Shown here: positions 1-64,000 of the stretch, in pieces
How positions within the stretch are numbered: the first letter of the stretch is position 1
How the letters are laid out: the number at the start of each line of letters is the position of its first letter
Notes under the pieces: model-generated
Seen by the model: the letters and a program-made list of their open reading frames with translations, nothing else
The model's database searches: none
What the model was told of the DNA's origin: nothing
Source: Myxococcota bacterium
Lineage (GTDB): Bacteria; Myxococcota_A; UBA9160; PR03
DNA: 64,000 nt
NCBI GenBank assembly: GCA_041611735.1
Contig: JBFIML010000019.1
Span: 1,863 to 65,862 of the forward strand
Direction: 5' to 3'
Program-made: the position numbers and the translations under genes

Positions 1-161
1 GGTGCGCATGGCCGGCGCCTCGGGCTTCGAGGCGACGGAACACTTCGGAGGCCGCCTCCACTACACGCAGCGCTTCCGGCGCCCGCCGCCCTCCCGGTAG
101 CGACCCGGCGGACCCGCCGAGCCCCCGCCACGCTGCGGCTCCCGGCGGCATCCAACGCCCC

Positions 162-882
162 ATGTCCGGGGACCGGGCGTGCGCACTCTTCCTGCTGGGG
201 CTCTCCTATCTGGCCTTCGTGAGCCTGGGGCTGCCGGATGGTCTGCTGAGCGGCCGGCCTGGGCGCCGGGGCCATCGACGCCGGCTTGAACACCCACGTG
301 GCCACCCGTCACTCGGCGCGAACCCTCAACCTGCTCCATGCCTTCTACGGGCTCGGCGCCACCACGGGACCCGTGATCATGACGTCCGTGCTCGTGGCCG
401 GCTTCGCCTGGCAACGAGGCTACGCGATCGTCGGTCTCGCCCAGATCGCCCTCGCGGCCTGCTTCGCGGCGACTCGCACCCTCTGGCCACCGCCCGTCCG
501 CACGAATACGTCGGTGTCCCGGCCGGTCCCGATTCATCGTACGCTGTGCCTGCCAGGCGCCCGGCTCGGCATGCTGACGTTCTTCCTCTACACGGGCATG
601 GAGGCGACGGCCGGAGCGTGGACCTTCTCGCTGCTCGCCGAGGGGCGCAGCCTTCCGGTGGCGCTGGCCGGGACGGCCGTCAGCGCGTACTGGGGTGGCC
701 TCATGATGGGCCGCCTCGCGTTCGGCCTGTGCCCGCCCGCCCTGGTGGGCGTCCTGGCGCACGCAACGGGCCTCGCAGCCGTTCCGCTCGCACTCTTCTC
801 GATGTCGCTCGCCCTCTGGGCCGTCTACGAGCTTCTCGGGCGCGGGGTCGAGACGCCGCCAGTTCCCCAGACGGTATGGTAG
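162..882 (+). pseudogene. MFS transporter remnant, split over two frames and about 240 aa in total versus about 400 expected
   Basis: The frame starting at 162 gives 'ALFLLGLSYLAFVSLGLPDGLL' (an MFS TM1-type motif). ORF 286..882, in a different frame, gives 'LNLLHAFYGLGATTGPV', 'GMEATAGAWTFSLL' and 'YWGGLMMGR'. About 100 aa between these motifs and several C-terminal TMs are missing. Confidence 0.45.
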
Positions 883-911
883 GCCGACCGCCTGGAAATG
901 GAGGAGGCTTC

Positions 912-1454
912 ATGAAGCATGCGGCTTCGGCGGTTCTTTCGTGGCTGTTGGTCTCCATGGCCGCCTGCGGCGCTCCGGACGAGCCGGTCCGGCGGGGAGC
1001 CGCTCCCGTGCTGCGCGGACCGGACGAGGGCCCGACCTGGTACGTGCTCGGCGAGCGGATCGTGGGGAAGGTGACGGCGGAAGAGAGCGGCGGCGCCTAT
1101 GCCGTGGTCCTGGAGACGAGTCCGCCGGGAGCCGGGCCTCCGCCCCACGTGCACAGCCGGGAGGACGAGCTCCTCTGGGTCCTCGAGGGGCGTTACGAGG
1201 TGCAGGTCGGAGATCGCAGGTTCGAGACGTCCGCAGGCGGCTTCGCCGTCCTGCCCCGGGGCATTCCCCATGCGTTCCGGAATCTGGAGGAGACCCCGGG
1301 GACGGTGATCGCCACCCTCGTTCCAGGAGGCTTCGAGGAGTTCTTTGCCGAAATCGACGCCCTCTCGGCCGAAGGGTCCCCCGATCCGGAGAACGTCGTG
1401 TCGCGGGCCCGGAAATACGGCCTCGAGTTCCTTCCCGCTCAGCCCTCGAAGTAG
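912..1454 (+). CDS. cupin domain protein with a lipoprotein-type signal peptide
   Basis: ATG at 912 follows 'ggaggagg'. 'LLVSMAAC' is lipobox-like. The cupin motif 'PPHVHSREDELLWVLEGRYEV...GIPHAF' is present. Confidence 0.8.
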   Translation: MKHAASAVLSWLLVSMAACGAPDEPVRRGAAPVLRGPDEGPTWYVLGERIVGKVTAEESGGAYAVVLETSPPGAGPPPHVHSREDELLWVLEGRYEVQVGDRRFETSAGGFAVLPRGIPHAFRNLEETPGTVIATLVPGGFEEFFAEIDALSAEGSPDPENVVSRARKYGLEFLPAQPSK

Positions 1455-2440
1455 CGGCGCGAGGTGATGATGATGCCGGTCAGCAGCGAGAAGAGCGCGA
1501 GGAAGACCACGAGGCCGAGGCGGGCGGACCTCCGGGCCCGCTGCTCCTGCCACCAGTAGCGCGGGCGCATGTTCTTCCACAAGAAGGTCAGCATGGCCGC
1601 GAGCGTCAGAGCGGTCACGTTCGCTCCCGCCAGCAGGAGCGCGGCGAGCGCCCCCTTGAGCTCGCCGTCTCCGATCAGCAGGCCGCTGGCCACGGCCGGC
1701 GGCAGCAGCGCCACGGCCACCATGACGCCGGTCAGGTAGGTCGGTGCCCCCGCCGTGTAGGAAAGGGTCCCGGCGCAGCCGGCGGCCAGGGCGAGCACCA
1801 GGTCGCCCACGTCCACCCGGGTACGAGACGCAATCTCCGGGATGGAAGGGTCGGCGCTCAGGGCGGAGCCCAGGACGGCTGCCGAGCAGAACGAAACGGC
1901 CAGACCGATGGAATTGGTGCGAAGCGAGCGCCGGACCAGCGGCCCGTCACCCAGGACGAGACCCAGCGCCAGCGCCATGTTCGGGCCGAGCAGGGGAGCC
2001 ACCACCATTGCGCCGATCACGGCGGCCGTGTTGTTCTTGGAAAGCCCGATGGCCGCGACGATCGAGGCCAGGATCACGAGCGCGACGTAGGTGGGGGTCA
2101 AGGCGGCGCTGCCGGCGATGCTGGCGTAGACCTCTTCGCGGCTCACGGCCGCCGCGGAGCGCGCCTCGTGCCGCTGCTCCTTGCGATCCGTGGCGAGGGG
2201 GCGGGGCAGCACCGCGTCCAGGGGCTGGATCAGGACGCGGAGGCGTCCACCCTGGGAGACCCGCTCGTGCAGGAGGTCCATGGCGGAGCCGGTTCGGTCC
2301 GCACCGACGACGGCCCGGATCACCACGTCGAAGGCTCCGCCCGTTTCGACCCAGACGTCCTGCGCCACGTCGCGGAGCGCGCTCTCGGCTTCGCCGGCCA
2401 GGTCCTTCGAGACGTGGGCTTCCAGAATCTTGAGCGCCAT
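1439..2440 (-). CDS. DUF389/TIGR00341-type integral membrane protein
   Basis: 333-aa ORF with a soluble N-terminal domain followed by multiple TMs ('AVIGAMVVAPLLGPNMALALG', 'GVMVAVALLPPAVASGLLIG'). Confidence 0.8.
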   Translation of the reverse strand: MALKILEAHVSKDLAGEAESALRDVAQDVWVETGGAFDVVIRAVVGADRTGSAMDLLHERVSQGGRLRVLIQPLDAVLPRPLATDRKEQRHEARSAAAVSREEVYASIAGSAALTPTYVALVILASIVAAIGLSKNNTAAVIGAMVVAPLLGPNMALALGLVLGDGPLVRRSLRTNSIGLAVSFCSAAVLGSALSADPSIPEIASRTRVDVGDLVLALAAGCAGTLSYTAGAPTYLTGVMVAVALLPPAVASGLLIGDGELKGALAALLLAGANVTALTLAAMLTFLWKNMRPRYWWQEQRARRSARLGLVVFLALFSLLTGIIITSRRYFEG

Positions 2441-2530
2441 GACGGCGCAACGTAGCTCAGGGCGGCCTCGGTCATCAGCAACACCGTGGTATGCTGCGTC
2501 CGCTCGGGCCGCCGCCCCCTGTGAGACGCC

Positions 2531-3163
2531 ATGCTCCGACTCTACGACTTCTGGGAATCGGGCAACGCGTACAAGGTCCGGCTGCTGCTCTCGCTCCTGG
2601 GGCTACCGTTCGAACGGGTCCACGTCGACATCCTGAAGGGCGAAACGCGCACGCCGGCGTACCTGGCCAGGAATCCCAACCACCGGGTGCCCATGCTGGA
2701 GTGGGAGGACGGGCGCAGGCTGGTCGAGTCGAACGCGATCCTGTTCCATCTGGCCGAGGGCAGCGTCTACCTTCCGGACGACCGCTGGCAACGGGCTCAG
2801 GTGCTGCAGTGGATGTTCTTCGAGCAATACAGCCACGAGCCGTACATCGCGGTGGTCCGCTTCTGGCACTTCGCCGGTCTGCTGGAACAGAAGCACGGCT
2901 TCCTGCGCGAGAAGATGGAGCAGGGGTACCACGCCCTGGGGGTGATGGAGGGACACCTGGCCCAGAACCCGTTCTTCGTGGCTGGACGCTATACGGTGGC
3001 GGACATGGCGCTCTATGCGTACACCCACGTTGCACACGAGGGGGGCTTCGAGCTCGGGCGCTTTCCGTCCGTCCGAGCCTGGCTCGGGCGGGTCGCTGCC
3101 CAGCCGGGTCACGTGAGCATCACGGATCCGGTGGGCACCCTCGTCTCGGGAGAGCATCCATGA
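2531..3163 (+). CDS. glutathione S-transferase
   Basis: 'MLRLYDFWESGNAYKVRLLL...NPNHRVPMLE...ESNAILFHLAEG' shows a GST N-terminal thioredoxin-like fold followed by a C-terminal helical domain. Confidence 0.9.
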   Translation: MLRLYDFWESGNAYKVRLLLSLLGLPFERVHVDILKGETRTPAYLARNPNHRVPMLEWEDGRRLVESNAILFHLAEGSVYLPDDRWQRAQVLQWMFFEQYSHEPYIAVVRFWHFAGLLEQKHGFLREKMEQGYHALGVMEGHLAQNPFFVAGRYTVADMALYAYTHVAHEGGFELGRFPSVRAWLGRVAAQPGHVSITDPVGTLVSGEHP

Positions 3164-3507
3164 CCTTCGCCCTGAACGTCGCCGTGTCGGCCCTCGTGAT
3201 CGCCCTGGCCTCGTGGCTATCGCGTCGCTTCCCGGCCACGGCCGGGTTCCTGATCGCGCTCCCCCTGGCGACGATGCTCGTCCTGCCGCTCTCCTACCTG
3301 GAGCACGGCGATCGCACCACCAGCGTGCTGCTGGCCCGCAGCATCCTGGTGGCGATCCCAGTCAGCCTCTGCTTCTTCGTGCCCTTTCTCCTCACGGGCC
3401 GGTTCGGGCTGAGCTTCTGGCAGGCCTACCTCTACGGCTGCGCGGCCCTCGCGATGGGTTACTTCGCCCATCGCGGGCTGACCCGTTGGCTGTTCTCCGG
3501 TGGCTAG
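3160..3507 (+). CDS. small 4-TM membrane protein, function unknown
   Basis: ATGA overlap with the GST stop codon. The 115-aa product is hydrophobic. Confidence 0.6.
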   Translation: MTFALNVAVSALVIALASWLSRRFPATAGFLIALPLATMLVLPLSYLEHGDRTTSVLLARSILVAIPVSLCFFVPFLLTGRFGLSFWQAYLYGCAALAMGYFAHRGLTRWLFSGG

Positions 3508-4000
3508 TCCCGTGTCCATCTCGGTGCGAAGTGCGAAACCCGAGGACGCCGCGGCGATCGTCACGCTCTCGGCCGGGCTCGCCGAGGCGCTACGGGCGAT
3601 CGGGAATCCCAGCCACGCGGCACTCGACGAAGAGACACTGCGGGCGGAGGGCTTCGGCACGGAAGCCGTCTTCTCCGTACTGGTGGCCGAGCTCGACGGC
3701 ATCGTGGCGGGATATCTGCTCTACCACGCGGGCTTCGACCCGGACCGCGGCGGGCGCGTCCACTACGTGGTGGACCTCTACGTGAGCGAGCCACAGCGGC
3801 GGCGTGGCGTCGGGAGCGCACTCATGCGAGCTGCGGCTCGGGCGAGCCGAAAGTCGGGGGGGCACGCACTGGTCTGGTGGCTGCGGGAGGCGAACCGCGA
3901 AGCGATCGCCTTCTACGAGCGGCTCGGTGCCCAGACCTCACCCCGGGTGCGCACCATGCATCTGCCGCTTTGGACGGGCGAAACGGAAGGGGCGTGCTGA
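3500..4000 (+). CDS. GNAT family N-acetyltransferase
   Basis: 'VDLYVSEPQRRRGVGSALMRAA...AIAFYERLG' is an acetyl-CoA-binding motif A. GTG start at 3500, with an alternative at 3512. Confidence 0.85.
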   Translation: MASPVSISVRSAKPEDAAAIVTLSAGLAEALRAIGNPSHAALDEETLRAEGFGTEAVFSVLVAELDGIVAGYLLYHAGFDPDRGGRVHYVVDLYVSEPQRRRGVGSALMRAAARASRKSGGHALVWWLREANREAIAFYERLGAQTSPRVRTMHLPLWTGETEGAC

Positions 4001-4025
4001 TCCACAGCAGGAGGCCCGCTCTGCC

Positions 4026-4676
4026 ATGGACGACCTGGTGGTCCGCCCCTACCGCTCCGGGGACCGCTCCCGCGTCCGCGAGATCTGTCACCGCACCGGC
4101 TTCCTGGGCGAGCCGGCGGACTGGTACTGGCAGGATCGAGACAGCTTCGCCGACGTCTGGACGAGTTGGTACACGGACTACGAGCCCGAATCCGCCTTCG
4201 TGGCGGAGCAGGGTGGGCGGGTAGTCGGCTATCTGCTCGGTTGCGTGGACACTCGCCGCGCGCCTGCCTCCAGCTCGCTCCTGCGCCGGGTGATGCTCAG
4301 ACGGCTCCTGCCGCTTCGTCCGGGAACGGCGCGCTTCTTCTGGCGCTCCGTGGCGGACCTGCTGCGCGGCGTCCCGATGCCGTCCGGCGAGCTCCTCGAT
4401 CCCCGCTGGCCGGCTCACCTGCACATCGACCTGCTTCCCGAGGCCCGTCGTCGAGGCGCCGGCGCGGCGCTGATGCGGCGCTGGTTCGGGCGCCTGCGCG
4501 AGGTGGGCTCCCCGGGCTGCCACCTGGGCACCCTGGCCGAGAACCGCAATGCGATCGCCTTCTTCCAACGCATGGGCTTCCGCCGCCTCGGCGCTCCAAG
4601 GCCCGTCCCGGGCCTGCGTTCCCGAGACCGGGCGCGGATGCATCAGCAGCTCATGGTCCGGGACGGTTCGCCCTGA
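4026..4676 (+). CDS. GNAT family N-acetyltransferase
   Basis: 'HLHIDLLPEARRRGAGAALMRRW...NAIAFFQRMGF'. ATG at 4026. Confidence 0.8.
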   Translation: MDDLVVRPYRSGDRSRVREICHRTGFLGEPADWYWQDRDSFADVWTSWYTDYEPESAFVAEQGGRVVGYLLGCVDTRRAPASSSLLRRVMLRRLLPLRPGTARFFWRSVADLLRGVPMPSGELLDPRWPAHLHIDLLPEARRRGAGAALMRRWFGRLREVGSPGCHLGTLAENRNAIAFFQRMGFRRLGAPRPVPGLRSRDRARMHQQLMVRDGSP

Positions 4677-4852
4677 CGTCCGTGGCCGGGCTCGTCCTCG
4701 CTCTGGGTCGCCTGGCGGCCTCGGCGCTGGGTGCCGTGGCGGACTCCCAGAGTTTCGTGACGCACCTCGACCCCCGCAGCGGGCTGCTGCGGATGTTCGT
4801 ACCCTGGTACCGGCTCGGGATCGCAGCCGGGCCGCAGCCGGGAGAGGATCCG

Positions 4853-6184
4853 ATGCACCAGGAACGTCGCTTCGTGGAGATCAGCCCCTGGATCGAGACG
4901 CCCTCCGACCGTTGCCCGGCCTTGGAGCGGGATCTGCGCGCGGACGCGGTGGTGATCGGGGCCGGATACACGGGCCTCTCGACGGCCCTCTCGCTCCGCC
5001 AGGAGGGAGCCGACGTGGTCGTCCTGGAGCGCGACTTCGCCGGCGCCGGGGCGAGCGGACGCAACGCGGGCCATCTGACGCCCACCATCGGGAAGGACCT
5101 CCCCACGCTGCTGCGCCTGTTCGGTCGCGAGCGGGCGGCGGCGCTGGTTCGCTTCGCAGACCAGGCCGTGGAGTACACGGAGCAGGGGATCGAGAAGCAC
5201 GCGATCGATTGCGAGTACGTGCCGAACGGAAACGTCCTCGCCGCCGTCCACCCGAAGCAGGAGGCCCGCCTGCGCCGGGCGGCGGAGACGGCCGCGCAGC
5301 TGGGCGGCCGGGTGCGCTTCCTGTCCGCTCCCGAGCTTCGGGAGCGCGGTTTCCCGCGCGCCTTCCCTTGCGGCGTGCTCGAGGAACGCGGGGGGACGCT
5401 CCATCCAGGCCGCTACGTGCTCGGATTGCGGCGCGCCGCGCTGGAGGCGGGAGTGCGGCTGTTCGAGGGCACGCCGGTTCGGGAGCTCACGGAAGGCACG
5501 TCCGTGCGCGCCCGCACCCCCGGCGGCACGGTGACTGCGGACGCGGCGGTGCTCGCCACGAACGCCTATACGCCGGCCCTCGGCTGGAAGCGCCGCACGG
5601 TGGTGCCGCTTCGCGTCTCCCTGTTCGAGACGCAGCCCCTGGCCGATGAGCACCTCGCCGCGCTCGGCTGGCCGGGGCACGAGGGCATCTACACTGCCCA
5701 CGAGATCCTGGAGAGCTACCGCCTGACGGCGCGCAGGACGGTGGTCGGCGGCTCGAAGGTGGTGCGCTACGGGTGGCGAAGCGCGCTTCCAGCGGGCCCC
5801 GATCCCGCCGCGTTCCGGATCGTGGAGCGCGGCTTCCGGGAGCGCTTTCCGGAGCTCGCCGGCGTGCCGGTGGCCTGCTTCTGGGGCGGCTGGATCGCGT
5901 TCTCCCTGGACTCCCTGCCGCTCCTTGGCGCGGCGGGAACGCACCGCAACGTCTTCTACGGGATCGGCTACGCGGGCCACGGCGTGGCCCAGGCCACGCT
6001 CATGGGGGCGATGCTGGCCGACCGGGTTCGCGGCCGGGTCCACGGCTGCCAGGCGGCGCTGGCGCGTCGGGAGCACGCCTGGCCCCCCGAGCCGCTGCGG
6101 TGGCTCGGGTCGAAGCTCCTGCTGGGAGCCCTGACGGTTCTCGACGCTCGCACCGATCGCCAGGTGCGACGTCGGACTCGGTAG
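4853..6184 (+). CDS. FAD-dependent oxidoreductase (DAO/glycine-sarcosine oxidase-like family)
   Basis: Rossmann motif 'DAVVIGAGYTGLSTAL...VVVLER'; also 'ASGRNAGH' and 'GYAGHGVA'. ATG at 4853 follows 'ggagagga'. Confidence 0.85.
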   Translation: MHQERRFVEISPWIETPSDRCPALERDLRADAVVIGAGYTGLSTALSLRQEGADVVVLERDFAGAGASGRNAGHLTPTIGKDLPTLLRLFGRERAAALVRFADQAVEYTEQGIEKHAIDCEYVPNGNVLAAVHPKQEARLRRAAETAAQLGGRVRFLSAPELRERGFPRAFPCGVLEERGGTLHPGRYVLGLRRAALEAGVRLFEGTPVRELTEGTSVRARTPGGTVTADAAVLATNAYTPALGWKRRTVVPLRVSLFETQPLADEHLAALGWPGHEGIYTAHEILESYRLTARRTVVGGSKVVRYGWRSALPAGPDPAAFRIVERGFRERFPELAGVPVACFWGGWIAFSLDSLPLLGAAGTHRNVFYGIGYAGHGVAQATLMGAMLADRVRGRVHGCQAALARREHAWPPEPLRWLGSKLLLGALTVLDARTDRQVRRRTR

Positions 6185-6347
6185 GCGGCCCGGTACGGGC
6201 GGGCGTTGCGCCGGGGCGGAAGCGCGGCGTCGGAGCGGCTGGGGTAGGCTCCCACCCGGACGCCTTGGACCCGCGCGGCAGGAGGAGAGCCTGGCCCGCG
6301 AGTGCCAAGGTCGCTGGCTCGGGCTTCCACCAGGCGGGCAGCCATCC

Positions 6348-6851
6348 ATGCCCTGGAAGACGGCGCTTCGGGATCTCGGCCTCCTGCTGTTGACACTCGG
6401 CCTGTGGCGTACGGACGCGGCCCTGCGCGCCTCGGCCGGATCCGGCGCGACGCTGGTGGCGGTGGCGGCAGGCGTCCTCGCCACCGTGTGCGGCTACCTC
6501 GTCCACGAGTGGGGCCACCTGCTGGGAGCGCACGCGGGTCGGAGCCTCGTGCACCTGCCGGGCGGCTTCGCAAGTCTCTTCCTGTTCCGTTTCGACTCCG
6601 ACCGGAACACTCGCAGGCAGTTCCTCCTCATGTCCGCTGGCGGGTTCCTGGCCAGCGCGCTCGTGGTGGCGCTCTTCGTGTGTGTGCTTCCCTGGGATGC
6701 CCTCTCGGGGCGGGTGGCGCTGGTTCTCACTGGCCTCGGCGTGCTGACCACGGCGGCGCTGGAGCTGCCGCCGGCCTGGCGGGTCTGGCACGGAGCACCG
6801 ATCCCGCGCGGGGCTGCCTACGAGTCGTCCCGTCGATCCGCCACCGGCTAG
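6348..6851 (+). CDS. membrane protein with an HExxH motif (possible intramembrane metalloprotease-like protein)
   Basis: 167-aa ORF with 4-5 TMs. 'YLVHEWGHLLGAH' lies at a TM boundary. Confidence 0.55.
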   Translation: MPWKTALRDLGLLLLTLGLWRTDAALRASAGSGATLVAVAAGVLATVCGYLVHEWGHLLGAHAGRSLVHLPGGFASLFLFRFDSDRNTRRQFLLMSAGGFLASALVVALFVCVLPWDALSGRVALVLTGLGVLTTAALELPPAWRVWHGAPIPRGAAYESSRRSATG

Positions 6852-6924
6852 CAGGAGGATCGCAGGGCGCGTGATAGCCTCTGCAGGCAGGGTCCGTTGC
6901 GGAGGAGGCTTGGAGGACGAAATC

Positions 6925-7329
6925 GTGTACGTGGGCTCCGAGCCCGCCGCCCGCTCGTTGTGCGACTTCCTGCACCGGCGCGGCCTCGACGCCCGCATCC
7001 TCGACGATCCGAACGTGTTCGTGCGGATTTCCTCCCTCGGCACCTACCGGTACCGGGTCGCGGTGCCCGACACTGCGGCTCCCTCCGCCCGGGCGGCTCT
7101 CGGTGACTGGCGCGCCTTCCACGCACCGCGCGCCCGAGCCCTGGCAGGCCGCGTGCGACGACTCTTCCTGGCTTCGCTGCTTCCTCCGGCTGCCTGGTGG
7201 ATCCTGCACCAGAGCGCGCCGGAGTCCCTGCCGGCCTTCTCCCTGGAGTGGGCGCTGGCGCTCTGGGCCGCCTCCTTCGTCGTCGTGGCCCGGCTGGAGC
7301 ACCATCTCACGCCGCCGCCGGGCCCCTGA
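6925..7329 (+). CDS. hypothetical protein (small alpha/beta N-domain plus C-terminal TMs)
   Basis: The in-frame ORF is 6871..7329. GTG at 6925 lies 7 nt after 'ggagga'. The start is uncertain. Confidence 0.4.
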   Translation: MYVGSEPAARSLCDFLHRRGLDARILDDPNVFVRISSLGTYRYRVAVPDTAAPSARAALGDWRAFHAPRARALAGRVRRLFLASLLPPAAWWILHQSAPESLPAFSLEWALALWAASFVVVARLEHHLTPPPGP

Positions 7330-7526
7330 GGATTGGAAGCGCCGCTGCGCGCATGCTGGCGTGGAACTTCGACCGCATGGTCCCGGTCTCAGGGCAGCTT
7401 CATCCGGGAGGGCGCCCGGGAGATCTTCCACCGGGCGTACGCCTTCGCCCGGGCCGGGTCGGGCCGGGACGCAAACGAATGCCGGGGTGTTATGGTGCGG
7501 CACCGTCCCACCGCGAGGCCTCGCCC

Positions 7527-7988
7527 ATGCTTCGAAGCGCCGCCATCGTCGTGCCCGTCACCGTCCTCGTCGCCCTGCTCGGAATCGCGACCCTCGCGTG
7601 GGCGCTCCCGGTGGGTCCCATCGTCCTGCTCCTCGGGCTGATCCCGCTCCTGGCGCTGCGGTCGGCGGGCCGCCGCCTCTCGAGCGCCGTCCCGGACCTC
7701 GTGTTCGGAAGCCTCGACACGGGTCTGCTCGCGATCCCCGCGCTGTGGGGCGGCATCACGTTCGGCGTGGCCGGCGCCATCGCCGGGGGCGTGATCGGCG
7801 ACGCCCTGACCGATTCCGTGGCCGGCTTCTTCGAAGGCCACATCGCCACCTGGCTGCGCGAGCGCGGCTTCGAGGAGTCGCGTGAGGCCGTGACGACCTC
7901 CCTCGGGAAGATGTCCGGCTGCCTGCTGGGGAGCGGCGTCGTCCTGTGCGCGGCCCTGCTGCTCGGCGTCCAGATACCGGCGGTCTGA
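7527..7988 (+). CDS. membrane protein, function unknown
   Basis: ATG at 7527. Gly-rich TMs ('GGITFGVAGAIAGGVIGDAL'). Confidence 0.55.
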   Translation: MLRSAAIVVPVTVLVALLGIATLAWALPVGPIVLLLGLIPLLALRSAGRRLSSAVPDLVFGSLDTGLLAIPALWGGITFGVAGAIAGGVIGDALTDSVAGFFEGHIATWLRERGFEESREAVTTSLGKMSGCLLGSGVVLCAALLLGVQIPAV

Positions 7989-8446
7989 TGTGGGACGAGC
8001 GGTACTTTCCCTCCAAGCGGGATGGCTGGCTGGTCGCGTTGATCTGGGCCGGCGCGCTGGTCGCCGTGGCCGCCGGAGTCGGCCAGCTCGGGAGCGCGAC
8101 CGGCACGCTCCCCGGGCTGCTGATGGGGGTCTTGCTGATCGGCATGGCCGCCTTCCTGCTCTGGGTGCTGTATGGGACCGGCTACACGCTCACCGCAGAC
8201 CGGCTCCTGATCCGAAGCGGGCCTTTCCGCTTCCGCGTTCCCTTGGCCGAGATCGATTCCGTGACGCCATCGCGAAATCCCCTCTCGAGCCCGGCCTGCT
8301 CGCTCGACCGGCTCGACGTCCGCTACCACCGGGGTCGCCGCCGCATCCTCATCTCTCCCGAGGACAAGGGCCGCTTCCTCGGGTCCCTGGTGGAGCGCTG
8401 TCCGAGGCTGATCCTGGCGGGCGAAGCCGCACGCGCCGCAGGCTGA
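7988..8446 (+). CDS. membrane-anchored bacterial PH-domain (YdbS/YdbT-like) protein
   Basis: TGATG overlap with the upstream gene. Two TMs are followed by 'YTLTADRLLIRSGPFRFRVPLAEIDSV'. Confidence 0.65.
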   Translation: MWDERYFPSKRDGWLVALIWAGALVAVAAGVGQLGSATGTLPGLLMGVLLIGMAAFLLWVLYGTGYTLTADRLLIRSGPFRFRVPLAEIDSVTPSRNPLSSPACSLDRLDVRYHRGRRRILISPEDKGRFLGSLVERCPRLILAGEAARAAG

Positions 8447-8449
8447 GCC

Positions 8450-8767
8450 GTGGTGGTCGCCATCTTCCGCTCCCGTCTGCGGCCGGAATGCGTGGCGGAG
8501 TACCGGCCCCTCGCAGCGCACATGCTCGAGCTGGCACGAGCGCAGCCGGGCTTCGTCTCCTTCGAGAGCTTCGGTGCCGACGACGCCGCGCGGGTCTCGA
8601 TCATCGAGTTCGAGTCGCTCGAACACCTGGACGCCTGGAGGAACCACCCCGAGCACCGCAAGGCGCAGCAGCTGGGTCGCCAGCGCTTCTACGCGGAGTA
8701 CCGCATCCAGGTGTGCCGACCCCTCCGCACGCGCAGCTTCCGGCGAGAGCCCATCCGCGAGCCGTGA
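8450..8767 (+). CDS. antibiotic-biosynthesis-monooxygenase (ABM) domain protein
   Basis: 'PGFVSFESFGADDAARVSIIEFESLEHLDAWRNHPEH' resembles a ferredoxin-like ABM fold. Confidence 0.75.
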   Translation: MVVAIFRSRLRPECVAEYRPLAAHMLELARAQPGFVSFESFGADDAARVSIIEFESLEHLDAWRNHPEHRKAQQLGRQRFYAEYRIQVCRPLRTRSFRREPIREP

Positions 8768-8812
8768 TAGCATCGGCCGCGCTCTCGCGGCGGAGCTCGA
8801 GGAGGAGGTGGT

Positions 8813-9211
8813 GTGGCGCGCACCCTGAGCCTGGCCTTCGCCGCCGGTGCGCTCGGAGGACTCGCCAACAGCCTCGTCGCGTGGGCGAGCGGTGAGTCGG
8901 GGCTCAGCGCCTGGCTGGGCGTCGCCGGGGCGCCGGCGCTGACGCCCGCCTGGCTCTACCCCCGCCTGGTCTGGGGCGGCCTGTGGGGGCTGCTCTTCGC
9001 CCTGCCGCTCGGCTTCCGGAGCTGGGCGACGCGCGGCCTGGTGCTCAGTCTCGGGCCGAGTCTCGTGCAGCTGCTGGTGATCTTCCCCTTCCGGGCGGGC
9101 AAGGGGTTCTTCGGCTTCGGCCTCGGTGCCGCTACGCCCGCTCTCGTGCTGGCCTTCAACGCCGTGTGGGGCCTCGCCGCGTCGGCCTGGATGAAGCGGG
9201 TGGCGCGGTGA
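8813..9211 (+). CDS. membrane protein, function unknown
   Basis: 132-aa hydrophobic ORF, and the first of four overlapping genes. Confidence 0.55.
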   Translation: MARTLSLAFAAGALGGLANSLVAWASGESGLSAWLGVAGAPALTPAWLYPRLVWGGLWGLLFALPLGFRSWATRGLVLSLGPSLVQLLVIFPFRAGKGFFGFGLGAATPALVLAFNAVWGLAASAWMKRVAR

Positions 9212-9681
9212 GGGAAGGCGCCTCCGAGGGGACGCGGTCGCGCCGCGTCCTGCCGCCGGTCTTCTTTGCCGTGGCGCTCGCCGGCATGGTTGCACTCCAT
9301 TGGCTGGCCCCGCTTGCCGAGCCGCTGCCCGCGCCGCTCTCCTGGCTGGGCTTCGTTCCCGCCCTCCTCGGCGTGGCGATGATCCTCGCCGCCGCGCGTC
9401 GCTTCGAGCGGGCGGGCACCACCATCAAGCCCTTCCGGCGCTCGAGCAGCCTGGTTCGAGAGGGTCCCTACCGCTTCACGCGCAACCCCATGTACCTGGG
9501 CATGGTGCTCGTCCTCCTCGGAGTCGCCCTGGGCCTGGGCAGCGTCACGCCGTTCCTGGTCCTTCCCGTCTTCGTCGTCCTGATCCAGCGTCGCTTCGTT
9601 CGCGCCGAGGAGGCCCTCCTGGCCGAGGTCTTCGGGGCGGACTACGACGCCTACCGGCGCCAGGTGCGGCGATGGATCTAG
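9208..9681 (+). CDS. isoprenylcysteine carboxyl methyltransferase (ICMT)/phospholipid methyltransferase family protein
   Basis: GTGA overlap with the upstream gene. 'GPYRFTRNPMYLGMVLVLLG...RAEEALLAEVFGADYDAYRRQV'. Confidence 0.8.
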   Translation: MREGASEGTRSRRVLPPVFFAVALAGMVALHWLAPLAEPLPAPLSWLGFVPALLGVAMILAAARRFERAGTTIKPFRRSSSLVREGPYRFTRNPMYLGMVLVLLGVALGLGSVTPFLVLPVFVVLIQRRFVRAEEALLAEVFGADYDAYRRQVRRWI

Positions 9682-10076
9682 GCCCCTGGCTGCGCTGGGC
9701 CGCTCTCGGAGCGGCCCTTGCCGCCGCGACGACGCTGACGAGCCGCGCGGGTCTGCTGGGTGACCCGATCTCTCTGCATGCCGTGTTGCTGGGGGCCATC
9801 GCCGCCGTCTACGTGGGCTTCGCCCTGGCAGACGGGCGGCTGGGCATCGTCACGGCGGAGGCGATGGTGGCCCTCGCATTCCTGGGGACGGCGCTCGCCG
9901 GCCTGGGTCTGGACCCCGTGTGGATCGGGATCGGCCTCGCCGGGCACGGCGTCTGGGACGTGCTGCATCACCCGCGCGGGATCCGCACCCGGATCCCGTC
10001 CTGGTATCCGCCCTTGTGCGCCGTGTACGATTGGATCCTGGCGGCGCTCTTCCTGGCCGGCGCGGCCCTGCGATGA
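9672..10076 (+). CDS. membrane protein, function unknown
   Basis: ATG at 9672 overlaps the ICMT 3' end by 10 nt. Four TMs. Confidence 0.5.
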   Translation: MDLGPWLRWAALGAALAAATTLTSRAGLLGDPISLHAVLLGAIAAVYVGFALADGRLGIVTAEAMVALAFLGTALAGLGLDPVWIGIGLAGHGVWDVLHHPRGIRTRIPSWYPPLCAVYDWILAALFLAGAALR

Positions 10077-10537
10077 CCGCCGGCGGGGGACGCGGCCTTC
10101 TTCTGGGAGGGGTCTTGCTCGTCACGCTGTTCGGATGTGCCGGGCGTCGACCCGGCGACCTGGGCGTCCGAGGCGCGCGGCTCGCACCGTGCCCGTCGCG
10201 TCCGAACTGCGTCTCGAGCGACGCCCCCGACGCGGGCCACCGGGTGGGTGCCTTCGCGCTCGCCGTGGAGCCGGCGCGCGCCTGGCAGGCGGTCCGGGAG
10301 GCGGTGGCCGAGCTGCCCCGCACCCGCGTGGTCACGGCCACGGACGATTATCTGCACGCCGAGTGCCGCAGTGCCCTCCTGGGCTTCGTCGACGATCTCG
10401 AGCTGCACCTGCGTCCGGCCGAAGCGGTCGTCGCGCTGCGGTCGGCCTCGCGCGTCGGCTACTCGGATCTCGGGGTGAATCGGCGTCGGATCCAGGCGCT
10501 CCGCCAGGTCCTGCGCGAGCGCGGGATCATCCGGTAG
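10073..10537 (+). CDS. DUF1499-type lipoprotein
   Basis: ATGA overlap with the upstream gene. Lipobox 'LVTLFGC'. 'PNCVSS...DDLELHL...RSASRVGYSDLGVNRRR'. Confidence 0.7.
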   Translation: MTAGGGRGLLLGGVLLVTLFGCAGRRPGDLGVRGARLAPCPSRPNCVSSDAPDAGHRVGAFALAVEPARAWQAVREAVAELPRTRVVTATDDYLHAECRSALLGFVDDLELHLRPAEAVVALRSASRVGYSDLGVNRRRIQALRQVLRERGIIR

Positions 10538-10593
10538 GCCGCTCGGTCGATCCGCTGCGGCCGTCCAGCAGGCGGCACAGGTGCCGCCTCCCG

Positions 10594-10683
10594 GCTGGCC
10601 CGCGCAAGGAAGACGCGGACCGTCGTGCCGCCGCCGACCTCGCTCGAGAGCTCCAATTCGAGCCCACGATACACTTTGAGCAT
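10594..10683 (-). pseudogene. relic of a histidine-kinase C-terminus (last ~30 aa of HATPase_c)
   Basis: The minus frame reads 'LKVYRGLELELSSEVGGGTTVRVFLA'. No upstream kinase sequence remains, because the space is occupied by tspO on the other strand. Confidence 0.3.
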
Positions 10684-11182
10684 GGGCATTCGTGAGGAGA
10701 GACCGCGCGGATCCGTCCGCTCGCCGCTCGCCTTCCTCGCATTCCTGGGCCTCGCGTTCGGGGCCGCCGCCACGGGAGCTCTCTTCGAACCGGGCGAGTG
10801 GTACCGAGAGCTCGCCAAGCCGCCCTGGACGCCCCCGGATGCCGTCTTCGGACCGGTCTGGACCCTCCTCTACCTGACCATCGCCGTGGCGGGCTGGCTG
10901 CTATGGCGCCGGCGCGAACTCCCGGCTGCACGCCTGGCTCTCGGGCTGTGGGGGCTCCAGCTGGTCCTGAATGCCGCCTGGTCCTGGATCTTCTTCGGCC
11001 TGCACCGGCCCGGTGCGGCCCTGGTCGAGATCGGCCTTCTGCTCGGGACGGTCGCGGCGACCCTTGCGGCGGCAGCCCGGGTGCGACCCGGGGTGGCGCT
11101 GCTGCTGGCCCCGTACGCGGCGTGGGTCGCCTTCGCGGCGGCCCTGAACTTCGCCATCTGGCGACTCGCCACGGCGTCCTGA
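10682..11182 (+). CDS. tspO: TspO/MBR tryptophan-rich sensory protein
   Basis: 'WYRELAKPPWTPPDAVFGPVWTLLYLTIAVAGW...LNAAWSWIFFG...LLLAPYAAWVAFAAALN'. Confidence 0.9.
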   Translation: MGIREERPRGSVRSPLAFLAFLGLAFGAAATGALFEPGEWYRELAKPPWTPPDAVFGPVWTLLYLTIAVAGWLLWRRRELPAARLALGLWGLQLVLNAAWSWIFFGLHRPGAALVEIGLLLGTVAATLAAAARVRPGVALLLAPYAAWVAFAAALNFAIWRLATAS

Positions 11183-11286
11183 GTCCGCAGTCGGGTCTTG
11201 CCCGGACCCGCCCTCCCCGAAAACCCTCAAGCCATGCGCAGGAGGCGTCGAAAGACAGGGCCCGAGCACGGGAAAAGGAGGCCCCG

Positions 11287-13164
11287 CTGGCGGCGCAACC
11301 GACCTCTCGACTGGGCCGGGCGGCTCTGTGGGCCGCGCCGGGCGCTTTGCGCATCGCCCTCGCCCTGGTGGCGATCGGCGCCTTCGTCGCGTTCTTCGAC
11401 TACTCGCCCCGCATCGTGGCGAGTCACCTCGTCCTGGTGGGTCTCTGGGCGCTCACGGAGACAGCGCTGCTCGGGTTCGCCGCCGCGGCAACGGCCCGAC
11501 GGCTCGGGCGCCTGCTGCTCACCCTGATCCCCACCGTCAGCGTCTGCGCGCTCCTGCTCCTCTACGCCGTCGACGTGCTGACGAACTGGATGTTCGGTCA
11601 GAATGCGACCCTCGCCTTCCTGCTGACGTACGCCCGCGAGTGGCGAGGTCTCCTGGCGTCCGTGCCCTCGTCCGCGGCGCCGTGGGCTCTGCTCGCGCTT
11701 CCCCTCCTGGCGGGTCTGTGGAGCCTCCACCGGCACTGGGCCACGCGCATCCTGGCTGGCCTTCCGACCGCCCCCCGTGCGGGCCTCCGACTTCGGATCG
11801 TGGCCGCCGCCGCCGCCCTTGCGCTCGTGCACGCCGGCGCCGCCACGGCCCTCCGGCATCGCATGCAGATCGACGACGCCGAGCGTTGGATCGGAGAGCC
11901 GCTCAGCAACCTCGTCCTGCTGGACCGCTGGATGTCCTTCGCGGACGATCCAGAGCGTGTGGCGCGCATGGAACGGGAGGCGGAGCTGGCCCGTCGCTAC
12001 CCGGCCGGCCCGCCGGGCCGGGGCGACAACGTGATCCTGATCCTCGTGGACTCGCTCCGGGCGGACCATCTCCCCATGTACGGCTACCCGCGAAACACCG
12101 CTCCGTTTCTGAATCGGCTCTACGAGACGGGGAAGCTGGAGCGGGTGGAGTGGGCCTTCTCCAGCTGCTCGGAGTCCTTCTGCGGCATCCTGAGCACGCT
12201 CTCCTCCAAGGAGTACCCGGCGCTCACCCGCCGCGACTTCCGCCTGCCGGATCTGCTGCACAAGCGCGGCTACGCGGTCCATTTCCTGCTGGCCGGCGAC
12301 CACGACTGGTTCGGCCTGCGGGACGCCTACGGCGACCACGTGGACCACCTGCGCCACGGGGCGCAGGAACCTGCCTTCGGGGCCTTCGACGACCGCGTGG
12401 TGCTGGACGGCCTCGACGAGCTTCCGGCCTGGGACCGCCGTCCGCACTTCTTCTTCCTGTTCCTGATGTCCGCTCACGTCATGACGGACAAGGAGGAGCG
12501 CTTCCGGGTCTACCGTCCCCAGCAAGCGTCGATCCAGTGGGGCTCGGTCGTCCACGGGGAGTACGACCTCCAGCCCATCCGCAATCGCCACGACAACGGG
12601 ATCCGACAAGCGGACCATTACATCGCGGAGGCCTTCCGCCGCCTGGACGAGAAGGGCTATCTGGAGCGTGCCCTCGTGCTGATCAGTGCGGACCACGGCG
12701 ACGGGCTGGGCGAGAAGGGCTACTACGGCCACACGTACAACCTGTTCAACGAGGACATCCGGGTTCCCCTCCTCGTGTACTCCTCGTCAGGGCTGCGCCT
12801 CGCCAACCGTGACTTCGCCAGCCAGATCGACGTGGCTCCGACCCTCGTGGACGCCCTGGGTCTCCCGATCCCGGAGACCTGGCAGGGCCGATCGCTTCTC
12901 GCCGGGGAGGCGAGAACGGCGAGCCGGCATCACACGCCCCGCAACCACCGCTGCCAGGCGGTCCTGCTGCGCGAGGCGGGAGAGATCTGGAAGTACCTGC
13001 GCTGCACGGAGCCCCTACCCGGCCGAGGTGACGAGATGGTCTACGCGCTGCGCGCGGACCCCGCCGAGGAGCAGAACCTGCTCCACGAGCTCCCGGACGC
13101 GTTCGTGACACGCCTGGGGAGGCTCATGGCGGGCGACGCCCCCTCCCAGGGCATCGGCCACTGA
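11287..13164 (+). CDS. membrane-anchored sulfatase / LTA-synthase-like (alkaline-phosphatase superfamily) protein
   Basis: N-terminal TMs are followed by 'VILILVDSLRADHLPMYGYPRNTAPF' and 'LVLISADHGDGLGEKGYYGH'. The start is uncertain: CTG at 11287 lies 6 nt after 'aaggag', and TTG 11347 and GTG 11368 are alternatives. Confidence 0.8.
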   Translation: MAAQPTSRLGRAALWAAPGALRIALALVAIGAFVAFFDYSPRIVASHLVLVGLWALTETALLGFAAAATARRLGRLLLTLIPTVSVCALLLLYAVDVLTNWMFGQNATLAFLLTYAREWRGLLASVPSSAAPWALLALPLLAGLWSLHRHWATRILAGLPTAPRAGLRLRIVAAAAALALVHAGAATALRHRMQIDDAERWIGEPLSNLVLLDRWMSFADDPERVARMEREAELARRYPAGPPGRGDNVILILVDSLRADHLPMYGYPRNTAPFLNRLYETGKLERVEWAFSSCSESFCGILSTLSSKEYPALTRRDFRLPDLLHKRGYAVHFLLAGDHDWFGLRDAYGDHVDHLRHGAQEPAFGAFDDRVVLDGLDELPAWDRRPHFFFLFLMSAHVMTDKEERFRVYRPQQASIQWGSVVHGEYDLQPIRNRHDNGIRQADHYIAEAFRRLDEKGYLERALVLISADHGDGLGEKGYYGHTYNLFNEDIRVPLLVYSSSGLRLANRDFASQIDVAPTLVDALGLPIPETWQGRSLLAGEARTASRHHTPRNHRCQAVLLREAGEIWKYLRCTEPLPGRGDEMVYALRADPAEEQNLLHELPDAFVTRLGRLMAGDAPSQGIGH

Positions 13165-13269
13165 GGCCTCCCGTCCCCCTGCGGATCCCGCTTCTCACCC
13201 CCCGCCGAAGCTGATAGGCTTGGGGATCGGCCCGGTTCGGCGAGGCGCGACCAACCCTTCCAGGACGGT

Positions 13270-13725
13270 ATGAGAGAGCAGCCCGGCCTGCGCAAGCGCA
13301 TGGAGCTCGAGGCGCGCCGGATCTCGAGCCAGCATCGCCAGCTCGACGCCTTCTTCGCGGCCGTCGTGCGGGCGGCCCGCAGCGGTGTGCCGGCGGACGC
13401 ACAAGGCGCCTTCCTCCGCTTTCGCGATGCCCTGTACGCCCACTTCAGCCTGGAGGAGCGGACCGAGTTTCCCGCCCTCCGCGGCCTGCGTCCCGATCTC
13501 GGGGTCGAGCTCGACGCGCTGGTGGCGGCGCACGCGGCGTTCCAGGGCGAGCTCGAGCGCCTGCGCCTCTCGCTGGCGGCTTCGGACGGCGAGGCGTTCC
13601 GGCGCCTCGACGCCCTCGGTGCGCGGCTGGCGGCCCACGAGGAGACCGAGGAACGCCTCTTCGAACAGAGCACGCGGCGTCCCGGCCCGGACGGGAGCAC
13701 GACGACCGATCGGAGGCCTGCATGA
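13270..13725 (+). CDS. hemerythrin-like domain protein
   Basis: 'HRQLDAFF...FRDALYAHFSLEERTEFPAL...AHEETEERLF' has spacing typical of a four-helix cation-binding hemerythrin. Confidence 0.7.
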   Translation: MREQPGLRKRMELEARRISSQHRQLDAFFAAVVRAARSGVPADAQGAFLRFRDALYAHFSLEERTEFPALRGLRPDLGVELDALVAAHAAFQGELERLRLSLAASDGEAFRRLDALGARLAAHEETEERLFEQSTRRPGPDGSTTTDRRPA

Positions 13726-14603
13726 TGATGGCGAGCACGGGCTCGGCGGGGCCGGGCCCGTCTCCCCGCGTCCACTTCGGGGGCGGAGTCGCGGCCTATC
13801 GGGCCTTCCTGCTGCGCACCGAGGGCGCCGCGGACCCGGTCCGGCTGCGACTCGCGCGCCGCGAGGCCTACTTCGAGGAGCTGGAGGCCGAACGGCCCCG
13901 GGCGCGCTACCGGCCGGATCGCGATGTCTTCCGCCGCAACATGTACCGGCGCCGGCCCGAAGATTCCCTGGACGCACGCATGCTGTGGCTGCTCGCCACG
14001 GCGAAGATGAATCAGTCCGAACGCTTCGGAGTGGGCCTCGGAGAGCTGTACGGACGGGGGCAACGCCACTTCGAGAGCCAGCCGGAGCGCCTGTACGTGC
14101 AGCTCCAGGAGCACTACCACACGCGGATCCTCGCGGACGTGATCTCCATGTTCGAGCTGCCCTTTCCGATCGTGCCCCCGCCCCTCGGCCTGCGCACCAT
14201 GATCAAGCTGTTCGTGACCCTTCCCCATGAATGGGGTCTCCCGCTGGTCGGGGCAGGCGAGATCGTCGGCTGCGTGCTGTTCCGTCTGATGCGCGACCGG
14301 GGCGTGGCGCTGTTCGCCGCCGACCCGCCCGTGGCCAGCCGCATCCGCCGTCTCTACGACGAGATCCTCGCCGATGAGATCGGCCACGTGGGGTTCATCG
14401 CGGCCAAGCTCCCGCGGGCCGGGCGCTCCCTCACGCGCTTCCTGGCCCGGCGCGTGGTGTGGCGGCGGGTGGTCCGCGCCACGCCGGAGCTCGAGCGGCT
14501 GTTCGGACGAGCGGAGCTGCGCGGCCGGCTCACCCAGGAGTTCGACGTCGAGCGCGCTGCGCACGAATTCGCGGGACGAGCCTACGCCGCGGCCTCCATG
14601 TGA
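13722..14603 (+). CDS. ferritin-like di-iron-carboxylate-type protein (putative oxygenase), family unknown
   Basis: ATGA overlap with the hemerythrin gene. Two ExxH motifs ('LQEHYHTRIL', 'LADEIGHVGF') lie about 100 aa apart in a helical protein. Confidence 0.55.
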   Translation: MMMASTGSAGPGPSPRVHFGGGVAAYRAFLLRTEGAADPVRLRLARREAYFEELEAERPRARYRPDRDVFRRNMYRRRPEDSLDARMLWLLATAKMNQSERFGVGLGELYGRGQRHFESQPERLYVQLQEHYHTRILADVISMFELPFPIVPPPLGLRTMIKLFVTLPHEWGLPLVGAGEIVGCVLFRLMRDRGVALFAADPPVASRIRRLYDEILADEIGHVGFIAAKLPRAGRSLTRFLARRVVWRRVVRATPELERLFGRAELRGRLTQEFDVERAAHEFAGRAYAAASM

Positions 14604-15070
14604 TGGGCGGTAGCGGGGCCCCGAGACCCGGCCGCGCGGGCCCGTGCACCTTCTGCCAGATCGTGGCCGACGAGACCGATGCGGAGCGGGTCCTGGCGGA
14701 CGAAACGGCGGTCGCCTTCCTGGACCACCGGCCGCTGTTTCCGGGGCACGTGCTCGTGGTGCCCCGAGGCCACGTGCCCACGCTCGCCGAGCTGCCCGCC
14801 GCCGCGTTGGGGCCGTTCTTCGCACGGGTCCAGCTCCTGGAGCGCGCCGTGCAGCGAGCCGTGGAGTCCCAGGGGACCTTCGTGGCGGTGAACAACCGCG
14901 TCAGTCAGAGCGTGCCGCACCTGCACGTGCACGTGGTGCCTCGCAATCGCGGCGACGGCCTGCGCGGCTTCTTCTGGCCCCGCCAGCCCTACGCGGACGC
15001 CGGACATCGGGGGCGCGTGGCAGCGGCCATCCGGAGTGCGCTGGAGGCACTTCGCGAGGGGCCGGCTTGA
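14603..15070 (+). CDS. HIT (histidine triad) family hydrolase
   Basis: 'CTFCQIV' and the triad 'VPHLHVHVVPR'. TGATG overlap with the upstream gene. Confidence 0.9.
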   Translation: MGGSGAPRPGRAGPCTFCQIVADETDAERVLADETAVAFLDHRPLFPGHVLVVPRGHVPTLAELPAAALGPFFARVQLLERAVQRAVESQGTFVAVNNRVSQSVPHLHVHVVPRNRGDGLRGFFWPRQPYADAGHRGRVAAAIRSALEALREGPA

Positions 15071-15660
15071 GCCGCGCTGCGACCCTGGTAACCGCACGCC
15101 TGCGCCTGCGGCCGGCCACCTCGCAGGATGGTGAGGCCTTCCACCGCCTGTGGACGGATCCCGAGGTGCGCCGCTGGCTGTGGGACGACGCGGTGATTCC
15201 GCGCGATCGGGCCCTCGCCGAGCTGGAGCGCAGCACGGCCAGCTTTCGCCGCCGGGGCTATGGGCTCTGGGCGCTGCTTCACGTCGGTGCGGGCCAGGAC
15301 GCTAGCGAGGGTCCGCTGCTCGGGTTCTGCGGCCTACGCGAGACGCCTCGCTCCGACGAGGCGGAGCTGCTCTTCGGGCTGGCGCCGGAGCACGCCGGGC
15401 GTGGCCTGGCGACCGAGGCCGCACGTGGCGTGCTCGACCACGCCTTCGCGAACCTCGGCCTGGCACGGATCCGCGCCGGGGCCGACCTGCCCCATGTGGC
15501 TTCCTTCCGGGTCATGGAACGCCTGGGGATGGTCTTCCACGAGCGCCTTTGCGAGCAGGGTCGCGAGACCGTCTACTACGTGGTGGATCGGACCGCCTGG
15601 GAGCGGTCCGGCGCCGAGGCCGACCCGGACCGCGGGCGGCGCAGGGGGGGACGCACGTGA
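15067..15660 (+). CDS. GNAT family N-acetyltransferase (RimJ/RimL-like)
   Basis: TTGA overlap with the upstream gene. 'LRLRPATSQDGEAFHRLWTDPEV...GRGLATEAARGVLDHAF'. Confidence 0.85.
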   Translation: MSRAATLVTARLRLRPATSQDGEAFHRLWTDPEVRRWLWDDAVIPRDRALAELERSTASFRRRGYGLWALLHVGAGQDASEGPLLGFCGLRETPRSDEAELLFGLAPEHAGRGLATEAARGVLDHAFANLGLARIRAGADLPHVASFRVMERLGMVFHERLCEQGRETVYYVVDRTAWERSGAEADPDRGRRRGGRT

Positions 15661-16022
15661 TCGGACACATCCTCCAGGAGCCGCTCTGGCTCCAGGCCTG
15701 GGTGCTCTGGATGGGGCTCGTCAATGCAGCAGGCGTCCTCTTCTGGCGGCATCGGGAGGCCCGCGTGGTCATCGGCGTGTTCCTGGGCAACCTGGTCTTC
15801 ATGCAGCTGCTCTACACCGCGAACGGGTACAACCGGCTGCTGGGGCTCTCCCACGTGGTGTGGTGGACGCCCTTGCTCGTCCATCTCTGGCGGCGAGGGG
15901 TGCCGCTGCGGCGCGAGAGCGTCGCCGACCGCTGGCTGGCCGCACTCTTCGCCACCAATGCGCTCTCCTTGGTGATCGACTACGTGGACGTGGTGCGCTA
16001 CCTGCTCGGAGATCGCACCTAG
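15657..16022 (+). CDS. small 4-TM membrane protein, function unknown
   Basis: GTGA overlap with the GNAT stop. It is the last gene of a five-gene coupled run. Confidence 0.5.
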   Translation: MIGHILQEPLWLQAWVLWMGLVNAAGVLFWRHREARVVIGVFLGNLVFMQLLYTANGYNRLLGLSHVVWWTPLLVHLWRRGVPLRRESVADRWLAALFATNALSLVIDYVDVVRYLLGDRT

Positions 16023-16235
16023 GAGCCTGACCCGAGACTGGGCGCGACTTCCGGACGCCGATCCATTGCCGCTGCCCGCGTTGCGCTCGTCGTAGCGGCG
16101 CCATGGCTCGGTGGCGCGCCAGCCAGCGGGGGCCCGCCTGCGCTCGGCCACGCCTCGCTGCGCGGCGGCTTTCCGGCTTGCCCGCGGCGCGTCTCGGCGC
16201 CCGGCCCTTCCCACGCCAGTCTCGGGTCGGGCTCC
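16022..16235. repeat. 214-bp element bounded by 22/23-nt imperfect terminal inverted repeats
   Basis: Left arm GGAGCCTGACCCGAGACTGGGCG (16022-16044). The reverse complement of the right arm (16214-16235) is GGAGCCCGACCCGAGACTGGCG. There are 21 matches, 1 mismatch and 1 indel. Confidence 0.5.
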
Positions 16236-16243
16236 CAGCCAAG

Positions 16244-16272
16244 CAGGGGCCGACGCGTTGCGCCGGCCCCTG
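16244..16272 (-). terminator. GC-rich hairpin just downstream of the repeat-protein gene
   Basis: CAGGGGCCG ... CGGCCCCTG forms a 9-bp stem with an 11-nt loop, 11 nt after the stop at 16283-16285. There is no clear U-tract. Confidence 0.35.
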
Positions 16273-16282
16273 CCCCGGACGC

Positions 16283-16729
16283 CTAGCGCCGGTTTTGATG
16301 CCGGCGCACGTGCCGGTCGTGACGACGCTCGAGGCGGTCGCCCTTGCGATCGAGCCGGCGGTCGATGCGATCGCCCTTGCGGTCGAGGCGACGCTCGAGG
16401 CGGTCGCCCCGGCGGTCGAAGCGCCGCTCCAGGCCGTCGCCCTTGCGGTCCAGGCGGTGGGCCAGACCGTCCCGACCGGCCTCGCGGGCCCGCTCCGCGG
16501 CCTCGTCCAGACGATCGTTCACGTGCTCCCCGCGCCGGTCGAGCCGCGCGTCGATCCGGTCTCCGCGGCGATCGAGGCGACGGTCGATGCGGTCTCCCTT
16601 GCGGTCGAGGTGGCGGTCGATCCGGTCGCCGCGGTCCTCGACGGGCCCTTCGGCCCGCGCCGGTGCCGCCGCCGCCGCGAGTGCAAGCCCCGCCAGCAGG
16701 GCGGCAGCCGCAAGCTTGGTCTTGTTCAT
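16283..16729 (-). CDS. secreted protein built from Arg/Asp-rich 11-residue repeats
   Basis: ATG at 16729 follows 'gggagac'. Signal peptide 'MNKTKLAAAALLAGLALAAAAAPARA', followed by (D/E)R(I/L)(D/E)RRLDR(K/R)G repeats with 33-nt DNA periodicity. Confidence 0.65.
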   Translation of the reverse strand: MNKTKLAAAALLAGLALAAAAAPARAEGPVEDRGDRIDRHLDRKGDRIDRRLDRRGDRIDARLDRRGEHVNDRLDEAAERAREAGRDGLAHRLDRKGDGLERRFDRRGDRLERRLDRKGDRIDRRLDRKGDRLERRHDRHVRRHQNRR

Positions 16730-16916
16730 GTTCGGTCTCCCTTGCGCGAGGTCTCGTCCTCGCACCCCCTTCAACGCGCGGGCAGCCGCCGGGTTGCGCG
16801 AATCGGCCCGGCGGGTCGTCCCCCGGGAGCACCCTCCCCTGGGGACCGAGAGCTGCGCGCGCACGAGGCGGCAGGTGATAGGCTCAGCGGCGCATCGCCT
16901 GCGCGGGAGACCCTCG

Positions 16917-18020
16917 ATGCCCGACCGAGTGTTCCGCATCGGCTTCCTGGGCTGTGGCCGCATCGCGGATCTCCAGAGCCTCGGCTACCGCGAGCATCCC
17001 CACGCGGAGATCGTGGCGGTCTGCGACGCGAACCCGGAGGCCGCGGCCCGGCGCGCCCGCGACTGGGGGATCCAGCGGGTCTACACGGACCCCGAGAAGC
17101 TCTTCGCGGATCCCGAGGTGGACGCGATCGAGATCCTGACGCCCCATCATCTTCACGAGACCCACGCGGTGGCGGCCCTCGAGGCGGGCAAACACGTCTC
17201 CCTGCAAAAGCCTCCCACGCGGACCCTGGCGGAGTTCGATCGCGTGGCCGAGGCGGCCGAGCGCGCCGGGCGCGTCCTGCGGGTATTCGAGAACTTCATG
17301 CACTATCCGCCGCACGTGCGGGCGCGGGAGCTGGTGGACGAGGGGGCGATCGGGACGCCGGTCTCGGTGCGCATCAAGACGGCGGTGGGGCGGCTCGGGG
17401 ACGGCTGGACCGTTGGTCCCGGCAGCCAGGCCTGGCGGATGGATCCCGAGCGCTGCGGCGGCGGCCTCACCACGTTCGACCACGGCTATCACTGCTTCCA
17501 CATGGCGCGCTTCTTCGTGCCCGCCGAGGTGGAGCGGGTGCACGCCTTCGTGCACTGGACCCGGCTTGGCGAAGACGCGTGGGTGGACGGTCCGGCGCTG
17601 GTCTCCTGGCGCTATGCGGGCGACCCGCCGCGTCTCGGGAGCTGGGAGGCGATCCTCTCCCTGGGGATGCGCATCCGGTCGCGCTACTACGTGAGCGACG
17701 ACCGCATCGAGCTGCACGGAACCGAGGGTGTGCTCTGGGTGAGCCGCTGCACCGGGCAGCTGCTGGACGAGCCCGCCCTGGTGCTCTACCGGGACGGGGA
17801 GACGCGCGCCTTCCACGACCTGCCCACGGACTGGGGAGAGTCCTTCCGACGCGGAGGCGTGGACTTCGTGGAGGCGCTGCGCACGGGCCGCCCCCCGGCC
17901 CAGACGCCGGCGGATGCCCGCCGCACCCTGGCCCTGGCCCTGGCCGCGGCCCGCAGCGCCTCGGAGGGCAGGCAGGTGGCGGTGGCGGAGGTCGAGATCG
18001 GGGAGGAGGCAAGGTCGTGA
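16917..18020 (+). CDS. Gfo/Idh/MocA family oxidoreductase
   Basis: 'FRIGFLGCGRIA...EIVAVCD...IEILTPHHLHETHAVAALEAGKHVSLQKP'. Confidence 0.9.
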   Translation: MPDRVFRIGFLGCGRIADLQSLGYREHPHAEIVAVCDANPEAAARRARDWGIQRVYTDPEKLFADPEVDAIEILTPHHLHETHAVAALEAGKHVSLQKPPTRTLAEFDRVAEAAERAGRVLRVFENFMHYPPHVRARELVDEGAIGTPVSVRIKTAVGRLGDGWTVGPGSQAWRMDPERCGGGLTTFDHGYHCFHMARFFVPAEVERVHAFVHWTRLGEDAWVDGPALVSWRYAGDPPRLGSWEAILSLGMRIRSRYYVSDDRIELHGTEGVLWVSRCTGQLLDEPALVLYRDGETRAFHDLPTDWGESFRRGGVDFVEALRTGRPPAQTPADARRTLALALAAARSASEGRQVAVAEVEIGEEARS

Positions 18021-19003
18021 GAGCCGTGGTCTGCAAGCAGTGGGGTCCGCCGGAGTCGCTCCAGGTCGAGGAGGTGGCGGCGCCCGCGCCCAAGGCCGGA
18101 GAGGTGGGCATCCGGGTGCACGCCGCCGGGGTGAACTTCCCCGACCTGCTGATCATCCAGAACAAGTACCAGTTCAAGCCGCCGCTCCCCTTCACGCCGG
18201 GCGGTGAGGTGGCCGGCGTCGTGACCCGGGTCGGGGAGGGCGTGTCCCACCTGAAGCCCGGAGATCGGGTGCTGGCCACCGTGCCCTGGGGTGGCTTCGC
18301 CGAGCAGGTGGCGGCGCCCGGCAAGGGAGCCATCCCGCTTCCCGAAGAGATGGACTTCGTGACCGCCGCGGCCTTCCTGATGACCTATGGGACCTCGCAC
18401 CACGCGCTCAAGGACCGCGCGCGGATGCGGCGCGGGGAGACGCTGCTCGTGCTCGGCGCTGCCGGCGGAGTGGGGCTTGCCGCCGTGGACCTCGGCAAGG
18501 CCATGGGCGCGCGCGTGGTGGCGGCGGCTTCGAGCGACGAGAAGCTCGCTCTGTGCAAGGAGTACGGGGCCGACGAACTGGTGAACTACGCGCGCGAGGA
18601 CCTCCGGGAGCGCGTGAAGGAGCTGACGGGCGGGCAGGGCGCCGACGTGGTCTACGACCCCGTGGGCGGCTCCTACTCGGAGGCCGCCTTGCGGGCCACC
18701 CGCTGGCGGGGCCGCTTCCTGGTGGTGGGCTTTGCCGCGGGCGAGATCCCGAAGATTCCCCTCAACCTGGTCCTGCTCAAGGGCTGCGAGCTGGTGGGCG
18801 TGTTCTGGGGCGCCTTCGTGGCTCGCGAGACGGAGCAGCACCTGGCGAACGTGCGCGAGCTCATGGACTGGTACCGGCGCGGAACGCTGCGACCGCACGT
18901 CTCCGCCCGCTATCCCTTCGAGCGGGTGGCGGACGCGCTGAACGACCTGGCCGCACGCCGCGTGAAGGGCAAGGTGGTGCTGGTCCCGGACCCGGCGGGA
19001 TAG
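18017..19003 (+). CDS. NADPH:quinone oxidoreductase (zeta-crystallin/MDR family)
   Basis: GTGA overlap with the upstream gene. 'GVNFPDLLIIQNKYQFKPPLPFTPGGEVAGVV...LVLGAAGGVGLAAVDLGKAMGA'. Confidence 0.9.
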   Translation: MRAVVCKQWGPPESLQVEEVAAPAPKAGEVGIRVHAAGVNFPDLLIIQNKYQFKPPLPFTPGGEVAGVVTRVGEGVSHLKPGDRVLATVPWGGFAEQVAAPGKGAIPLPEEMDFVTAAAFLMTYGTSHHALKDRARMRRGETLLVLGAAGGVGLAAVDLGKAMGARVVAAASSDEKLALCKEYGADELVNYAREDLRERVKELTGGQGADVVYDPVGGSYSEAALRATRWRGRFLVVGFAAGEIPKIPLNLVLLKGCELVGVFWGAFVARETEQHLANVRELMDWYRRGTLRPHVSARYPFERVADALNDLAARRVKGKVVLVPDPAG

Positions 19004-19140
19004 TCCGGGAGGCGGACGTGCAGCGGGTCGCGAGATCCTGGCCCTCGAGCCTCCCAGGCGCATGACCTGCCGCGTCGTTCGGGGTGGCCTGCCCATGGCC
19101 CGCCACGCCTTTGCGGGCCGCCTGGACTAGCGTCGGCGCG

Positions 19141-19671
19141 GTGCGTCGGATCCTGGCCCTCGTCCTGGCTGCCGCGGGTCTCTCCGGCTGCCTGGGGCTC
19201 GTCGGGGTGGTGCGCGGCGCCGGGGAGTTCCGCGTGGAGCGTCCGGCGCTCGACCTGCTGCGGGCCCCGCACCCGCAGACCCACGTTCCGGAGCCGCTGC
19301 AGCGGGCCGCCACGCTGCGCTCTTTCTGGGGCGAGCCCGAGGTCCGGGAGCGCCTGGCAGGAGGCCTCGAGCGCTGGACCTGGGCCACCGGTCTGCGCCT
19401 GCATGGGGTGGCACTGCTCCTCGGCGTCGTGCCGGTCCCGCTCCTGGTGCCCACCGGCCGCCATCGCGTGCACGTGCTCGTGGAACACGGCCGTCCGGTG
19501 GCCGCCTGGGGAACTGCCAACACGACGCTGGCGCGTGCCGGCTGCGCCCTGGGGCTCCCGCCCGGGCGCGGCGCCGCCGGCTGTCGCTGGGAAGGGCGCA
19601 GTGCGCCGCCCGCGGTGGTCGAGCGCCGCGGGCTGCGGCTCTGGGAGGAGCCCCCGCGACGCGCTCCGTGA
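19141..19671 (+). CDS. hypothetical lipoprotein
   Basis: The in-frame ORF is 19084..19671. GTG at 19141 gives 'VRRILALVLAAAGLSGC' (lipobox). Confidence 0.45.
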   Translation: MRRILALVLAAAGLSGCLGLVGVVRGAGEFRVERPALDLLRAPHPQTHVPEPLQRAATLRSFWGEPEVRERLAGGLERWTWATGLRLHGVALLLGVVPVPLLVPTGRHRVHVLVEHGRPVAAWGTANTTLARAGCALGLPPGRGAAGCRWEGRSAPPAVVERRGLRLWEEPPRRAP

Positions 19672-19738
19672 CCCGCGTGGCGGTCTGGATCGGGTCCCGA
19701 GGAGTCGGACCGCAAGCCGCTCGCCCGCCCACCTCCGA

Positions 19739-19757
19739 GGCGCGCCGCCGGCGCGCC
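19739..19757. terminator. GC hairpin between convergent genes
   Basis: GGCGCGCC-gcc-GGCGCGCC (the octamer is self-complementary) lies between the lipoprotein gene end (19671) and the tatC end (19771). There is no U-tract. Confidence 0.3.
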
Positions 19758-19770
19758 CGGCTTCGCTCGC

Positions 19771-20541
19771 CTACGGCTCGCTGCGCGCTGCGCTTGCGTC
19801 GCTGCGCGCCAGCGACGGCTTGTGCCGCGGGCTGAAGAGCCAGGCGACGCCGACCCCGAGCAGGTAGAGCAGGCACATGGGCACCGCCAGGAAGATCTGG
19901 CTCACCCAGTCGGGAGGCGTCAGGATCGCACCCAGCACGAAACAGAGCAGGATTGCGTACGGAAAGCCACGCATCAGCTGGGCGGTGTCCACGATCCCCG
20001 AAACCGACAGGAAGAAGACGACCACCGGCAGCTCGAAGGCGATTCCGAAGGCCAGGAACATGCGCGTCGTGAGCGCGAAGACCTCCCGCATGGTCCAGGC
20101 GGAGGCGACGAACTCGCTCTCGAAGCGACCCAGGAAGTCGAACATCACCGGGAACACCACGAAGTAGCCGAAGGCGGCACCCGCCGTGAAAAGGGCCGTC
20201 GAGATCGCTACGAAGGGGAACGCCACGCGCTTCTCGCTGGCATAGAGGCCCGGGGAGACGAAGGCCCAGAGCTGCCAGAACACCACGGGCAGCGCCAGCA
20301 CGAAGCCGCCGAGCAGCGCTCCCTTCAGGTAGGTGAAGAAGATCTCCGTGGGCGCAATCGCCTGGAGTCTGCCCCCCTCGGCGTCGAGGGCCAGCACGGC
20401 GGGTCGCAGCAGGGCCTGGAAGATGGGTTCCCGCAGGTTCCAGGCCACGGCGAAGCCGGCCGCCACCGCCAACAGCGTCCGGAAGAGGCGGCTGCGGAGC
20501 TCCGCCAGGTGCTCGGTCAGGGGCCGCTGGCTGTCATCCAC
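19771..20541 (-). CDS. tatC: twin-arginine translocase subunit TatC
   Basis: '[19 protein letters not shown]...[36 protein letters not shown]'. Confidence 0.95.
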
Positions 20542-20851
20542 GGGGCGACTCGGCCGGCCGGGGAGGGCCCTCCTCGGGGGAGGGCACCGCGTCCGGAGGC
20601 CGGTCCGCTGCCTCCTTCAGTTGGGCGGGCCGTTCGGCGGCTGCTTCCGGCTGCGGGCTGGGCCGTTCTGCTTCCCGCTCGATCGCGTCCGCCGCGTCCT
20701 GGAGCTGGTGGCGCATCTCGGTGGATGCACGGCGGAACTCGCCCAGGGCGCGCCCGAGCGAGCGCGCGAGCTCGGGGAGGCGCTTCGGGCCGACCACGAG
20801 CAGCGCCACCCCGAGAATCACCAGGAGCTCGGTCATTCCGATGCCGAACAT
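20534..20851 (-). CDS. twin-arginine translocase TatA/TatB family subunit
   Basis: '[42 protein letters not shown]'. The Glu in TM1 and the 'GP.RLP' motif are TatB-like. It overlaps tatC by 8 nt. Confidence 0.9.
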
Positions 20852-20855
20852 TGCG

Positions 20856-20874
20856 GTCCTCGAAGCTCGAGGAC
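20856..20874 (-). promoter_or_regulatory. hairpin that includes the tatA/B Shine-Dalgarno sequence
   Basis: The minus strand reads GTCCTCG-agctt-CGAGGAC-cgca-ATG. The SD 'GAGGA' forms the 3' arm of a 7-bp stem. Confidence 0.3.
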
Positions 20875-20979
20875 TCAGGGTAGCGCGGGGCAGGGAGGGG
20901 GCGGCCGTCCGCCGACGCCGCGGCGATGCCCCCCTTGCTTCGCGCGCGGGCTCCGGCGGACGGGCCGCTCGAGAAGAGA

Positions 20980-20994
20980 GCAAGGCGCATGCCA
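20980..20994 (-). promoter_or_regulatory. sigma-54 (-24/-12) type promoter upstream of tatA/B-tatC
   Basis: The minus strand reads cTGGCATGCGCCTTGCt, compared with the consensus TGGCAC-N5-TTGC. It lies 129 nt upstream of the ATG at 20851. Confidence 0.6.
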
Positions 20995-21189
20995 GCATGC
21001 CCAGGGAGTCCCCGGCGCCGTGCAAGCTCTCGATCCGTCACGGGAATCGCCGGCTGGACGCCCACACTGCCTGGGCCGGGCGCGGGGCCCCGGGCGTACC
21101 GGCGGGAACGCCCCCGCCGGCCGCTCCAGGTCAAGTTCTCGTCCTGTCTGGGGTTTCTCGGATCGTTCCGATCGGAACGCCGGCTGCGG

Positions 21190-22566
21190 TCAGACGGAAG
21201 CGGGCGGCGCGAGACCGAGCCGGTCCATCTTGAGCTTGAGAACGCGCCGCGTGACGCCCAGGCGCTGTGCCGCCAGGGTCTGGTTCCAGCCGGCTCCCTC
21301 GAGCGCATCGTGGAGGAGCGCCCGCTCGAAGCGGCTCACCGCCTGCTCGAAGGCCAGGCGGCCCGCGTTCACGGACTCGCGCAGGGACTCCAGGCGGCTG
21401 CCCTGCACCACCTCCTCCGGGAGATCCTCGACACGGATCTCCTCCGCCTCGCCCAGGGCCACGGCCCGCTCCACGGCGTTCTCGAGTTCGCGGACGTTGC
21501 CCGGCCACGAGTAGGCCTCGAGGGCGGCCATGGCCTGGGGAGCGAAACGCACCGGCCCCCGCCCGGCCGCCTCTCGCCTCCGGCCCAGGAAGTGCTCCGC
21601 CAGCAGCCGCACGTCGCCACGCCGCTCCCGCAGCGGAGCCAGCCCGATCGGCACGACCCGGATCCGGTAGTAGAGGTCGTCGCGAAAGCGGCCTTCGGCC
21701 ACCTCCCGCTCGAGGTCCCGGTTGGTGGCTGCCACCACGCGTACGTCCACGGCGATGGGCGTGTCCCCGCCGAGCCGTTGGACCCGCCGCTCCTGGAGCA
21801 CGCGCAGGAGCTTCGCCTGGACCTGCGGCGCGAGCTCTCCGATCTCGTCCAGGAAGAGCGTCCCTCCCGAGGCCGCTTCGAACCTTCCGATCCGCCGCTC
21901 CCGGGCGTCGGTGAAGGCGCCCCGCTCGTGACCGAAGAGCTCGCTCTCGATCAGGGTGTCCGGGATGGCAGCGCAGTCCACCGCCACGAAGGGGCCGTCA
22001 CGGCGCGGCCCGAGCTCGTGCAGGGCGCGCGCCACCAGCTCCTTGCCCGTCCCGCTCTCGCCGGACACGAGCACGCTGCTCGGTGACGCACACACCCGCT
22101 CCACGACCCGGAAGACGCGCTGCATCGGTTCGCTGCGGCCGAGCAGTCGCCCGAGGCGCGAGCGCCCGTCCACCTCGCTGCGCAGTCGCTCCACCTCCGC
22201 CTCGAGGGCGCGCCGCTCCAGCAAGCGCGCCACCTTGAGTCGCAGGGCTTCGATCTCGAAGGGCTTCGTCACGTAGTCGGCCGCGCCGCGCTTCATGGCC
22301 TCCACGGCCGTGGCCACGGTGCGTGTGGCGGAGAGCACGAGGACCGGCGGGGCGTCCGGGCGCTGCTCGATCTCTCCAAGCAGCTCGAGCCCGCTGCGTC
22401 CGGGCATGACGAGATCGAGGATCACGACGTCGGGCTGCGTTTCCTCCAGGATGCGCAGGGCGGGCTCCACCCCTTCGCAGGCCAGCACCTGGTGCTCGCC
22501 CTTGAAGAGCATGCGCAACGACTCCCGGACGCCGAGCTCGTCGTCCACCACCAACAGACGGGCCAT
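21190..22566 (-). CDS. sigma-54-dependent response regulator (NtrC family: REC + AAA+ + Fis-type HTH)
   Basis: 'LLVVDDE...[11 protein letters not shown]', '[17 protein letters not shown]', '[15 protein letters not shown]', '[10 protein letters not shown]', '[21 protein letters not shown]'. Confidence 0.95.
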
Positions 22567-22634
22567 GGCGCCCGGACTCTATCACGGGAGCAGGCGGGCG
22601 CCCGGCCCTTGTTCGCCAGTCTTGGACAAGGCTT

Positions 22635-24581
22635 CTACGCGACGTGGTGCGGAGCGGGAAGGTCGATCAGCACCACGATCTCGTCGCCGCGGCTCGCGTC
22701 CACGGCCATGTGTCCGCCCTGGGCGCGGACCACGGCCTCCGCCACCGGAAGCTCGAGTGCGGTCTCCTCCAAGCCGAGTCCCGGCACCGGAGCGGACTCG
22801 CCCGGAGGACGCTGGAAGCGCAGCATGACGCGCACGCTCGGCCGTCCCTCCAGGCCCCCGGCGTGGTGCTTCGAGGCGAGGTAGAGGTCGCCCCGCTCGG
22901 GCACGAACTCCACGGCCCGGTCCATGAGCGCCTCGAAGGCGAGAGCGAGCTGCTGGGGGTCGGCCCAGGCCCAAGGCTGTTCCCGGTCGAGCTCCTGGAG
23001 GACGAGCAGGCGCCGCGCCTCCACGCGGGCGCGGCGTTCCTCGAGGAGCTGCTGGAGCAGCTCGGCCACGTCGACCCGCTCCGGCTGCGGAGCCGGCAGG
23101 GCCGCAAGCCGCGTGAGGCGCTCCACGACGTCGCCGATGCGCGCGACGTCCGCGGCCGCCGCCCGGGCGAAGCGATCTCGAAACTCCGGGTCCGCGTGCC
23201 GCTCGGGCAGCAGCTCGGCCAGGGTCCGGATCGACGTGAGCGGATTCCGGATCTCGTGGGCCACCGCCCCCGCCAGGCGCCGCAGCATCGGCTCGACCGG
23301 CCGGACGCTCTCGGGCTCCACCACCCGCCCGGGCGGAGGCTCCGGCTCCGCTTCCACCGAAGCCAGCGGCTCGGACTCCTGGTCCACGGGGCCGAATGCC
23401 TCGAGCACGCTCTCGGCCTCCACCTCGGCAGTCGGCGGGCCCGGCTCGGCGACTGCCTCCGGGCGGGGGGTGCCGGGGCTGGCTCCCACCTCGAAGCGGA
23501 GCTGTCCGGCACCCAGGGGATCCCCCCGCTCCGCCGCCAAGGAGCGGACCAGGGTCTGCTCGAACTCGCGCAGGTTGCCTGGCCAGGGATGCGCGCCGAG
23601 GGCCTCGAGGGCGTCGCCGCCCAGGCGGCGCGGGCGCTCCCCGTGCGCGCGGCACCAGGCGGCCAGAACCTCCTCGGCCAGCGCGGCGATGGCTTCCCGG
23701 CGGCGGCGCAGGGGAGGCAGGCGCACCGCGAGTCCGCCCAGCGCCCGTTCGAGCTCCGGATCGAGCCAGTGTCCGGGCAGGGGCGCCTCGGGATCGCAGC
23801 ACGTCCCGATCCAGCGCAGCGGCGCCCCGGCCAGGGCCGCGGTGGGGGGCGCGATCTCGATCCACTCCCGGACCTCGCGTTGCACCTGGGGCACGAGGCG
23901 GTCGACCTCCTCGAGACACACGCTGACCCGGCCCGAGCGCCAGCCTCGCCCGGCCGCGGCCAGGCGCTCGAGAAGGACGTCGCTGCCGGTCTCGGGGCCG
24001 CAGGGAAGCGCCACGAAGCTCCCCGAGCCGGCGGTCCGGGCACCGAACCAGTGGACGTAGCGGGCCAGGAGCCCGCGTCCGGTGCCGGGCTCGCCGGCGA
24101 TCAGCACCGGCACGTCGGCGAGCCGCGGATCCACCAGGCCGAGCAGCTCGGGCATGGCCAGATCCAGGAACCAACGGGCGAAACGCGCCGCGACGGCCTC
24201 GCGCTCCCGGCGCGCGGCCAGGGAGTCGACGCGTCGGCGTCCGAGCGCGCTCGCGATCCGCTCGCGCAGGCCGTGGAGCGCCGGCGGGTAGGCGAGCGCC
24301 TCCGCCCCCAGGCCGTCGAAGAGGCGCCTTGCGTCCGGCAGGTCCGCGGGCTCCGCCACCAGGATCCACTCGGGGTCCGACGTGCGGGCGGTCAGGCGCC
24401 GCGCCAGCTCGAGCTCCGCCTCGAAGTCGCCGGCCACCCCGAGCACCACCAGCCGCGGGGGCGCGGCCTCCTCGAGGCGAGGGTCCGCCGGGCCGGCCAC
24501 GAGGCTCTCCGCGCCTCCCGCCAGCCGGGCCAGGGCGGCGCGGACGTGGGCATCGCGATGGACGATCCAGAGCTCGGCCAT
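22635..24581 (-). CDS. fusion protein: receiver-like domain + EBP-type AAA+ domain lacking GAFTGA + HisKA/HATPase-like module
   Basis: 'VLIAGEPGTGRG', 'VCLEEVDRL', 'LPPLRRRREAI', 'HPWPGNLREFE', then 'AVAHEIRNPLTSI' and '...GGHMAVDASRGDEIVVLIDLP'. The start at 24581 (MAELWIV) is preferred, with 24626 as an alternative. Confidence 0.8.
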   Translation of the reverse strand: MAELWIVHRDAHVRAALARLAGGAESLVAGPADPRLEEAAPPRLVVLGVAGDFEAELELARRLTARTSDPEWILVAEPADLPDARRLFDGLGAEALAYPPALHGLRERIASALGRRRVDSLAARREREAVAARFARWFLDLAMPELLGLVDPRLADVPVLIAGEPGTGRGLLARYVHWFGARTAGSGSFVALPCGPETGSDVLLERLAAAGRGWRSGRVSVCLEEVDRLVPQVQREVREWIEIAPPTAALAGAPLRWIGTCCDPEAPLPGHWLDPELERALGGLAVRLPPLRRRREAIAALAEEVLAAWCRAHGERPRRLGGDALEALGAHPWPGNLREFEQTLVRSLAAERGDPLGAGQLRFEVGASPGTPRPEAVAEPGPPTAEVEAESVLEAFGPVDQESEPLASVEAEPEPPPGRVVEPESVRPVEPMLRRLAGAVAHEIRNPLTSIRTLAELLPERHADPEFRDRFARAAAADVARIGDVVERLTRLAALPAPQPERVDVAELLQQLLEERRARVEARRLLVLQELDREQPWAWADPQQLALAFEALMDRAVEFVPERGDLYLASKHHAGGLEGRPSVRVMLRFQRPPGESAPVPGLGLEETALELPVAEAVVRAQGGHMAVDASRGDEIVVLIDLPAPHHVA

Positions 24582-24662
24582 GGCTCCCGCGGGCTCGAAA
24601 GAAGTGGACCCCGGTGCACGCCGCATGTCGTACGCTGCGTGCACTCCCCCACCGGCCATTGG

Positions 24663-24677
24663 GCAATCCTCATGCCA
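24663..24677 (-). promoter_or_regulatory. sigma-54 (-24/-12) type promoter upstream of the fusion-protein/activator operon
   Basis: The minus strand reads tTGGCATGAGGATTGCc. It shares the TGGCATG-N4-TTGC core with the site at 20980-20994. Confidence 0.55.
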
Positions 24678-24728
24678 AGCGCAGCGCCCCGGCAGGCGAG
24701 GCGCAGAAGCGCGGCGAAACGTCCCTCC

Positions 24729-24758
24729 CGGTGGGCGCGTCGTCGAGCGAGCCCACCG
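24729..24758. promoter_or_regulatory. inverted repeat, candidate upstream activator site
   Basis: CGGTGGGC-N14-GCCCACCG lies about 52-80 bp upstream of the -24 element at 24677. Confidence 0.25.
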
Positions 24759-24901
24759 CGCCGCCCGGGCCTCCGCGGCGCGTCCGCGCCCCCCGCGGCG
24801 CCTCATTCTAGGAAAAATTCTGCCGCCCCCCGGGACCGTTGCCCCTGCCCGGGGCGTCTGCGACATTGACTCCCATCCATCCTCCAACGGAGCCACGCGG
24901 T

Positions 24902-26434
24902 GTGCCCGTGATCGACCGCGGACCCGAAGTCCGCCTGCGCAACTGGTTCGATCGCCCCTACGACGACGCCATCGCCGCCGCCCGAACCTGCTACTCGCCT
25001 CGTGTGGTCGAGGCGGACGAGGTCACGGACCGGCAGCGGCGCAGCATCGGGCCGCTCACCTTCGACGGCGGCCACCACACCGTCTATCAGCACGCCACCT
25101 TCGAGTTCGCGCTGTCCGGGCTTTCACGCCAGGTCGTGTGGGGCTTCCTGCACGCCTTTCCGTTCTACAACACGGAGCAGCAGAGCCAGCGCTACGTGCG
25201 CCTGGACGAGGCGCGCGCCCACGTGCCGCCCGTCCTGGGCGGGCGGGCCCGGGAGCTCTACGAGCGCGCGCTCGAAAGCGCCTGGCGCGCCTATGCGGAG
25301 CTGACCGCACGGCTCCAGCCGGTCACCCACGCCATCCTGGCCGACCTGTGGCGCCTGGCCGAGCGACAGTCGAAGGCCTTCGGTCGGGGCGTGGCGCGCG
25401 AGGCCGAGAAGAAGGCCATCGAGACCGCGCGCTACGTGATCCCGATCGCCTGTCACACGGCCATGGTCTACACGGTGTCGGGAATCGTGCTGCACCGCAT
25501 GCGGCGCATGGCTGGAGTCTGCGACACCCCGGACGAGGCGCGCGACGTGGTGGACCGCATGGTCGCGGAGGTGGAGCGCGTGGACCCGGCCTTCTTCCAG
25601 GAGGTGGGTGAGACGCCGCTCGACCCGTCGGAGGTGGTGGAGCGGGAGGCGCCCTGCGGCATGGGCGACCCGGCCGCCCTCGAAGCCTTCGACAAGTCCC
25701 TGGACGGCCGCCTCTCGCGGCTGGTGGACTACGGGGCACGAGCGCCCGAGGTGGTGGCGGACGCGGTGCGTCACGTGCTCGGCCGTTCGGACCTGGACGA
25801 CGAGAGCGCCCTGGCCCTCGCTCTCGACCCGGCCCGCAACCGCTACCGGCTCGAGACCCTGAACGTCTCCACGCACGCGCCGGTCATGCGCGCGCTGGCC
25901 CACGCCCATTACACGTTTCGCAAGCGGCTCTCCCACACGGCGGACTCCCAGGATCAGCGGCATCGCATGGTTCCCGGTAGCCGTCCCCTGCTCTCGCGCA
26001 CGGTGCCGGCCACGCCGGACGTGCTGGAGCCCGACCTGATCCGCAACCAGCCGCGTGCCCACGCCCTCTTCCGCGAGGCGGTGGAGGAGGCCTGGGACGC
26101 CCGCGCGCGCCTGCTCGCCCTCGGCGTCGCGCCCGAGATCGCGCTCTACGTGCTTCCCAACGCGGTGGCCGTGCGTTTCGAGGAGTCGGGCTCGCTGCTC
26201 CACCTGCTCCACAAGTGGACCATGCGCACCTGCTTGAACGCCCAGCGCGAGATCTGGGAGGCCTCCATGGACGAGGTCGCTCAGGTGCGGGCGGTCCATC
26301 CCCAGCTCATGCGTCACGTGGGTCCGCCCTGCGTGGTCCGCAACGGCCTCGCCCGCCCGCGCTGCACCGAGGGGAGCCACTTCTGCGGCATACCGGTCTG
26401 GCGCAGCTTCCCGCAGGTCGAGCGGAGGATCTGA
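24902..26434 (+). CDS. duplicated (pseudo-dimeric) ThyX-like flavin-dependent thymidylate synthase family protein
   Basis: The N-terminal half has 'FYNTEQQSQRYV' (the S-x-RY part of the ThyX motif). The C-terminal half has 'SQDQRHRMVPGS' (the RHR part). About 510 aa versus about 220-250 for a canonical ThyX. GTG starts at 24902 or 24908. Confidence 0.75.
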   Translation: MPVIDRGPEVRLRNWFDRPYDDAIAAARTCYSPRVVEADEVTDRQRRSIGPLTFDGGHHTVYQHATFEFALSGLSRQVVWGFLHAFPFYNTEQQSQRYVRLDEARAHVPPVLGGRARELYERALESAWRAYAELTARLQPVTHAILADLWRLAERQSKAFGRGVAREAEKKAIETARYVIPIACHTAMVYTVSGIVLHRMRRMAGVCDTPDEARDVVDRMVAEVERVDPAFFQEVGETPLDPSEVVEREAPCGMGDPAALEAFDKSLDGRLSRLVDYGARAPEVVADAVRHVLGRSDLDDESALALALDPARNRYRLETLNVSTHAPVMRALAHAHYTFRKRLSHTADSQDQRHRMVPGSRPLLSRTVPATPDVLEPDLIRNQPRAHALFREAVEEAWDARARLLALGVAPEIALYVLPNAVAVRFEESGSLLHLLHKWTMRTCLNAQREIWEASMDEVAQVRAVHPQLMRHVGPPCVVRNGLARPRCTEGSHFCGIPVWRSFPQVERRI

Positions 26435-27417
26435 TGGGCGGCCGGCTCGTCCGTGCCTTCGCCTGGCTCGCCGGCGGGGCGCTCGCCCTGCTGGCGGCGC
26501 CCGGGTGGGCCTCGAGCCTGGAGGGCACCTGGCACGTGCTCGTGCACTACCGCGACGCGGACGTCCCGCATCCGGAGCGCGAGCGTTGGGAAGACCGGGT
26601 CTGGGTGTTCGAGCGCGAGGGAGAGCGACTCACCTGGACCGATTACCCGATCGTCGTCTTCGAGGACGATGACGGCCGCTTCGAGGCCTTCGGCAGCAAC
26701 CGCCAGGTGCGCACGCTCCATTTCTGGGAGCCCAACGAGGCGCAGCTCGCCCAGATCCGGTCCGGTCTCGAGGTGAACCCCCGGGGCTCCAAGCGGAAGT
26801 CCCTGCGCGGCTCCGACGCGTCGGGATGGCGCTCCGCAGGCGGCCCGAGGGCCGGCTCGGCCTCCGTGATCACGTACAGCGAGACCTGGGCCGTGGAGAC
26901 CCCAGCGGACCTCCCGGTCTTCGTGCGCGAGGACGAGCTCGGTTCGGGGCGCGCGATGGGTGTGGAGGGCCGCACCGAGTATCGCACCGAGACGGTGGAC
27001 GGGTCCGGAAGCGTGCTGCGCGGCCGCTACGAGCGGGACGGGACGCGACACGGGACCTTCGTGTTGCGCTCCGCCGGGGCCGTCTCGCCGGTGCGCGGAA
27101 GCGGCCTGACGCCCAACGAGCGCGTGCGGGCCATGCTGCTCGGCCAGGCCGGCTGGCGAATGGTGGATCGCGACCGCCTGCGCGAGCTCCTCGACGAGCC
27201 CCGGGAGGATCCGCTGCCCGAGACGAAGCGCGCCGCGATCCGCAGCGAGGTGGCAGCCGCCCTGGAGGAGCACGTCCGTCGCCAGGACGAGGATCCCGCC
27301 CGGCTGCGCCCGGAGATCGAGCGGCTGAGCCGCGAGATCGAACGGCTGCTCGTCGAAGAGCGGCGCAGCCTGGACGAGGTCCGGCGCCTCCTCGAGCAGG
27401 GCCGCCTGGCCCCGTGA
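26434..27417 (+). CDS. secreted hypothetical protein with a C-terminal charged helical tail
   Basis: TGATG overlap with the ThyX-like gene. Signal peptide 'AFAWLAGGALALLAAPGWA'. I recognise no family. Confidence 0.6.
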   Translation: MGGRLVRAFAWLAGGALALLAAPGWASSLEGTWHVLVHYRDADVPHPERERWEDRVWVFEREGERLTWTDYPIVVFEDDDGRFEAFGSNRQVRTLHFWEPNEAQLAQIRSGLEVNPRGSKRKSLRGSDASGWRSAGGPRAGSASVITYSETWAVETPADLPVFVREDELGSGRAMGVEGRTEYRTETVDGSGSVLRGRYERDGTRHGTFVLRSAGAVSPVRGSGLTPNERVRAMLLGQAGWRMVDRDRLRELLDEPREDPLPETKRAAIRSEVAAALEEHVRRQDEDPARLRPEIERLSREIERLLVEERRSLDEVRRLLEQGRLAP

Positions 27418-27443
27418 GGGGCGCCGCCGCTCCGCCGGGCCGG

Positions 27444-27902
27444 ATGCGGCTCGCGGCGCCGCGCGATCTGGATCGGGTCGTGGAGCTCTGGTACGAGCTG
27501 GTGGCCCACCACGCTCCCCTGCACCCGGCCTTCCGCGTGCGTTCCGGAGGCCGGGAGCAGGTGCGTGCCATGCTCCGCGAGGGCCTCGCCGGGCGCGACG
27601 CGGGGATCTGGGTGTGGGAGTCCGGGACGGACCTGGCCGGCTTCTGCATCGCACGCGTGCGCGGGGGGCCGACCCTCGCGAGCGAGCCGGCGCGCGGCGA
27701 GATCGAGGACCTCGGGGTGCGCGCCGACGCGCGTCGGCGGGGCATCGGGCGCGCGCTGGCCGAGGTGGCGATGGCCTGGCTGCGCGAACGGGGCCTCACC
27801 CGGGTCGAGGTGCGTGTCGCATCGGGCAACCACGAGGGCCAGGCCTTCTGGCGTGCGCTCGGCTTCGCCGATTTCGTGGACGTGCTGGACCTCCGGCTGT
27901 AA
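27444..27902 (+). CDS. GNAT family N-acetyltransferase
   Basis: 'IEDLGVRADARRRGIGRALAEVAMAWLRERG...GQAFWRALGF'. Confidence 0.85.
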   Translation: MRLAAPRDLDRVVELWYELVAHHAPLHPAFRVRSGGREQVRAMLREGLAGRDAGIWVWESGTDLAGFCIARVRGGPTLASEPARGEIEDLGVRADARRRGIGRALAEVAMAWLRERGLTRVEVRVASGNHEGQAFWRALGFADFVDVLDLRL

Positions 27903-27941
27903 GCTCTTCGCCATCCCAGGCACCGACCGAAGGACCGCGCC

Positions 27942-29276
27942 ATGGCCTCCGACGCGCTCAATCTCCTGGCCCGCGAGCTGAACGAGCGTCTGGAGCAGGC
28001 GGCTCCCGAGGTGTTCACGATGCTCTCACCCCTGGGGCGCCGCCTCTATTTTCCGCGCGGCATCCTCTCCCAGACTGCCGAGGCCAAGGCGAAGGCCAGC
28101 CGCTTCAACGCCACCATCGGGATCGCCACGGAAAAGGGCGGTCCCATGTACCTGCCCTCGGTGCACCGACACCTGGTGGAGGTGGCGCCAGCGGACGCCT
28201 ACCCCTACGCGCCGCCGGCGGGCCGTCCGAGCCTGCGAGAGCGATGGCGCGAGAAGATGCTGGCCGAGAACCCCTCGTTGCGCGGGAAGCACTTCGGCCT
28301 GCCGATCGTGACGAGCGCCCTCACCCACGGCCTGGCGCTGGCCGGCGACCTGTTCGTGGAGGAGGGCGACCGCATCCTGCTGCCCGACAAGCTGTGGGGC
28401 AACTATCGGCTGACCTACGAGGTGCGGCTCGGTGCCGAGATCGTGACCTTCCCATTCTACGCGGGCTCCGGCTTCGACAGCGCCGGCCTGGCCCGGGTGC
28501 TGGAGGAGCAGGCGGGCGAGCGCGACAAGCTGCTGGTCCTGCTCAACTTCCCCAACAACCCGACGGGCTACATGCCGACGCCTGCCGAGGGGCGGGCGAT
28601 CGAGGCGGCGCTGGTGGCCCGGGCGGAGCGCGGCACGCGCCTCGTGGTGCTGCTGGACGACGCCTACTTCGGACTCTTCTACCACCTGGGCGGTCCGTCC
28701 ATGACCGAGTCGCTGTTCGGGGCCCTCACGAACCGGCACCCGAACCTGCTGGCAGTCAAGCTCGACGGCGCCACCAAGGAGCTCTTCGTGTGGGGGCTGC
28801 GCTGCGGCTTCCTCACCTTCGGGCCGGGTCGGCGGGAGGCCGCCCAGGCCGTCACCGAGGTGCTGGACGCCAAGGCTCGGGGCGCCATCCGCGGTGCCAT
28901 CTCGAACAGCTCGCAGCTCTCCCAGACGCTGGTGGAGCAGGCGCTCGCGTCTTCCTCCATCGACGAGGAGCGCAAGCAGAAGGCGGAGACCTTGCGGGCG
29001 CGCGCCGCGAAGGTGCACGAAGTGGTGGGCCGCCCGACCTTCCGGGAGAGCTTCGAGCCCTACCCGTTCAACAGCGGCTACTTCATGTGCGTGCGCGTGA
29101 AGGGGGTGGATGCGGAGCAGCTCCGGGTCCATCTGCTGGACCGCCACGGCGTCGGCCTCGTCTCGACGAGCGCGACCGACCTGCGCATCGCGTTCTCCTG
29201 CCTCGAGGTGGACGAGATCGAGCCGCTCTTCGAGACCCTCCACCAGGCGGTGCGGGAGCTGCGCCAGACCCGCTAG
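27942..29276 (+). CDS. class I/II PLP-dependent aminotransferase
   Basis: 'LLVLLNFPNNPTGYMPT', 'VVLLDDAYFGLFY', 'KLDGATKELFVWGLRCGF' (Lys-containing PLP site region). Confidence 0.9.
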   Translation: MASDALNLLARELNERLEQAAPEVFTMLSPLGRRLYFPRGILSQTAEAKAKASRFNATIGIATEKGGPMYLPSVHRHLVEVAPADAYPYAPPAGRPSLRERWREKMLAENPSLRGKHFGLPIVTSALTHGLALAGDLFVEEGDRILLPDKLWGNYRLTYEVRLGAEIVTFPFYAGSGFDSAGLARVLEEQAGERDKLLVLLNFPNNPTGYMPTPAEGRAIEAALVARAERGTRLVVLLDDAYFGLFYHLGGPSMTESLFGALTNRHPNLLAVKLDGATKELFVWGLRCGFLTFGPGRREAAQAVTEVLDAKARGAIRGAISNSSQLSQTLVEQALASSSIDEERKQKAETLRARAAKVHEVVGRPTFRESFEPYPFNSGYFMCVRVKGVDAEQLRVHLLDRHGVGLVSTSATDLRIAFSCLEVDEIEPLFETLHQAVRELRQTR

Positions 29277-30814
29277 GGCCGCTCGTCGAGGGCCTCCAGG
29301 ATCTGCACCAGCGTGCGAACCCCGCGTTCCAGGTTCTCGACCGAGATGCGCTCGTTGGGGCCATGGATGCCGTGGGTCTCGGCGGGGGGCAGCCAGCGCG
29401 GCACGAACCCGTAGGCGACGAGGCCGCGGTCGCGGAAGTAGTGGGCGTCGGTGAAGCCCGCGATGACGCGTGGCACGACGAGGGCCTCGGGGTCCACTTC
29501 GGCCGCCACCTGGCGGATGGCCTCGAACAGCGCGGTCTCCACCCGGGAGCTGCGGCTGTCGAAGGAGAGCAGGGGCTCGATCAGGAGCCCCGGGTCGTCC
29601 GCCAGACGGCGCACGCGTTCCAGGAAGGGCTCGCAGCGCTCGCCGGGCAGGAGTCGGGCGTCGAGCTCCGCGTACGCCTCGGCCGGCACCACGTTGGGGC
29701 GCGAGCCGGCCCGCAGCACGGAGATCACGATCGTGTCTCTCACCAGGGCGGCCCGGGCCGGGTCCGCCAGGAAGCGGCGGCGGAAGGCCGGGTCGTTCTC
29801 CAGGGCGCCGGCCAGATCGCCGAGGCCCGCCGCATCCTCGCCGGCGGCGATCGGGCTCAGGGCGGCGAACATGCGCGCGACCTCGGGCACGACGCGCACC
29901 TCGCTCTCCATGCGTCGCACCCGATCGAGGGCCGCCACGAGCCGTGGCACCGCCCCGTCGATGCCGGTGGTGGAAGCGTGCCCCGGCGCTCCTCGAGCCG
30001 TGATGCGCATCCAGCACGGGGATTTCTCGCTGACCGCGACACCCCAGACGTTGGGCCGGCCATCCTGGGTGGTGAGGATCCCGCCGCCTTCGGTGAGCAG
30101 GAACTCTGCACCCCCGAGGAGCTCGGGATGGCGCTCCACCAGGAAGCCGGCGCCGTGGCGACCGCCGGCCTCCTCGTCGGGCGTGGCCATCAGGATCACG
30201 TCGCGCTCGAGCCGCTGGCTGCGCCGCGCGATCTCGGTGAGCGCCAGCAGGTGCACGACCGCGACCCCCTTGGCGTCGAGGGCGCCCCGCCCCACCACGT
30301 AGCCCGCGGTCACCGTGCCCGCGAAGGGATCGACGGCCCACTCTTCGGGGTCGGCGGGCACCACGTCCAGGTGCGAGAGGAGCACGACGGGAGGCCGGCG
30401 TCCCGTGCCGCGCACGCGGACCCACAGGGCGGCGCGCCCCACGCGGGAGGCTCCCGAGGGTGTCTCCACGAGGCGCGCCTCGAGACCCTCGCGGCGCACG
30501 AAGGCGAGCAGGGCCTCTGCCAAGGGCCGCTCGTCGCCCGGTGGGTTCACGGTGGGCATGCGGATCGCGCCGGCCAGCAGTGCGGTGGCGGCGCCGGCCA
30601 GATCCTCGCCGGGCCGCGGAGCGCGACGATCCCGGAACGGCCAGAGGGCGTCGGCCGATGCGGCTGGAAGCATCAGGCCGACGAGAGCGAGGGCGAAGCA
30701 GAGGGCACCCCGGGGGATTCGTGGCCTTCTCCACGCGTGGAAAAGGCGCCACGAGGCCTGATGGTGATCCTCGTCACAATCCGAGTGCAGGTTCGAGAGG
30801 AGTTTGAAGTGCAC
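29273..30814 (-). CDS. M20 family metallopeptidase (secreted)
   Basis: 'VVLLSHLDVVPAD', 'GRGALDAKG', 'ATPDEEAGG', 'GAPGHAS', 'FTDAHYF'. There is an internal signal-like segment, and the only ATG is at 30814. Confidence 0.9.
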   Translation of the reverse strand: MHFKLLSNLHSDCDEDHHQASWRLFHAWRRPRIPRGALCFALALVGLMLPAASADALWPFRDRRAPRPGEDLAGAATALLAGAIRMPTVNPPGDERPLAEALLAFVRREGLEARLVETPSGASRVGRAALWVRVRGTGRRPPVVLLSHLDVVPADPEEWAVDPFAGTVTAGYVVGRGALDAKGVAVVHLLALTEIARRSQRLERDVILMATPDEEAGGRHGAGFLVERHPELLGGAEFLLTEGGGILTTQDGRPNVWGVAVSEKSPCWMRITARGAPGHASTTGIDGAVPRLVAALDRVRRMESEVRVVPEVARMFAALSPIAAGEDAAGLGDLAGALENDPAFRRRFLADPARAALVRDTIVISVLRAGSRPNVVPAEAYAELDARLLPGERCEPFLERVRRLADDPGLLIEPLLSFDSRSSRVETALFEAIRQVAAEVDPEALVVPRVIAGFTDAHYFRDRGLVAYGFVPRWLPPAETHGIHGPNERISVENLERGVRTLVQILEALDERP

Positions 30815-30870
30815 AAGTGCCGACTAATGATGTAACTATAGCGGCCCGATAAGGCCTGCCGGAGGCGCGG

Positions 30871-32241
30871 ATGTCCCAGCAGAAGAGCGCTTCGGCCGGG
30901 TGGAGTCGGCTGATCCGGTCGGGAGCCCTGCTCCCGTCCGCCGTGGCGGCAGCGGCCGCAGTCGGCCTGCTCGCTGCCTGGCTCCTGAACGGTGCGACCA
31001 GCAGCGCCGCGCTGGCGCCCCATCCGATCGTTTCCATGGCGCCCGAGCCGGTTGCGCCGGCACCCATGTCCGTGCCGGCCCCCGAGCCCGAGGGCGTCGC
31101 GTCGCCGCCGGAGCCCGAGCCGGAGCTGCGGGTGGCGCAGGGAACCGTGGAGGCCGGCAGCACCCTCTCCGGGGCCCTGGCCGAGCACGACGTTCCCCCC
31201 GGCCTCACCGACCGCATCGCGCGGGAGATGCGACCGGTCTTCGACTTCCGTCGCGCGCGCGAGGGACACCGCTTCCGGCTGGTGCACACGCCCGAAGGCG
31301 AGCTCGTCTCGTTCGACTACCGGGTCTCGCCGCTCGAACGCTACCGCCTCACGCCCGGCGAGGAGGATGCCTGGCTGGCCGAGCGTGAGGAGGTTCCGCT
31401 CGAGCGGCGACGCGCGCGGTTGGCCGGGCTCGTGACGAGCAGCCTCTACGACTCCATCCAGCAGCTCGGCGAGAGCCCCCAGCTGGCCCACGACGTGGCC
31501 GGCATCTTCGCCTGGGACGTGGACTTCACCCACGGCGTCCAGCCCGGCGACGAGTTCCGGGTGGTGTACGAGCGCCTCTACCTCGTCGAGGATGGAGAGG
31601 AGATCTACGTGGGCCCGGGGCGCGTGCTGGCGGCGCGCTACCGCGGCAACACCGGGGAGTACACGGCCGTCTACTACGAGCCCGAGGAGGGCCGCGGGGG
31701 CTACTACCGGCCCGACGGCACGTCCGTGGAGCGTCAGTTCCTCGCCGCGCCGGTCAGCTACACGCGCATCAGCTCGCGCTATTCCCCGGCGCGCTTCCAT
31801 CCCATCCTCGGGGTGTGGCGTCCCCACCACGGCATCGACTACGCCGCGCCGTGGGGCACGCCCGTCTGGTCCGTCGCCAACGGAAAGGTGATCCACAAGG
31901 GATGGGCCGGCGGCTTCGGCCGGCTCGTCAAGGTCCGTCACGCGAACGGCTACGTGTCCTACTACGCGCACCTCTCGCGCTTCGCCAACGGAATCGCGCT
32001 GGGTTCGGTCGTGCAGCAGAAGCAGGTGATCGGCTACGTCGGTTCGTCCGGTCTCGCCACGGGTCCGCACGTCTGCTACCGCATGACCCGGGGCGGCCGT
32101 TACGTGAACCCCACCTCCCTGCGCGTACCGGCGGGCGAGCCCATCGTCGCCCAGCGCCGCGTGGAGTTCGAGCAGGTGCGCAACGACCTGCTGGCGACCC
32201 TGAGCCCGCCGCGCCTCGTCGCGACCGACGAGGCCCTCTAG
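30871..32241 (+). CDS. M23 family metallopeptidase (MepM/NlpD-like)
   Basis: 'HHGIDYAAPWGTPVWSVANGKV...VRHANGYVSYYAHLS...GYVGSSGLATGPHVCY'. Confidence 0.9.
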   Translation: MSQQKSASAGWSRLIRSGALLPSAVAAAAAVGLLAAWLLNGATSSAALAPHPIVSMAPEPVAPAPMSVPAPEPEGVASPPEPEPELRVAQGTVEAGSTLSGALAEHDVPPGLTDRIAREMRPVFDFRRAREGHRFRLVHTPEGELVSFDYRVSPLERYRLTPGEEDAWLAEREEVPLERRRARLAGLVTSSLYDSIQQLGESPQLAHDVAGIFAWDVDFTHGVQPGDEFRVVYERLYLVEDGEEIYVGPGRVLAARYRGNTGEYTAVYYEPEEGRGGYYRPDGTSVERQFLAAPVSYTRISSRYSPARFHPILGVWRPHHGIDYAAPWGTPVWSVANGKVIHKGWAGGFGRLVKVRHANGYVSYYAHLSRFANGIALGSVVQQKQVIGYVGSSGLATGPHVCYRMTRGGRYVNPTSLRVPAGEPIVAQRRVEFEQVRNDLLATLSPPRLVATDEAL

Positions 32242-32426
32242 AACCCGACCTGCCGCGCGTGAACCCTGCCCGGCCCGGACGGGTGCTGCCGGACGCCGCT
32301 CTACCGGCTGGCCGGCCTTTGTGCCACGCTTGACGCGATGACGCGACCCCCCGCGCCGGCCGCCAACCCGTGGCGGGCGCCCGCCCCGCCGTCCGCGTGT
32401 CGGGCTCCCGGCCGGAGGTACGCCCG

Positions 32427-33791
32427 GTGAGCCTCGAGCGCCGCAGCAGCGAGGCCCTGGAGCGCCCGGTCGGCTGCCTGGCGGACCTGATCGGCTACCT
32501 GCGCGCGGGCGAGAAGCCCCCCGAACGCTGGCTCGTGGGGATCGAGCACGAGAAGCTCGCCGTCCTCGCTTCGGGAGCCCCGGTTCCCTACGAGGGGGAG
32601 GATGGCATCGAGAGCCTGCTGCGGCGGCTCGCCGACGCGGACGGCTGGAAGACGGTGGGCGAGGACGGCCGCGTGGTGGCGCTCGAGAAGGAGACCCTGG
32701 GCGTCTCCCTCGAGCCCGGTGCCCAGGTGGAGCTCGATGGCACGCCGCTGCGCACGGTGCACGCGCTCATGGCGGAGGTCGAGGGGCACCTGCAGCGGCT
32801 CAAGCGCCTGAGCGACCCGCTCGGAATCCACTGGCTCGGTGTCGGGCTGCATCCCTTCGCGGGCGTTGCGAGCGTGCCGCGGGTCCCGCGAGAACGCTAC
32901 CGCATGATGCGCGCGATCCTGTCGCAGCGCGGTGAGCTCTCGCTCGAGATGATGCACTGCACGGCGGCGATCCAGGCGAGCTTCGACTATGCGGACGAGG
33001 CCGACATGGTGGCCAAGATGCGTGCGGCCCTGGCCGTGACCCCCCTGGTGGCGGCGCTCTTTGCCAACTCCAGCGTGAGCGAAGGGCGGGCGAACGGCTT
33101 CGTCTCGCGCCGGCTGCACGTCTGGGGCGGAACCGATCCGGACCGGACCGGGATGCTTCCCTTCGTCTTCGAGCCGGACTTCGGCTACCAGCGCTACGTC
33201 GAGTATGCGCTCGACGTTCCGACGCTGTTCATCCGCCGGGGCGGTCGCTACCGGGAGGTCGGCGGCAAGACGTTCGGGCGTTTCCTGGACGAAGGTCACG
33301 AGGGCGAGCGCGCGACGCTGGCGGACTTCGACCTGCATCTGACCACGCTCTTTCCCCACGTGCGTCTCAAGCAGATCCTCGAGGTGCGCGTCTCGGATGC
33401 GGTGCCGGCACCGCTCCTCGGGGCGATCCCGGCGCTCTGGAAGGGGCTGCTCTACGACGCGGAAGCGCGGGAATTCGCCCTCGCTCATGCCCGTCGCTGG
33501 AGTCACGTGGACCGGCGCGCGTTGCTCGATGCCGTAGCCCGGGCCGGTCTGGCGGCCCGGGCGCCGGACGGGCCGGTGCTGCCGGCGGCCCGGGAGCTGG
33601 TGGCCGCGGCCCGGGCCGGGTTGCGCCGCCTGGCCGAGCGCGATCCCGCCGGCCGCGACGAGGGCCTCTTCCTCGAGCCGCTCGAGGCCCGTCTCGAGGA
33701 CGGGCGCAGCCCCGGCGAGGTCGTTCTCGAGCGTTGGCAAGGCGAGTGGGGCCGCTCTCCGCAGCGCTTGATCGAGTACGCGCGTTACTGA
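32427..33791 (+). CDS. gshA: glutamate--cysteine ligase, GCS2 (plant/proteobacterial) type
   Basis: 'VGIEHEKLAV', 'SLEPGAQVELDGTP', 'MMHCTAAIQASFDY', 'LFANSS', 'LTTLFPHVRLKQILEVR'. GTG at 32427 lies 8 nt after 'ggagg'. Confidence 0.85.
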   Translation: MSLERRSSEALERPVGCLADLIGYLRAGEKPPERWLVGIEHEKLAVLASGAPVPYEGEDGIESLLRRLADADGWKTVGEDGRVVALEKETLGVSLEPGAQVELDGTPLRTVHALMAEVEGHLQRLKRLSDPLGIHWLGVGLHPFAGVASVPRVPRERYRMMRAILSQRGELSLEMMHCTAAIQASFDYADEADMVAKMRAALAVTPLVAALFANSSVSEGRANGFVSRRLHVWGGTDPDRTGMLPFVFEPDFGYQRYVEYALDVPTLFIRRGGRYREVGGKTFGRFLDEGHEGERATLADFDLHLTTLFPHVRLKQILEVRVSDAVPAPLLGAIPALWKGLLYDAEAREFALAHARRWSHVDRRALLDAVARAGLAARAPDGPVLPAARELVAAARAGLRRLAERDPAGRDEGLFLEPLEARLEDGRSPGEVVLERWQGEWGRSPQRLIEYARY

Positions 33792-33823
33792 TAGAGTGCG
33801 CCCGGCGCGCGAGGAGGTCGGGA

Positions 33824-34372
33824 ATGGCTCAGAAGTTCAAGATCCAATTCACGCTCGACGAGTCGGACCTGAACTTCTTCCGGGCCCTGTTCCGCAAGGC
33901 CCGCCAGGAGGCCACGCAGCGGGACTCCCAGGAGATCGTGAAGGTCGTGCAGGAGCTGATCAAGCGGGTGACGGCCCAGCGGAAGATCCCTTCCCTGGTG
34001 CAGGAGGCGACGCGGACGCTGGAGGACCTGATCGAGATGCTGAGCGACGAGGATTACGCGCTGCCCAAGCGTGTCTCCTCGGAGGTCATCGCGGCGCTCG
34101 CCTACTTCGCCGATCCCCAGGATCTGATTCCCGACGAGATCCCCGGGCTCGGCTTCCTGGACGATGCCATCATGATCAAGCTGCTCGAGAACGAGTTCCA
34201 GCACGAGCTGTGGGGCTACCGCAAGTTCCGCAGGTTCCGGCAGGGAGCCGAGCAGCGGCCCTGGACGTCCGTGGCCAAGGCGCGCCTGCCGCAGCGCCTG
34301 GAAGCCCAGCGCAAGGACATCCGGGGAAAGATCGATCAACGCAAGCGCGAGCGCCCGTCCTCGTGGTGGTAG
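33824..34372 (+). CDS. DUF1232 (YkvA-like) domain protein
   Basis: 'ALAYFADPQDLIPDEIPGLGFLDDAIMIKL'. ATG at 33824 follows 'gaggagg'. Confidence 0.75.
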   Translation: MAQKFKIQFTLDESDLNFFRALFRKARQEATQRDSQEIVKVVQELIKRVTAQRKIPSLVQEATRTLEDLIEMLSDEDYALPKRVSSEVIAALAYFADPQDLIPDEIPGLGFLDDAIMIKLLENEFQHELWGYRKFRRFRQGAEQRPWTSVAKARLPQRLEAQRKDIRGKIDQRKRERPSSWW

Positions 34373-34403
34373 GTCCACGGCGCGGGCCAACCTGCGTCCG
34401 GCG

Positions 34404-35552
34404 ATGAACGCTTCTTCGCTCCCGCGCATCCTGGTCGTCGACGACGAGGAAGCCATCCTCGAGACGATGGCCTTCACGTTCGAGAGCGAGTACGAGGTGC
34501 TGACGGCCCTCGACGCCCGCAAGGCGCTCACGCTGCTGGACGACCGGGCGCCGGTGGCGGCGGTGATCACGGACCAGCGCATGCCCGAGATGACCGGGGT
34601 CGAGTTCCTGGCCCGGGTCTGCCGGCGGCACCCCTCCACCACGCGCATCATCCTGACCGGCTTCGCGGACATGGATGCCATCGTCCAGGCCATCAACGAG
34701 GGCCACGTGTACGCCTACGTGGCGAAGCCGTGGGAGCCCGAGGAGCTCAAGCAGGTGGTCCGCCGGGCGGTGGAGCACCACCGGCTGCTGCTGGAGAACG
34801 AGAAGCTCCTGGGGGATCTCAAACACACCAATCTCTTCCTGGAGGCGGCCATGGACGAGATTCCCATGGGCGCCGTGGCCGTGGACGCGCGCAGCGTGGT
34901 GCGGGCCGCCAACCGAACCGCCCGGGAGTACGTGGGCCTCGAGACCGATCCCCGGGGTCAGACCCTGGACGAGGTGCTGGCAGCCGCTCCGCTCTCCCGG
35001 ATGCGTACGGTGGCTCGCGAGCTTTCGGACGGCGGGGAGGGCCGCTTCGAGGAGCTGGAGCTGTCCATGCGTGGCTGTCCCCTGCGCCTGCGTCTGTCCG
35101 TGCGCAACCTGAGCGATGCTTCCGGGCGGTCCCTGGGCCGGGTGATCCTGCTGCGCGAGATCTCCCACGAGCCCCTGCGGCGGCGCCTCGACGAGATCGA
35201 GCAGGAGCTGCTCGACCCGGATCCCGGTATTCGCAAGCGCTTGGAGCAGGCGGTGGAGGAGATGAGACGCCTGACGGGCGAGGTGCGTGGGCGCCGGATC
35301 CGCTCACCGGGCATGGAAGAGCTCGGGGAGCGGATCTCCCGCATGCAGACCGCCGTGGAGAACTGGCTCGCGGTGGACGAGGCGCTGGCGCGCGAGGAGT
35401 ATCCCGACGCCCGGGTCCTGGTGGACCGCATGCGGTTGGCCCTGGCGCGCTGGCCCAGCCCCGAACAGCTCCCGGAGCCGATTCGGGAGCTGGCACGTCG
35501 CGTGGAGAGCTACTACGAGTCTGGCGAGAACTCCGGACAGAGCGTTCTCTGA
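34404..35552 (+). CDS. response regulator: REC + PAS-like domain + unknown helical C-terminal domain
   Basis: 'ILVVDDEEAILE...AAVITDQRMPEMTGVEFL...YVAKPWEPEEL', followed by a PAS-like 'MGAVAVDARSVVRAANRTAREYVGLE'. Confidence 0.85.
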   Translation: MNASSLPRILVVDDEEAILETMAFTFESEYEVLTALDARKALTLLDDRAPVAAVITDQRMPEMTGVEFLARVCRRHPSTTRIILTGFADMDAIVQAINEGHVYAYVAKPWEPEELKQVVRRAVEHHRLLLENEKLLGDLKHTNLFLEAAMDEIPMGAVAVDARSVVRAANRTAREYVGLETDPRGQTLDEVLAAAPLSRMRTVARELSDGGEGRFEELELSMRGCPLRLRLSVRNLSDASGRSLGRVILLREISHEPLRRRLDEIEQELLDPDPGIRKRLEQAVEEMRRLTGEVRGRRIRSPGMEELGERISRMQTAVENWLAVDEALAREEYPDARVLVDRMRLALARWPSPEQLPEPIRELARRVESYYESGENSGQSVL

Positions 35553-35610
35553 GCCTCGACCGGCCGAGGGAGGGGTCGAGCGCCTCGAGCTTCCGCTCGA
35601 GCGCCTGCGC

Positions 35611-37218
35611 GTGCGCGTGCGCTTCACGTGGGCCTTCCATGCCCGGGAGGTGCGCATCGAGACCGACGCCGGCGAGGGGCCGGTGCCGGCCTTTCCGGAG
35701 ACCTTCTCCTTCCATACCGAACGGCACGACCCGACCGAGCTCGCGCTCCAGCTGGAGGACCTGTGGACGAATCCGCGCCGGCTGGCGCCGCGCGCGGCGG
35801 GGCGCGACGCCGAGGACCTCGTCCGGCGTCTGCTGGCGGCGTTGCCGGGCTACGTGGAGCGCGTGCTGGACCGCCTGGAAGGCGCCGGCCGCCTGCGCGA
35901 CGCGACCCGGTTCCGGATCCTGGGCGACGCGCTCGTGCTGCTGCGCGTGGTGCGTCGCTTCGGGATCGAGAAGGGCCTCGAGGAGCATCCCGACACCCGC
36001 TTCGCCGCCCTGCACCTCCGGAAGCTCCTGTGGCGGACGGTCCGGGACCTGCTCCTGGCCCGCTTGTCGCCGGATGCGTTGGTGCAGGGTCTGAGCGAGT
36101 GGCGGTCGGAAATTCCGGCTGCCCGGGACGTGACCGACACGACGCTGGTCCGCGCCCTCGCGGAGCCGGAAAGCGACTCCCTCCTCCGGCTGCTGACCTC
36201 CGTTGCCGAGGATGCCTTCCACCGCTGGCTCGAGGACGTGTGCCTGGACGAATCGAATGGCGCCTTCGAGGGCGAGGATTCCCCGTTCGAGGACCGTGAG
36301 ACGGAGATCCTGCAGGCGGTGGCAGTTCCGGCCGGAGCCCCGATCCAGCGCGGCCGGGACCTCTCGCCCTTGCTGCGACGAAGCGGTAATCGCGACTGCG
36401 CCCGCGTGCTGGGCAAGCTCGAGGTCTGGTTCCTGCGCCAGTACGACATCCACCACGCGGCGGCGGTGATCCGCCACGCGGCGGAGCTGGCGCGTGGCCG
36501 CGAAGATGCGGACCGCGTCCTCTCGCGCCACACCACGCGGAACTACCTGCTGGCGATCGCGGCGCTCCTGGCACCCTTCCTGGGGGCAGCCTTCGCCTAC
36601 CCGCGGGCCCCGCTCTTCTTCGACCTGCTGTGTTCCCTGGAGATCGTGGCGGTGTTCGGCGCTGCGCTCTGGTTCCTGCTCTACCAGTTCTGCTGGCGCA
36701 AGGATCTCACCTACTTCCATGCGGGGGTGCCCCGCATCGGAGCCGGGATCGTGGTGGGCTACCTGCCCGTCTTCCTGATCGACGAGGTGTGGGATCTGGC
36801 CCGCCGGCCCTGGTTCCCCCTCATGCTGGTGGTGCTGCTGCTTGGCTTCACCACGCTCCTCTATCTCTACACCGAGGTGCAACGGCGCATCGGGGACCCG
36901 CGCGAAGCATTTGCCCGGGCCCGCCGCATCTTCCTGCTCGGCGTGGTGCAAGCGCTGGCGCTCGGGCTCCTGGTCACGAGCCTGCTCGGCCGCTTCATGG
37001 TGGCCCGCTCCTGGGACCCGGGGGCGTCTCCCACGGCGTCGCTGGAGTGGCTGCGCAGCGTGACGCCGCCCCTGGTGGGCGAGCTGCCCCGCATCGTGGG
37101 CGTGGAGCCGATCCTCGCCTTCCCGACGGCAGTGCTGCTCATGACCTTCCTGTCCTTCTTCATTGGCACCTTCCTGCAGCTCATGTGGGAGGACCTGCCC
37201 ATCACGGAGCCGCTCTAG
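35611..37218 (+). CDS. hypothetical protein: ~330-aa soluble N-domain + 6 TMs
   Basis: The long in-frame ORF is 35287..37218, and only the part after the upstream stop at 35552 is free. GTG 35611/35617 are candidate starts, so the start is uncertain. I recognise no family. Confidence 0.6.
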   Translation: MRVRFTWAFHAREVRIETDAGEGPVPAFPETFSFHTERHDPTELALQLEDLWTNPRRLAPRAAGRDAEDLVRRLLAALPGYVERVLDRLEGAGRLRDATRFRILGDALVLLRVVRRFGIEKGLEEHPDTRFAALHLRKLLWRTVRDLLLARLSPDALVQGLSEWRSEIPAARDVTDTTLVRALAEPESDSLLRLLTSVAEDAFHRWLEDVCLDESNGAFEGEDSPFEDRETEILQAVAVPAGAPIQRGRDLSPLLRRSGNRDCARVLGKLEVWFLRQYDIHHAAAVIRHAAELARGREDADRVLSRHTTRNYLLAIAALLAPFLGAAFAYPRAPLFFDLLCSLEIVAVFGAALWFLLYQFCWRKDLTYFHAGVPRIGAGIVVGYLPVFLIDEVWDLARRPWFPLMLVVLLLGFTTLLYLYTEVQRRIGDPREAFARARRIFLLGVVQALALGLLVTSLLGRFMVARSWDPGASPTASLEWLRSVTPPLVGELPRIVGVEPILAFPTAVLLMTFLSFFIGTFLQLMWEDLPITEPL

Positions 37219-37276
37219 GCGCCACCCTCTGGCGGCGCCGGCATCCAAGTGGGTACCCTTGCCAGCGGAGGTTCCG

Positions 37277-38482
37277 ATGTCCGAGATCGTGATCTACGCC
37301 AAGGACGGCTGCCCCTACTGCGACATGGCCAAGCGCCTGCTGGCCTCCAAGGGGCAGCGCTGGACGGAGATCGACGTGGAGACCGACGCCGCGCGCCGGC
37401 GCGAGATGGTGGAGCGCAGCGGCCAGCGCACGGTGCCGCAGATCTTCATCGGGGGGCGGCACGTGGGCGGCTTCGACGAGCTGAAAGCGCTCGAGGACTC
37501 CGGAGAGCTCGACGCGCTGCTCGGCATCGAGCGCCGCCGGCGGGACGCTCCCGGCGAGCGTGCCCGGCTCGTGATCGTCGGCGGTGGGCCAGCTGGCTAC
37601 ACGGCGGCCCTGTACGCCGCACGGGCCGAGCTCGCCCCCGTGGTCGTGGCGGGTCTGCAGGCCGGCGGACAGCTCATGCTGACCACCGACGTGGAGAACT
37701 ACCCGGGCTTCCCGGAAGCCGTGACCGGGCCCGAGCTGATGGAGCGCTTCCAGAAGCAGGCCGAGCGTTTCGGAGCCCGGGTCCTGCTCGAGGACGCCAC
37801 GAAGATCGATCTCTCCGCACGTCCATTTCGGGTGGAGACGGAGGGGCGCATGCTGGCCGCCGAGGCCCTGATCCTGGCCACGGGGGCGTCCGCGAAGTGG
37901 CTCGGGCTCCCTTCCGAGCAGCGGCTGCAGAACCGGGGCGTCTCCGCCTGCGCCACCTGCGACGGCGCCCTCTACCGCGGCAAGCCCATGGCCGTGGTCG
38001 GAGGCGGGGACACCGCGATGGAGGAGGCGCTCTTCCTGACCCGCTATGCCACCCGGGTCACCGTGATCCACCGGCGGCGCGAGCTGCGCGCATCGCGCAT
38101 CATGCAGGAGCGGGCCCTCGGCAACCCGAAGATCGAGTTCGTCTGGGACGCGGAGGTGGACGAGGTGCTGGGCGACGAGTTCGTGACCGGGGTGCGGGTG
38201 CGCGACGTAACCACCGGGGAGAAGCGGGAGCTTGCGGTGGAAGCGCTGTTCATCGCGATCGGGCACGAGCCCAACACGAGTCTCGTTGCGGGCCAGCTCG
38301 AGCTCGATCCGGTCGGGTACGTGAAGGCCGAGCCGGGCAGCACGCGCACCTCCGTGGAAGGGGTGTTCGCCTGCGGCGACGCCATCGACCCGACCTACCG
38401 CCAGGCGGTGACCGCCGCCGGGACCGGTTGCATGGCGGCCATCGACGCGGAACGCTGGCTGGCGGCCCAGGGCATCGAGTGA
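37277..38482 (+). CDS. trxB: glutaredoxin (GrxC-type) fused to low-Mr NADPH thioredoxin reductase
   Basis: N-terminus: 'IVIYAKDGCPYCDMAKRLL...TVPQIFIGGRHVGGFDEL'. Then 'VIVGGGPAGYTAALYAAR', redox 'CATCDG', 'VVGGGDTAMEEA', 'HRRRELRAS' and 'GVFACGD'. It is a single uninterrupted ORF. Confidence 0.9.
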   Translation: MSEIVIYAKDGCPYCDMAKRLLASKGQRWTEIDVETDAARRREMVERSGQRTVPQIFIGGRHVGGFDELKALEDSGELDALLGIERRRRDAPGERARLVIVGGGPAGYTAALYAARAELAPVVVAGLQAGGQLMLTTDVENYPGFPEAVTGPELMERFQKQAERFGARVLLEDATKIDLSARPFRVETEGRMLAAEALILATGASAKWLGLPSEQRLQNRGVSACATCDGALYRGKPMAVVGGGDTAMEEALFLTRYATRVTVIHRRRELRASRIMQERALGNPKIEFVWDAEVDEVLGDEFVTGVRVRDVTTGEKRELAVEALFIAIGHEPNTSLVAGQLELDPVGYVKAEPGSTRTSVEGVFACGDAIDPTYRQAVTAAGTGCMAAIDAERWLAAQGIE

Positions 38483-38522
38483 CGGCAGGCGGGACTGCTG
38501 GGGAGGCGCCGCTCTCGTTGCC

Positions 38523-39611
38523 ATGGCGCTGACGAAGGAGCGTCTCGAACGGCTCATCGCCCAGTCCACGGACATCGTGGTGGCCACGGACCGCAAGGGC
38601 ATCGTCGTCTACTACAACGATGGCGCCCGCAAGATCCTCGGCTACCAGTCACGCGAGATCCTGGGCCGTTTCGTCGGTCAGCTCTACCCGGAGCTGGCGG
38701 AGGCGAAACGGGTGATGGCCGCCATGCGCGACCCGGGGCACGGCGGGGCGGGCATCTGCGAGACCTTCCAGACCGCCTTCCTCTCCAAGACGGGCGAGCG
38801 GATCCCGGTGGCCATCTCCGGCACCTTGCTCTACGACGAGGCCGGCCGCGAGGACGGCACGATCGGCTTCGCCAAGGATCTGCGCGAGATCCTGCGCAAG
38901 GATCAGCTCGCCACCCTGGGCGAGATCGCCGTGGGTCTCTCCCACGAGATCAACAACCCGCTGGCGGTGATCGTGAACCAGGCCGAGCTGCTGGAACGCG
39001 ACTTGCAGCGGCTGGCCGGGGAGGCGGATGCCTCGGTCGAATTCGAGCGCCTCGATGCGGTCCGTCGCGAGGTGGCACGCATCGCGGAGATCCTCGAGCG
39101 CCTGGGACAGCTGGTTCGCGACGAACGCTACGAGACGGTGGAGTACATCGGTCCGGCCAAGATGATCGACCTGCGGCGCCGGGAGCGGGCGCGGCCTCCC
39201 GATCTGCGCATGAAGGGCCTGCGCATCCTGCTGGTAGACGACGACATGGGGATCTGCAGCACGCTCTCCGAGATGCTCGAGGCGGAAGGCTGCGTGGTGG
39301 AGACCGCCTCGGACGGAGAAGAGGCGCTACGTCGCCTGGAGACCCGGCCCGTGGACGTGGTGCTCACCGACGTGGTCATGCCCAACATGGACGGGCACGA
39401 GCTGTTCGTGAACCTGCGCAAGCGCCACCCGACCCTCCCGGTGCTGATGATGACGGCTTTCCACTACGACAAGGACCACATCATCAAGCGCAGCCGCCTG
39501 GAGGGGCTGGAGGGCGTCATCTTCAAGAAGCCGGTCGATCCGGAGCGCCTGCGGCAGGTGCTGCTGGAGGTGACGGGGCGGGCCGGCGCGCCGGATGCCT
39601 CGCGCCCCTAG
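38523..39611 (+). CDS. PAS + HisKA + REC protein with no HATPase_c domain
   Basis: PAS 'DIVVATDRKGIVVYYNDGARKILGY'; H-box 'GLSHEINNPLAVI'; only about 30 aa before REC 'ILLVDDDMG...VVLTDVVMPNMDG...KKP'. Confidence 0.85.
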   Translation: MALTKERLERLIAQSTDIVVATDRKGIVVYYNDGARKILGYQSREILGRFVGQLYPELAEAKRVMAAMRDPGHGGAGICETFQTAFLSKTGERIPVAISGTLLYDEAGREDGTIGFAKDLREILRKDQLATLGEIAVGLSHEINNPLAVIVNQAELLERDLQRLAGEADASVEFERLDAVRREVARIAEILERLGQLVRDERYETVEYIGPAKMIDLRRRERARPPDLRMKGLRILLVDDDMGICSTLSEMLEAEGCVVETASDGEEALRRLETRPVDVVLTDVVMPNMDGHELFVNLRKRHPTLPVLMMTAFHYDKDHIIKRSRLEGLEGVIFKKPVDPERLRQVLLEVTGRAGAPDASRP

Positions 39612-40339
39612 GGTCCGCCCGGGGTCCGTGCCACGCACACGGCCACCACCCGCCCGGCTCCCGCCCGCTCCAGGGCCCGGGCTGCCGCGGCGAGCGTCGC
39701 GCCCGTCGTGACCACGTCGTCCACCAGACCGACGCAGGCCCGCCCGGCCAGGCGGCGCCTGGCCCGGAAGGCGCCGGCCACGTTGCGCTCGCGGGCGCGG
39801 CGGTCGAGCCCCGTCTGGCTCGGCGTGTCGCGCCGGCGTCCGATCAGCGTCGGGTCCCAGGGCAGGCCGCAGGCGCGGGCCAGGACGCGGCACAGCTCTC
39901 CCGCCGGGTGGAAGCCCCGCGCACGCAGTCGCCGCGGATGGATGGGGACCGGAACCAGCAGGGTCGGGCCCGGCGGCGGCAGGCGCCGGGCCGCCTCGGC
40001 CGCGAGCCAGCCCACCACCGCCGCCGGCCGCGGGTCCAGGCCCGCCAGGCCCGGGCGGCCGTACTTGAAACGCCGGACCCAGGCGGCCGCCTCCCCGGCG
40101 AACGCCACCTCCGCCACGCAGGCGCCGAGGCCGCCGGAGCGCGACGCGCAGGCCACGCACCGCAGGCCCCCCGGCCCGGCCGGCGCGGCCTGGCAGCGCA
40201 CGCACGCGTCGCGGGGAAGCCGCGGCAGTCGCACGGCGCAGGCCGCGCACAGGACCTGCGGTGGCGTGACGCCACACCCGCACCCCGCGCACGCAGGAGG
40301 CAGCACGAGGTCGAGCAGGCCGCGCAGCAGCCCGCGCAC
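39608..40339 (-). CDS. comF: ComF family protein (phosphoribosyltransferase domain, N-terminal Cys-rich zinc ribbon)
   Basis: 'LVLPPACAGCG...LCAACAVRL...CVRC', then 'GLVDDVVTTGATLAAAARAL'. GTG at 40339. Confidence 0.8.
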   Translation of the reverse strand: MRGLLRGLLDLVLPPACAGCGCGVTPPQVLCAACAVRLPRLPRDACVRCQAAPAGPGGLRCVACASRSGGLGACVAEVAFAGEAAAWVRRFKYGRPGLAGLDPRPAAVVGWLAAEAARRLPPPGPTLLVPVPIHPRRLRARGFHPAGELCRVLARACGLPWDPTLIGRRRDTPSQTGLDRRARERNVAGAFRARRRLAGRACVGLVDDVVTTGATLAAAARALERAGAGRVVAVCVARTPGGP

Positions 40340-40374
40340 GCGAGTGCCTCCACGGGACCGGGGCGAGGCGGGCC

Positions 40375-41904
40375 TCAGGCGAGCAGCGAGCGGCCGGTCA
40401 TGGCCTCCGGCACCGGGAGGTGCAGGAGGTCCAGCAGGGTCGGGGCCACGTCCGAGAGCCCCCCGTCCCGCAGGGACCGGGCGCCGGGATCGGCCACGAT
40501 CCAGTGCAGCGGCACGGGGTTCGTGGTGTGGGCGGTGTGCGGCTTGCCGGTCTGCGGGTCCACCATCTGCTCGCAGTTTCCGTGGTCGGCGGTCACCAGC
40601 AGCGTTCCGCCCAGGTCGAGCACCTTTTCCACGACGCGATCCAGACACGCGTCGACCGTCTCCAGCGCCTTCACGGTGGCCGGAAGGATGCCCGTGTGTC
40701 CCACCATGTCCGGGTTGGCGTAGTTCACGAGCACGAAGCGGTAGACCCGCTCGTCGAGGCGCCGCAGCAGCTCCTCGGTGACCTCGCGGGCGCTCATCTC
40801 GGGCTTGTGGTCGTAGGTGGGCACCTCGCGGGGCGAAGGGATCAGCATGCGGTCCTCGCCCTCGAAGGGCTCCTCGCGCCCGCAGTTGAAGAAGTAGGTC
40901 ACGTGAGCGTACTTCTCGGTCTCGGCGATGCGGAGCTGGCGCAGCCCCGCCCGTGAGATCAGCTCCCCGAGGATGTGACGCGGCGACTCGGGAGGGAAGG
41001 CCACCGGGAGTCCGAACTGCTGGTCGTACTCCGTAAAGGTCACGAAGCCCGCGAGACCCGGCACGCTCCGCCGCTCGAGCCGTCCTTCGAAGCGCTCGGC
41101 GCAGCGCCCCGTGAGCGCCGCCGTGAGCTGGCGCGCCCGGTCGGCGCGGAAGTTGAAGAACACCACGCCGTCCCCGTCGGTGAGGGCGCGGCCGCCGGCC
41201 ACGACGGTCGGCTGCACGAACTCGTCGCCCTCGTCCCGCTCGTAGGCGCGACGCACGGCGCCGAGCGCATCCGGGGCCTCGAGCCCCTGGCGCAACACGA
41301 TGGCGTCGTAGGCGCGTTGGGTGCGTTCCCAGCGGTTGTCGCGGTCCATGGCGTAGTAGCGGCCCGAGACCGTGGCCACCTGTCCGCCGGCGGCCTCCAG
41401 GTGGGGCAGCAGTCGCTCCAGGTAGTCGAGGGCCGAGCGGGGCGGCGTGTCGCGCCCGTCCAGGAAGGCGTGCACCAGGGGGCGCAGCCCGTGCTGGCGA
41501 CAGGAGTCGAGCAGACCCAGCAGGTGGTCGAGATGGCTGTGCACGCCCCCGTCCGAGACGAGCCCCATCAGGTGGAGGGTTCCTCCAGCGGCGGCCACGG
41601 CCCTCTGGAGCTCCCGGAGCGGCGGGTTCTCCGCCAGGGCTCCCGAGGCGACCGCCTTGCTGATGCGCAGCAGATCCTGATCGATCCTGCGGCCTGCGCC
41701 CATCGTCATGTGCCCGACCTCGGAGTTCCCCATCTGGCCGGCGGGTAGCCCCACCGCCTCGCCGGAGGCATCGAGACGCGACGAGGGATACTGGCTGCGC
41801 GCGCGCTCGAAGAAGGGGGTGCTGGCTTGGGCCACGGCGTCGCCGGGACCGCCGGGCCCCACGCCGAAGCCATCGAGCACGACCAGCACGATGGGACGGG
41901 TCAC
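40375..41904 (-). CDS. gpmI: 2,3-bisphosphoglycerate-independent phosphoglycerate mutase
   Basis: 'VLVVLDGFG', 'GNSEVGHMTMGAGR', 'LMGLVSDGGVHSH', 'VTADHGNCE'. GTG at 41904 overlaps the rsfS stop (GTGA). The ATG at 41958 is an alternative. Confidence 0.95.
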   Translation of the reverse strand: MTRPIVLVVLDGFGVGPGGPGDAVAQASTPFFERARSQYPSSRLDASGEAVGLPAGQMGNSEVGHMTMGAGRRIDQDLLRISKAVASGALAENPPLRELQRAVAAAGGTLHLMGLVSDGGVHSHLDHLLGLLDSCRQHGLRPLVHAFLDGRDTPPRSALDYLERLLPHLEAAGGQVATVSGRYYAMDRDNRWERTQRAYDAIVLRQGLEAPDALGAVRRAYERDEGDEFVQPTVVAGGRALTDGDGVVFFNFRADRARQLTAALTGRCAERFEGRLERRSVPGLAGFVTFTEYDQQFGLPVAFPPESPRHILGELISRAGLRQLRIAETEKYAHVTYFFNCGREEPFEGEDRMLIPSPREVPTYDHKPEMSAREVTEELLRRLDERVYRFVLVNYANPDMVGHTGILPATVKALETVDACLDRVVEKVLDLGGTLLVTADHGNCEQMVDPQTGKPHTAHTTNPVPLHWIVADPGARSLRDGGLSDVAPTLLDLLHLPVPEAMTGRSLLA

Positions 41905-42266
41905 CGGGCCGTCCGCTGCGCGGAGCTCGCGAACTCGAGCGTCACGGCGTCGCTCCACAGCCGTTCCAGGTCGTAGTAGGAGCGCGCGTCCGGATGGAGC
42001 ACGTGCACGATCACGTCCGCAAGGTCCACGAGCACCCAGCGTCCCTCCGCGTACCCTTCGATCCCGAGGGGCTTCTCCCCGGCCCGCATCACCGCCTGCT
42101 CGATGGCGTCCACGATGGCCCGGACCTGGCGGTCCGAGCGTCCCGTGGCGATCACGAAGGTGTCCGCGAACGAGGCGAGCTCGCGCACGTCCAGGGCGAT
42201 CACGTCCTCCGCCTGCCGTCCGCGGGCGGTTTCCACCACGAGCTGGGTCTTCTCGAGGCTCGTCAT
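41901..42266 (-). CDS. rsfS: ribosome silencing factor RsfS
   Basis: 'EDVIALDVRELASFADTFVIATGRSDRQVRAIVDAI...WVLVDLADVIVHVLHPDARSYYDLERLW'. Confidence 0.9.
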   Translation of the reverse strand: MTSLEKTQLVVETARGRQAEDVIALDVRELASFADTFVIATGRSDRQVRAIVDAIEQAVMRAGEKPLGIEGYAEGRWVLVDLADVIVHVLHPDARSYYDLERLWSDAVTLEFASSAQRTAR

Positions 42267-42946
42267 GTCCCGGGGCCGTAGATCCCGCTGGCTTGCACCG
42301 CCCGCCGCACCGGGTCCGGGAGCAGGTAGCGCACCGAGCGTCCCTCGCGCAGACGTTGCCGAACGTCCGATGCGGAGATTTCGAGCGACGCGATCTCCAC
42401 CAGGCGGATCCAGGTCTCGGCGCCCCGACGCCGGCCGCTGCGACCGCCCGGATCCAGCTCGAAGTCTCCCGCCAGGCCCTCCGGGAGCCAGGCCGCCAGG
42501 CTTCCCGAGCGCACCGGCGGACGCGTCATCACGGCGAAGTGCGCCAGCCCGAACAGGCTCTTGGGCTCGCGCCAGGTGTCGATCTCCGCAAAGGCGTCGC
42601 AGCCGATGACGAAGACCGGTCGCTGCGGGGCAAGACGCGCCTCGAGCTCCCGCAGGGTGTCCAAGGAGTAGGAGGGGCCAGGCCGCTCCACCTCGATCGA
42701 ATCCACCTCGAAGCGCGGGTTGTCGGCCACCGCGAGGCGGACCCATTCGAGCCGGGCCTCGGCGGACGCGATCCGTTCGGGCCGGTCGGTGGCCTTGTGG
42801 GGAGGCTGCGCGCTCGGCACGAAGATCATGCGCTCGAGGCCGAGCGCCTCGAGCACTTCCTCGGCGGCGCGCAGGTGGCCCAGGTGGATCGGATTGAACG
42901 TGCCGCCGAAGACGCCGGCGCCCGACGCAGCCTGGCCCGGGCTCAT
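42263..42946 (-). CDS. nadD: nicotinate-nucleotide adenylyltransferase
   Basis: 'GVFGGTFNPIHLGHLRAAEEV...PPHK...ISASDVRQRL'. It has 4-nt overlaps at both ends. Confidence 0.9.
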   Translation of the reverse strand: MSPGQAASGAGVFGGTFNPIHLGHLRAAEEVLEALGLERMIFVPSAQPPHKATDRPERIASAEARLEWVRLAVADNPRFEVDSIEVERPGPSYSLDTLRELEARLAPQRPVFVIGCDAFAEIDTWREPKSLFGLAHFAVMTRPPVRSGSLAAWLPEGLAGDFELDPGGRSGRRRGAETWIRLVEIASLEISASDVRQRLREGRSVRYLLPDPVRRAVQASGIYGPGT

Positions 42947-44199
42947 TCGCGGAGTTGACCGTCCCCGTACAGGACGAACTTGAGGGTGGTGAGGCCCTCG
43001 AGTCCCATGGGTCCGTACGCGTGCAGCCTGGAAGTGGAAATGCCGATCTCGGCCCCCAGCCCGAGACGCTGGCCGTCCGCGAAGGCCGTGGAGCAGTTCA
43101 CCCCGACGGTCGAGGAGTTCACGCGCCGCAGGAACTCCTGTGCGTTGTGGTAGTCCCGGGTCACGATCACTTCCGTGTGGTCCGTTCCGTACTCGCGGAT
43201 GTGCGCGATCGCGGCGTCGAGGTCGTCCACCACGCGCACGGCCAGGATCGGCCCGACGTACTCGGTGCGCCAGTCGAGCTCCGTAGCCGGCTGCGCCTCG
43301 CCGAAGACCTCCCGGGTGCGATCGCAGCCACGCACCTCGACGCCCTCCTCGTGGAGCAGCTTCAGCACGTCCGGGAGCAGGGTGCGAGCCACGTCGCCAT
43401 GGACCAGAAGCGTTTCGAGCCCGTTGCAGACCGCCATCTGGCGGATCTTCGAGTCGTGCACGATGGCTCGGGCCATGCCGGGATCCGCGCTGGCGTCGAG
43501 GAAGACGTGGCACACGCCCGCGTCGTGCTTGAGCACCGGGATGCGGGAGTTCTCCGTCACGAGTCGGATCAGGCCCGGCCCGCCGCGCGGAATGATGAGG
43601 TCCACGTATTCCTCGGCGCGCAGCAGGTGGTCGATGGCGCCGCGGTCGGTGCGCGGCACGATTCCGATCGCATCCTCCGGGACTCCGACGTCGCGGGCCG
43701 CCGCACGCAGCGCGTCGGCCAGCGCCAGGTTGGAGCGGATCGCTTCCGAGCCGCCGCGCAGGATCACGGCATTTCCGGCCTTGACGCACAGCGCGGCGGC
43801 GTCCACCGTCACGTTGGGCCGGGACTCGTAGATGATCCCGATCACACCGAGCGGGATGCGCATGCGCCCGACCCGGAGCCCGTTGGGGCGCACCCACATG
43901 CGCGTGACCTCGCCCACCGGGTCCGGGAGCGCCGCGATCTCGCGCAGGCCTCCCAGCATGTGGGCCCAGCGGTCCTCGGAGAGGGCGAGGCGGCCCAGCA
44001 GCGGGCCGGTCACGCCCTTGGTCTCCGCCTCACGCACGTCCTCGATGTTGGCGGCGAGGATCGCCGGGCGCGCCTGCTCGAGACGCTCCGCCGCACGCAG
44101 CAGCCAGGCGTCCTTGGTCCCGCTGGCAAGCTCCGAGGCGATCCGGGAGGCCGCGCGCGCGCGACGCGCCAGGTCGAGGATCTGGGCTTCGAGGTTCAT
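42943..44199 (-). CDS. proA: glutamate-5-semialdehyde dehydrogenase
   Basis: 'GVIGIIYESRPNVTVDAAALCVKAGNAVILRGGSEA', 'VCNGLETLLVH', 'HTEVIVT'. Confidence 0.95.
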   Translation of the reverse strand: MNLEAQILDLARRARAASRIASELASGTKDAWLLRAAERLEQARPAILAANIEDVREAETKGVTGPLLGRLALSEDRWAHMLGGLREIAALPDPVGEVTRMWVRPNGLRVGRMRIPLGVIGIIYESRPNVTVDAAALCVKAGNAVILRGGSEAIRSNLALADALRAAARDVGVPEDAIGIVPRTDRGAIDHLLRAEEYVDLIIPRGGPGLIRLVTENSRIPVLKHDAGVCHVFLDASADPGMARAIVHDSKIRQMAVCNGLETLLVHGDVARTLLPDVLKLLHEEGVEVRGCDRTREVFGEAQPATELDWRTEYVGPILAVRVVDDLDAAIAHIREYGTDHTEVIVTRDYHNAQEFLRRVNSSTVGVNCSTAFADGQRLGLGAEIGISTSRLHAYGPMGLEGLTTLKFVLYGDGQLRE

Positions 44200-44222
44200 G
44201 CGGCTCCGTCTTGCGGCTCGGC

Positions 44223-48836
<4,614 letters not shown>

Positions 48837-49351
48837 GCGTCGTCCTCGCCGGCGGGAGCCCGACGCGGGCAGGCGGCCCGCGCTCCCTCGGCGCTGGCGA
48901 GTCGGTCGATCCGCAGACGTCGCAGCCCGCTCCCGGCGGGCGGGACGGCGATTGCGGGGCGCAGAGAGGTGGGGCCGGAGGCGCTAGGGCCTGCCGGGCG
49001 GACGGAGTTCGCCTTGGGTCCCGAACTTCGTTCCGAAGCGCTCGACTCGCATTGAAGAGAACCTGTTGCTTTGCACGGCCCCGACCTCGCTCGTCTGCCG
49101 CACCCCGGGGCGCCCCGCCTCCGTCCGGTGCGGCCTCGGGCGGGGCCCCCGCGACACCAGCCTCAGTGCCGGCGAGGAGCCCTTCCGGGACCGTTCGTAA
49201 AACCCGACAGACGATCCTCGATCCGCTGTCCCGGGTCAACCCGGCCGCCTCCGGAGCGGCCTTCCCTCGGGGATGGCTGCGGCTGAAGCGCCCGTCCCGG
49301 GCGGCCCTCCGGACTCGGTGATACGGTCCCCGGCGAGGAACCCCCGCCCCC

Positions 49352-50749
49352 GTGGCCCGTGCGGAACCCGAGCCCCTGGATCCCCGGCGCGCGCTTCCGG
49401 CGGTGGACGCGCTGGCGGCGGAGATCCGTGCCGCGGCGCCCGAGCTGCCCGCCTGGGTCTGCCGCGCTGCCGCCCGGGAGGCGGTGGGAGAGGCCCGCCA
49501 GGCCCTCGAACGCGGCCGGGAGGTCCCGGAGCCCCTGGCGGCCCGCGGCACCCGCCTCGCCGCGGCCCTGGCGCGTCCGCGGCCCGCGCGCGTGGTGAAC
49601 GCCACCGGGGTCGTGCTCCACACGAACCTCGGCCGCGCCCCCCTGGCCCCCGCCGCCAGCCGGGCTGCCGCCGAGGCCGGCGCCCGCTACACGGACCTCG
49701 AGCTCGGGGCGGACGAGCGGCGACGCGGCGATCGCCTGGCTGCCCTGGAGGCGCTGCTCGTGCAGCTCTCCGGGGCCGAGGCGGCCTTCGCTGTCAACAA
49801 CAACGCCGCCGCCCTGGTGCTGGCCGCCCACGCCCTGGCCCGCGACCGGGAGGTGGTGGTTTCGCGCGGCGAGCTGGTGGAGATCGGCGGCTCGTTCCGC
49901 CTGCCGGCAATGCTCGACGCCGCGGGCGTGCGGCTCGTGGAGGTGGGCACCACCAACCGGACCCACGCCGACGACTACCGGCGGGCGCTCGGCCCCCGCA
50001 CCGGGCTCCTGCTGAAGGTGCACCGCAGCAACTTCGAGCTGCGTGGCTACGTGGCGGAAGTCGGCGTGCAGGAGCTGGCCGGGATCGCCCGCGCGCACGC
50101 CGTGCCGTTGCTCGAGGATCTGGGCAGCGGGACGCTGCTGGACCTGCGGGCCTGGGGCCTGCCCGAGGCCTGCTGGGCGCCCGGACGCCTGCGCCTCGGG
50201 GCGGACCTCGTGTGCTTCTCGGGCGACAAGCTGTTGGGCGGGCCGCAGGCAGGGATCCTGCTGGGACGAAGCGAGTCGCTGGACGCCCTGCGCCGTGATC
50301 CGCTGGCCCGTGCCGTGCGCCTCGACAAGCTGGCCATCGCGGCGCTCGACGCGACGCTGCGCCTGCTGCTGGACGAGCAACCGGAGCGGAGCCTTCCGGT
50401 GCTGCGAGCCTTGACGGAGACGGCCCCGGCCGTCGAGGGCCGGGCCCGGCGCCTGGCCGAGCGGCTCGCCGCGGCTGCGGGGACCCGACTCGCGATCCGC
50501 GTGGAGCCGACGCGGGCTCCCGTCGGTGGAGGCTCGCTACCGGGCTTCGAGATCGACTCCTGGGCCGTCGCCCTGCGGCCCCCGGACGGCCCCGATGCCC
50601 TCGCCCGGCGCCTCCGGCGGGCCGCGGTGCCGGTGCTCGTGCGCGTGCGGGAGGACGCAGTCCTGCTCGACGCGCGCACGCTCCTGCCCGACGACGAGGA
50701 GGCACTCGAGGCGTCCCTGGGCGCCGCGCTGGCCGACGCTGCGGATTGA
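49352..50749 (+). CDS. selA: L-seryl-tRNA(Sec) selenium transferase
   Basis: 'VVNATGVVLHTNLGRAPL', 'AFAVNNNAAALVL', 'VVSRGELVEIGGSFRLP', 'KVHRSNF', 'FSGDKLLGGPQAGIL' (PLP Lys). GTG start. Confidence 0.9.
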   Translation: MARAEPEPLDPRRALPAVDALAAEIRAAAPELPAWVCRAAAREAVGEARQALERGREVPEPLAARGTRLAAALARPRPARVVNATGVVLHTNLGRAPLAPAASRAAAEAGARYTDLELGADERRRGDRLAALEALLVQLSGAEAAFAVNNNAAALVLAAHALARDREVVVSRGELVEIGGSFRLPAMLDAAGVRLVEVGTTNRTHADDYRRALGPRTGLLLKVHRSNFELRGYVAEVGVQELAGIARAHAVPLLEDLGSGTLLDLRAWGLPEACWAPGRLRLGADLVCFSGDKLLGGPQAGILLGRSESLDALRRDPLARAVRLDKLAIAALDATLRLLLDEQPERSLPVLRALTETAPAVEGRARRLAERLAAAAGTRLAIRVEPTRAPVGGGSLPGFEIDSWAVALRPPDGPDALARRLRRAAVPVLVRVREDAVLLDARTLLPDDEEALEASLGAALADAAD

Positions 50750-50792
50750 TCGCGGGAGGGGCTTCGGGTACCTTGGGAGCCGTTTTACGGCC

Positions 50793-51389
50793 ATGCTGAA
50801 CGCGAGCGTCCTGGTCCTGAACCGTTCCTACCTGCCGATCCACGTGACGCCGGTCCGGCGCGCCTTTTCCCTCGTGTTCCAGGGCGCTGCACGCATCGTG
50901 AACGAGGAGTATCGGACCTTCGACTTCGAGGAGTGGTGCGACCTCGCCATCGAGCAGGCCGAGGAGGCGATCGGGACCAGCCGGGGCCCGATCCGTGTTC
51001 CCCGCGTGATCCTGTTGAGCCACTTCGATCGCGTGCCCAGGCGCCACCTGCGCTTCAGCCGCGCCAACGTCTTGACGCGCGACGACTTCACCTGCCAGTA
51101 CTGCGGGGAGCGACGGGCGCGAGCGGAGCTCAACCTGGACCACGTGATTCCACGAGCCCTCGGCGGACGCAGTACCTGGGAGAACGTGGTGGCGAGCTGC
51201 GTGGACTGCAATCGACACAAGGGGGGACGCACCCCGGTGCAGGCGGGCTTGCGTCTGCGCCGCCGTCCCACGCGGCCGCGGTGGACGCCCCTCACCCACC
51301 TGGCCCCCTCGAGCCTGCGCCACCACCAGTGGCGACCGTTCCTGCACGTGGTGGTCGGCTCCCGGAGGGGATTCCGATACGCGACCTGA
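50793..51389 (+). CDS. HNH endonuclease family protein
   Basis: 'FTCQYCGERRARAELNLDHVIPRALGGRSTWENVVASCVDCNRHKG'. Confidence 0.85.
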   Translation: MLNASVLVLNRSYLPIHVTPVRRAFSLVFQGAARIVNEEYRTFDFEEWCDLAIEQAEEAIGTSRGPIRVPRVILLSHFDRVPRRHLRFSRANVLTRDDFTCQYCGERRARAELNLDHVIPRALGGRSTWENVVASCVDCNRHKGGRTPVQAGLRLRRRPTRPRWTPLTHLAPSSLRHHQWRPFLHVVVGSRRGFRYAT

Positions 51390-51423
51390 TCGACCACAGC
51401 GGAGTACAATCGACGCGGAAGAG

Positions 51424-52422
51424 ATGACCGAGGACAAGCGCACCCCCTTTGCCCCGGAACGAGTCGGCGCCGCCGCCCGCGGAGGCCCGCGCATGCTGGC
51501 CGTGGGCGGTGGCAAGGGAGGCGTGGGCAAGAGCTTCCTCACCGCCAACCTGGCCGTGTCCATCGCCCGCGAGGGGTTGCGGGTAGTGGCCGTCGACACC
51601 GACCTGGAGGGCGCCAACCTCCACACCTTCCTGGGCGTGCCGCGGCCTCGCGCGAGCCTGGCCGATTTCGTGGCCCGTCGCGAAAAGGACGTGGCCAAGC
51701 TCGCTGTCGACACCCCGGTGCGCAATCTCCAGCTGATCGCCGCCACCGACGCAAACCTCCACGACGCCCAGCCGCGGCCCTTGCTGCGGCTCAAGCTCAT
51801 GCATGCGCTGCGTCGACTCCAGGCCGACATCGTCCTGGTCGACCTCGGGGCGGGCACGCACGCGGCGGCCGTCGACTACTTCCTGATCGGGGACGACGGC
51901 ATCCTCGTGCTCGCCCCCGAGCCGATCTCCGTGGAGAACGCGTACGCTTTCCTGCGCGCCGCCTTCTACCGGCGCCTGCGCAGCGCCATGAAGGCTCCGG
52001 AGGTCTGCAGGGTGGTGAACCAGGCCATGGACCAGCGCAACGAGCGCGGCATCCGTACGCCGCTCGACCTGCTGCGTGAGATCCAGGGCATCGACCCGGA
52101 GGAGGGCAGGCGGTTCGTCGCCGTTACGCGAAGCTTCCGGCCGCGGCTCATCGTGAACGGCGTGCGCAGCGTCGAGGACATCCGCCTGGGCTTCACGGTG
52201 CGAAGCGTATGCCGCAAGTACTTCGGCCTGCAGGCCGAGTACCTGGGCTACGTGAACCAGGACGACGCCGTGCGCCAGGCGGTGCTGGCGCGGCGGCCCC
52301 TGGTGGACTCCCATCCCCGCTCCGATGCGGCGGTGTACCTGCGTCGCATCGCGCGCAAGCTGGTGGGTGAGCAGCGCCGGACGCTCCCCGCGGCCCGGCT
52401 CGCGGCGCGACCTCAGGCATGA
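51424..52422 (+). CDS. MinD/ParA-type P-loop ATPase
   Basis: Deviant Walker A 'GGGKGGVGKSFLTANLA'; also 'VVAVDTDLEGANLH' and 'IVLVDLGAG'. Confidence 0.85.
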   Translation: MTEDKRTPFAPERVGAAARGGPRMLAVGGGKGGVGKSFLTANLAVSIAREGLRVVAVDTDLEGANLHTFLGVPRPRASLADFVARREKDVAKLAVDTPVRNLQLIAATDANLHDAQPRPLLRLKLMHALRRLQADIVLVDLGAGTHAAAVDYFLIGDDGILVLAPEPISVENAYAFLRAAFYRRLRSAMKAPEVCRVVNQAMDQRNERGIRTPLDLLREIQGIDPEEGRRFVAVTRSFRPRLIVNGVRSVEDIRLGFTVRSVCRKYFGLQAEYLGYVNQDDAVRQAVLARRPLVDSHPRSDAAVYLRRIARKLVGEQRRTLPAARLAARPQA

Positions 52423-53087
52423 AGCCGCTCGCAGAGCTGGACCACTACGAACTCCTGGAGGTCGCTAGAGAGGCGACGCCCCAGGAGATCGAGCGGGCCT
52501 ATCGGGTGGTGCGGGACGCGTACGAGAGCGGGTCCCTCGGGACGTATTCGATCTTCACGCCCGACGACGCGGCCACGCTGCGCGAGCGGCTGGAGGTGGC
52601 CTACCGCGTGCTCGCGGATCCCGAGGCCCGCCGGCAGTACGATGCCACGCGCGACACGGAGCCGTCACAGGCGCCGCCGCCGCCCGGGGACGCCTCGGAC
52701 GCTCCCCGCTTGGGGGCTGCGGAAGCGCCGCCCCCGCAACCCGAGCCGGCGCGGCCGCCCCAGAACCCCCGCTTCGAGCTCTTCGACGAGAACGAGGACG
52801 GGCGCTCCGGCGCCGCCTGGGACGGGGCGCGTCTGCGCCGTTCGCGACTGCTGCGGGGCGTCGAGCTCGACCAGATCGCCCGCATCACGAAGATCAACCC
52901 CACCTACCTGCGCTTCCTCGAAGAGGAGCGCTTCGCGGATCTTCCGGCGTCGGTCTACGTGCGGGGCTTCGTGACCGCCTACGCGCGCACTCTCGGGCTC
53001 GATCCGGCTTCCATCGCCAGCAGCTACATGCGGCGTTTCGAGACACGCCGCCAGACGCCCCGCCTCCGCCCGTCCGTCGACGGGTGA
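52419..53087 (+). CDS. J-domain-like + RodZ-type HTH protein
   Basis: ATGA overlap with the ATPase gene. 'DHYELLEVAREATPQEIERAYR...YRVLADPEARRQYD', a Pro-rich linker, then 'LDQIARITKINPTYLRFLEEERFADLP..VYVRGFV'. Confidence 0.7.
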   Translation: MKPLAELDHYELLEVAREATPQEIERAYRVVRDAYESGSLGTYSIFTPDDAATLRERLEVAYRVLADPEARRQYDATRDTEPSQAPPPPGDASDAPRLGAAEAPPPQPEPARPPQNPRFELFDENEDGRSGAAWDGARLRRSRLLRGVELDQIARITKINPTYLRFLEEERFADLPASVYVRGFVTAYARTLGLDPASIASSYMRRFETRRQTPRLRPSVDG

Positions 53088-54019
53088 GCGACGCGCTTCG
53101 CTTCGTGGTGGGGGAAGCCGAGGACGGGCACCGCCTGGACGTGGCCCTCGCCGCCCTGGCGGGGGTGCCGCGCGCCCAGGCCCGCCGCTGGATCGACGCC
53201 GGTCGCGTGCGGCTGGAGGGAGCGCCGGCGCGCCCCGCACAGGGGGTGCGCGCCGGCCAGACGCTCGAGGCCGAGCCCACCGAGCCGGTGGCCTGCGAGC
53301 TGCGCGCCGAGGCGATCCCGCTCGCCGTGCTCCACGAGGACGGGGACTTGATCGTCGTCGACAAGCCCGCAGGGCTGGTGGTGCACCCCGCTCCCGGACA
53401 CCCGACCGGAACCCTGGTGAACGCCCTGCTCCATCACTGCGGCGACCTGGCCGGCGTGGGCGGGGTGCTGCGGCCCGGCATCGTGCACCGCCTGGACCGC
53501 GGCACCTCGGGGGTGCTGGTTGCGGCCAAGCACGACGACGCCCACCGGTCGCTGGCGGCCCAGTTCCATGACCACCGCGTGGAGCGCGTCTACCTCGCCC
53601 TGGTGCGGGGCGTCCCCGGCACGCAGGACGGGCGGGTGGAGCGCCCGGTGGGTCGTCATCCGCGCGATCGCAAACGCATGAGCATCAGGAGCGCGGCGGG
53701 ACGCCGGGCGGCCACCGTCTGGCGCGTGCGGCGGCGCTTCGCCCGAGCCGGTCTCTCGTGCCTGGAGGTGCGGCCGGAGACCGGCCGCACCCACCAGATC
53801 CGCGTGCACCTGGCCTCGGCGGGCCTGCCGGTGGCGGGGGATCCGGTCTACGGCCGGGCCCGGCGCGAGATTCCGGGGCTCGCGCGCCCGGCCCTGCACG
53901 CCGCCGTGCTCGGCTTCGAGCACCCGCGCAGCGGTCGCTGGATGCGGTTCGAGGCGCCCCTCCCGGACGATCTGCGCGGGGTGGTCGCCGCCCTGGAGCG
54001 GCAAGAGGCGGCGGGGTGA
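53084..54019 (+). CDS. rluD: RluA-family 23S rRNA pseudouridine synthase (RluD-like)
   Basis: S4-like N-terminus; 'LIVVDKPAGLVVHP' and 'GIVHRLDRGTSGVLVAAK'. GTGA overlap with the upstream gene. Confidence 0.9.
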   Translation: MSDALRFVVGEAEDGHRLDVALAALAGVPRAQARRWIDAGRVRLEGAPARPAQGVRAGQTLEAEPTEPVACELRAEAIPLAVLHEDGDLIVVDKPAGLVVHPAPGHPTGTLVNALLHHCGDLAGVGGVLRPGIVHRLDRGTSGVLVAAKHDDAHRSLAAQFHDHRVERVYLALVRGVPGTQDGRVERPVGRHPRDRKRMSIRSAAGRRAATVWRVRRRFARAGLSCLEVRPETGRTHQIRVHLASAGLPVAGDPVYGRARREIPGLARPALHAAVLGFEHPRSGRWMRFEAPLPDDLRGVVAALERQEAAG

Positions 54020-54711
54020 CCGGCGGCTTTCTCCGCCACCCGCTGCTCGAGGGGTGCGGGGTGGAGCACGGCTTCGGCGTGCGCGGAGCGCCCGAGCCGC
54101 CGGGGCTGCGGCGTCCCCGGCAGGTGCACGGCGCCAAGGTGGCCCGCATCGATGCCCGCGGGGCCCGGGGCCTCGAGGCGGCGGACGCGGTGATCTCGGA
54201 CGTGCCCCACGTCCCGATCGGCGTGCAGACGGCCGACTGCGTGCCCGTGCTGCTCGCGACCCCCAGCGGTCGTACGGTGGCGGCCGTGCACGCGGGCTGG
54301 CGTGGGCTCGCACACGGGGTGATCACCGCGGCGCTGTGCGCACTGGCGGAGGCGACCTCCGAAGCGGCCGAGGCCGTGGCGGTGGTCGGACCCCACGTGG
54401 GACGCTGCTGCTACGAGGTGGACGGGCCCGTGGTGGAGGCGCTGGCCCCGCGCTTCGGCGCTGCTCTCGACGCGGTGCGGCAAGCCGTGCGGCCGGGGCA
54501 CTGGATGCTGGACCTCGGCGCGGCGGTCCGCTTCGAGCTCGAGCGTGCGGGTTTCGCGGCAGAGCGGATTGCCGCCTTGGGCGGCACGTGCACCGCCTGT
54601 GACGCGCAGCGTTTCCACTCCTACCGCCGGGACGGTCCGCGCGCGGGGCGCCTGGTGCACTTCGTGGCGGCCCGGCCTGGGGGTCTTGACACCGCCAGAG
54701 GGGCGACTTAG
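54016..54711 (+). CDS. pgeF: YfiH/PgeF-type purine nucleoside phosphorylase / peptidoglycan editing factor family protein
   Basis: 'VQTADCVPVLL...AAVHAGWRG', 'GPHVGRCCYEV', 'CTACDAQRFHSYRRDG'. Confidence 0.85.
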   Translation: MTGGFLRHPLLEGCGVEHGFGVRGAPEPPGLRRPRQVHGAKVARIDARGARGLEAADAVISDVPHVPIGVQTADCVPVLLATPSGRTVAAVHAGWRGLAHGVITAALCALAEATSEAAEAVAVVGPHVGRCCYEVDGPVVEALAPRFGAALDAVRQAVRPGHWMLDLGAAVRFELERAGFAAERIAALGGTCTACDAQRFHSYRRDGPRAGRLVHFVAARPGGLDTARGAT

Positions 54712-54871
54712 TGTTGCGCTCCGCAGGCCACCGGCGCCGGCACCGGCAGAGCACTCGATCCTGCCGCGAAGCTGCCGGAACGGTTGCAGGGCGTCGCCGG
54801 GGCCGCTCCCCGGGCCTCCAGCCAGGAACTCCAGAAACGGACTCCCGGAAACCCGCCCCCCAGTACACAGG

Positions 54872-54892
54872 CAACTTTTTCGTCAACTTTTT
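54872..54892 (+). repeat. tandem CAACTTTTT direct repeat (12-nt register) in the rho upstream region
   Basis: ggCAACTTTTTcgtCAACTTTTTggg. These are the only T5 runs I noticed in this part of the window, and they lie 164 nt upstream of the rho start. Confidence 0.5.
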
Positions 54893-55055
54893 GGGCTGAA
54901 GTTCCGAACCAGAAAGAGAGCCACGCCCATCGCATCCCCACGGCGCTCACCGCTCGACCTTCGGGGACCGCGCCGCCGCCCCGCCCGGGCGGAACGCCAC
55001 GAGCCTCACCGCCGGTCACACTCAACCCAACCACCAGCCACGCGAGACACGAACC

Positions 55056-56495
55056 GTGAGCATCGACCGACCGACCGAGACCAACATGCCCCAGGGAAAT
55101 CGCGGATCCCGGCGCGGCCGACGCCGCTCGCGGGGCGGCAATGGCGGCGGAAACCGGGGCCGCGGATCGGGGCGCGAGATCCTCGACGTCGCCAACGAGC
55201 TGACCGAGGAGGACCTCCTCGAGACGGGCGAAGACTCCGGAGAGCGCCTGAACGTGAGCGACCTCAAGCAGAAGTCCATGGAGGAGCTCACCGAGATGGC
55301 CGAGGGCCTGCAGGTCGAGAACGCTGCCGGCCTGCGCAAGCAGGACCTCATGTTCGCCATCCTGAAGGCCACCACCGAGAACCGGGGCAAGATCTTTGCC
55401 GAGGGCGTGCTCGAGACGCTGCCCGACGGCTTTGGCTTCCTGCGCTCGCCGGATCAGAGCTATCTGGCCGGTCCCGACGACATCTACGTCTCCCCGTCGC
55501 AGATCCGTCGCTTCGGGCTTCGAACCGGCGACACCATCTCGGGCCAGATCCGGCCGCCCAAGGAGGGCGAGCGGTACTTCGCACTCCTCAAGGTGGAATC
55601 GATCAACTTCGAGGAGCCCGAGAAGGCCCGCCACAAGATCCTCTTCGACAACCTGACCCCGCTCTACCCGGAGGAGAAGTTCAACCTCGAAGCCAAGTCC
55701 GGCGGTCTCACCACGCGCATCATCGATCTCATCGCGCCGATCGGGAAGGGCCAGCGGGCACTCATCACGTCACCGCCCAAGGCGGGCAAGACGATGATCC
55801 TGAAGGACATCGCCAACTCCATCGCCGAGAACCATCCGGAGGCCTACCTGATCGTGCTGCTCATCGACGAGCGGCCCGAGGAGGTCACCGACATGCAGCG
55901 CAACGTGAAGGCCGAGGTGATCTCCTCGACGTTCGACGAGCCCGCCACCCGGCACGTCCAGGTGGCCGAGATGGTGATCGACAAGGCCAAGCGCCTGGTG
56001 GAGCACAAGCGCGACGTGGTGATCCTGCTCGACTCGATCACGCGGCTGGCGCGCGCCCACAATACGGTCGTGCCGCACTCGGGCAAGATCCTCTCGGGCG
56101 GTGTGGACTCGAATGCGTTGCACAAGCCGAAGCGCTTCTTCGGAGCCGCCCGCAACGTGGAAGAAGGCGGAAGCCTCACCATCATCGGCACCGCGCTGAT
56201 CGACACCGGCTCCCGGATGGACGAGGTGATCTTCGAGGAGTTCAAGGGCACCGGCAACAGCGAGCTCGTGCTCGACCGCAAGCTGGCGGATCGGCGCACC
56301 TACCCGGCCATCGACATCAACCGGTCGGCGACGCGTCGCGAGGAGCTGCTGTTGCTCGAATCGACGCTGAACCGCATGTACGTGCTGCGCAAGGTGCTGG
56401 CGCCGCTCAACCCGGTGGATTCGATGGAGTTCCTGCTGGAGAAGGTCAAGGCCACGGACTCGAACGACGAGTTCCTGGCCTCCATGAACTCCTAG
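55056..56495 (+). CDS. rho: transcription termination factor Rho with an Arg/Gly-rich N-terminal extension
   Basis: '[11 protein letters not shown]...[16 protein letters not shown]', Walker A '[10 protein letters not shown]', '[10 protein letters not shown]', '[12 protein letters not shown]'. GTG at 55056, or ATG at 55086. Confidence 0.95.
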
Positions 56496-56568
56496 GACCG
56501 GGGAGGCGCCGCCCCCCCGCCCGCCTCGTTGCGGGGAGGCATGCGAGCGGCTACTCCTCTCGCCAGCC

Positions 56569-56778
56569 ATGAAGCCCGAGATCCATCCCCAGTACGGACC
56601 GGCGAAGGTGCACTGCGCCTGCGGGGCGCAGTGGGAGACGCGATCCACCAAACCGGAGATCCGGACCGAGGTCTGCTCCAACTGCCACCCGTTCTACACG
56701 GGGCGGCAGTCGATGGTGCACACGGCGGGCTCCGTGGAGCGCTTCAAGCGGCGCTACGGGAAGCAGGGCAGCTCGTAG
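56569..56778 (+). CDS. rpmE: 50S ribosomal protein L31 (Cys-containing, zinc-ribbon type)
   Basis: 'MKPEIHPQY...CACG...CSNCHPFYTG'. Confidence 0.95.
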   Translation: MKPEIHPQYGPAKVHCACGAQWETRSTKPEIRTEVCSNCHPFYTGRQSMVHTAGSVERFKRRYGKQGSS

Positions 56779-56842
56779 ACCGCCTTCCCCCGCGGGAACT
56801 CCCCGCATCGGCATCCCCCTCCCCCCGGCCCCGGTCGAGCCG

Positions 56843-56867
56843 CCCCGGGCGCCCCAGGCGTCCGGGG
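56843..56867 (+). terminator. GC hairpin downstream of rpmE
   Basis: CCCCGGGCGCC-cca-GGCGTCCGGGG forms an 11-bp stem with one G-U pair. There is no U-tract. Confidence 0.35.
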
Positions 56868-56940
56868 TGGGTGCAAAGGGAGACGCTGGCCGCCCGGTCC
56901 GGGGCGGGACGGACGCCGTGGTACCGTGACGACGCAACCC

Positions 56941-58017
56941 ATGTCCGAGCTGCTGGCGCGCATCGGAGAGACCGAGAGCCGAGCCCGTGCCCTGGAGGAG
57001 GCGCTCGCGGAGCCGGGCCTCGCCTCGCGTCCGTCCGAGTACGCGGCCCGGGCCAAGGAGCTCAGCGCCCTGCGGCCGCTGCTCGAGGTCGGGCGCCGCT
57101 ACCGGCGCGCGCTCCAGGAGCTGGCGGACGCCCGCGGGATGCTCGAGGAGCCGGACCCGGAGCTGCGCGCCCTCGCCCAGGCCGAGGTGGAGCGGCTCGA
57201 GGCGCAGCAGGACAAGCTCGAGCGCGAGCTCCGGCTGCTGCTGGTTCCCCCCGATCCCTACGACGACAAGAACGTGATCCTCGAGATCCGCGCCGGGGCC
57301 GGGGGCGAGGAGGCGGCGCTGTTCGCCGCCGAGCTCTTCCGCATGTACACACGCTACGCGGAGCTGCGCGGGTGGCGGATGGAGCCGCTCTCGCTCTCCT
57401 ACGCCGGCGCCGGCGGCCTCAAGGAGGCGATCGCCTCGATCAGCGGCGAGCGCGTCTTCAGCCGCCTCAAGTTCGAACGCGGAGTCCATCGGGTGCAACG
57501 GGTTCCGGTCACCGAGTCCGCGGGCCGCATCCACACCTCGACCATCACCGTCGCGGTGCTCCCCGAGGCGGAGGAGGTCGACGTGCGCATCGACGCCAAG
57601 GACCTGCGCGTCGACGTGATGCGCGCCTCCGGTCCGGGCGGACAGAGCGTAAACACCACCGACTCCGCGGTGCGCATCACCCACGTGCCGAGCGGGATCG
57701 TCGTGCACTGCCAGGACGAGAAGTCCCAGCACAAGAACAAGGCACGCGCCATGAAGATCCTGCGGGCGCGTCTGCTCCAGATGGAGCAGGACCGACTGGC
57801 GCGGGAGCGTGCCCACGAGCGTCGCTCCCAGGTGGGCACCGGCGAACGCAGCGAGCGCATCCGGACCTACAACTTCCCCCAGTCCCGGGTCACGGACCAC
57901 CGGGCGGGCGTGACCCTGCACCGGCTGCCCGCCATCCTGGAAGGGGAGGTGGACGAGCTGCTGGACGCCGTGCACGTGTACATGGCCGGAGAGACCGCGC
58001 GAGAGGCGGGCGCATGA
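56941..58017 (+). CDS. prfA: peptide chain release factor 1
   Basis: 'PAT'-type RF1 region, and '[25 protein letters not shown]' (GGQ). ATG at 56941 is preferred over GTG at 56926. Confidence 0.95.
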
Positions 58018-58888
58018 ACAGCGTCCGCACCTGGACGGTGCTCGACCTGCTGCGCTGGACGACCGGCTACTTCGAGCGCAAGGGCCTCGAAACGCCGCGT
58101 CTCGACGCCGAGTGCCTGCTCGCCTTTGCCCTGGGTTGCGATCGACTGCGGCTCTACGTGGATTACGACAAGCCGGTGGAGGAGCTCGAGCGGGCGCGCC
58201 TGCGGGAGCTCGTACGGCGGCGTGCCGAGGAGCGCATCCCGGTGGCGCAGCTCCTGGGCCGTCGCGAGTTCTGGTCGCTCCCCCTCACCGTGACCCGCGA
58301 CGTCCTGGCCCCCCGCCCGGAGACCGAGACGCTGGTGGCCGCGGCCCTGGACCGCACGCCCCGGCGCGACGCGGAGCTGCGCGTCCTGGATGTCGGGACG
58401 GGCTCCGGGGCGGTGGCGCTCGCCATCGCCCACGAACGTCCCAGGGCCCGGATGACCGCCACCGACGTCTCGGCGGCAGCTCTCGCCGTGGCGCGCAAGA
58501 ACGCCGAGGCCCTGGGCCTGGCGGACCGGGTCCGGCTCCTGGCCGGCCCGCTGTTCGAGCCGGTGGCGGGCGAGCGCTTCGATCTCGTGGTCTCGAACCC
58601 GCCCTACCTGGCGGAGCGCGAAGCGGCAAGGCTTCCGCCCGAGCTGGCCCACGAGCCGCGCGAAGCGCTGTTTGGCGGCCCGGACGGCTGTGCGGTCCTG
58701 CGTGATCTGGCCGCGGGCGTCGCGGACGCCCTGGCGCCGGGGGGAGCGGTGGCCGTGGAGGTGGATCCTTCCCAGGCGCCCCGGGTCGCGGAGTGGTTCA
58801 CGCAGGCGGGGCTCGTGGACGTCTGCGTGCACCGCGACCTGGCACGGCGCCCGCGGGTGGTCTCGGCCCGTTCTCCGGGAGGCTCGTG

Positions 58889-58889
<1 letters not shown>
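58014..58889 (+). CDS. prmC: release-factor glutamine N5-methyltransferase PrmC/HemK
   Basis: ATGA overlap with prfA. '[13 protein letters not shown]' and 'LVVSNPPY'. Confidence 0.9.
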
Positions 58890-60148
<1,259 letters not shown>

Positions 60149-60150
60149 TC

Positions 60151-61515
60151 ATGGCGAGTCGCAGCTCCGGCAAGGGTCTGCTCCGCATGATGAGCACCGA
60201 GGAGCCGGGCTTCGGGCGGGCCTTCGCGGCGTTGGTGCGGCGGCGCGCGGAGCAGGGAGAGGCCGTCGAGCGCGGCGTACGCCGGATCGTGGAGAAGGTG
60301 CGGGAGGGCGGCGATACCGAGCTGCGTGCCTGCGTGCGCAAGTACGACGGGGCCAGGCTCGACGAGTTCGAGGTGACGCGCCAGGAGTGGGACGAAGGGG
60401 TGGAGCGCATCGACCCGGCGGACCGTGCGGCGCTGGGCAAGGCGACCATGCGGGTGCGCGACTTCCACCGCAAGCGGGTCCCGTCGAGCTGGGAGGTGCG
60501 CGAGGAGGGCGGAGGTCTGATGGGCCATCGGGTGCGCCCGCTGAGCCGGGTGGGCCTCTACGTGCCGGGCGGGAGCGCCACCTACCCCTCGAGCGTCATC
60601 ATGAACGCGGTGCCCGCCTCGGTGGTGGAGGTGCCGGAGATCGTGATGGCCACGCCGCCGCAGCGCGACGGGTCGCTCTCCCCGGCGGTGCTCATGGCGG
60701 CGCGCCTGGCGGGCGTCCACCGCATCTTCAAGATGGGCGGGGCCCATGCCATTGCCGCCCTGGCCTTCGGCACCGAGAGCGTGCCGCGCGTCGACAAGAT
60801 CGTGGGGCCCGGCAGCACCTGGGTGGCCGCGGCCAAGCGTCTCGTCTTTGGCGAGGTGGCCATCGACGCCGAGGCCGGTCCCACGGAGGTCATGGTGGTG
60901 GCGGACCGCTCGGCGACGCCGGCCTGGGTGGCGGCGGACCTGATCTCCCAGGCCGAGCACGACGAGATGGCGAGCGCCCTGCTGGTGACTCCGCTCAAGT
61001 CGATCGCCCAGCGGGTCCAGGACCACGTGATGAAACAGCTGCAGACCCTGGAGCGCGGCAAGGTGGCGCGCGCGGCTCTCGCGAAGAACGGAGCGATCGT
61101 GGTGACGCGCAACCTGGACGAGGCGCTAGAGCTGGTGGACCGCTACGCACCCGAGCACCTGGTGCTGGCCCTGGAGAATCCCGACCTGGCCGAAAAGAAG
61201 GTCGCCAACGCCGGCGCGATCTTCCTGGGCCACTACACGCCGGTGGCGGTGGGCGACTACCTGGCGGGTCCGAACCACGTGCTGCCCACCGGCGGGACCG
61301 CGCGCTACTCCTCGCCTCTCGGCGTGGAGGACTTCCTGAAGCGCACGAGCTTCGTTCGCTTCGAGCCTTCGAAGCTGCGCGAGCTCGGCCTCGAGGTGAT
61401 CCGCCTGGCGGAGCTGGAGGGGCTCACCGGACACGGCCGTTCCGTCGAGCTCCGGCTCCAGAAGATCCGGCGCACCCGGCGCGAGCGCGAGGCGGCGCGC
61501 GAGGCGGACCTGTGA
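60151..61515 (+). CDS. hisD: histidinol dehydrogenase
   Basis: 'YVPGGSATYPSSVIMNAVPA', 'KIVGPGSTWVAAAKR', 'SQAEHDE', 'YLAGPNHVLPTGGTAR'. Confidence 0.95.
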   Translation: MASRSSGKGLLRMMSTEEPGFGRAFAALVRRRAEQGEAVERGVRRIVEKVREGGDTELRACVRKYDGARLDEFEVTRQEWDEGVERIDPADRAALGKATMRVRDFHRKRVPSSWEVREEGGGLMGHRVRPLSRVGLYVPGGSATYPSSVIMNAVPASVVEVPEIVMATPPQRDGSLSPAVLMAARLAGVHRIFKMGGAHAIAALAFGTESVPRVDKIVGPGSTWVAAAKRLVFGEVAIDAEAGPTEVMVVADRSATPAWVAADLISQAEHDEMASALLVTPLKSIAQRVQDHVMKQLQTLERGKVARAALAKNGAIVVTRNLDEALELVDRYAPEHLVLALENPDLAEKKVANAGAIFLGHYTPVAVGDYLAGPNHVLPTGGTARYSSPLGVEDFLKRTSFVRFEPSKLRELGLEVIRLAELEGLTGHGRSVELRLQKIRRTRREREAAREADL

Positions 61516-62105
61516 GCGGGGAACGCGTGGCGACGGCCTCGCGCACCACGCGCGAGACGGACATCCGCCTGGAGCTCGACCTCGACGGAAGCGGAAGCTT
61601 CGAGGTGGCGACCGGAATCCCCTTCTTCGACCACATGCTCGAATCCCTGGCGAAGCACGGCGGCTTCGACCTGCGGCTGCAGGCCAAGGGGGACCTGACC
61701 GTGGATCTGCACCACACGGTCGAGGACGTGGGCATCGCCCTGGGCCGCGCGCTGCGCGAGGCGCTCGGGGACGCGAGCGGGATCCGGCGCTACGGGTTCT
61801 TCGTGCTTCCCATGGCCGAGACGAAGGTCGAGGTGGCCGTGGACGTGTCGAACCGGCCGTTCCTGGTCTATCGGGTGGCGATGGCCAACGACCGGATCGG
61901 GAACTTCGACGTCTCGCTGGTGGAGGACTTCCTGTACGCATTCTCCCAGAACGCCGGCCTCGATCTGCACGTGGAGCTCCGCTACGGAAAGAGCCCCCAC
62001 CACGTGGTGGAGGCGATCTTCAAGGGGTTGGCGCGGGCCCTGCGCGCCGCCCTGGAGCCGGATCCCCGCGTGCGCGGGTTGCCCACGGTTAAGGGCGCCC
62101 TCTAG
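61512..62105 (+). CDS. hisB: imidazoleglycerol-phosphate dehydratase
   Basis: GTGA overlap with hisD. 'TRETDIRLELDLDG', 'GIPFFDHML', 'DLHHTVEDVGIALG', 'HHVVEAIFKGLARAL'. Confidence 0.95.
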   Translation: MSGERVATASRTTRETDIRLELDLDGSGSFEVATGIPFFDHMLESLAKHGGFDLRLQAKGDLTVDLHHTVEDVGIALGRALREALGDASGIRRYGFFVLPMAETKVEVAVDVSNRPFLVYRVAMANDRIGNFDVSLVEDFLYAFSQNAGLDLHVELRYGKSPHHVVEAIFKGLARALRAALEPDPRVRGLPTVKGAL

Positions 62106-62110
62106 CCATC

Positions 62111-62761
62111 ATGGCCGCCGCCCCCCGGGTCGCCGTGGTCGACTACGGCTCGGGAAACCTGCGCAGCGTGGCGCGGGCGCTGGCGCGCTCCGGGCTCGCG
62201 CCAGAGGTGACGAGCGATCCGGCCGCGGTGCGTCGGGCGCAGGCCGTGGTACTGCCCGGGGTGGCCGCCTTCGCCGACGCGGTGGAGAGCCTGCGCGCCA
62301 AGGGCCTCGACGACGCGGTGCGCGAGGGCATCGCGGCACGGCGTCCGTACCTCGGACTCTGCCTCGGCCTCCAGCTGCTCTTCGAGGCGGGCGACGAGCA
62401 CGGGCCGACACCCGGCTGGGGTCTGCTGCGCGGCCGCGTGGAGCGCTTCTCCGAGTGCGGCCCGGAGGGAGTGCGCCTGCGGGTGCCCCACATCGGCTGG
62501 AACGAAGTGCGCTTCCGGGGCTCCCACCCGATGCTCTCCCACCTGCCCGAACGCGATACGTTCTACTTCGTGCACTCCTACCGGGCGGTTCCGGCCGACC
62601 CGGCGGTGGTGGTGGGGACGGCCGACTATGGCGGGCCGTTCGCCGCCGCCGTGGCCAGCGAGAGGATGTTCGCGGTGCAGTTCCATCCCGAGAAGAGCCA
62701 GTCCGCAGGCAGGCGCCTGCTGGACGCGTTCGCCGCCTGGGTGGCCGCGTGTCGCGGGTGA
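62111..62761 (+). CDS. hisH: imidazole glycerol phosphate synthase, glutamine amidotransferase subunit
   Basis: 'VAVVDYGSGNLRSV', 'GLCLGLQLLF', 'VPHIGWN', 'FVHSY', 'QFHPEKS'. Confidence 0.95.
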   Translation: MAAAPRVAVVDYGSGNLRSVARALARSGLAPEVTSDPAAVRRAQAVVLPGVAAFADAVESLRAKGLDDAVREGIAARRPYLGLCLGLQLLFEAGDEHGPTPGWGLLRGRVERFSECGPEGVRLRVPHIGWNEVRFRGSHPMLSHLPERDTFYFVHSYRAVPADPAVVVGTADYGGPFAAAVASERMFAVQFHPEKSQSAGRRLLDAFAAWVAACRG

Positions 62762-63390
62762 GCCCGGCCCGGCACGTCCTGCTGGCCGGGGTGGCACTCA
62801 CCCTCGGCTGCGCCAGCACGCTCCAGAGCGTCGAGTACCCCCTGCTGCGCGAAGCGCCGCCCACGATCCGGCGCCTGGCGGTGGCTCCCTTTCGTCCCGA
62901 GGCAGGTCTGGCCGCCGAGGCCCAGGCGCGGCGGGCCGTCGCCGACCAGGTGGCGGGCTTCGTGTTCGAAGCCGCCGCCGCGCGCGGGATCGAGCTGGTG
63001 GCGCCCTCGGACCTGGCCCATGCCCTGGAGGATCCCGAGAGCCGCATGCCGGCCGAGGCCCCCCAGGCGGCGCGGCTGGCCAGCCAGGAGTTCGGTGCCG
63101 ATGCGATCCTCCTGGGCACCGTGCTGCGCTTTCGCAAACGGGCCGGCGAAGCCCTCGGCACCACGCAGCCAGCCAGCGTCGCCTTCGAGGTGACCCTCTA
63201 CAGCGCACCGGGCGGCGAGCGGCTGTGGTCGGCCCGCTTCGACGAGACCCAGCAGGCCCTGCTCTCGAACGTCCTCAACCTGGGGCGCTATCCGGGCGGC
63301 GGGACGCGCTGGCTCACCGCCGAGGAGCTGGCGCGCTGGGGCGCGCACGAGGTGGCCAAGGGCCTGCCCCTGGGCGCCACGGGCCCGTGA
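62758..63390 (+). CDS. lipoprotein of unknown function inserted between hisH and hisA
   Basis: GTGA overlaps at both ends. Lipobox 'GVALTLGC'. 'GADAILLGTVLRFRKR...WSARFDETQQAL' resembles DUF799/LpoB-like lipoproteins, judged by eye only. Confidence 0.65.
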   Translation: MSPARHVLLAGVALTLGCASTLQSVEYPLLREAPPTIRRLAVAPFRPEAGLAAEAQARRAVADQVAGFVFEAAAARGIELVAPSDLAHALEDPESRMPAEAPQAARLASQEFGADAILLGTVLRFRKRAGEALGTTQPASVAFEVTLYSAPGGERLWSARFDETQQALLSNVLNLGRYPGGGTRWLTAEELARWGAHEVAKGLPLGATGP

Positions 63391-64000
63391 CCTCCTTCGA
63401 GCTGATCCCGGCCATCGATCTCCTGGACGGCCGCTGCGTGCGGCTCGCGCAGGGACGCTACGACCACGCCACGGTCTACGACGACGATCCGGCTCGGGTG
63501 GCGCGGCGCTTCGTGGCCTGCGCGGTGCGGCGGCTGCACGTCGTGGATCTGGACGGCGCGCGCGCCGGGGAGCCGCGCAACGGCGACGCGGTGCGCGCGG
63601 TGGTGGCCGCGGCCGGCGCGGTCCCGGTGCAGCTCGGCGGCGGGCTGCGCACGCTCGAGAGCATCGAGGCGGCGCTCGACCTCGGGGTGCAGCGGGCGGT
63701 GCTCGGCACCGCCGCGCTGCGCGATCCGGACCTCGTGCACGAGGCTGCCCGGCGGCATCCCGGGCGCATCGCGGTGGGAATCGACGCGCGCCACGGGCGC
63801 GTGGCGGTGCAGGGCTGGCTGGAGACGAGTGCCGCGCGGCCCGAGGACCTGGCCCGCGCCTTCGAGGACGCCGGCGTGGGCGCCCTGGTCTACACGAACA
63901 TCGCCCGCGACGGCATGCTCGGCGGCCCGGACCTGGACGGCGCCGCCCGGCTCGCCGACGCGGTCTCGATCCCCGTCATCGCTTCGGGCGGAGTCGGCTC
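63387..64000 (+). CDS. hisA: HisA, 1-(5-phosphoribosyl)-5-[(5-phosphoribosylamino)methylideneamino]imidazole-4-carboxamide isomerase (3' end cut by the window)
   Basis: My own translation reads 'LIPAIDLLDGRCVRLAQGRY...VVDLDGA...VQLGGGLR...VLGTAAL...GWLE...TNIARDGMLGGPD...PVIASGGVG'. The frame is open to the window edge, so it is absent from the ORF track. Confidence 0.9.
   Translation, partial: MTSFELIPAIDLLDGRCVRLAQGRYDHATVYDDDPARVARRFVACAVRRLHVVDLDGARAGEPRNGDAVRAVVAAAGAVPVQLGGGLRTLESIEAALDLGVQRAVLGTAALRDPDLVHEAARRHPGRIAVGIDARHGRVAVQGWLETSAARPEDLARAFEDAGVGALVYTNIARDGMLGGPDLDGAARLADAVSIPVIASGGVG

Follow-up and report, generated by a model that had tools for sequence, protein, structure and literature searches.

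The twin-arginine translocase genes tatA-tatC of this Myxococcota bacterium probably stand behind tandem promoters, namely a functional enhancer-dependent sigma-54 promoter (site 2 below), which would have been re-targeted to them by gene loss, and a basal promoter belonging to tatA itself. For this best explanation, reached from the whole 64-kb stretch of DNA that was analysed (the window) together with related loci, we estimate a probability of roughly 0.55. Tat export would then probably be boosted by the site-2 promoter without depending on it. If this is true, a consensus enhancer-dependent promoter feeds the translocase core genes directly, above a basal promoter; as a sequence-based prediction on uncultured organisms it has modest practical consequences.

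The genes of the locus and the features at the end of the tat unit are the following:

20534 to 20851 (product 20537 to 20851), minus strand: tatA/B-type gene, 105 aa (Pfam TatA_B_E, 6.1e-18)
19771 to 20541 (product 19774 to 20541), minus strand: tatC, 256 aa (Pfam TatC, 1.9e-66; TIGR00945, 214 bits)
21190 to 22566 (product 21193 to 22566), minus strand: NtrC-type enhancer-binding response regulator, the activator, 458 aa (Pfam)
22635 to 24581, minus strand: kinase-like partner gene, 648 aa (Pfam)
19084 to 19671, plus strand: convergent 195-aa open reading frame 3' of tatC
19739 to 19757, no strand given: palindrome GGCGCGCC-GGC-GGCGCGCC between the tatC stop and the convergent gene, read from the sequence

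The identities given to tatA/B, tatC and the sigma-54 activator in a preliminary description of this DNA are backed by Pfam, and for the two translocase genes TIGR01411 and TIGR00945 also score above their cut-offs. The tatA/B product reaches 57.3 with the NCBIfam TatA/E subfamily model (cut-off 53.9) and 56.3 with that for TatB (cut-off 56.5). Its ATG lies at 20851-20849. The unit closes with tatC, whose GTG start falls inside the 3' end of tatA, so that the two genes share 8 nt. The palindrome behind tatC is terminator-like but has no U-tract. A minus-strand open reading frame at 18910-19770 was considered as an extension of the tat operon and rejected, as its translation resembles reverse-frame noise and the convergent plus-strand frame is called there. 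The activator has intact REC, Sigma54_activat (2.2e-71), AAA_lid_14 and HTH_8 domains. Its sigma-54 contact loop reads GAFTDA, as in 29/36 orthologues (GAFTGA in 5/36), a variant listed as tolerated (PMC4641369). The kinase-like product combines a degenerate sigma-54 AAA+ domain and an AAA lid with a HisKA domain whose H-box is HEIRNP; its residues 1-349 share 28% identity with the activator, and this partner is evidently itself derived from an enhancer-binding protein.

Two sigma-54 elements face these genes:

20994 to 20980, minus strand: site 2, sigma-54 (-24/-12) element TGGCATGCGCCTTGC, assigned by exact match and conservation
24663 to 24677, minus strand: site 1, sigma-54 element TGGCATGAGGATTGC, 82 nt upstream of the kinase-like gene

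Site 2 was found exactly where the preliminary description had placed it, and its distances also proved correct: the element lies on the coding strand 196 nt past the activator stop (TGA, 21192-21190) and 129 nt ahead of the tatA ATG, and its matching partner, site 1, is on the same strand. Around site 2 the minus strand reads CTGGCATGCGCCTTGCT. Compared with the consensus TGGCAC-N5-TTGCW, the spacing between the GG and GC doublets is canonical and the core TGGCATGCGCCTTGCT agrees at 9/10 core bases as well as at the W position, a T following TTGC; seven orthologous site-2 sequences from the first 80 related loci share its T at core position 6. Taking the C at 20980 as -12, standard spacing predicts a transcription start at about 20968. 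Upstream of tatA no strong promoter consensus other than site 2 was found. Reckoned without the -10-like box at 20877-20884 described below, site 2 is also the nearest upstream promoter-like element facing tatA-tatC; neither a gene nor a U-tract terminator was found between it and tatA.

Could site 2 be a chance match in GC-rich intergenic DNA, with no promoter function? The number of one-mismatch sigma-54 patterns in the window is not above shuffle expectation, so that the strength of the case lies in exact match, placement and conservation. The pattern TGGCAY-N5-TTGC has two matches on both strands of the 64 kb, sites 1 and 2, where 0.11 are expected, and at least two matches were seen in 0/100 dinucleotide shuffles; both sites are intergenic and correctly oriented, each facing its downstream gene, and no other strong sigma-54 motif was found elsewhere in the window. 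For conservation we compared about 165 related loci from uncultured Myxococcota, among them a sister species (L001). A motif with at least 9/10 core bases lies between activator and tatA in all 41 loci having both orthologues (41/41), and in the first 80 loci (778 kb) the exact matches are on the gene strand in 51/51 cases and at just two conserved places, which implies that sigma-54 functions in this clade. Together with the phased palindromes described next, these findings effectively refute a chance match, and site 2 is almost certainly a real sigma-54 promoter. The clade itself is widespread, its uncultured members being mostly marine and sediment Myxococcota.

Between the activator gene and site 2 three further elements are found:

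21165 to 21178, no strand given: distal enhancer palindrome GTTCCGATCGGAAC (UAS1), perfect, 184 nt upstream of the -24 T
21096 to 21109, no strand given: proximal enhancer palindrome GTTCCCGCCGGTAC (UAS2), one mismatch, 115 nt upstream of the -24 T
21023 to 21035, minus strand: degenerate IHF-like element GATCGAGAGCTTG between UAS2 and the promoter, weak

UAS1 and UAS2 are spaced by 69 bp, with the same phasing in relatives, where GTTCC-N4-GGAAC occurs in 32/37 orthologous site-2 promoter regions at -195 to -165 and in 31/37 at -130 to -95. Elsewhere in the window this palindrome has one-mismatch matches only (19227, 23036, 36325 and 46125), the last of which looks like coding sequence, apparently of an Obg-type GTPase gene. 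UAS1 is a candidate binding site of the adjacent activator, whose action at site 2 is suggested by adjacency and co-occurrence. An IHF-type pattern, WATCAA-N4-TTR with at most one mismatch, is sharply placed in the relatives at about -41 (11/37) and about -150 (9/37). The copy in the window has more mismatches, was missed by the scan with this pattern and is read at the homologous position.

We propose that site 2 would act as an enhancer-dependent sigma-54 promoter and as the cognate target of the NtrC-type regulator encoded upstream. The phosphorylated activator would bind the palindromes at -184 and -115, loop to the closed complex of the sigma-54 holoenzyme and use ATP hydrolysis to open it. 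In the glnAp2, nifH and atoDAEB type of system an NtrC-family activator serves a sigma-54 promoter equipped with an IHF site and with activator sites in tandem upstream. The locus described here is alike in its -24/-12 spacing, in two dyad sites more than 100 bp upstream, in an IHF-like site lying in between in many of the relatives, and in a neighbouring activator gene encoding REC, AAA+ and a Fis-type HTH. It is unlike these systems in that half-site and signal are uncharacterised, the loop is GAFTDA and not GAFTGA, the partner 'kinase' is derived from an enhancer-binding protein and has a degenerate AAA+ domain, and the cargo is tatA-tatC.

The preliminary description had also joined the two promoters into one candidate regulon, which was not borne out. 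Site 1, which is divergent from thyX, has orthologues ahead of the kinase-like gene in 24 loci. GTTCC-N4-GGAAC occurs in only 3/18 of the site-1 regions, against the 32/37 and 31/37 given above for site 2, and the site-1 regions carry a different upstream element of the type TGGGAAA..TTTCCCA. As the upstream elements differ between the two sites, a single shared regulon is not supported.

The motif was found in all loci with the orthologous activator and tatA, but its position directly upstream of tatA, which the preliminary description had set as its own test, is rare. In the first 80 loci it lies within 400 nt of tatA only in L001 (127 nt) and L003 (381 nt), to which the metagenome set adds L085 (366 nt). 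In nearly all relatives the motif and tatA are farther apart, either by some 1.2-2.4 kb, with most distances near 1.7 kb, or by some 0.5-0.6 kb. Behind the promoter, most of them show genes for a REC-HD-GYP response regulator and a PilZ protein and then tatA-tatC. Across the relatives the motif precedes the REC-HD-GYP gene, the PilZ gene or both, the domains of this ancestral cargo being REC plus HD_5, and PilZ. Among loci without the activator gene the site-2 motif was seen only in L065. A search of the whole window for orthologues or remnants of the HD-GYP and PilZ genes found none and matched only REC-domain paralogues. On this comparison of loci, the lineage of the window and L001 has lost the REC-HD-GYP and PilZ genes, and it is because of this loss that the promoter now adjoins tatA. 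In the ancestral state the promoter would have driven the genes for a REC-HD-GYP c-di-GMP phosphodiesterase and a small PilZ protein and then tatA-tatC; after deletion of both c-di-GMP genes, transcription from it would now start at about 20968 and run through a leader of 117 nt straight into tatA-tatC. Since signalling genes are the immediate cargo in most relatives, it may be by accident that the deletion linked the promoter to tat in the window.

L003 and L085 have the promoter and both palindromes without an intervening gene (in L085 the palindromes are degenerate and were read from the alignment), and 3' of the promoter both carry a non-coding spacer of 366-381 nt with perfectly conserved blocks. 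A block CGGCC(G/C)GTCCG was considered as proof that the window, L001, L003 and L085 go back to a single deletion and was rejected as such, one-mismatch matches to it being common in GC-rich DNA; it gives a weak hint at a shared ancestral deletion. In other relatives tatA-tatC comes immediately behind other sigma-54-driven genes, for example the kinase-like gene in L030, L039, L051 and L164 and PilZ in L165. Every architecture seen has tatA-tatC behind sigma-54-driven genes and in the same orientation as these.

Over the intergenic region the window shares 54% identity with L001, but in the promoter core 9/10 bases agree (P about 0.02). Among 17-nt blocks this core ranks with the best conserved and is narrowly surpassed by the hairpin arm at the predicted start. 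Two hairpins can be formed in the leader:

20901 to 20968, minus strand: long GC-rich hairpin beginning at the predicted sigma-54 start
20857 to 20873, minus strand: perfect 7-bp hairpin TCCTCGA-gct-TCGAGGA, read from the sequence and present in the minimum-energy fold

The RNA of the whole leader folds with -70.1 kcal/mol (z = -2.17). L001 has an equivalent of the long hairpin, the arms of which are the best-conserved intergenic blocks between the two, with one compensatory exchange of C-G to G-C (read from the alignment). Behind it follows CCCCCTCCCTGCCCC, a C-rich tract; with a stable stem but without a U-tract the hairpin does not qualify as an intrinsic (Rho-independent) terminator. A generic scan of 18800-25000 for sigma-70 promoters and terminators gave no promoter and no minus-strand terminator, which says little at 72% GC. 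In a high-GC organism the long hairpin might still terminate sigma-54 transcripts ahead of tatA. The 3' arm of the short hairpin holds the tatA Shine-Dalgarno sequence GAGGA. Only the long transcript from the sigma-54 promoter would contain this hairpin in full, and there the predicted pairing could limit translation of tatA.

A promoter orphaned or insulated in this way, whose transcripts stop at 20901-20968, giving either a hairpin RNA some 70-90 nt long that ends in C-rich sequence or no useful product, would leave tatA-tatC sigma-54-independent through a proximal promoter. We consider this possible, though on balance unlikely. It would account for a very stable hairpin, conserved with a compensatory exchange, that begins exactly at the predicted start, and it agrees with the strong hairpins that often separate the tatA box from the upstream gene in relatives (e.g. 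L003, L013, L024, L028 and L031) and with the conserved box that tatA itself has in most loci. In this interval hairpins with z < -1.5 were found in 28% of the relatives and stems of at least 8 bp in 26/54. The conserved non-coding spacer of L003 and L085 could be an RNA gene, and several of the sigma-54 activators in Desulfovibrio target a non-coding RNA just 3' of their own gene (PMC4641369). Against it stand the missing U-tract and the Rfam searches of 19500-25000 in the window and of L001, L003 and L085, which gave no credible family. A hairpin at the extreme 5' end is equally explained as a stabiliser of the mRNA, and a terminator would leave the constant co-orientation of tatA-tatC downstream of sigma-54-driven genes unexplained. 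In L165 PilZ and tatA are 55 nt apart without a -10 box, which implies read-through into tatA there. For the tandem-promoter reading, the start sites and the read-through of the leader hairpin would have to be as predicted here from the DNA.

The second part of this reading concerns an element close to tatA:

20877 to 20884, minus strand: sigma-70-type -10-like box GCTACCCT, 25 nt upstream of the tatA ATG

The TAnnnT of the box is TACCCT (20882-20877) and is preceded by GC. In 56/73 loci GCTAnnnT is found at most 90 nt upstream of tatA, compared with 0-3 occurrences upstream of tatC, the activator, the kinase-like gene, thyX and the HD-GYP gene, and CTAnnnT occurs at -50 to -1 of tatA in 54/68 loci against 4.0 in shuffles. 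An independent metagenome set shows the tatA box in 43/59, and the box is also present in loci that lack the sigma-54 module entirely (L011, L004). The block CGCGCTACCCT is identical in window and L001. An alignment anchored on the tatA box showed no conserved -35 element, with G at -14 in 48/54 and T at -15 in 15/54; the window reads CGC instead of TGC and thus lacks the TG of an extended -10. In 38/54 relatives the box ends 6-10 nt before an ATG or GTG without a Shine-Dalgarno sequence; the window has a Shine-Dalgarno sequence and a distance of 25 nt between box and ATG. Mycobacterial leaderless and short-leader genes, the subject of a 2015 study by Shell and co-workers, reportedly have a -10 box, TAnnnT, near the start codon. 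The 38 relatives resemble them in the short distance and the missing Shine-Dalgarno sequence; the window is unlike them in both.

We regard 20877-20884 as a candidate proximal tatA promoter. As a separate conserved -10-like box, it argues for sigma-54-independent basal expression of tatA, which makes the conditional export of folded proteins that the preliminary description had proposed unlikely. In that proposal site 2 would be the sole promoter of tatA-tatC and Tat would be made only upon two-component activation, possibly beside a constitutive second Tat elsewhere. Site 2 is indeed the sole strong consensus upstream of tatA, a canonical sigma-70 promoter was not predicted, and the box in the window is weak, with TACCCT, no TG and no -35. 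A related complete chromosome (OZ245015.1) carries two tatC loci (L069 and L078), and so second copies exist in this group; precedents for regulated Tat are also available (PMC2725144, PMC9604234). However, the block shared with L001 and a tatA-specific motif in about 75% of the relatives, including loci without the sigma-54 element, speak against a sole promoter, as does the service of the sigma-54 promoter to other genes in relatives. The constitutive paralogue suggested earlier was not found either, the 64-kb window containing no second tatA or tatC. We therefore consider strictly conditional Tat decidedly improbable. In the tandem arrangement that we prefer, tatA-tatC would retain its own sigma-70-type promoter, giving a basal, activator-independent proximal output, and the distal sigma-54 promoter would raise expression in response to a signal.

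Little is known on the regulation of Tat. Its treatment as constitutive housekeeping in the preliminary description is the usual view, and E. coli tat expression is constitutive according to Jack et al. 2001, as cited in PMC9604234; yet regulated Tat has been described before. In Geobacter sulfurreducens the RpoN-dependent fdnG operon contains a TatA/E-family gene, GSU0781 (PMC2725144), so that there as well a Tat component belongs to a sigma-54-assigned unit of a (former) deltaproteobacterium. That gene is an accessory tatA paralogue ending a formate dehydrogenase operon, whereas here the tatA-tatC core is alone in its unit. Salmonella tatABC is induced by bile salts through PspF and is also bound by CpxR (PMC9604234). 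There, as would be the case here, the pathway of a sigma-54 enhancer-binding protein modulates Tat above basal expression, but Salmonella tatA has no defined sigma-54 promoter and the effect may be indirect, in contrast to the -24/-12 element with enhancers 129 nt from tatA in the window. The sigma-54 regulome of Desulfovibrio vulgaris (PMC4641369) is similar in having target promoters immediately 3' of the activator gene and in accepting GAFTDA-like loops. It differs in its enhancer motifs, among which, as far as checked, the present one does not occur, and a word search of the main text of that paper found neither tatA nor a twin-arginine term.

The literature searched gave no description of three aspects of the locus: the new enhancer half-site GTTCC-N4-GGAAC with its uncharacterised NtrC-family activator, the conserved cluster of sigma-54 signalling, HD-GYP c-di-GMP turnover, PilZ and tatA-tatC in many uncultured Myxococcota, and a natural re-targeting of a promoter by deletion of its original cargo. 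A bolder idea would make Tat a regulated output of a sigma-54/c-di-GMP cassette throughout the clade, with the PilZ protein encoded just ahead of tatA coupling c-di-GMP to the activity or assembly of Tat and with the sigma-54 enhancer-promoter captured for tatA-tatC in the lineage of the window after loss of the c-di-GMP genes. We hold this to be speculative and rather improbable. The cassette would consist of the pseudo-enhancer-binding-protein kinase, the NtrC-type activator, the HD-GYP phosphodiesterase and the PilZ receptor.

Relatives with 80-100% TatC identity were not encountered, the metagenome scan topping out at 72%, and a protein search for closer TatC relatives returned only the window itself and the L001 species. 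Three loci (L168-L170) are nearly identical to L001. Three Logan contigs (L081-L083) encode a TatC identical to that of the window and presumably come from the same species.

The minus strand at 21020-20960 contains CCCTGGGCATGCTGGCATGCGCCTTGCTCTCTTCTCG, in which site 2, TGGCATGCGCCTTGC, occupies exactly 20994..20980 and carries the GG and GC doublets at the spacing of the sigma-54 consensus TGGCAC-N5-TTGCW. In the 64-kb window (72% GC) TGGCAY-N5-TTGC has two matches, site 2 and 24663-24677 on the same strand, against an expectation of 0.11, and two matches were reached in 0 of 100 shuffles. As the number of one-mismatch motifs in the window is not above chance, the case for site 2 rests on its exact match, its placement and its conservation. 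The distances in the preliminary description are right, with 196 nt between the activator stop (TGA, 21192-21190) and the motif and 129 nt from there to the tatA start (ATG, 20851-20849). The -24 element belongs to a short tandem duplication, TGGGCATGC-TGGCATGC (20987-21003, minus strand), of which only the second copy has the correct spacing to TTGC.

Features around site 2, in minus-strand order
24663-24677 (-), site-1 motif, the first in this order
22635-24581 (-), kinase-like gene, 648 aa; degenerate sigma-54 AAA+ domain, AAA lid, HisKA
21190-22566 (-), NtrC-type activator, 458 aa; REC, Sigma54_activat, AAA_lid_14, HTH_8
21165-21178, perfect GTTCC-N4-GGAAC copy, offset as in relatives (-184)
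21096-21109, one-mismatch GTTCC-N4-GGAAC copy, offset as in relatives (-115)
20980-20994 (-), site-2 motif, between activator and TatA/B-family gene
20534-20851 (-), TatA/B-family gene (tatA), 105 aa
19771-20541 (-), tatC, overlapping tatA by 8 nt

A convergent 195-aa ORF follows tatC, which is thus the last gene of the unit, and thyX diverges from site 1. The thyX product (24839-26434, plus strand; 61-80% identity in relatives) has 531 aa with two Thy1 stretches, about twice the usual ThyX length. The sigma-54 contact loop of the activator reads GAFTDA, as in 29 of 36 orthologues, a variant listed as activation-compatible in a Desulfovibrio regulome study (PMC4641369). The kinase-like product shares 28% identity with the neighbouring activator over its first 349 aa; its Walker A is degenerate (GEPGTGRG, lacking the lysine) and a GAFTGA loop is absent. 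An AAA lid and a HisKA domain with the H-box HEIRNP are present, and Pfam found no HATPase_c domain. An enhancer-binding protein gave rise to this 'kinase' partner, whose gene is kept across the clade at 28-57% identity.

Scanning species-representative genomes with TatC gave 80 loci with 52-79% TatC identity, labelled mostly as Myxococcota, Myxococcales or Deltaproteobacteria MAGs with some other labels, and a metagenome scan gave 80 further loci; neither the metagenome scan nor a protein search found relatives at 80-100% identity. Many of these loci share the gene order thyX, kinase-like gene, activator, ..., tatA, tatC. Exact matches to TGGCA[CT]-N5-TTGC number 51 in the 778 kb of the first 80 loci, all of them on the gene strand and at two places only, one before the kinase-like gene and the other after the activator gene. 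All 41 loci having a true activator orthologue and tatA show a motif with at least 9/10 core matches between the two genes. Site 2 is therefore the window's orthologue of a clade-wide promoter, and a chance match, as the one-mismatch count alone would allow, is extremely improbable.

The region upstream of site 2 also has a textbook NtrC-type layout. GTTCCG/CGGAAC is strongly enriched in the 260 nt upstream of site 2 (33/37 loci), and two 14-bp palindromes GTTCC-N4-GGAAC lie 69 bp apart, about 184 and 115 nt ahead of the -24 T, in 32 and 31 of 37 loci, respectively, with up to two mismatches. Between a quarter and a third of the loci have IHF-consensus matches at fixed spots near -41 and -150, and only a degenerate remnant is seen in the window (21023-21035). 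Since activator gene and site 2 co-occur, we infer that the adjacent activator acts here. In the region preceding site 1 the palindrome is all but missing (3/18 loci), and a conserved element of the type TGGGAAA-N4-TTTCCCA(ATTTG) is found instead (L013, L022, L031, L042 and L043 among the related loci); the window reads GGCAGAATTTTTCCTAGAATG at about 24800-24830 (minus strand), without the palindrome. The sigma-54 core is common to every sigma-54 promoter. As this core is all that the two sites share and their enhancers differ, the earlier proposal that both form one regulon is unsupported.

The same proposal had expected the motif to be conserved in front of tatA in related genomes. It is indeed conserved across the clade, but usually about 1.7 kb from tatA and not adjoining it: in most relatives site 2 lies 200-330 nt past the activator stop and ~1.2-2.4 kb (mostly ~1.7 kb) before tatA. 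The first gene of this interval encodes a ~410-aa response regulator with REC and HD_5 domains and the motif HHExxDGxGYP, by these features an HD-GYP c-di-GMP phosphodiesterase, and the second a PilZ-domain protein of 120-160 aa (Pfam PilZ above cut-off in three of four small proteins tested). Most of the clade has the PilZ gene as the immediate upstream neighbour of tatA (L005, L007, L013, L019, L046, L165, L166 and many others), usually after the HD-GYP gene; the literature searched yielded no connection of c-di-GMP with Tat. The full form is one of several, as the HD-GYP gene is missing in L019, L028, L046, L165 and L166, the activator in L002, L022 and L038 (among activator-less forms only L065 has the site-2 motif), and tatA directly follows the kinase-like gene in L030, L039, L051 and L164. 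In L011 thyX abuts tatA and the entire module is missing. Ten loci (L010, L012, L014, L020, L027, L029, L044, L055, L075, L076) have 1.4-2.7 kb extra between activator gene and site 2; their promoter and, where scanned, palindromes are still ~1.6-1.75 kb before tatA, adjoining the HD-GYP gene.

No HD-GYP or PilZ orthologue is present anywhere in the 64-kb window. A motif 127-129 nt from tatA is seen only in the window and its sister species L001, thus in two distinct species, as L168-L170 belong to the same species as L001. The juxtaposition of motif and tatA is a derived state that arose when the original cargo of the promoter was lost. Site 2 is an NtrC-type sigma-54 promoter of a known kind; what is unusual is its present cargo, tatA-tatC, together with this history of cargo loss. 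In L003 and L085 the motif is 381 and 366 nt upstream of tatA with no gene between. Their spacer (L003 265-640, L085 2265-2610) retains perfect blocks in an otherwise diverged alignment, GGGGCAGAGTCGCGACCGGGCCG (23/23 nt) and CAAAACGGGGGAG (13/13 nt), which occur in no other locus; it has no Rfam match and may be a sigma-54-driven non-coding RNA.

The promoter seems to have been maintained since the loss. Between window and L001 the activator-tatA intergenic region is 54% identical, and 9/10 core promoter bases are identical (binomial P ~0.02). The lone difference is a T for C at core position 6, a T shared by seven site-2 orthologues of the first 80 loci. When 17-nt blocks of the region are ranked by conservation, the core comes near the top, right after a hairpin arm, and the activator is 83% identical with all domains present. 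That the chain of sensor, activator, enhancer and promoter was kept intact over this divergence argues for a still useful output, and tatA-tatC is the sole gene pair that site 2 points at.

Alignment of the 100-nt stretches preceding tatA from 69 loci brought out an unexpected motif, GCTAnnnT, often TGCTAnnnT. The shorter form CTAnnnT was counted in 54 of 68 loci at -50..-1; three bins of 50 nt farther out had 0-2, and shuffles gave 4.0. GCTAnnnT was found in the 90 nt ahead of tatA in 56/73 loci, and the independent metagenome set yielded 43/59; the controls gave 1/76 upstream of tatC, 3/34 for the activator, 0/24 for the kinase-like gene, 0/9 for thyX and 0/39 for HD-GYP. It is also present in loci without any sigma-54 module (L011, L004). 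We read this box as the -10 element of a putative promoter that serves tatA-tatC specifically and uses a housekeeping sigma factor; no conserved -35 element accompanies it. In 38 of 54 loci the hexamer ends 6-10 nt before the tatA start (ATG/GTG) without a Shine-Dalgarno sequence, a signature of leaderless transcripts, so that tatA appears leaderless in most relatives; in the remainder it is 13-33 nt away. A hairpin just upstream of the box, strongly significant in about a quarter of the relatives and with a stem of at least 8 bp in half, fits a tatA that is partly shielded from transcription coming from upstream. The window box GCTACCCT (20884-20877), 25 nt before the ATG, sits in the block CGCGCTACCCT, identical in L001; it is without the TG of an extended -10, and a generic sigma-70 scan found nothing. 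That Tat export is strictly conditional on sigma-54, as first proposed, is unlikely, since the conserved tatA-specific box speaks against it.

With C at 20980 taken as -12, transcription from site 2 is predicted to start at ~20968, giving a leader of 117 nt (z = -2.17) whose first 68 nt (20968-20901) would form a long GC-rich hairpin. L001 has an equivalent hairpin, the hairpin arms are the other best-conserved blocks of the intergenic region, and at one position both arms have changed, C-G becoming G-C, the covariation being this single exchange. A C-rich tract follows instead of a U-tract, and no minus-strand terminator was called. The hairpin might stabilise the sigma-54 transcript at its 5' end or act as a terminator/attenuator, and this choice is the main uncertainty of our explanation. 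If it terminates, sigma-54 transcripts would end there as a short RNA or nothing and tat would be sigma-54-independent, the main rival, which we regard as possible though doubtful. Further downstream a perfect hairpin, TCCTCGA-gct-TCGAGGA (20857-20873, minus strand), pairs the tatA Shine-Dalgarno GAGGA. Only the long (sigma-54) transcript would contain the whole of this hairpin, as one starting ~7 nt past the -10-like box would retain little of the 5' arm; L001 pairs its own Shine-Dalgarno GGGG with another C-run lying upstream.

The most likely picture, with a probability of about 0.55, is that of tandem promoters for tatA-tatC. The proximal, activator-independent promoter would provide basal Tat expression, and the neighbouring activator, once phosphorylated and bound to both palindromes, would fire the distal sigma-54 promoter and add signal-dependent transcription through the leader into tatA-tatC. 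In E. coli tat is constitutive (Jack et al. 2001, as cited by PMC9604234). Both regulated Tat and a sigma-54 link have precedents, as Salmonella tatABC shows PspF-dependent induction by bile salts and CpxR binds its promoter (PMC9604234), and in Geobacter sulfurreducens a TatA/E gene ends an RpoN-dependent formate dehydrogenase operon (PMC2725144). In the literature searched, no case was met of tatA-tatC directly preceded by a consensus -24/-12 promoter and its enhancer sites. Second Tat copies do occur in this group, in at least one related complete chromosome: OZ245015.1 has two tatC loci (L069 and L078), one linked to the sigma-54 cluster (62% identity) and the other alone (52%), without tatA nearby. 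Two further loci, L023 and L032, both come from the MAG JBDLIK01.

Follow-up and report, generated by a model that had tools for sequence, protein, structure and literature searches.

An activator-like and kinase-like fusion protein with three degenerate signalling modules, conserved upstream of tatA-tatC in uncultured Myxococcota

RESULTS

The fusion gene and its neighbours

An unbroken ORF on the minus strand of the window (the whole 64-kb stretch of DNA analysed) runs from an ATG at 24581 to a stop codon at 22635-22637, and its product combines five parts: a pseudo-receiver, a degenerate σ54-type AAA+ domain with its lid, a disordered linker rich in acidic residues and Pro, an intact HisKA H-box and a CA-fold domain that lacks the ATP-binding residues (Table 1). 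The original prediction of one polypeptide with three degenerate signalling modules is thus borne out, since all three lack their catalytic residues in per-residue alignments. A database protein, P0001, is 100% identical to the fusion protein; the start chosen for it by the gene caller gives 674 aa and lies upstream of the predicted transcription start. That the ATG at 24581 is the true start is supported by how the family aligns, by a GGGAG Shine-Dalgarno sequence and by where the promoter lies. In the AlphaFold2 model of the fusion protein (pLDDT 84), a (βα)5 receiver fold leads into an AAA+ core and its lid; residues 366-426 form a disordered linker, and a DHp+CA fold completes the chain.

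Table 1. Features of the fusion gene and of the surrounding locus
Feature	Position in window	Strand	Basis or remark
Whole gene, 648-aa pseudo-receiver / pseudo-AAA+ / DHp / pseudo-CA fusion	22635..24581	-	stop codon included
Pseudo-receiver, residues 1-115	24237..24581	-	(βα)5 fold; collinear with partner's receiver
Linker helix between receiver and AAA+, residues 116-150	24132..24236	-	conserved; AlphaFold2, family columns
Degenerate σ54-type AAA+ α/β core, residues 151-290	23712..24131	-	alignment to partner, family columns
AAA+ lid, residues 291-362	23496..23711	-	PF25601, E 2e-11; NtrC1 alignment 277-362
Acidic, Pro-rich disordered linker, residues 363-428	23298..23495	-	pLDDT <50 at 366-426
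DHp (HisKA) domain, residues 429-495	23097..23297	-	PF00512; PDB alignments
CA-fold domain without ATP-binding motifs, residues 496-648	22638..23096	-	QseC, ZraS, WalK alignments; Foldseek
σ54-type promoter P1 (TTGGCATGAGGATTGCC)	24663..24677	-	3' end 81 nt upstream of ATG
Partner gene, canonical REC - Sigma54_activat - lid - HTH_8 activator	21190..22566	-	D54, Walker B DE, Arg fingers intact
Promoter P2 (TGGCATGCGCCTTGC, 20980-20994) and two upstream palindromes	20980..21178	-	ahead of tatA; σ54-type
tatA/B (20534-20848) and tatC (19771-20541)	19771..20848	-	Pfam TatA_B_E, TatC; conserved synteny

The gene 68 nt downstream, predicted to encode a canonical activator, does so, with its Pfam domains and motif residues intact. 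The product of this partner gene scores best against models of AtoC, NtrC and ZraR, and its receiver site (DD, D54, S/T and K) is intact in all nine aligned loci. The fusion and partner genes lie in different reading frames. Throughout the sampled loci the fusion gene is upstream of tatA-tatC, with a canonical REC-AAA+-HTH activator between them in 12 of 18. The fusion is therefore not always beside a canonical activator: five sampled loci have none and a sixth has only a receiver-domain remnant.

In ordinary kinase-activator loci of other phyla, the kinase gene precedes the activator in 10 of the 11 inspected, and it is this kinase slot of a kinase-then-activator operon that the fusion gene occupies. 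A canonical kinase gene was not found in the conserved cluster across the loci examined. A kinase hidden in a 2-kb insert at one locus (L005) was considered and rejected, as the translations of its two large ORFs, read by eye, contain no H-, N- or G-box motifs; by eye, these ORFs resemble a DHH-family protein and a glutathione S-transferase.

The P1 promoter ahead of the fusion gene is one of only three sites with one mismatch or less in the window, and an equivalent site is present in 16 of 16 loci that have upstream DNA, those without an activator included. At P2, the palindrome GTTCC-N4-GGAAC at 21165-21178 is the only perfect match in the window, and a second copy at 21096-21109 carries one mismatch. 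The position of P2 and its palindromes is conserved in every activator-bearing locus with sequence there, and these elements are absent from the activator-less loci. Autoregulation of P1 by the adjacent activator was discarded, since the palindrome is missing upstream of P1 and P1 persists in activator-less loci; a crude k-mer search found no P1 enhancer shared across loci. In many relatives the regulon also takes in HD-GYP and PilZ genes.

A conserved family without a named architecture

The family comprises at least 416 clusters at 50% identity (E<=1e-30), all of those seen being from uncultured Myxococcota. More than 200 independent full-length ORFs encode proteins of about 560-890 aa, and 120 full-length homologues are 45-58% identical to the fusion protein. 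Apparent fusions in other phyla (loci L007-L066; Acidobacteriota, Planctomycetota, Elusimicrobia and others) turned out to be separate, ordinary kinase and activator genes. That the architecture fits no named family holds for Pfam and NCBIfam, where no entry covers it, and in full-text literature searches it was nowhere described.

Compared with the products of neighbouring genes, the fusion protein evolves rapidly (38-48% versus 59-78% identity); partner activators are 59-72% identical among loci whose fusion proteins are only 38-48% identical. All folded domains of the family are under similar constraint, and the substituted residues are near-invariant, which argues against decay. The word ‘eroded’, used for the ATP-binding boxes, does not fit: the degenerate residues are near-invariant across the family rather than randomly lost.

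The activator-like N-terminal half

The N-terminal 350 residues of the fusion are collinear with the partner activator (28% identity, E 7e-19), and Foldseek matches the N-terminal half to the REC+AAA+ regions of NtrX, NtrC1, NtrC4, VpsR and FleQ over about 400 columns. An origin by duplication of the neighbouring activator is not supported, because this half scores 61 bits against the partner and 57-74 bits against unrelated activators.

Five strand/helix pairs are modelled in residues 4-114 of the pseudo-receiver, and a Pfam search of the fusion protein gave no match to Response_reg (PF00072). Alignment to the partner places H8/R9 at the acidic pair DD and G48 at the acceptor Asp, in keeping with the predicted receiver without an acceptor; the conserved T and K are also gone, with E and Y/P there instead. 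Of the 237 members aligned at the acceptor position, 208 have Gly and one has Asp. The linker helix that follows is about as long as that of the partner, and its L121 and R124 are at least 95% conserved in the family.

The Walker A motif of the AAA+ core reads GEPGTGR, where R169 (codon 24075-24077) stands in place of the Lys, as the original prediction had it. Arg is found here in 235 of 244 aligned members and Lys in 6, and G163, E164, G166 and R169 of this P-loop rank with the best-conserved sites of the whole family. The Walker B DE has become EE (E224-E225, in CLEEVD). The σ54 contact segment was correctly seen to be shorter and to lack GAFTGA: there is an 11-residue deletion at the loop site of the partner, and no similar sequence there. 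The Arg fingers are lost (FRDDLYYRI in the partner, LDPELERAL in the fusion), as is the sensor-I Asn (AATNRD to GTCCD). Sigma54_activat (PF00158) scores 19.6 bits on the fusion against a cut-off of 20.2, and AAA_lid_14 matches residues 292-368 above threshold (43.9 bits, E 2e-11). The lid motifs PPLRxR and WPGNLRE are retained, with R338 at sensor II. The linker beyond the lid is as acidic and Pro-rich as supposed (14 Glu and 14 Pro in 66 residues, with low model confidence) and has the highest column entropy in the family. It occupies the place of the HTH_8 DNA-binding domain of true activators, and the fusion protein has no Pfam match to HTH_8.

The kinase-like C-terminal half

HisKA (PF00512) matches residues 433-494 (E 5e-11), and the H-box, AHEIRNPL, has the intact His claimed for it, H442 (codon 23256-23258), followed by E443 and N446. 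We take this H-box to be of the NtrB/ZraS/AtoS type; its best matches in a PDB sequence comparison are ZraS, QseC and WalK. The His is present in 183 of 217 full-length family members.

In the CA domain, alignment to QseC, ZraS and WalK shows R555 at the N-box Asn, R588 at the G1 Asp and E606-T-A-L-E610-L at the G2 motif GxGLGL, so that the reported lack of an N-box Asn and of a visible G1 box is upheld. Among 259 family members only one has Asn at the N-box position; at G1, 236 of 239 carry Arg, and R584 is kept in 232 of 239. The segment PGLGLEE, proposed as a G2 remnant, is not one: its spacing is wrong, it is not conserved (the family consensus there is GxSxAE), and both the GG-motif spacing and the WalK alignment place the G2 equivalent at E606. 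HATPase_c has no Pfam match in the fusion and no precomputed match in any of the 120 closest homologues. From these substitutions we infer that the CA-like domain has lost ATP binding. The DHp+CA fold itself is ordinary in an AlphaFold2 model (pLDDT 89.6), and the C-terminal half is matched by Foldseek to HK853, DivL, RetS and WalK with TM scores up to 0.70; for HK853, WalK and ZraS the scores span 0.56-0.70.

The His accompanies the activator

A full activator lies downstream in 11 of 11 His-bearing members, while six of seven His-less members are without one (five have none and one has only the receiver remnant). The one-sided Fisher probability of this association is 7/18564, or about 3.8e-4, a hand-computed value for 18 loci whose sublineages are partly dependent. 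The exception is a His-less member (P0141, locus L089) that still has the activator adjoining. Loss of the His is scattered across many sublineages, which indicates repeated independent loss. In His-less members the DHp agrees with the family consensus only 0.67 times as well as in His-bearing members of matched divergence, against ratios of 0.92-1.04 for the remaining four domains.

This pattern points to real His-dependent chemistry with the receiver of the activator, beyond scaffolding or ring poisoning, as far as comparison of sequences can tell. The co-occurrence with the activator and the relaxation of the DHp together give comparative support to the idea that the His would be needed for exchange with a specific receiver. 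The phosphatase activity of HisKA kinases often tolerates loss of the His, so a tight link between His and activator fits phosphotransfer or a true kinase better than a pure phosphatase. The proposal that the protein is a modulator rather than an enzyme therefore stands in part: conservation of the CA-like and AAA+-like modules in His-less lineages argues for a non-enzymatic role, whereas the tracking of the activator by the His suggests His chemistry. Modulation of the adjacent activator cannot be the entire function, since loci without the activator keep the fusion protein.

DISCUSSION

Relation to known pseudo-kinases and pseudo-activators

The fusion is a fresh variant of known pseudo-kinase and pseudo-activator themes. 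ChpT and Spo0B are dimeric histidine phosphotransferases of kinase ancestry; they carry a His on the DHp, next to a CA-like domain in which the ATP site has degenerated. The fusion resembles them in its motifs, having a DHp His and a CA-like domain that has probably lost ATP binding; its top 50 Foldseek matches in the PDB are ordinary HisKA kinases, and neither ChpT nor Spo0B is among these or among the PDB sequence matches. Sphingomonas melonis provides a precedent in PhyT (formerly PhyP): this kinase, whose catalytic domain is degenerate and whose gene lies at the locus of its regulator, transfers phosphate via its His (PMC5898713). Unlike the fusion, PhyT is membrane-anchored with a periplasmic sensor, and none of PhyT, ChpT and Spo0B has an activator-mimic module. 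The ZraS/ZraR, AtoS/AtoC and NtrB/NtrC pairs also invite comparison, given the resemblance of the fusion H-box to ZraS and QseC and the σ54-driven operon, but the fusion differs from the ZraS, AtoS and NtrB kinases in lacking an ATP-binding CA domain and a conventional sensor domain.

DivL and RetS, which act by protein-protein contact and not by ordinary autophosphorylation, are among the top structural matches of the C-terminal half. DivL has Tyr for His and keeps its CA domain, RetS targets the kinase GacS, and neither has an AAA+ domain, unlike the fusion. At the other end of the protein, NtrX, VpsR, TyrR and Rhodobacter NtrC similarly join a REC or other N-terminal domain to a σ54-type AAA+ domain without a functional contact loop, NtrX and VpsR being top structural matches of the N-terminal half. 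All four are transcription factors that retain a DNA-binding domain, whereas the fusion has a linker and kinase core in place of the HTH and also lacks the Walker-A Lys and the Arg fingers. VpsR is reported to lack residues needed for σ54 work (PMC6158489).

A proposed kinase-dead descendant of the sensor kinase

In the reading we prefer, which we judge about evenly balanced between right and wrong, the fusion would descend from the sensor kinase that once served the adjacent activator and would have lost kinase activity; its His would act on that activator as a phosphatase or phosphotransferase, and its other modules would serve a second, activator-independent role. The DHp helix (H442-E-x-x-N446) would dock on the canonical receiver of the activator and exchange phosphate with it, either as a dedicated phosphatase or as a histidine phosphotransferase of the Spo0B/ChpT/PhyT kind that receives its phosphate from an unlinked donor; which way the phosphate flows is inferred here. 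Autophosphorylation from ATP would not occur: the Mg-binding Asn, the adenine-binding Asp and the glycine lid are all missing from the CA pocket, and conserved Arg and Glu stand where these pocket residues were.

The activator look-alike at the N-terminus (pseudo-receiver, linker helix and AAA+ with lid) would sit where kinases carry their sensor domain. This module is predicted neither to be phosphorylated, nor to hydrolyse ATP, nor to contact σ54, and it may serve as a regulatory or scaffolding module. Its invariant P-loop suggests that it probably still binds nucleotide or some other phosphate ligand. Since constraint on the pseudo-receiver, pseudo-AAA+ and pseudo-CA is undiminished in lineages without the activator and the His, these domains must also have a function independent of the activator; one candidate would be feedback acting on the activator, whatever it is, that drives the conserved σ54 promoter ahead of the fusion gene.

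Other explanations

The gene might also be a pseudogene in decay, or two genes run together by mistake during assembly or annotation. Such a reading would account for three degenerate catalytic sites and for the faster evolution of the fusion, but it is effectively refuted by the conservation of the family: the hundreds of independent full-length ORFs and clusters, the invariance of the substituted residues, the similar constraint on all folded domains and the confident AlphaFold2 models. A real autokinase, which would phosphorylate H442 and then the activator by way of an unconventional site for nucleotide or phosphodonor (either the CA pocket lined with Arg or the P-loop of the AAA+ domain), would show just the association of His and activator seen here and would suit a cluster without another kinase gene; the invariant P-loop and pocket Arg also imply that some ligand is probably bound. 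It is nonetheless very unlikely, as all three canonical GHKL ATP-binding elements are replaced, and the CA-like domain and P-loop are equally conserved in His-less members, so that their conserved role is not phosphorylation of the His.

Two further possibilities, each unlikely and to the same degree, concern direct contact with an activator. The nifL gene lies just upstream of nifA, its target, an order like that of fusion and activator. A stoichiometric anti-activator of this kind would use the DHp and CA-like domains to clamp the AAA+ domain of an activator out of its hexamer, independently of phosphate, the target being the adjacent activator or an unlinked activator of P1. NifL is a kinase homologue without phosphorylation activity whose DH and GHKL domains bind the AAA+ domain of NifA in a 2:2 complex (PMC12998190), and such a clamp would fit both the conservation of the CA-like domain in His-less members and the fact that DivL and RetS, two non-canonical kinases, rank among the best structural matches. 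However, NifL needs ADP in its GHKL domain (PMC12998190), has PAS sensors and has a partner without a receiver, whereas the fusion has lost its nucleotide-binding motifs, begins with an activator mimic (with no Pfam match to a PAS domain) and has a partner whose receiver is fully conserved and phosphorylatable; nor does a phosphate-free clamp predict that the His is kept or lost along with the activator. Alternatively, in line with the original proposal of a hetero-oligomerising modulator, the pseudo-AAA+ with its pseudo-receiver and linker might co-assemble with the partner, in an off-state dimer or a ring, as a poison or decoy subunit that damps activation for want of an Arg finger and GAFTGA. 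The collinearity with the partner, the near-identical linker length and the Foldseek matches to off-state REC+AAA+ dimers of NtrC1, NtrC4 and NtrX would suit this, and mixed activator assemblies exist in HrpR/HrpS and FleQ/FleT. Against it, the N-terminal module is no closer to the partner than to unrelated activators, and it is equally conserved in genomes without an adjacent activator; co-assembly with the AAA+ ring of the partner is conjecture.

A more elaborate possibility, which is less probable than either of these, is that the dead modules form a phosphate-independent device. The pseudo-CA would dock on the attached pseudo-AAA+, like a fused NifL-NifA, the P-loop and the Arg-lined pocket would sense a nucleotide or second messenger, and the protein would swap its own pseudo-AAA+ for the AAA+ domains of real activators, thereby controlling the σ54 promoters of its own gene and of tatA-tatC. 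Cyclic di-GMP is a candidate messenger because of the HD-GYP and PilZ genes mentioned above. Residues that bind cyclic di-GMP in FleQ were matched by eye, but the ordinary partner carries the candidate Arg too, and the comparison was set aside as non-discriminating.

Significance

The known bacterial pseudo-enzyme regulators are few and usually have a single dead domain. In the fusion, three different signalling enzymes are dead in one polypeptide, and the ‘dead’ residues are invariant over hundreds of lineages, a sign that each pocket has acquired a new function under positive selection. The protein can be regarded as a kinase core whose ‘sensor’ mimics its own substrate class. The repeated loss of the activator, followed by loss of the His and relaxation of the DHp only, provides a natural experiment that splits a phosphate-dependent from a phosphate-independent role. 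Binding of a messenger by the P-loop or by the Arg-lined pocket, if it occurs, would put the AAA+ or GHKL fold to a new ligand-binding use. For the organisms themselves, an uncultured clade of the Myxococcota, the locus suggests that their Tat export genes are controlled through σ54 and an enhancer.

Conservation and architecture of the fusion protein

Judged by its sequence, the fusion protein is a conserved family rather than a wreck. A 90%-identity database search gave 282 matches, the best 120 of which come from Myxococcota MAGs or metagenomes, match the family in length (621-696 aa) and, with few exceptions, align end-to-end at 43-58% identity; none of these 120 carries a precomputed HATPase_c or Response_reg match. 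Searching 1.84 billion representatives with a profile gave at least 416 clusters at E<=1e-30, and full-length members occur in at least six GTDB species-representative genomes, all of uncultured Myxococcota among the matches listed. Constraint is similar across all folded domains and the acidic linker alone varies freely. Conservation reaches at least 95% at W5, P31, L57, L121, R124, G163, E164, G166, R169, L277, P289, W333, E339, E341, V527, L528, E530, R584, R588, G623 and L641.

Pfam profiles recognize AAA_lid_14 (residues 292-368) and HisKA (433-494) in the fusion protein; Sigma54_activat and Sigma54_activ_2 match below threshold, and Response_reg and HATPase_c not at all. NCBIfam matches to activator and kinase equivalogs are only partial and far sub-threshold. 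The original prediction, that no named family could be assigned, thus stands, since no curated Pfam or NCBIfam family covers this architecture.

The N-terminal half resembles the product of the gene 68 nt downstream, which is a textbook REC-Sigma54_activat-lid-HTH_8 activator. Fusion residues 1-349 are collinear with partner residues 1-370 (28% identity, E 7e-19), and residues 57-194 and 277-362 align to NtrC1 in a PDB sequence search. Multiple alignment supports the reading of a receiver-like fold without its acceptor Asp, attached to an AAA+ domain with Arg for the Walker-A Lys and no GAFTGA segment. In the receiver, the DD pair of the partner is H8/R9, D54 is G48, the conserved T is E and the conserved K is Y/P. 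In the AAA+ domain, Walker A is GEPGTGRG (partner, GESGTGKE), an 11-residue deletion takes out the GAFTGA hairpin, Walker B has EE for DE, and the sensor-I Asn has gone, as have both Arg fingers; the lid motifs are kept.

Residues 433-633 align to ZraS, QseC and DivL in PDB sequence searches. HMMER alignments to QseC, ZraS and WalK put R555 at the Mg-binding Asn position; register and spacing put R588 at the G1 Asp and ETALEL (606-611) at GxGLGL. The N-box is therefore without its Asn and the G1 box is missing, as first read. The PGLGLEE stretch taken for a G2-like remnant has to be given up: it sits five residues off register and is unconserved, and ETALEL is the G2 equivalent. The losses are shared by the family. 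Among 259 sequences (per-position totals are smaller where given), Arg occupies the Walker-A position in 235 and Lys does so in 6, the acceptor Asp and the N-box Asn are each found in one member, the G1 position is Arg in 236/239, and R584 is present in 232/239.

The full-length AlphaFold2 model (pLDDT 84.1) is confident for every domain and disordered at residues 366-426, the acidic linker expected between lid and kinase part. Foldseek matches the N-terminal half to the REC+AAA+ structures of NtrX, off-state NtrC1 and NtrC4, VpsR, FleQ and LuxO, and the C-terminal half to DivL, ZraS, RetS and HK853. The C-terminal part, modelled on its own (pLDDT 89.6, pTM 0.84), resembles ordinary DHp+CA kinases, with TM values reaching 0.70; the top 50 structural matches of this model include neither ChpT nor Spo0B. 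Because the models match REC+AAA+ and DHp+CA structures, the folds appear intact, with the chemistry alone gone. The protein does not pass the catalytic tests that define its three parent families, whose folds it keeps, and is therefore not classed as a member of any of them.

Gene start, promoters and neighbourhood

The reading frame, on the minus strand and ending at 22635, is readable from GTG 24896. Its predicted start is placed at ATG 24581, giving 648 aa, on four lines of evidence: the family alignment begins there, a GGGAG Shine-Dalgarno sequence lies just 5', the sigma-54-type promoter P1 precedes it, and the gene-caller ATG of P0001, an identical database protein called as 674 aa, falls 5' of the point where transcription is predicted to begin. 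Two very long ORFs overlap the gene in this window of ~72% G+C.

Features of the window around and beyond the fusion gene
Feature	Position	Strand	Remarks
P1	24663-24677	-	TTGGCATGAGGATTGCC; 3' end 81 nt upstream of fusion gene
P2	20980-20994	-	second sigma-54-type promoter, ahead of tatA-tatC
GTTCC-N4-GGAAC palindrome upstream of P2	21165-21178	-	sequence search of window; sole perfect copy in 64 kb
GTTCC-N4-GGAAC palindrome upstream of P2	21096-21109	-	sequence search of window; one mismatch
CTGCCGG-like short element	~24690-24715	-	~15-40 nt upstream of P1 -24 box in most loci
Activator (partner) gene	21190-22566	-	GAFTDA at ~residue 220 in place of consensus GAFTGA
Overlapping ORF, 741 aa	22644-24869	+	most likely a high-GC shadow, not a gene
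Overlapping ORF, 694 aa	22582-24666	-	another frame; most likely a high-GC shadow, not a gene
Thy1 (ThyX-like) gene	24839-26434	+	531 aa, two Thy1 stretches, presumably ~2x usual Thy1 length; divergent from fusion gene
PAS-HisKA-receiver gene	38412-39611	+	399 aa, without any HATPase_c domain; besides the fusion protein, a second kinase-like product of the window that lacks an ATP-binding domain

In every locus examined, tatA-tatC lies downstream of the fusion gene and a GNAT acetyltransferase and aminotransferase block is divergent from it; in nearly all loci a double-length Thy1 gene within this block adjoins the fusion gene. Adjacency to a canonical activator is not constant: one lies directly 3' in 12/18 loci, and the remaining loci lack this arrangement. 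In related loci the activator is sometimes followed by REC-HD(GYP) and PilZ genes, both absent from the window locus. The GAFTDA variant recurs in 7/9 aligned activator orthologues, and two loci, L004 and L005, have GAFTGA. L005 belongs to a lineage of lower G+C, whose fusion protein is without the sensor-II Arg (WPGNMAQLK); there a 2-kb insertion (5453-7280), with two ORFs resembling by eye a DHH-family protein and a glutathione S-transferase, separates fusion gene and activator.

Promoters were sought as TGGCAC-N5-TTGC with at most one mismatch. In 16/16 loci with upstream sequence, activator-less loci included, a P1-type promoter precedes the fusion gene by 42-155 nt, so some unlinked activator must serve P1. 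No GTTCC-N4-GGAAC palindrome is found at P1, and autoregulation is therefore not claimed. Every activator-bearing locus whose sequence extends that far has a P2-type promoter behind the activator gene, with one or two such palindromes upstream of the promoter; in relatives this promoter precedes the REC-HD(GYP) and PilZ genes. The place of P2 and its two palindromes ahead of tatA-tatC suggests that sigma-54 and an enhancer control these Tat export genes.

Loss of the H-box His and of the activator

The phospho-acceptor His is absent from 34/217 full-length members, and these are scattered among His-bearing relatives, so that it must have been lost repeatedly. Seven His-less members had their neighbourhood looked up: five are without an activator, one has a receiver remnant and one has the activator. 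The remnant, a stand-alone 130-aa receiver between fusion gene and tatA (L091, 5741-6133), is 52% identical to the receiver of the activator. None of the five activator-less loci has P2 or its palindromes; the next gene, tatA or a REC-HD gene, comes within 19-75 nt in four and ~420 nt away in the fifth, L088. The full activator is present in 11/11 His-bearing members examined; for the resulting table, [[11,0],[1,6]], a one-sided Fisher test calculated by hand gives 7/18564, ~3.8e-4.

Measured against divergence-matched His-bearing members, the match to consensus in His-less proteins is 0.67 for DHp and 0.92-1.04 for pseudo-receiver, linker, AAA+, lid and CA-like domain. The Walker-A Arg and R588 are kept in all His-less proteins.

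Possible roles

Each dead module has known analogues: NifL, RetS, DivL and PhyT amongst pseudo-kinases, NtrX, VpsR and TyrR amongst GAFTGA-less activator-like proteins, and the pseudo-receivers. No description was found in the literature of a kinase core whose N-terminal module mimics an activator.

We infer that the DHp His and DHp surface would serve the adjacent activator. The receiver active site of the activator is fully conserved in 9/9 aligned loci, so the activator is meant to be phosphorylated. Most simply, with the CA pocket dead throughout the family, the fusion protein would be a kinase-dead cognate partner, acting as phosphatase or phosphotransferase, for which PhyT, ChpT and Spo0B are precedents. 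What we infer here extends to the direction of phosphate flow, to whatever ligand the invariant P-loop or the Arg-lined pocket may have and to any contact between AAA+ domains. The other modules stay conserved where the activator is absent, so they would have another role. In NifL, DH and GHKL domains clamp an activator's AAA+ domain without any phosphate (PMC12998190), an example of what this other role could resemble.

Follow-up and report, generated by a model that had tools for sequence, protein, structure and literature searches.

The textbook account of cellular thiol reduction runs along two lines: thioredoxin (Trx) is reduced by thioredoxin reductase (TrxR), and glutaredoxin (Grx) by glutathione (GSH) together with glutathione reductase. 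The locus considered here, which lies in a 64-kb stretch of DNA from a Myxococcota bacterium that was analysed as a whole (henceforth the window), raises the question of what a protein carrying both a Grx and a low-Mr TrxR might be doing, as a conserved and repeatedly evolved fusion of the two would join both thiol systems in one polypeptide. The reading that we favour, with a probability of roughly 0.6, is that the gene encodes a housekeeping low-Mr NADPH-dependent TrxB equipped with an N-terminal, glutathione-competent dithiol Grx, in which NADPH would drive Grx chemistry directly.

The gene forms an unbroken ORF in translation, and its coordinates, as well as those of its domains, motifs and neighbours, are collected in Table 1. 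An alternative in-frame TTG start at 37163 would give a longer ORF, but the ATG at 37277 is favoured because GGAGG lies 5 nt upstream of it, because GC3 in the fusion frame is high only from about this position onward, and because the length of the best 120 homologs ranges from 394 to 430 aa and is mostly 399-401. Throughout the junction between the two halves (37493-37672), GC3 stays at 0.8-1.0 in one single frame; a hidden frameshift is therefore absent. Pfam recognizes Glutaredoxin at residues 4-63 (E 5e-22) and Pyr_redox_2 at residues 97-384 (E 7e-51), both well outside what chance would give. The uninterrupted ORF, these domain calls and the continuous GC3 bear out the original prediction of an in-frame fusion of a Grx with a low-Mr TrxR. 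All the motifs that it had named were found, i.e., CPYC (residues 12-15), GGGPAG (102-107), CATC (225-228), GGGDTA (242-247), HRRRELR (265-271) and GD (367-368), and both halves are complete as claimed, each scoring above its NCBIfam equivalog cut-off with every catalytic motif in place.

Table 1. Features of the 64-kb window discussed in the text and the basis on which each was assigned.
Feature	Position	Strand	Basis or remark
Glutathione S-transferase	2531..3163	+	GST_N E 2e-16, GST_C E 3e-8
GCS2-type glutamate-cysteine ligase	32427..33791	+	Pfam GCS2 E 2e-62
Membrane protein of ~565 aa, directly upstream	35515..37218	+	Start approximate; conserved in relatives
Ribosome-binding site GGAGG	37267..37271	+	5 nt before ATG, read from sequence
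Whole Grx-TrxR gene	37277..38482	+	401 codons plus stop; exact 401-aa match to P0001 of the public protein collection
Grx domain, aa 1-83, class I dithiol GrxC type	37277..37525	+	TIGR02181 GRX_bact, PDB matches, AF2
CPYC redox centre, C12 and C15	37310..37321	+	Both Cys in 124/124 fused homologs
Glutathione-binding motifs TVPQIF (aa 52-57) and GGFDE (aa 64-68)	37430..37480	+	Conservation among 124 homologs
Interdomain linker, aa 84-96, IERRRRDAPGERA	37526..37564	+	About 13 residues; variable sequence, bounded length
Low-Mr NADPH TrxR module, aa 97-401	37565..38479	+	TIGR01292, 4jnq, Foldseek
FAD motif GGGPAG, aa 102-107	37580..37597	+	G102, G104 and A106 invariant in alignment A1
CATC redox centre, C225 and C228	37949..37960	+	CATC in 124/124 fused homologs
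NADPH site, GGGDTA (aa 242-247) and HRRRELR (aa 265-271)	38000..38089	+	HRRxxxR in 124/124
PAS-HisKA-REC signalling protein, directly downstream	38523..39611	+	Same neighbour in L081 and L004

The N-terminal half is a complete class I dithiol Grx and is predicted to be glutathione-competent. It scores 109.1 bits with TIGR02181 (GRX_bact; cut-off 90), carries the CPYC active site and is modelled by AF2 with a pLDDT of about 90. Its closest counterparts in a PDB sequence search are true GSH-dependent glutaredoxins of the Grx3 type (Brucella Grx 2khp, E 7e-26; E. coli Grx3 1fov, E 1.5e-24) and not NrdH, whose structure 4hs1 matches with an E of only 1e-4, against 1e-24 to 1e-26 for true Grx. The active site of the 124 fused homologs reads CPYC in 119, CPFC in three and CSYC and CSFC in one each. 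The residues by which class I Grx bind glutathione (a Lys ahead of the CxxC, an Arg at about position 40, the cis-Pro of TVP and GG-x-D-D/E) are all present in the window protein and strongly conserved: P54, G64 and G65 are found in 124/124 homologs, V53 and D67 in 121/124 and T52 in 118/124. Residues K9 and R40/R41 are conserved too, and the glutathione-site set as a whole, including G64-G65-F66-D67-E68, is kept in 96-124 of the 124.

The C-terminal half scores 392.6 bits with TIGR01292 (TRX_reduct) over residues 97-395, above the cut-off of 343.45 that defines TrxB, and contains the full TrxB motif set (CATC, a GxGxxG FAD site and GGGDTA plus HRRxxxR). In a PDB sequence search it matches Brucella TrxR 4jnq (E 4e-109), and the top Foldseek matches of the fusion model are all TrxRs at 45-56% identity. 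The nearest relatives in a tree of TrxR domains are two unfused lineages, L003 and L004; their position as sister group has 100% bootstrap support, and both carry their plain trxB in the very syntenic slot that the fusion gene occupies; this shared slot points to a housekeeping reductase that has gained a Grx domain. Moreover, only three TrxR positions are specific to the fusion clade, two of which are common to the unfused sisters as well, and comparison of the TrxR domains revealed no fusion-specific remodelling of the Trx-docking surface. Slot, sister grouping and the small number of clade-specific positions together argue that the reductase half is an ordinary TrxB, which should still serve thioredoxin. 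Mean column conservation among the 124 fused homologs is 0.81 for the Grx half vs. 0.84 for the TrxR half, and the two are under comparable purifying selection. The only invariant cysteines in this set are C12, C15, C225 and C228; with no third redox centre, any internal transfer would have to proceed directly from CATC to CPYC.

The segment between the domains behaves differently. Across the 124 fused homologs, in an alignment that takes in lineages L005/L006, P0131 and P0163, the linker has a mean column conservation of 0.40 and a length of 12-19 residues, i.e., it is free in sequence and limited in length, as would be expected of a docking tether. The original prediction had described an Arg-rich linker of 11 residues: the richness in Arg is real for the window protein and does not extend to the homologs, and the length is to be corrected to about 13. 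Linker residues 87-90 have an AF2 pLDDT below 50. In the same model, both domains are confident and their relative placement is uncertain (pTM 0.64), so that a docked Grx is neither shown nor excluded. Foldseek returned no two-domain template for the fusion, and PDB sequence and Foldseek searches found no solved structure with a Grx-low-Mr TrxR architecture.

When compared with known systems, the protein belongs to none of the TGR, AhpF and NTRC families, its layout being AhpF-like and its predicted function TGR-like. TGR of animals and flatworms likewise carries an N-terminal CPYC Grx on an NADPH-dependent TrxR, and its NADPH-driven Grx/glutathione chemistry beside Trx reduction corresponds to the output predicted here. 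However, the scaffold of TGR is the unrelated high-Mr TrxR, which combines a CVNVGC centre within the FAD domain with a dimer-interface domain and a C-terminal selenocysteine arm (GCUG) feeding the Grx, whereas the fusion has neither a C.N.GC motif nor an interface domain nor a C-terminal redox centre, finds its best PDB matches exclusively among low-Mr TrxRs and ends in ...WLAAQGIE in the window protein, with a Cys in the last 15 residues of only 4/120 homologs. The likeness to TGR is convergent, not homologous, at the level of architecture. NTRC and the TrxR-Trx of Mycobacterium leprae also join a low-Mr NADPH-dependent TrxR to a small redox substrate, and Chlamydomonas NTRC (7p9d) matches the TrxR of the fusion with an E of 6e-104; in those proteins, though, the partner is a C-terminal WCGPC thioredoxin, while here it is an N-terminal CPYC Grx and no WC[GP]PC motif is found. 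Finally, direct reduction of proteins with a glutaredoxin fold by low-Mr TrxRs is known from NrdH-redoxins, E. coli Grx4 and the Cp34/Cp9 pair. Such systems, including NTR-Grx1-Grx2 of Synechocystis, consist of separate proteins, and NrdH and Cp9 lack a glutathione-binding site. The Grx of the fusion keeps that site and has neither the CVQC/CMQC nor the WSGFRP motif of NrdH-redoxins.

A closer structural analogy than TGR is offered by AhpF, in which an N-terminal CxxC domain of thioredoxin fold is followed by a short linker and a low-Mr TrxR-type flavoprotein that has a CxxC of its own in the pyridine-nucleotide domain, and with which the fusion can be aligned co-linearly. This likeness suggests a rival explanation, namely that the protein is a small dedicated counterpart of AhpF whose Grx domain shuttles electrons to one client, most plausibly a peroxiredoxin or else ribonucleotide reductase, with glutathione being irrelevant. 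HMMER aligns residues 11-395 of the query with 131-515 of AhpF 1hyu at a constant offset of 120, which brings CPYC close to C129/C132, the Foldseek alignment to AhpF 4o5q spans 421 columns, and AhpF-AhpC as well as Cp34/Cp9/Cp20 provide models for client shuttles. In addition, a peroxiredoxin-like ORF lies divergently just upstream of the fusion in the Fusobacteriaceae MAG L006, the Ilyobacter polytropus fusion belongs to a gene island that also contains peroxiredoxin-like, thioredoxin-family and DsbA genes, and in L081 an AhpC/TSA gene is found about 10 kb from the locus. Nevertheless, we consider this explanation unlikely. AhpF has two fused thioredoxin folds in tandem, whereas the fusion has a single, genuine Grx of 83 aa that by itself does not match AhpF, and the whole protein falls far short of the relevant models (TIGR03140, 225.7 vs. 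a cut-off of 502.9; TIGR03143, 264.7 vs. 687.65), while passing TIGR01292 as a true TrxB orthologue. The conserved GSH-binding residues would be needless in a pure protein-protein shuttle. AhpF typically prefers NADH, and the NADPH-type HRRxxxR motif of the fusion is a further count against the idea. Nor is there the expected linkage to ahpC: neither the annotated neighbours of the fusion in the window nor those at the syntenic loci of other Myxococcota include a peroxiredoxin close by, and no motif of trxA, gor or prx occurs in the 64-kb window, to which this search was confined.

Under the favoured reading of a TrxB with a glutathione-competent Grx attached, NADPH would reduce the FAD, which would pass electrons to the disulfide of C225 and C228 (CATC) in the NADPH domain. 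After the rotation usual for this domain (from FO to FR), the CATC dithiol would reduce either free thioredoxin or, through thiol-disulfide exchange, the tethered C12/C15 pair (CPYC), the flexible linker of 12-19 residues keeping the Grx close. The reduced Grx domain might then perform glutaredoxin chemistry without glutathione reductase, with protein deglutathionylation, the reduction of GSSG or gamma-Glu-Cys disulfides, and the reduction of client disulfides (in ribonucleotide reductase or peroxiredoxins) as possible outputs. The transfer from CATC to CPYC and beyond, as well as the retained reduction of thioredoxin, are steps that we infer from the sequence. E. coli TrxR is not known to reduce E. 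coli Grx1-3; if it does not, the step from CATC to CPYC would rely on tethering, which keeps the local concentration high. Grx3-type proteins have redox potentials of about -200 mV, which makes net reduction of GSSG unfavourable at standard state, so that the actual task of the enzyme may be to deglutathionylate proteins or to reduce client disulfides and not to reduce GSSG in bulk. As for precedents, Reynolds and Poole reportedly showed in 2000 that placing the AhpF N-terminal domain on E. coli TrxR confers reduction of AhpC while that of Trx is kept, and Clostridium pasteurianum Cp34/Cp9 is a pair of a TrxR-like and a Grx-like protein. In AhpF itself, the TrxR-like CxxC hands its electrons on to the CxxC domain at the N-terminus (summarised in PMC12288474). 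An NTR-Grx1-Grx2-Fed7 pathway operates in Synechocystis, which has no glutathione reductase (summarised in PMC10295655).

A tentative extension of this mechanism, to which we would give rather less than even odds, is that the fusion replaces glutathione reductase in those uncultured Myxococcota and SAR324 lineages that have it and in Ilyobacter, so that one flavoenzyme would maintain thioredoxin, glutathionylated proteins and the pool of glutathione or gamma-Glu-Cys in the reduced state, as a low-Mr, selenium-free and convergent counterpart of TGR built several times from trxB and grxC. Should the fusion work by the electron path outlined above, it would give bacteria a counterpart of the animal and parasite TGR on a different scaffold, would explain how glutathione chemistry could run without glutathione reductase in some bacteria, and would provide a compact NADPH-driven glutaredoxin for biotechnology.

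One could also suppose that no electrons pass between the domains at all. The Grx would then still be reduced by GSH, and the fusion would merely secure equal expression or co-regulation, or let the Grx regulate or protect the TrxR, e.g., by deglutathionylation. Classical Grx3-type proteins are indeed GSH-reduced and all the GSH-binding residues are kept, no surface changes peculiar to the fusion are seen in the TrxR domain, and separate grx and trxB genes in L002 indicate that covalent linkage is not essential. Against this, the same domain order with a linker of 12-19 aa recurs in distant lineages, which argues for a geometric need such as docking, and operon adjacency alone would give co-expression. 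To our knowledge, the known fusions in this reductase class (NTRC, M. leprae TrxR-Trx, AhpF and TGR) all join the reductase to its direct electron acceptor. Altogether, mere co-localisation seems distinctly improbable, more so than a dedicated client shuttle.

The distribution of the architecture, which the original prediction had proposed to survey, speaks for a real and recurrent protein. More than 120 independent protein clusters (74-84% identity) contain the fusion, and all of the best 120, drawn from NCBI, JGI, ENA and Logan assemblies, are single ORFs of about 400 aa with both Pfam domains. Beyond Myxococcota, it is found in SAR324, in Fusobacteriota (Ilyobacter polytropus and Psychrilyobacter) and in one Halobacterium. 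Unfused trxB genes at about 61% identity occur in Anaeromyxobacter oryzisoli (L067) and Nannocystis (L044). In the tree of TrxR domains, the Myxococcota fusions form a clade (95%) and L005 and L006 a pair (86%), and monophyly of all fusions appears in 0% of replicates, which suggests that the architecture arose at least two or three times; its recurrence in unrelated lineages in turn suggests recurrent selection for the arrangement. A widespread grx-trxB operon as the general precursor is rejected: when 81 trxB loci were probed with the Grx domain by tblastn, grx was detected only in the fused loci, in L002 and in L013 (2.5 kb away). In L002, a member of the clade, grx and trxB are adjacent and separate, in different frames with a stop in between and each with its own GGAGG and ATG; thus, Grx and TrxR activities would be coupled there even when unfused. 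Since the basal placement of L002 has a bootstrap of only 46%, it is not accepted as a proven ancestral intermediate, and its split may reflect ancestral adjacency, secondary fission or a MAG frameshift.

That an error of sequencing, assembly or gene calling merged adjacent grx and trxB genes, as the frames of L002 and some RefSeq entries comprising just the 318-aa TrxR part might insinuate, is hardly credible, because more than 120 independent assemblies share the fusion, the finished genome of I. polytropus has it (ADO84233.1), GC3 is unbroken over the junction, and the 318-aa entries start at a Met within the linker of otherwise identical 401-aa proteins and are therefore annotation choices. 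As this organism is cultured (strain DSM 2926), the fusion is also directly testable.

Its novelty stands in part. The architecture is undescribed in the literature searched and has no solved structure, but databases already hold hundreds of copies, every one of those seen being named plain thioredoxin-disulfide reductase. Such names, together with the RefSeq models that omit the Grx domain, amount to an annotation blind spot. A full-text search, with subscription journals mostly outside it, found no description of a bacterial Grx-low-Mr TrxR fusion, which is not proof of absence; nor was a mention found in Alves 2009 (on Grx domain combinations), the GOS selenoproteome paper, work on Clostridial Trx systems and on Fusobacterium oxidative stress, or an in-silico survey of Trx and Grx.

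The surroundings of the gene offer some context. The glutamate-cysteine ligase gene to which attention had been drawn is present; it scores 442.5 bits with the plant-type model TIGR01436, just below the cut-off of 463, and only 146 with EgtA. Its synteny with trxB is seen in L081, L004 and L002, and because this includes unfused trxB of sister lineages, its proximity is not specific to the fusion. The upstream membrane protein has no Pfam or NCBIfam match; in L003 and L081, trxB is directly preceded by a homolog, and L002 has a 563-aa ORF at the equivalent position, matched by size and not by sequence. A scan of 34000-40400 for promoters and terminators, including the gap between the fusion and the PAS-HisKA-REC gene, found none and is uninformative at 72% GC; the two genes possibly belong to the same operon. 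Glutathione metabolism is represented in the window by the GCS2 ligase and the glutathione S-transferase, the latter being consistent, as context, with an organism that uses glutathione-type thiols.

Judged from its sequences, Grx-TrxR is a genuine Rosetta-stone fusion that has been conserved and seems to have arisen repeatedly. Translation of 37277-38482 (+) gives 401 residues with no interruption, which bears out the open reading frame of the original prediction, and every motif named there was located by script in the product. GGAGG at 37267-37271 stands 5 nt before the ATG, and in this window of 72% GC the GC3 value in the Grx-TrxR frame climbs to 0.8-1.0 at the ATG and stays unchanged through the domain junction. 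Thanks to both features the ATG at 37277 is well supported as the start codon, and the steady GC3 argues that the junction hides no frameshift.

Motifs of the window Grx-TrxR and genes of its same-strand neighbourhood
Feature	Position	Strand	Remark
CPYC	aa 12-15	+ (ORF 37277-38482)	motif script
TVPQIF	aa 52-57	+ (ORF 37277-38482)	motif script
GGFDE	aa 64-68	+ (ORF 37277-38482)	motif script
GGGPAG	aa 102-107	+ (ORF 37277-38482)	motif script
CATC	aa 225-228	+ (ORF 37277-38482)	motif script
GGGDTA	aa 242-247	+ (ORF 37277-38482)	motif script
HRRRELR	aa 265-271	+ (ORF 37277-38482)	motif script
GD	aa 367	+ (ORF 37277-38482)	motif script
Response regulator/PAS gene	34404-35552	+	upstream in same-strand run
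Membrane protein, ~565 aa, no family match	about 35515-37218	+	directly upstream of Grx-TrxR
PAS-HisKA-REC gene	38523-39611	+	directly downstream of Grx-TrxR

Pfam recognizes Glutaredoxin (E 5e-22) and Pyr_redox_2 (E 7e-51), and the protein exceeds the NCBIfam cut-offs of both the thioredoxin-disulfide reductase equivalog TIGR01292 (392.6 bits vs 343.45) and the bacterial Grx3 model TIGR02181 (109.1 bits vs 90); both domain assignments are far above chance, and the protein is predicted to belong fully to both the TrxB and the GrxC family. Sequence searches show the TrxR half to be similar to canonical low-Mr reductases (Brucella 4jnq, E 4e-109; TrxRs from mycobacteria, plants and E. coli, all <1e-95), and Foldseek with the AF2 model (mean pLDDT 85.4) matches TrxRs only, at 45-56% identity. 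No more than three TrxR positions set the fused clade apart, two of which recur in the unfused sisters, and the module is assigned as NADPH-type and not remodelled. The Grx half, searched alone, finds Brucella Grx 2khp (E 7e-26) and E. coli Grx3 1fov (E 1.5e-24), NrdH at only E 1e-4 and no AhpF, which places it nearest to true glutathione-dependent class I glutaredoxins. The glutathione-contacting residues K9, R40/41, T52-V53-P54 and G64-G65-x-D67 are conserved across the fused family, and the domain is predicted to be glutathione-competent. The invariant cysteines are only those of the two CxxC pairs (C12, C15, C225 and C228), and a motif search of the window protein found no CVNVGC, C-terminal redox centre, WCGPC or NrdH motifs; at the level of motifs the protein has two intact redox centres and lacks any further one.

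An assembly error as the source of the fusion is refuted by its recurrence. Among 5.8 billion protein clusters at least 8000 match the protein, and the best 120 of them (74-84% identity), drawn from NCBI, JGI, ENA and Logan assemblies, are all 394-430 aa long and all carry PF00462 and PF07992. When 124 fused proteins are aligned, the Grx centre reads CPYC in 119, CPFC in 3, and CSYC and CSFC in one each, whilst CATC and HRRxxxR occur in 124/124. The Grx and TrxR parts reach a mean column conservation of 0.81 and 0.84, which points to purifying selection on both halves; the linker is variable in sequence (0.40) yet 12-19 residues long throughout, and thus behaves like a length-constrained tether. 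It had been described as 11 residues long and Arg-rich; it is indeed Arg-rich here, but measures about 13 residues, and the Arg-richness is not kept in relatives.

The fused gene is best read as orthologous to the housekeeping trxB of its lineage, with a Grx domain gained, on account of both synteny and phylogeny. In one of the nearest unfused relatives (L003, 71% identity over the TrxR part) a plain trxB immediately follows the homologous membrane protein, and in another (L004, 67%) it sits between GCS2 and a PAS-HisKA-REC gene. In a neighbour-joining tree of 130 TrxR domains (100 bootstraps) the fused proteins of Myxococcota group in a single clade (95%), with these two unfused enzymes as its sister group (100%). 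The GCS2 ligase that the original prediction placed nearby does lie upstream and is of the plant type (TIGR01436 442.5 bits, EgtA only 146), but since the plain trxB of the unfused sisters has the same surroundings, the linkage is older than the fusion and not specific to it. In the same clade, the Myxococcota MAG SMAG_U9501 (L002:4846-6055) encodes the two parts in neighbouring but separate genes: the TGA of grx is followed by GGAGG and, 6 nt on, by the ATG of trxB in the +1 frame (MSAERRRVLIVGSGPAG). It falls at the base of the fused clade with a bootstrap of only 46%, and may represent an ancestral stage with neighbouring genes, a fusion that split again, or a MAG frameshift.

The architecture was found in Myxococcota, SAR324, members of Fusobacteriota and one Halobacterium. 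Among species-representative genomes, full-length matches came from two Myxococcota MAGs (L001 and, in split form, L002), an unclassified low-GC bacterium (L005, 53% identity) and a Fusobacteriaceae MAG (L006, 50%); the enzymes of Anaeromyxobacter and Nannocystis are unfused. With the L006 protein as query, a second fused lineage emerged in Psychrilyobacter sp., Ilyobacter polytropus DSM 2926 (ADO84233.1 / WP_013388892.1; a cultured strain with a finished genome) and SAR324, Desulfuromonadales and 'Deltaproteobacteria' MAGs. Halobacterium sp. CBA1126 encodes an archaeal form of 440 aa (P0163, WP_157501126.1) that retains both CATC and HRRxxxR; its relatives among TrxRs on haloarchaeal plasmids have no fusion and often lie beside trxA. 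Haloarchaea generally use gamma-Glu-Cys in place of glutathione. In the TrxR-domain tree L005 and L006 are joined with 86% support, and no replicate (0%) unites all fusions as a monophyletic group, so that two or three separate origins at the least are probable, with transfer and domain loss as a possible alternative. Of the best 150 TrxR clusters in a representative library built at 50% identity, only 3 carry full-length Grx-TrxR. Others have DUF433, the zinc-transporter dimerisation domain ZT_dimer, Trx or CoA_binding_2 as N-terminal add-ons, and a 1427-aa eukaryote-like protein combines two TrxR modules with ankyrin and PH domains (together P0138, P0219, P0159, P0234, P0130).

In the proposed mechanism, electrons would pass from NADPH via FAD to C225/C228 and, after domain rotation, to C12/C15 of the tethered Grx or to free Trx; the substrates of the reduced Grx would then be glutathionylated proteins, the disulfides GSSG or gamma-Glu-Cys disulfide, or disulfides of client proteins. 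In AhpF, a TrxR-like CxxC reduces an N-terminal CxxC domain (as summarised in PMC12288474). By HMMER the window protein is co-linear with AhpF, the offset staying at 120 residues throughout, and the predicted geometry matches. An engineered chimera of the AhpF N-terminal domain and E. coli TrxR reportedly became able to reduce AhpC and was still active as a TrxR. In C. pasteurianum, Cp34/Cp9 pair a TrxR-like with a Grx-like protein, the two being unfused. Synechocystis, which is without glutathione reductase, uses an NTR-Grx1-Grx2 pathway in which a low-Mr TrxR feeds glutaredoxin (PMC10295655), by analogy a functional precedent. Grx-TrxR resembles TGR in predicted output but lacks its high-Mr scaffold and C-terminal Sec/Cys centre, and resembles AhpF in layout but not in its two Trx folds, model score or ahpC linkage. 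NTRC and the M. leprae TrxR-Trx fusion are siblings, each a low-Mr TrxR fused to its own acceptor, although the C-terminal WCGPC Trx of NTRC is absent here.

A literature search, with subscription journals mostly outside its scope, found no paper on the architecture, and no solved structure with it was found; a biochemical report may already exist. The sequences are plentiful in public databases under the name 'thioredoxin-disulfide reductase'. Two 318-aa NCBI/RefSeq models of that name (P0122, HTY19253.1; P0405, WP_041921386.1) open at a linker Met and lose the Grx domain of their 401-aa cluster mates, with the result that annotation pipelines count too few fusions. For redox biochemists the fusion holds no conceptual surprise; it offers a clear mechanistic prediction open to test, with a cultured source organism.

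In Ilyobacter the fused gene lies on the 961-kb replicon pILYOP01 (L082, NC_014633.1 574207-591409), in a thiol-redox island with a TetR regulator, a second FAD-dependent oxidoreductase, thioredoxin-family and peroxiredoxin-like proteins, DsbA, flavodoxin and a small protein rich in Cys. The fused gene of the Fusobacteriaceae MAG has a divergent peroxiredoxin-like ORF about 250 bp upstream (L006:9057-9740 (-); …FYRGTWCPYCNLEL…), which encodes a candidate client. In the window, the response regulator/PAS gene, the membrane protein, Grx-TrxR and PAS-HisKA-REC follow one another on the + strand, an order also seen on a 2.45-Mb contig of a 76%-identical relative (L081). The membrane protein (35515-37218) has no Pfam or NCBIfam match; its homolog adjoins trxB on the upstream side, fused (L081) or not (L003), and L002 has an ORF of corresponding size and position. 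Its conserved C-terminus reads ...LQLMWE[DE]LPITEPL. The signalling genes that flank it suggest a possible signalling operon including trxB. A glutathione S-transferase gene lies at 2531-3163 (+), and together with the GCS2 ligase is consistent with glutathione-type thiol metabolism in this organism; within the 64-kb window there is no glutathione reductase, gshB, trxA or second trxB. SelA (L-seryl-tRNA selenium transferase; 49352-50749 (+), E 1e-125) is present, and the organism is thus predicted to make selenoproteins. Finally, a double-length ThyX of 531 aa with two Thy1 stretches (24839-26434 (+)) looks like a tandem-domain flavin-dependent thymidylate synthase.
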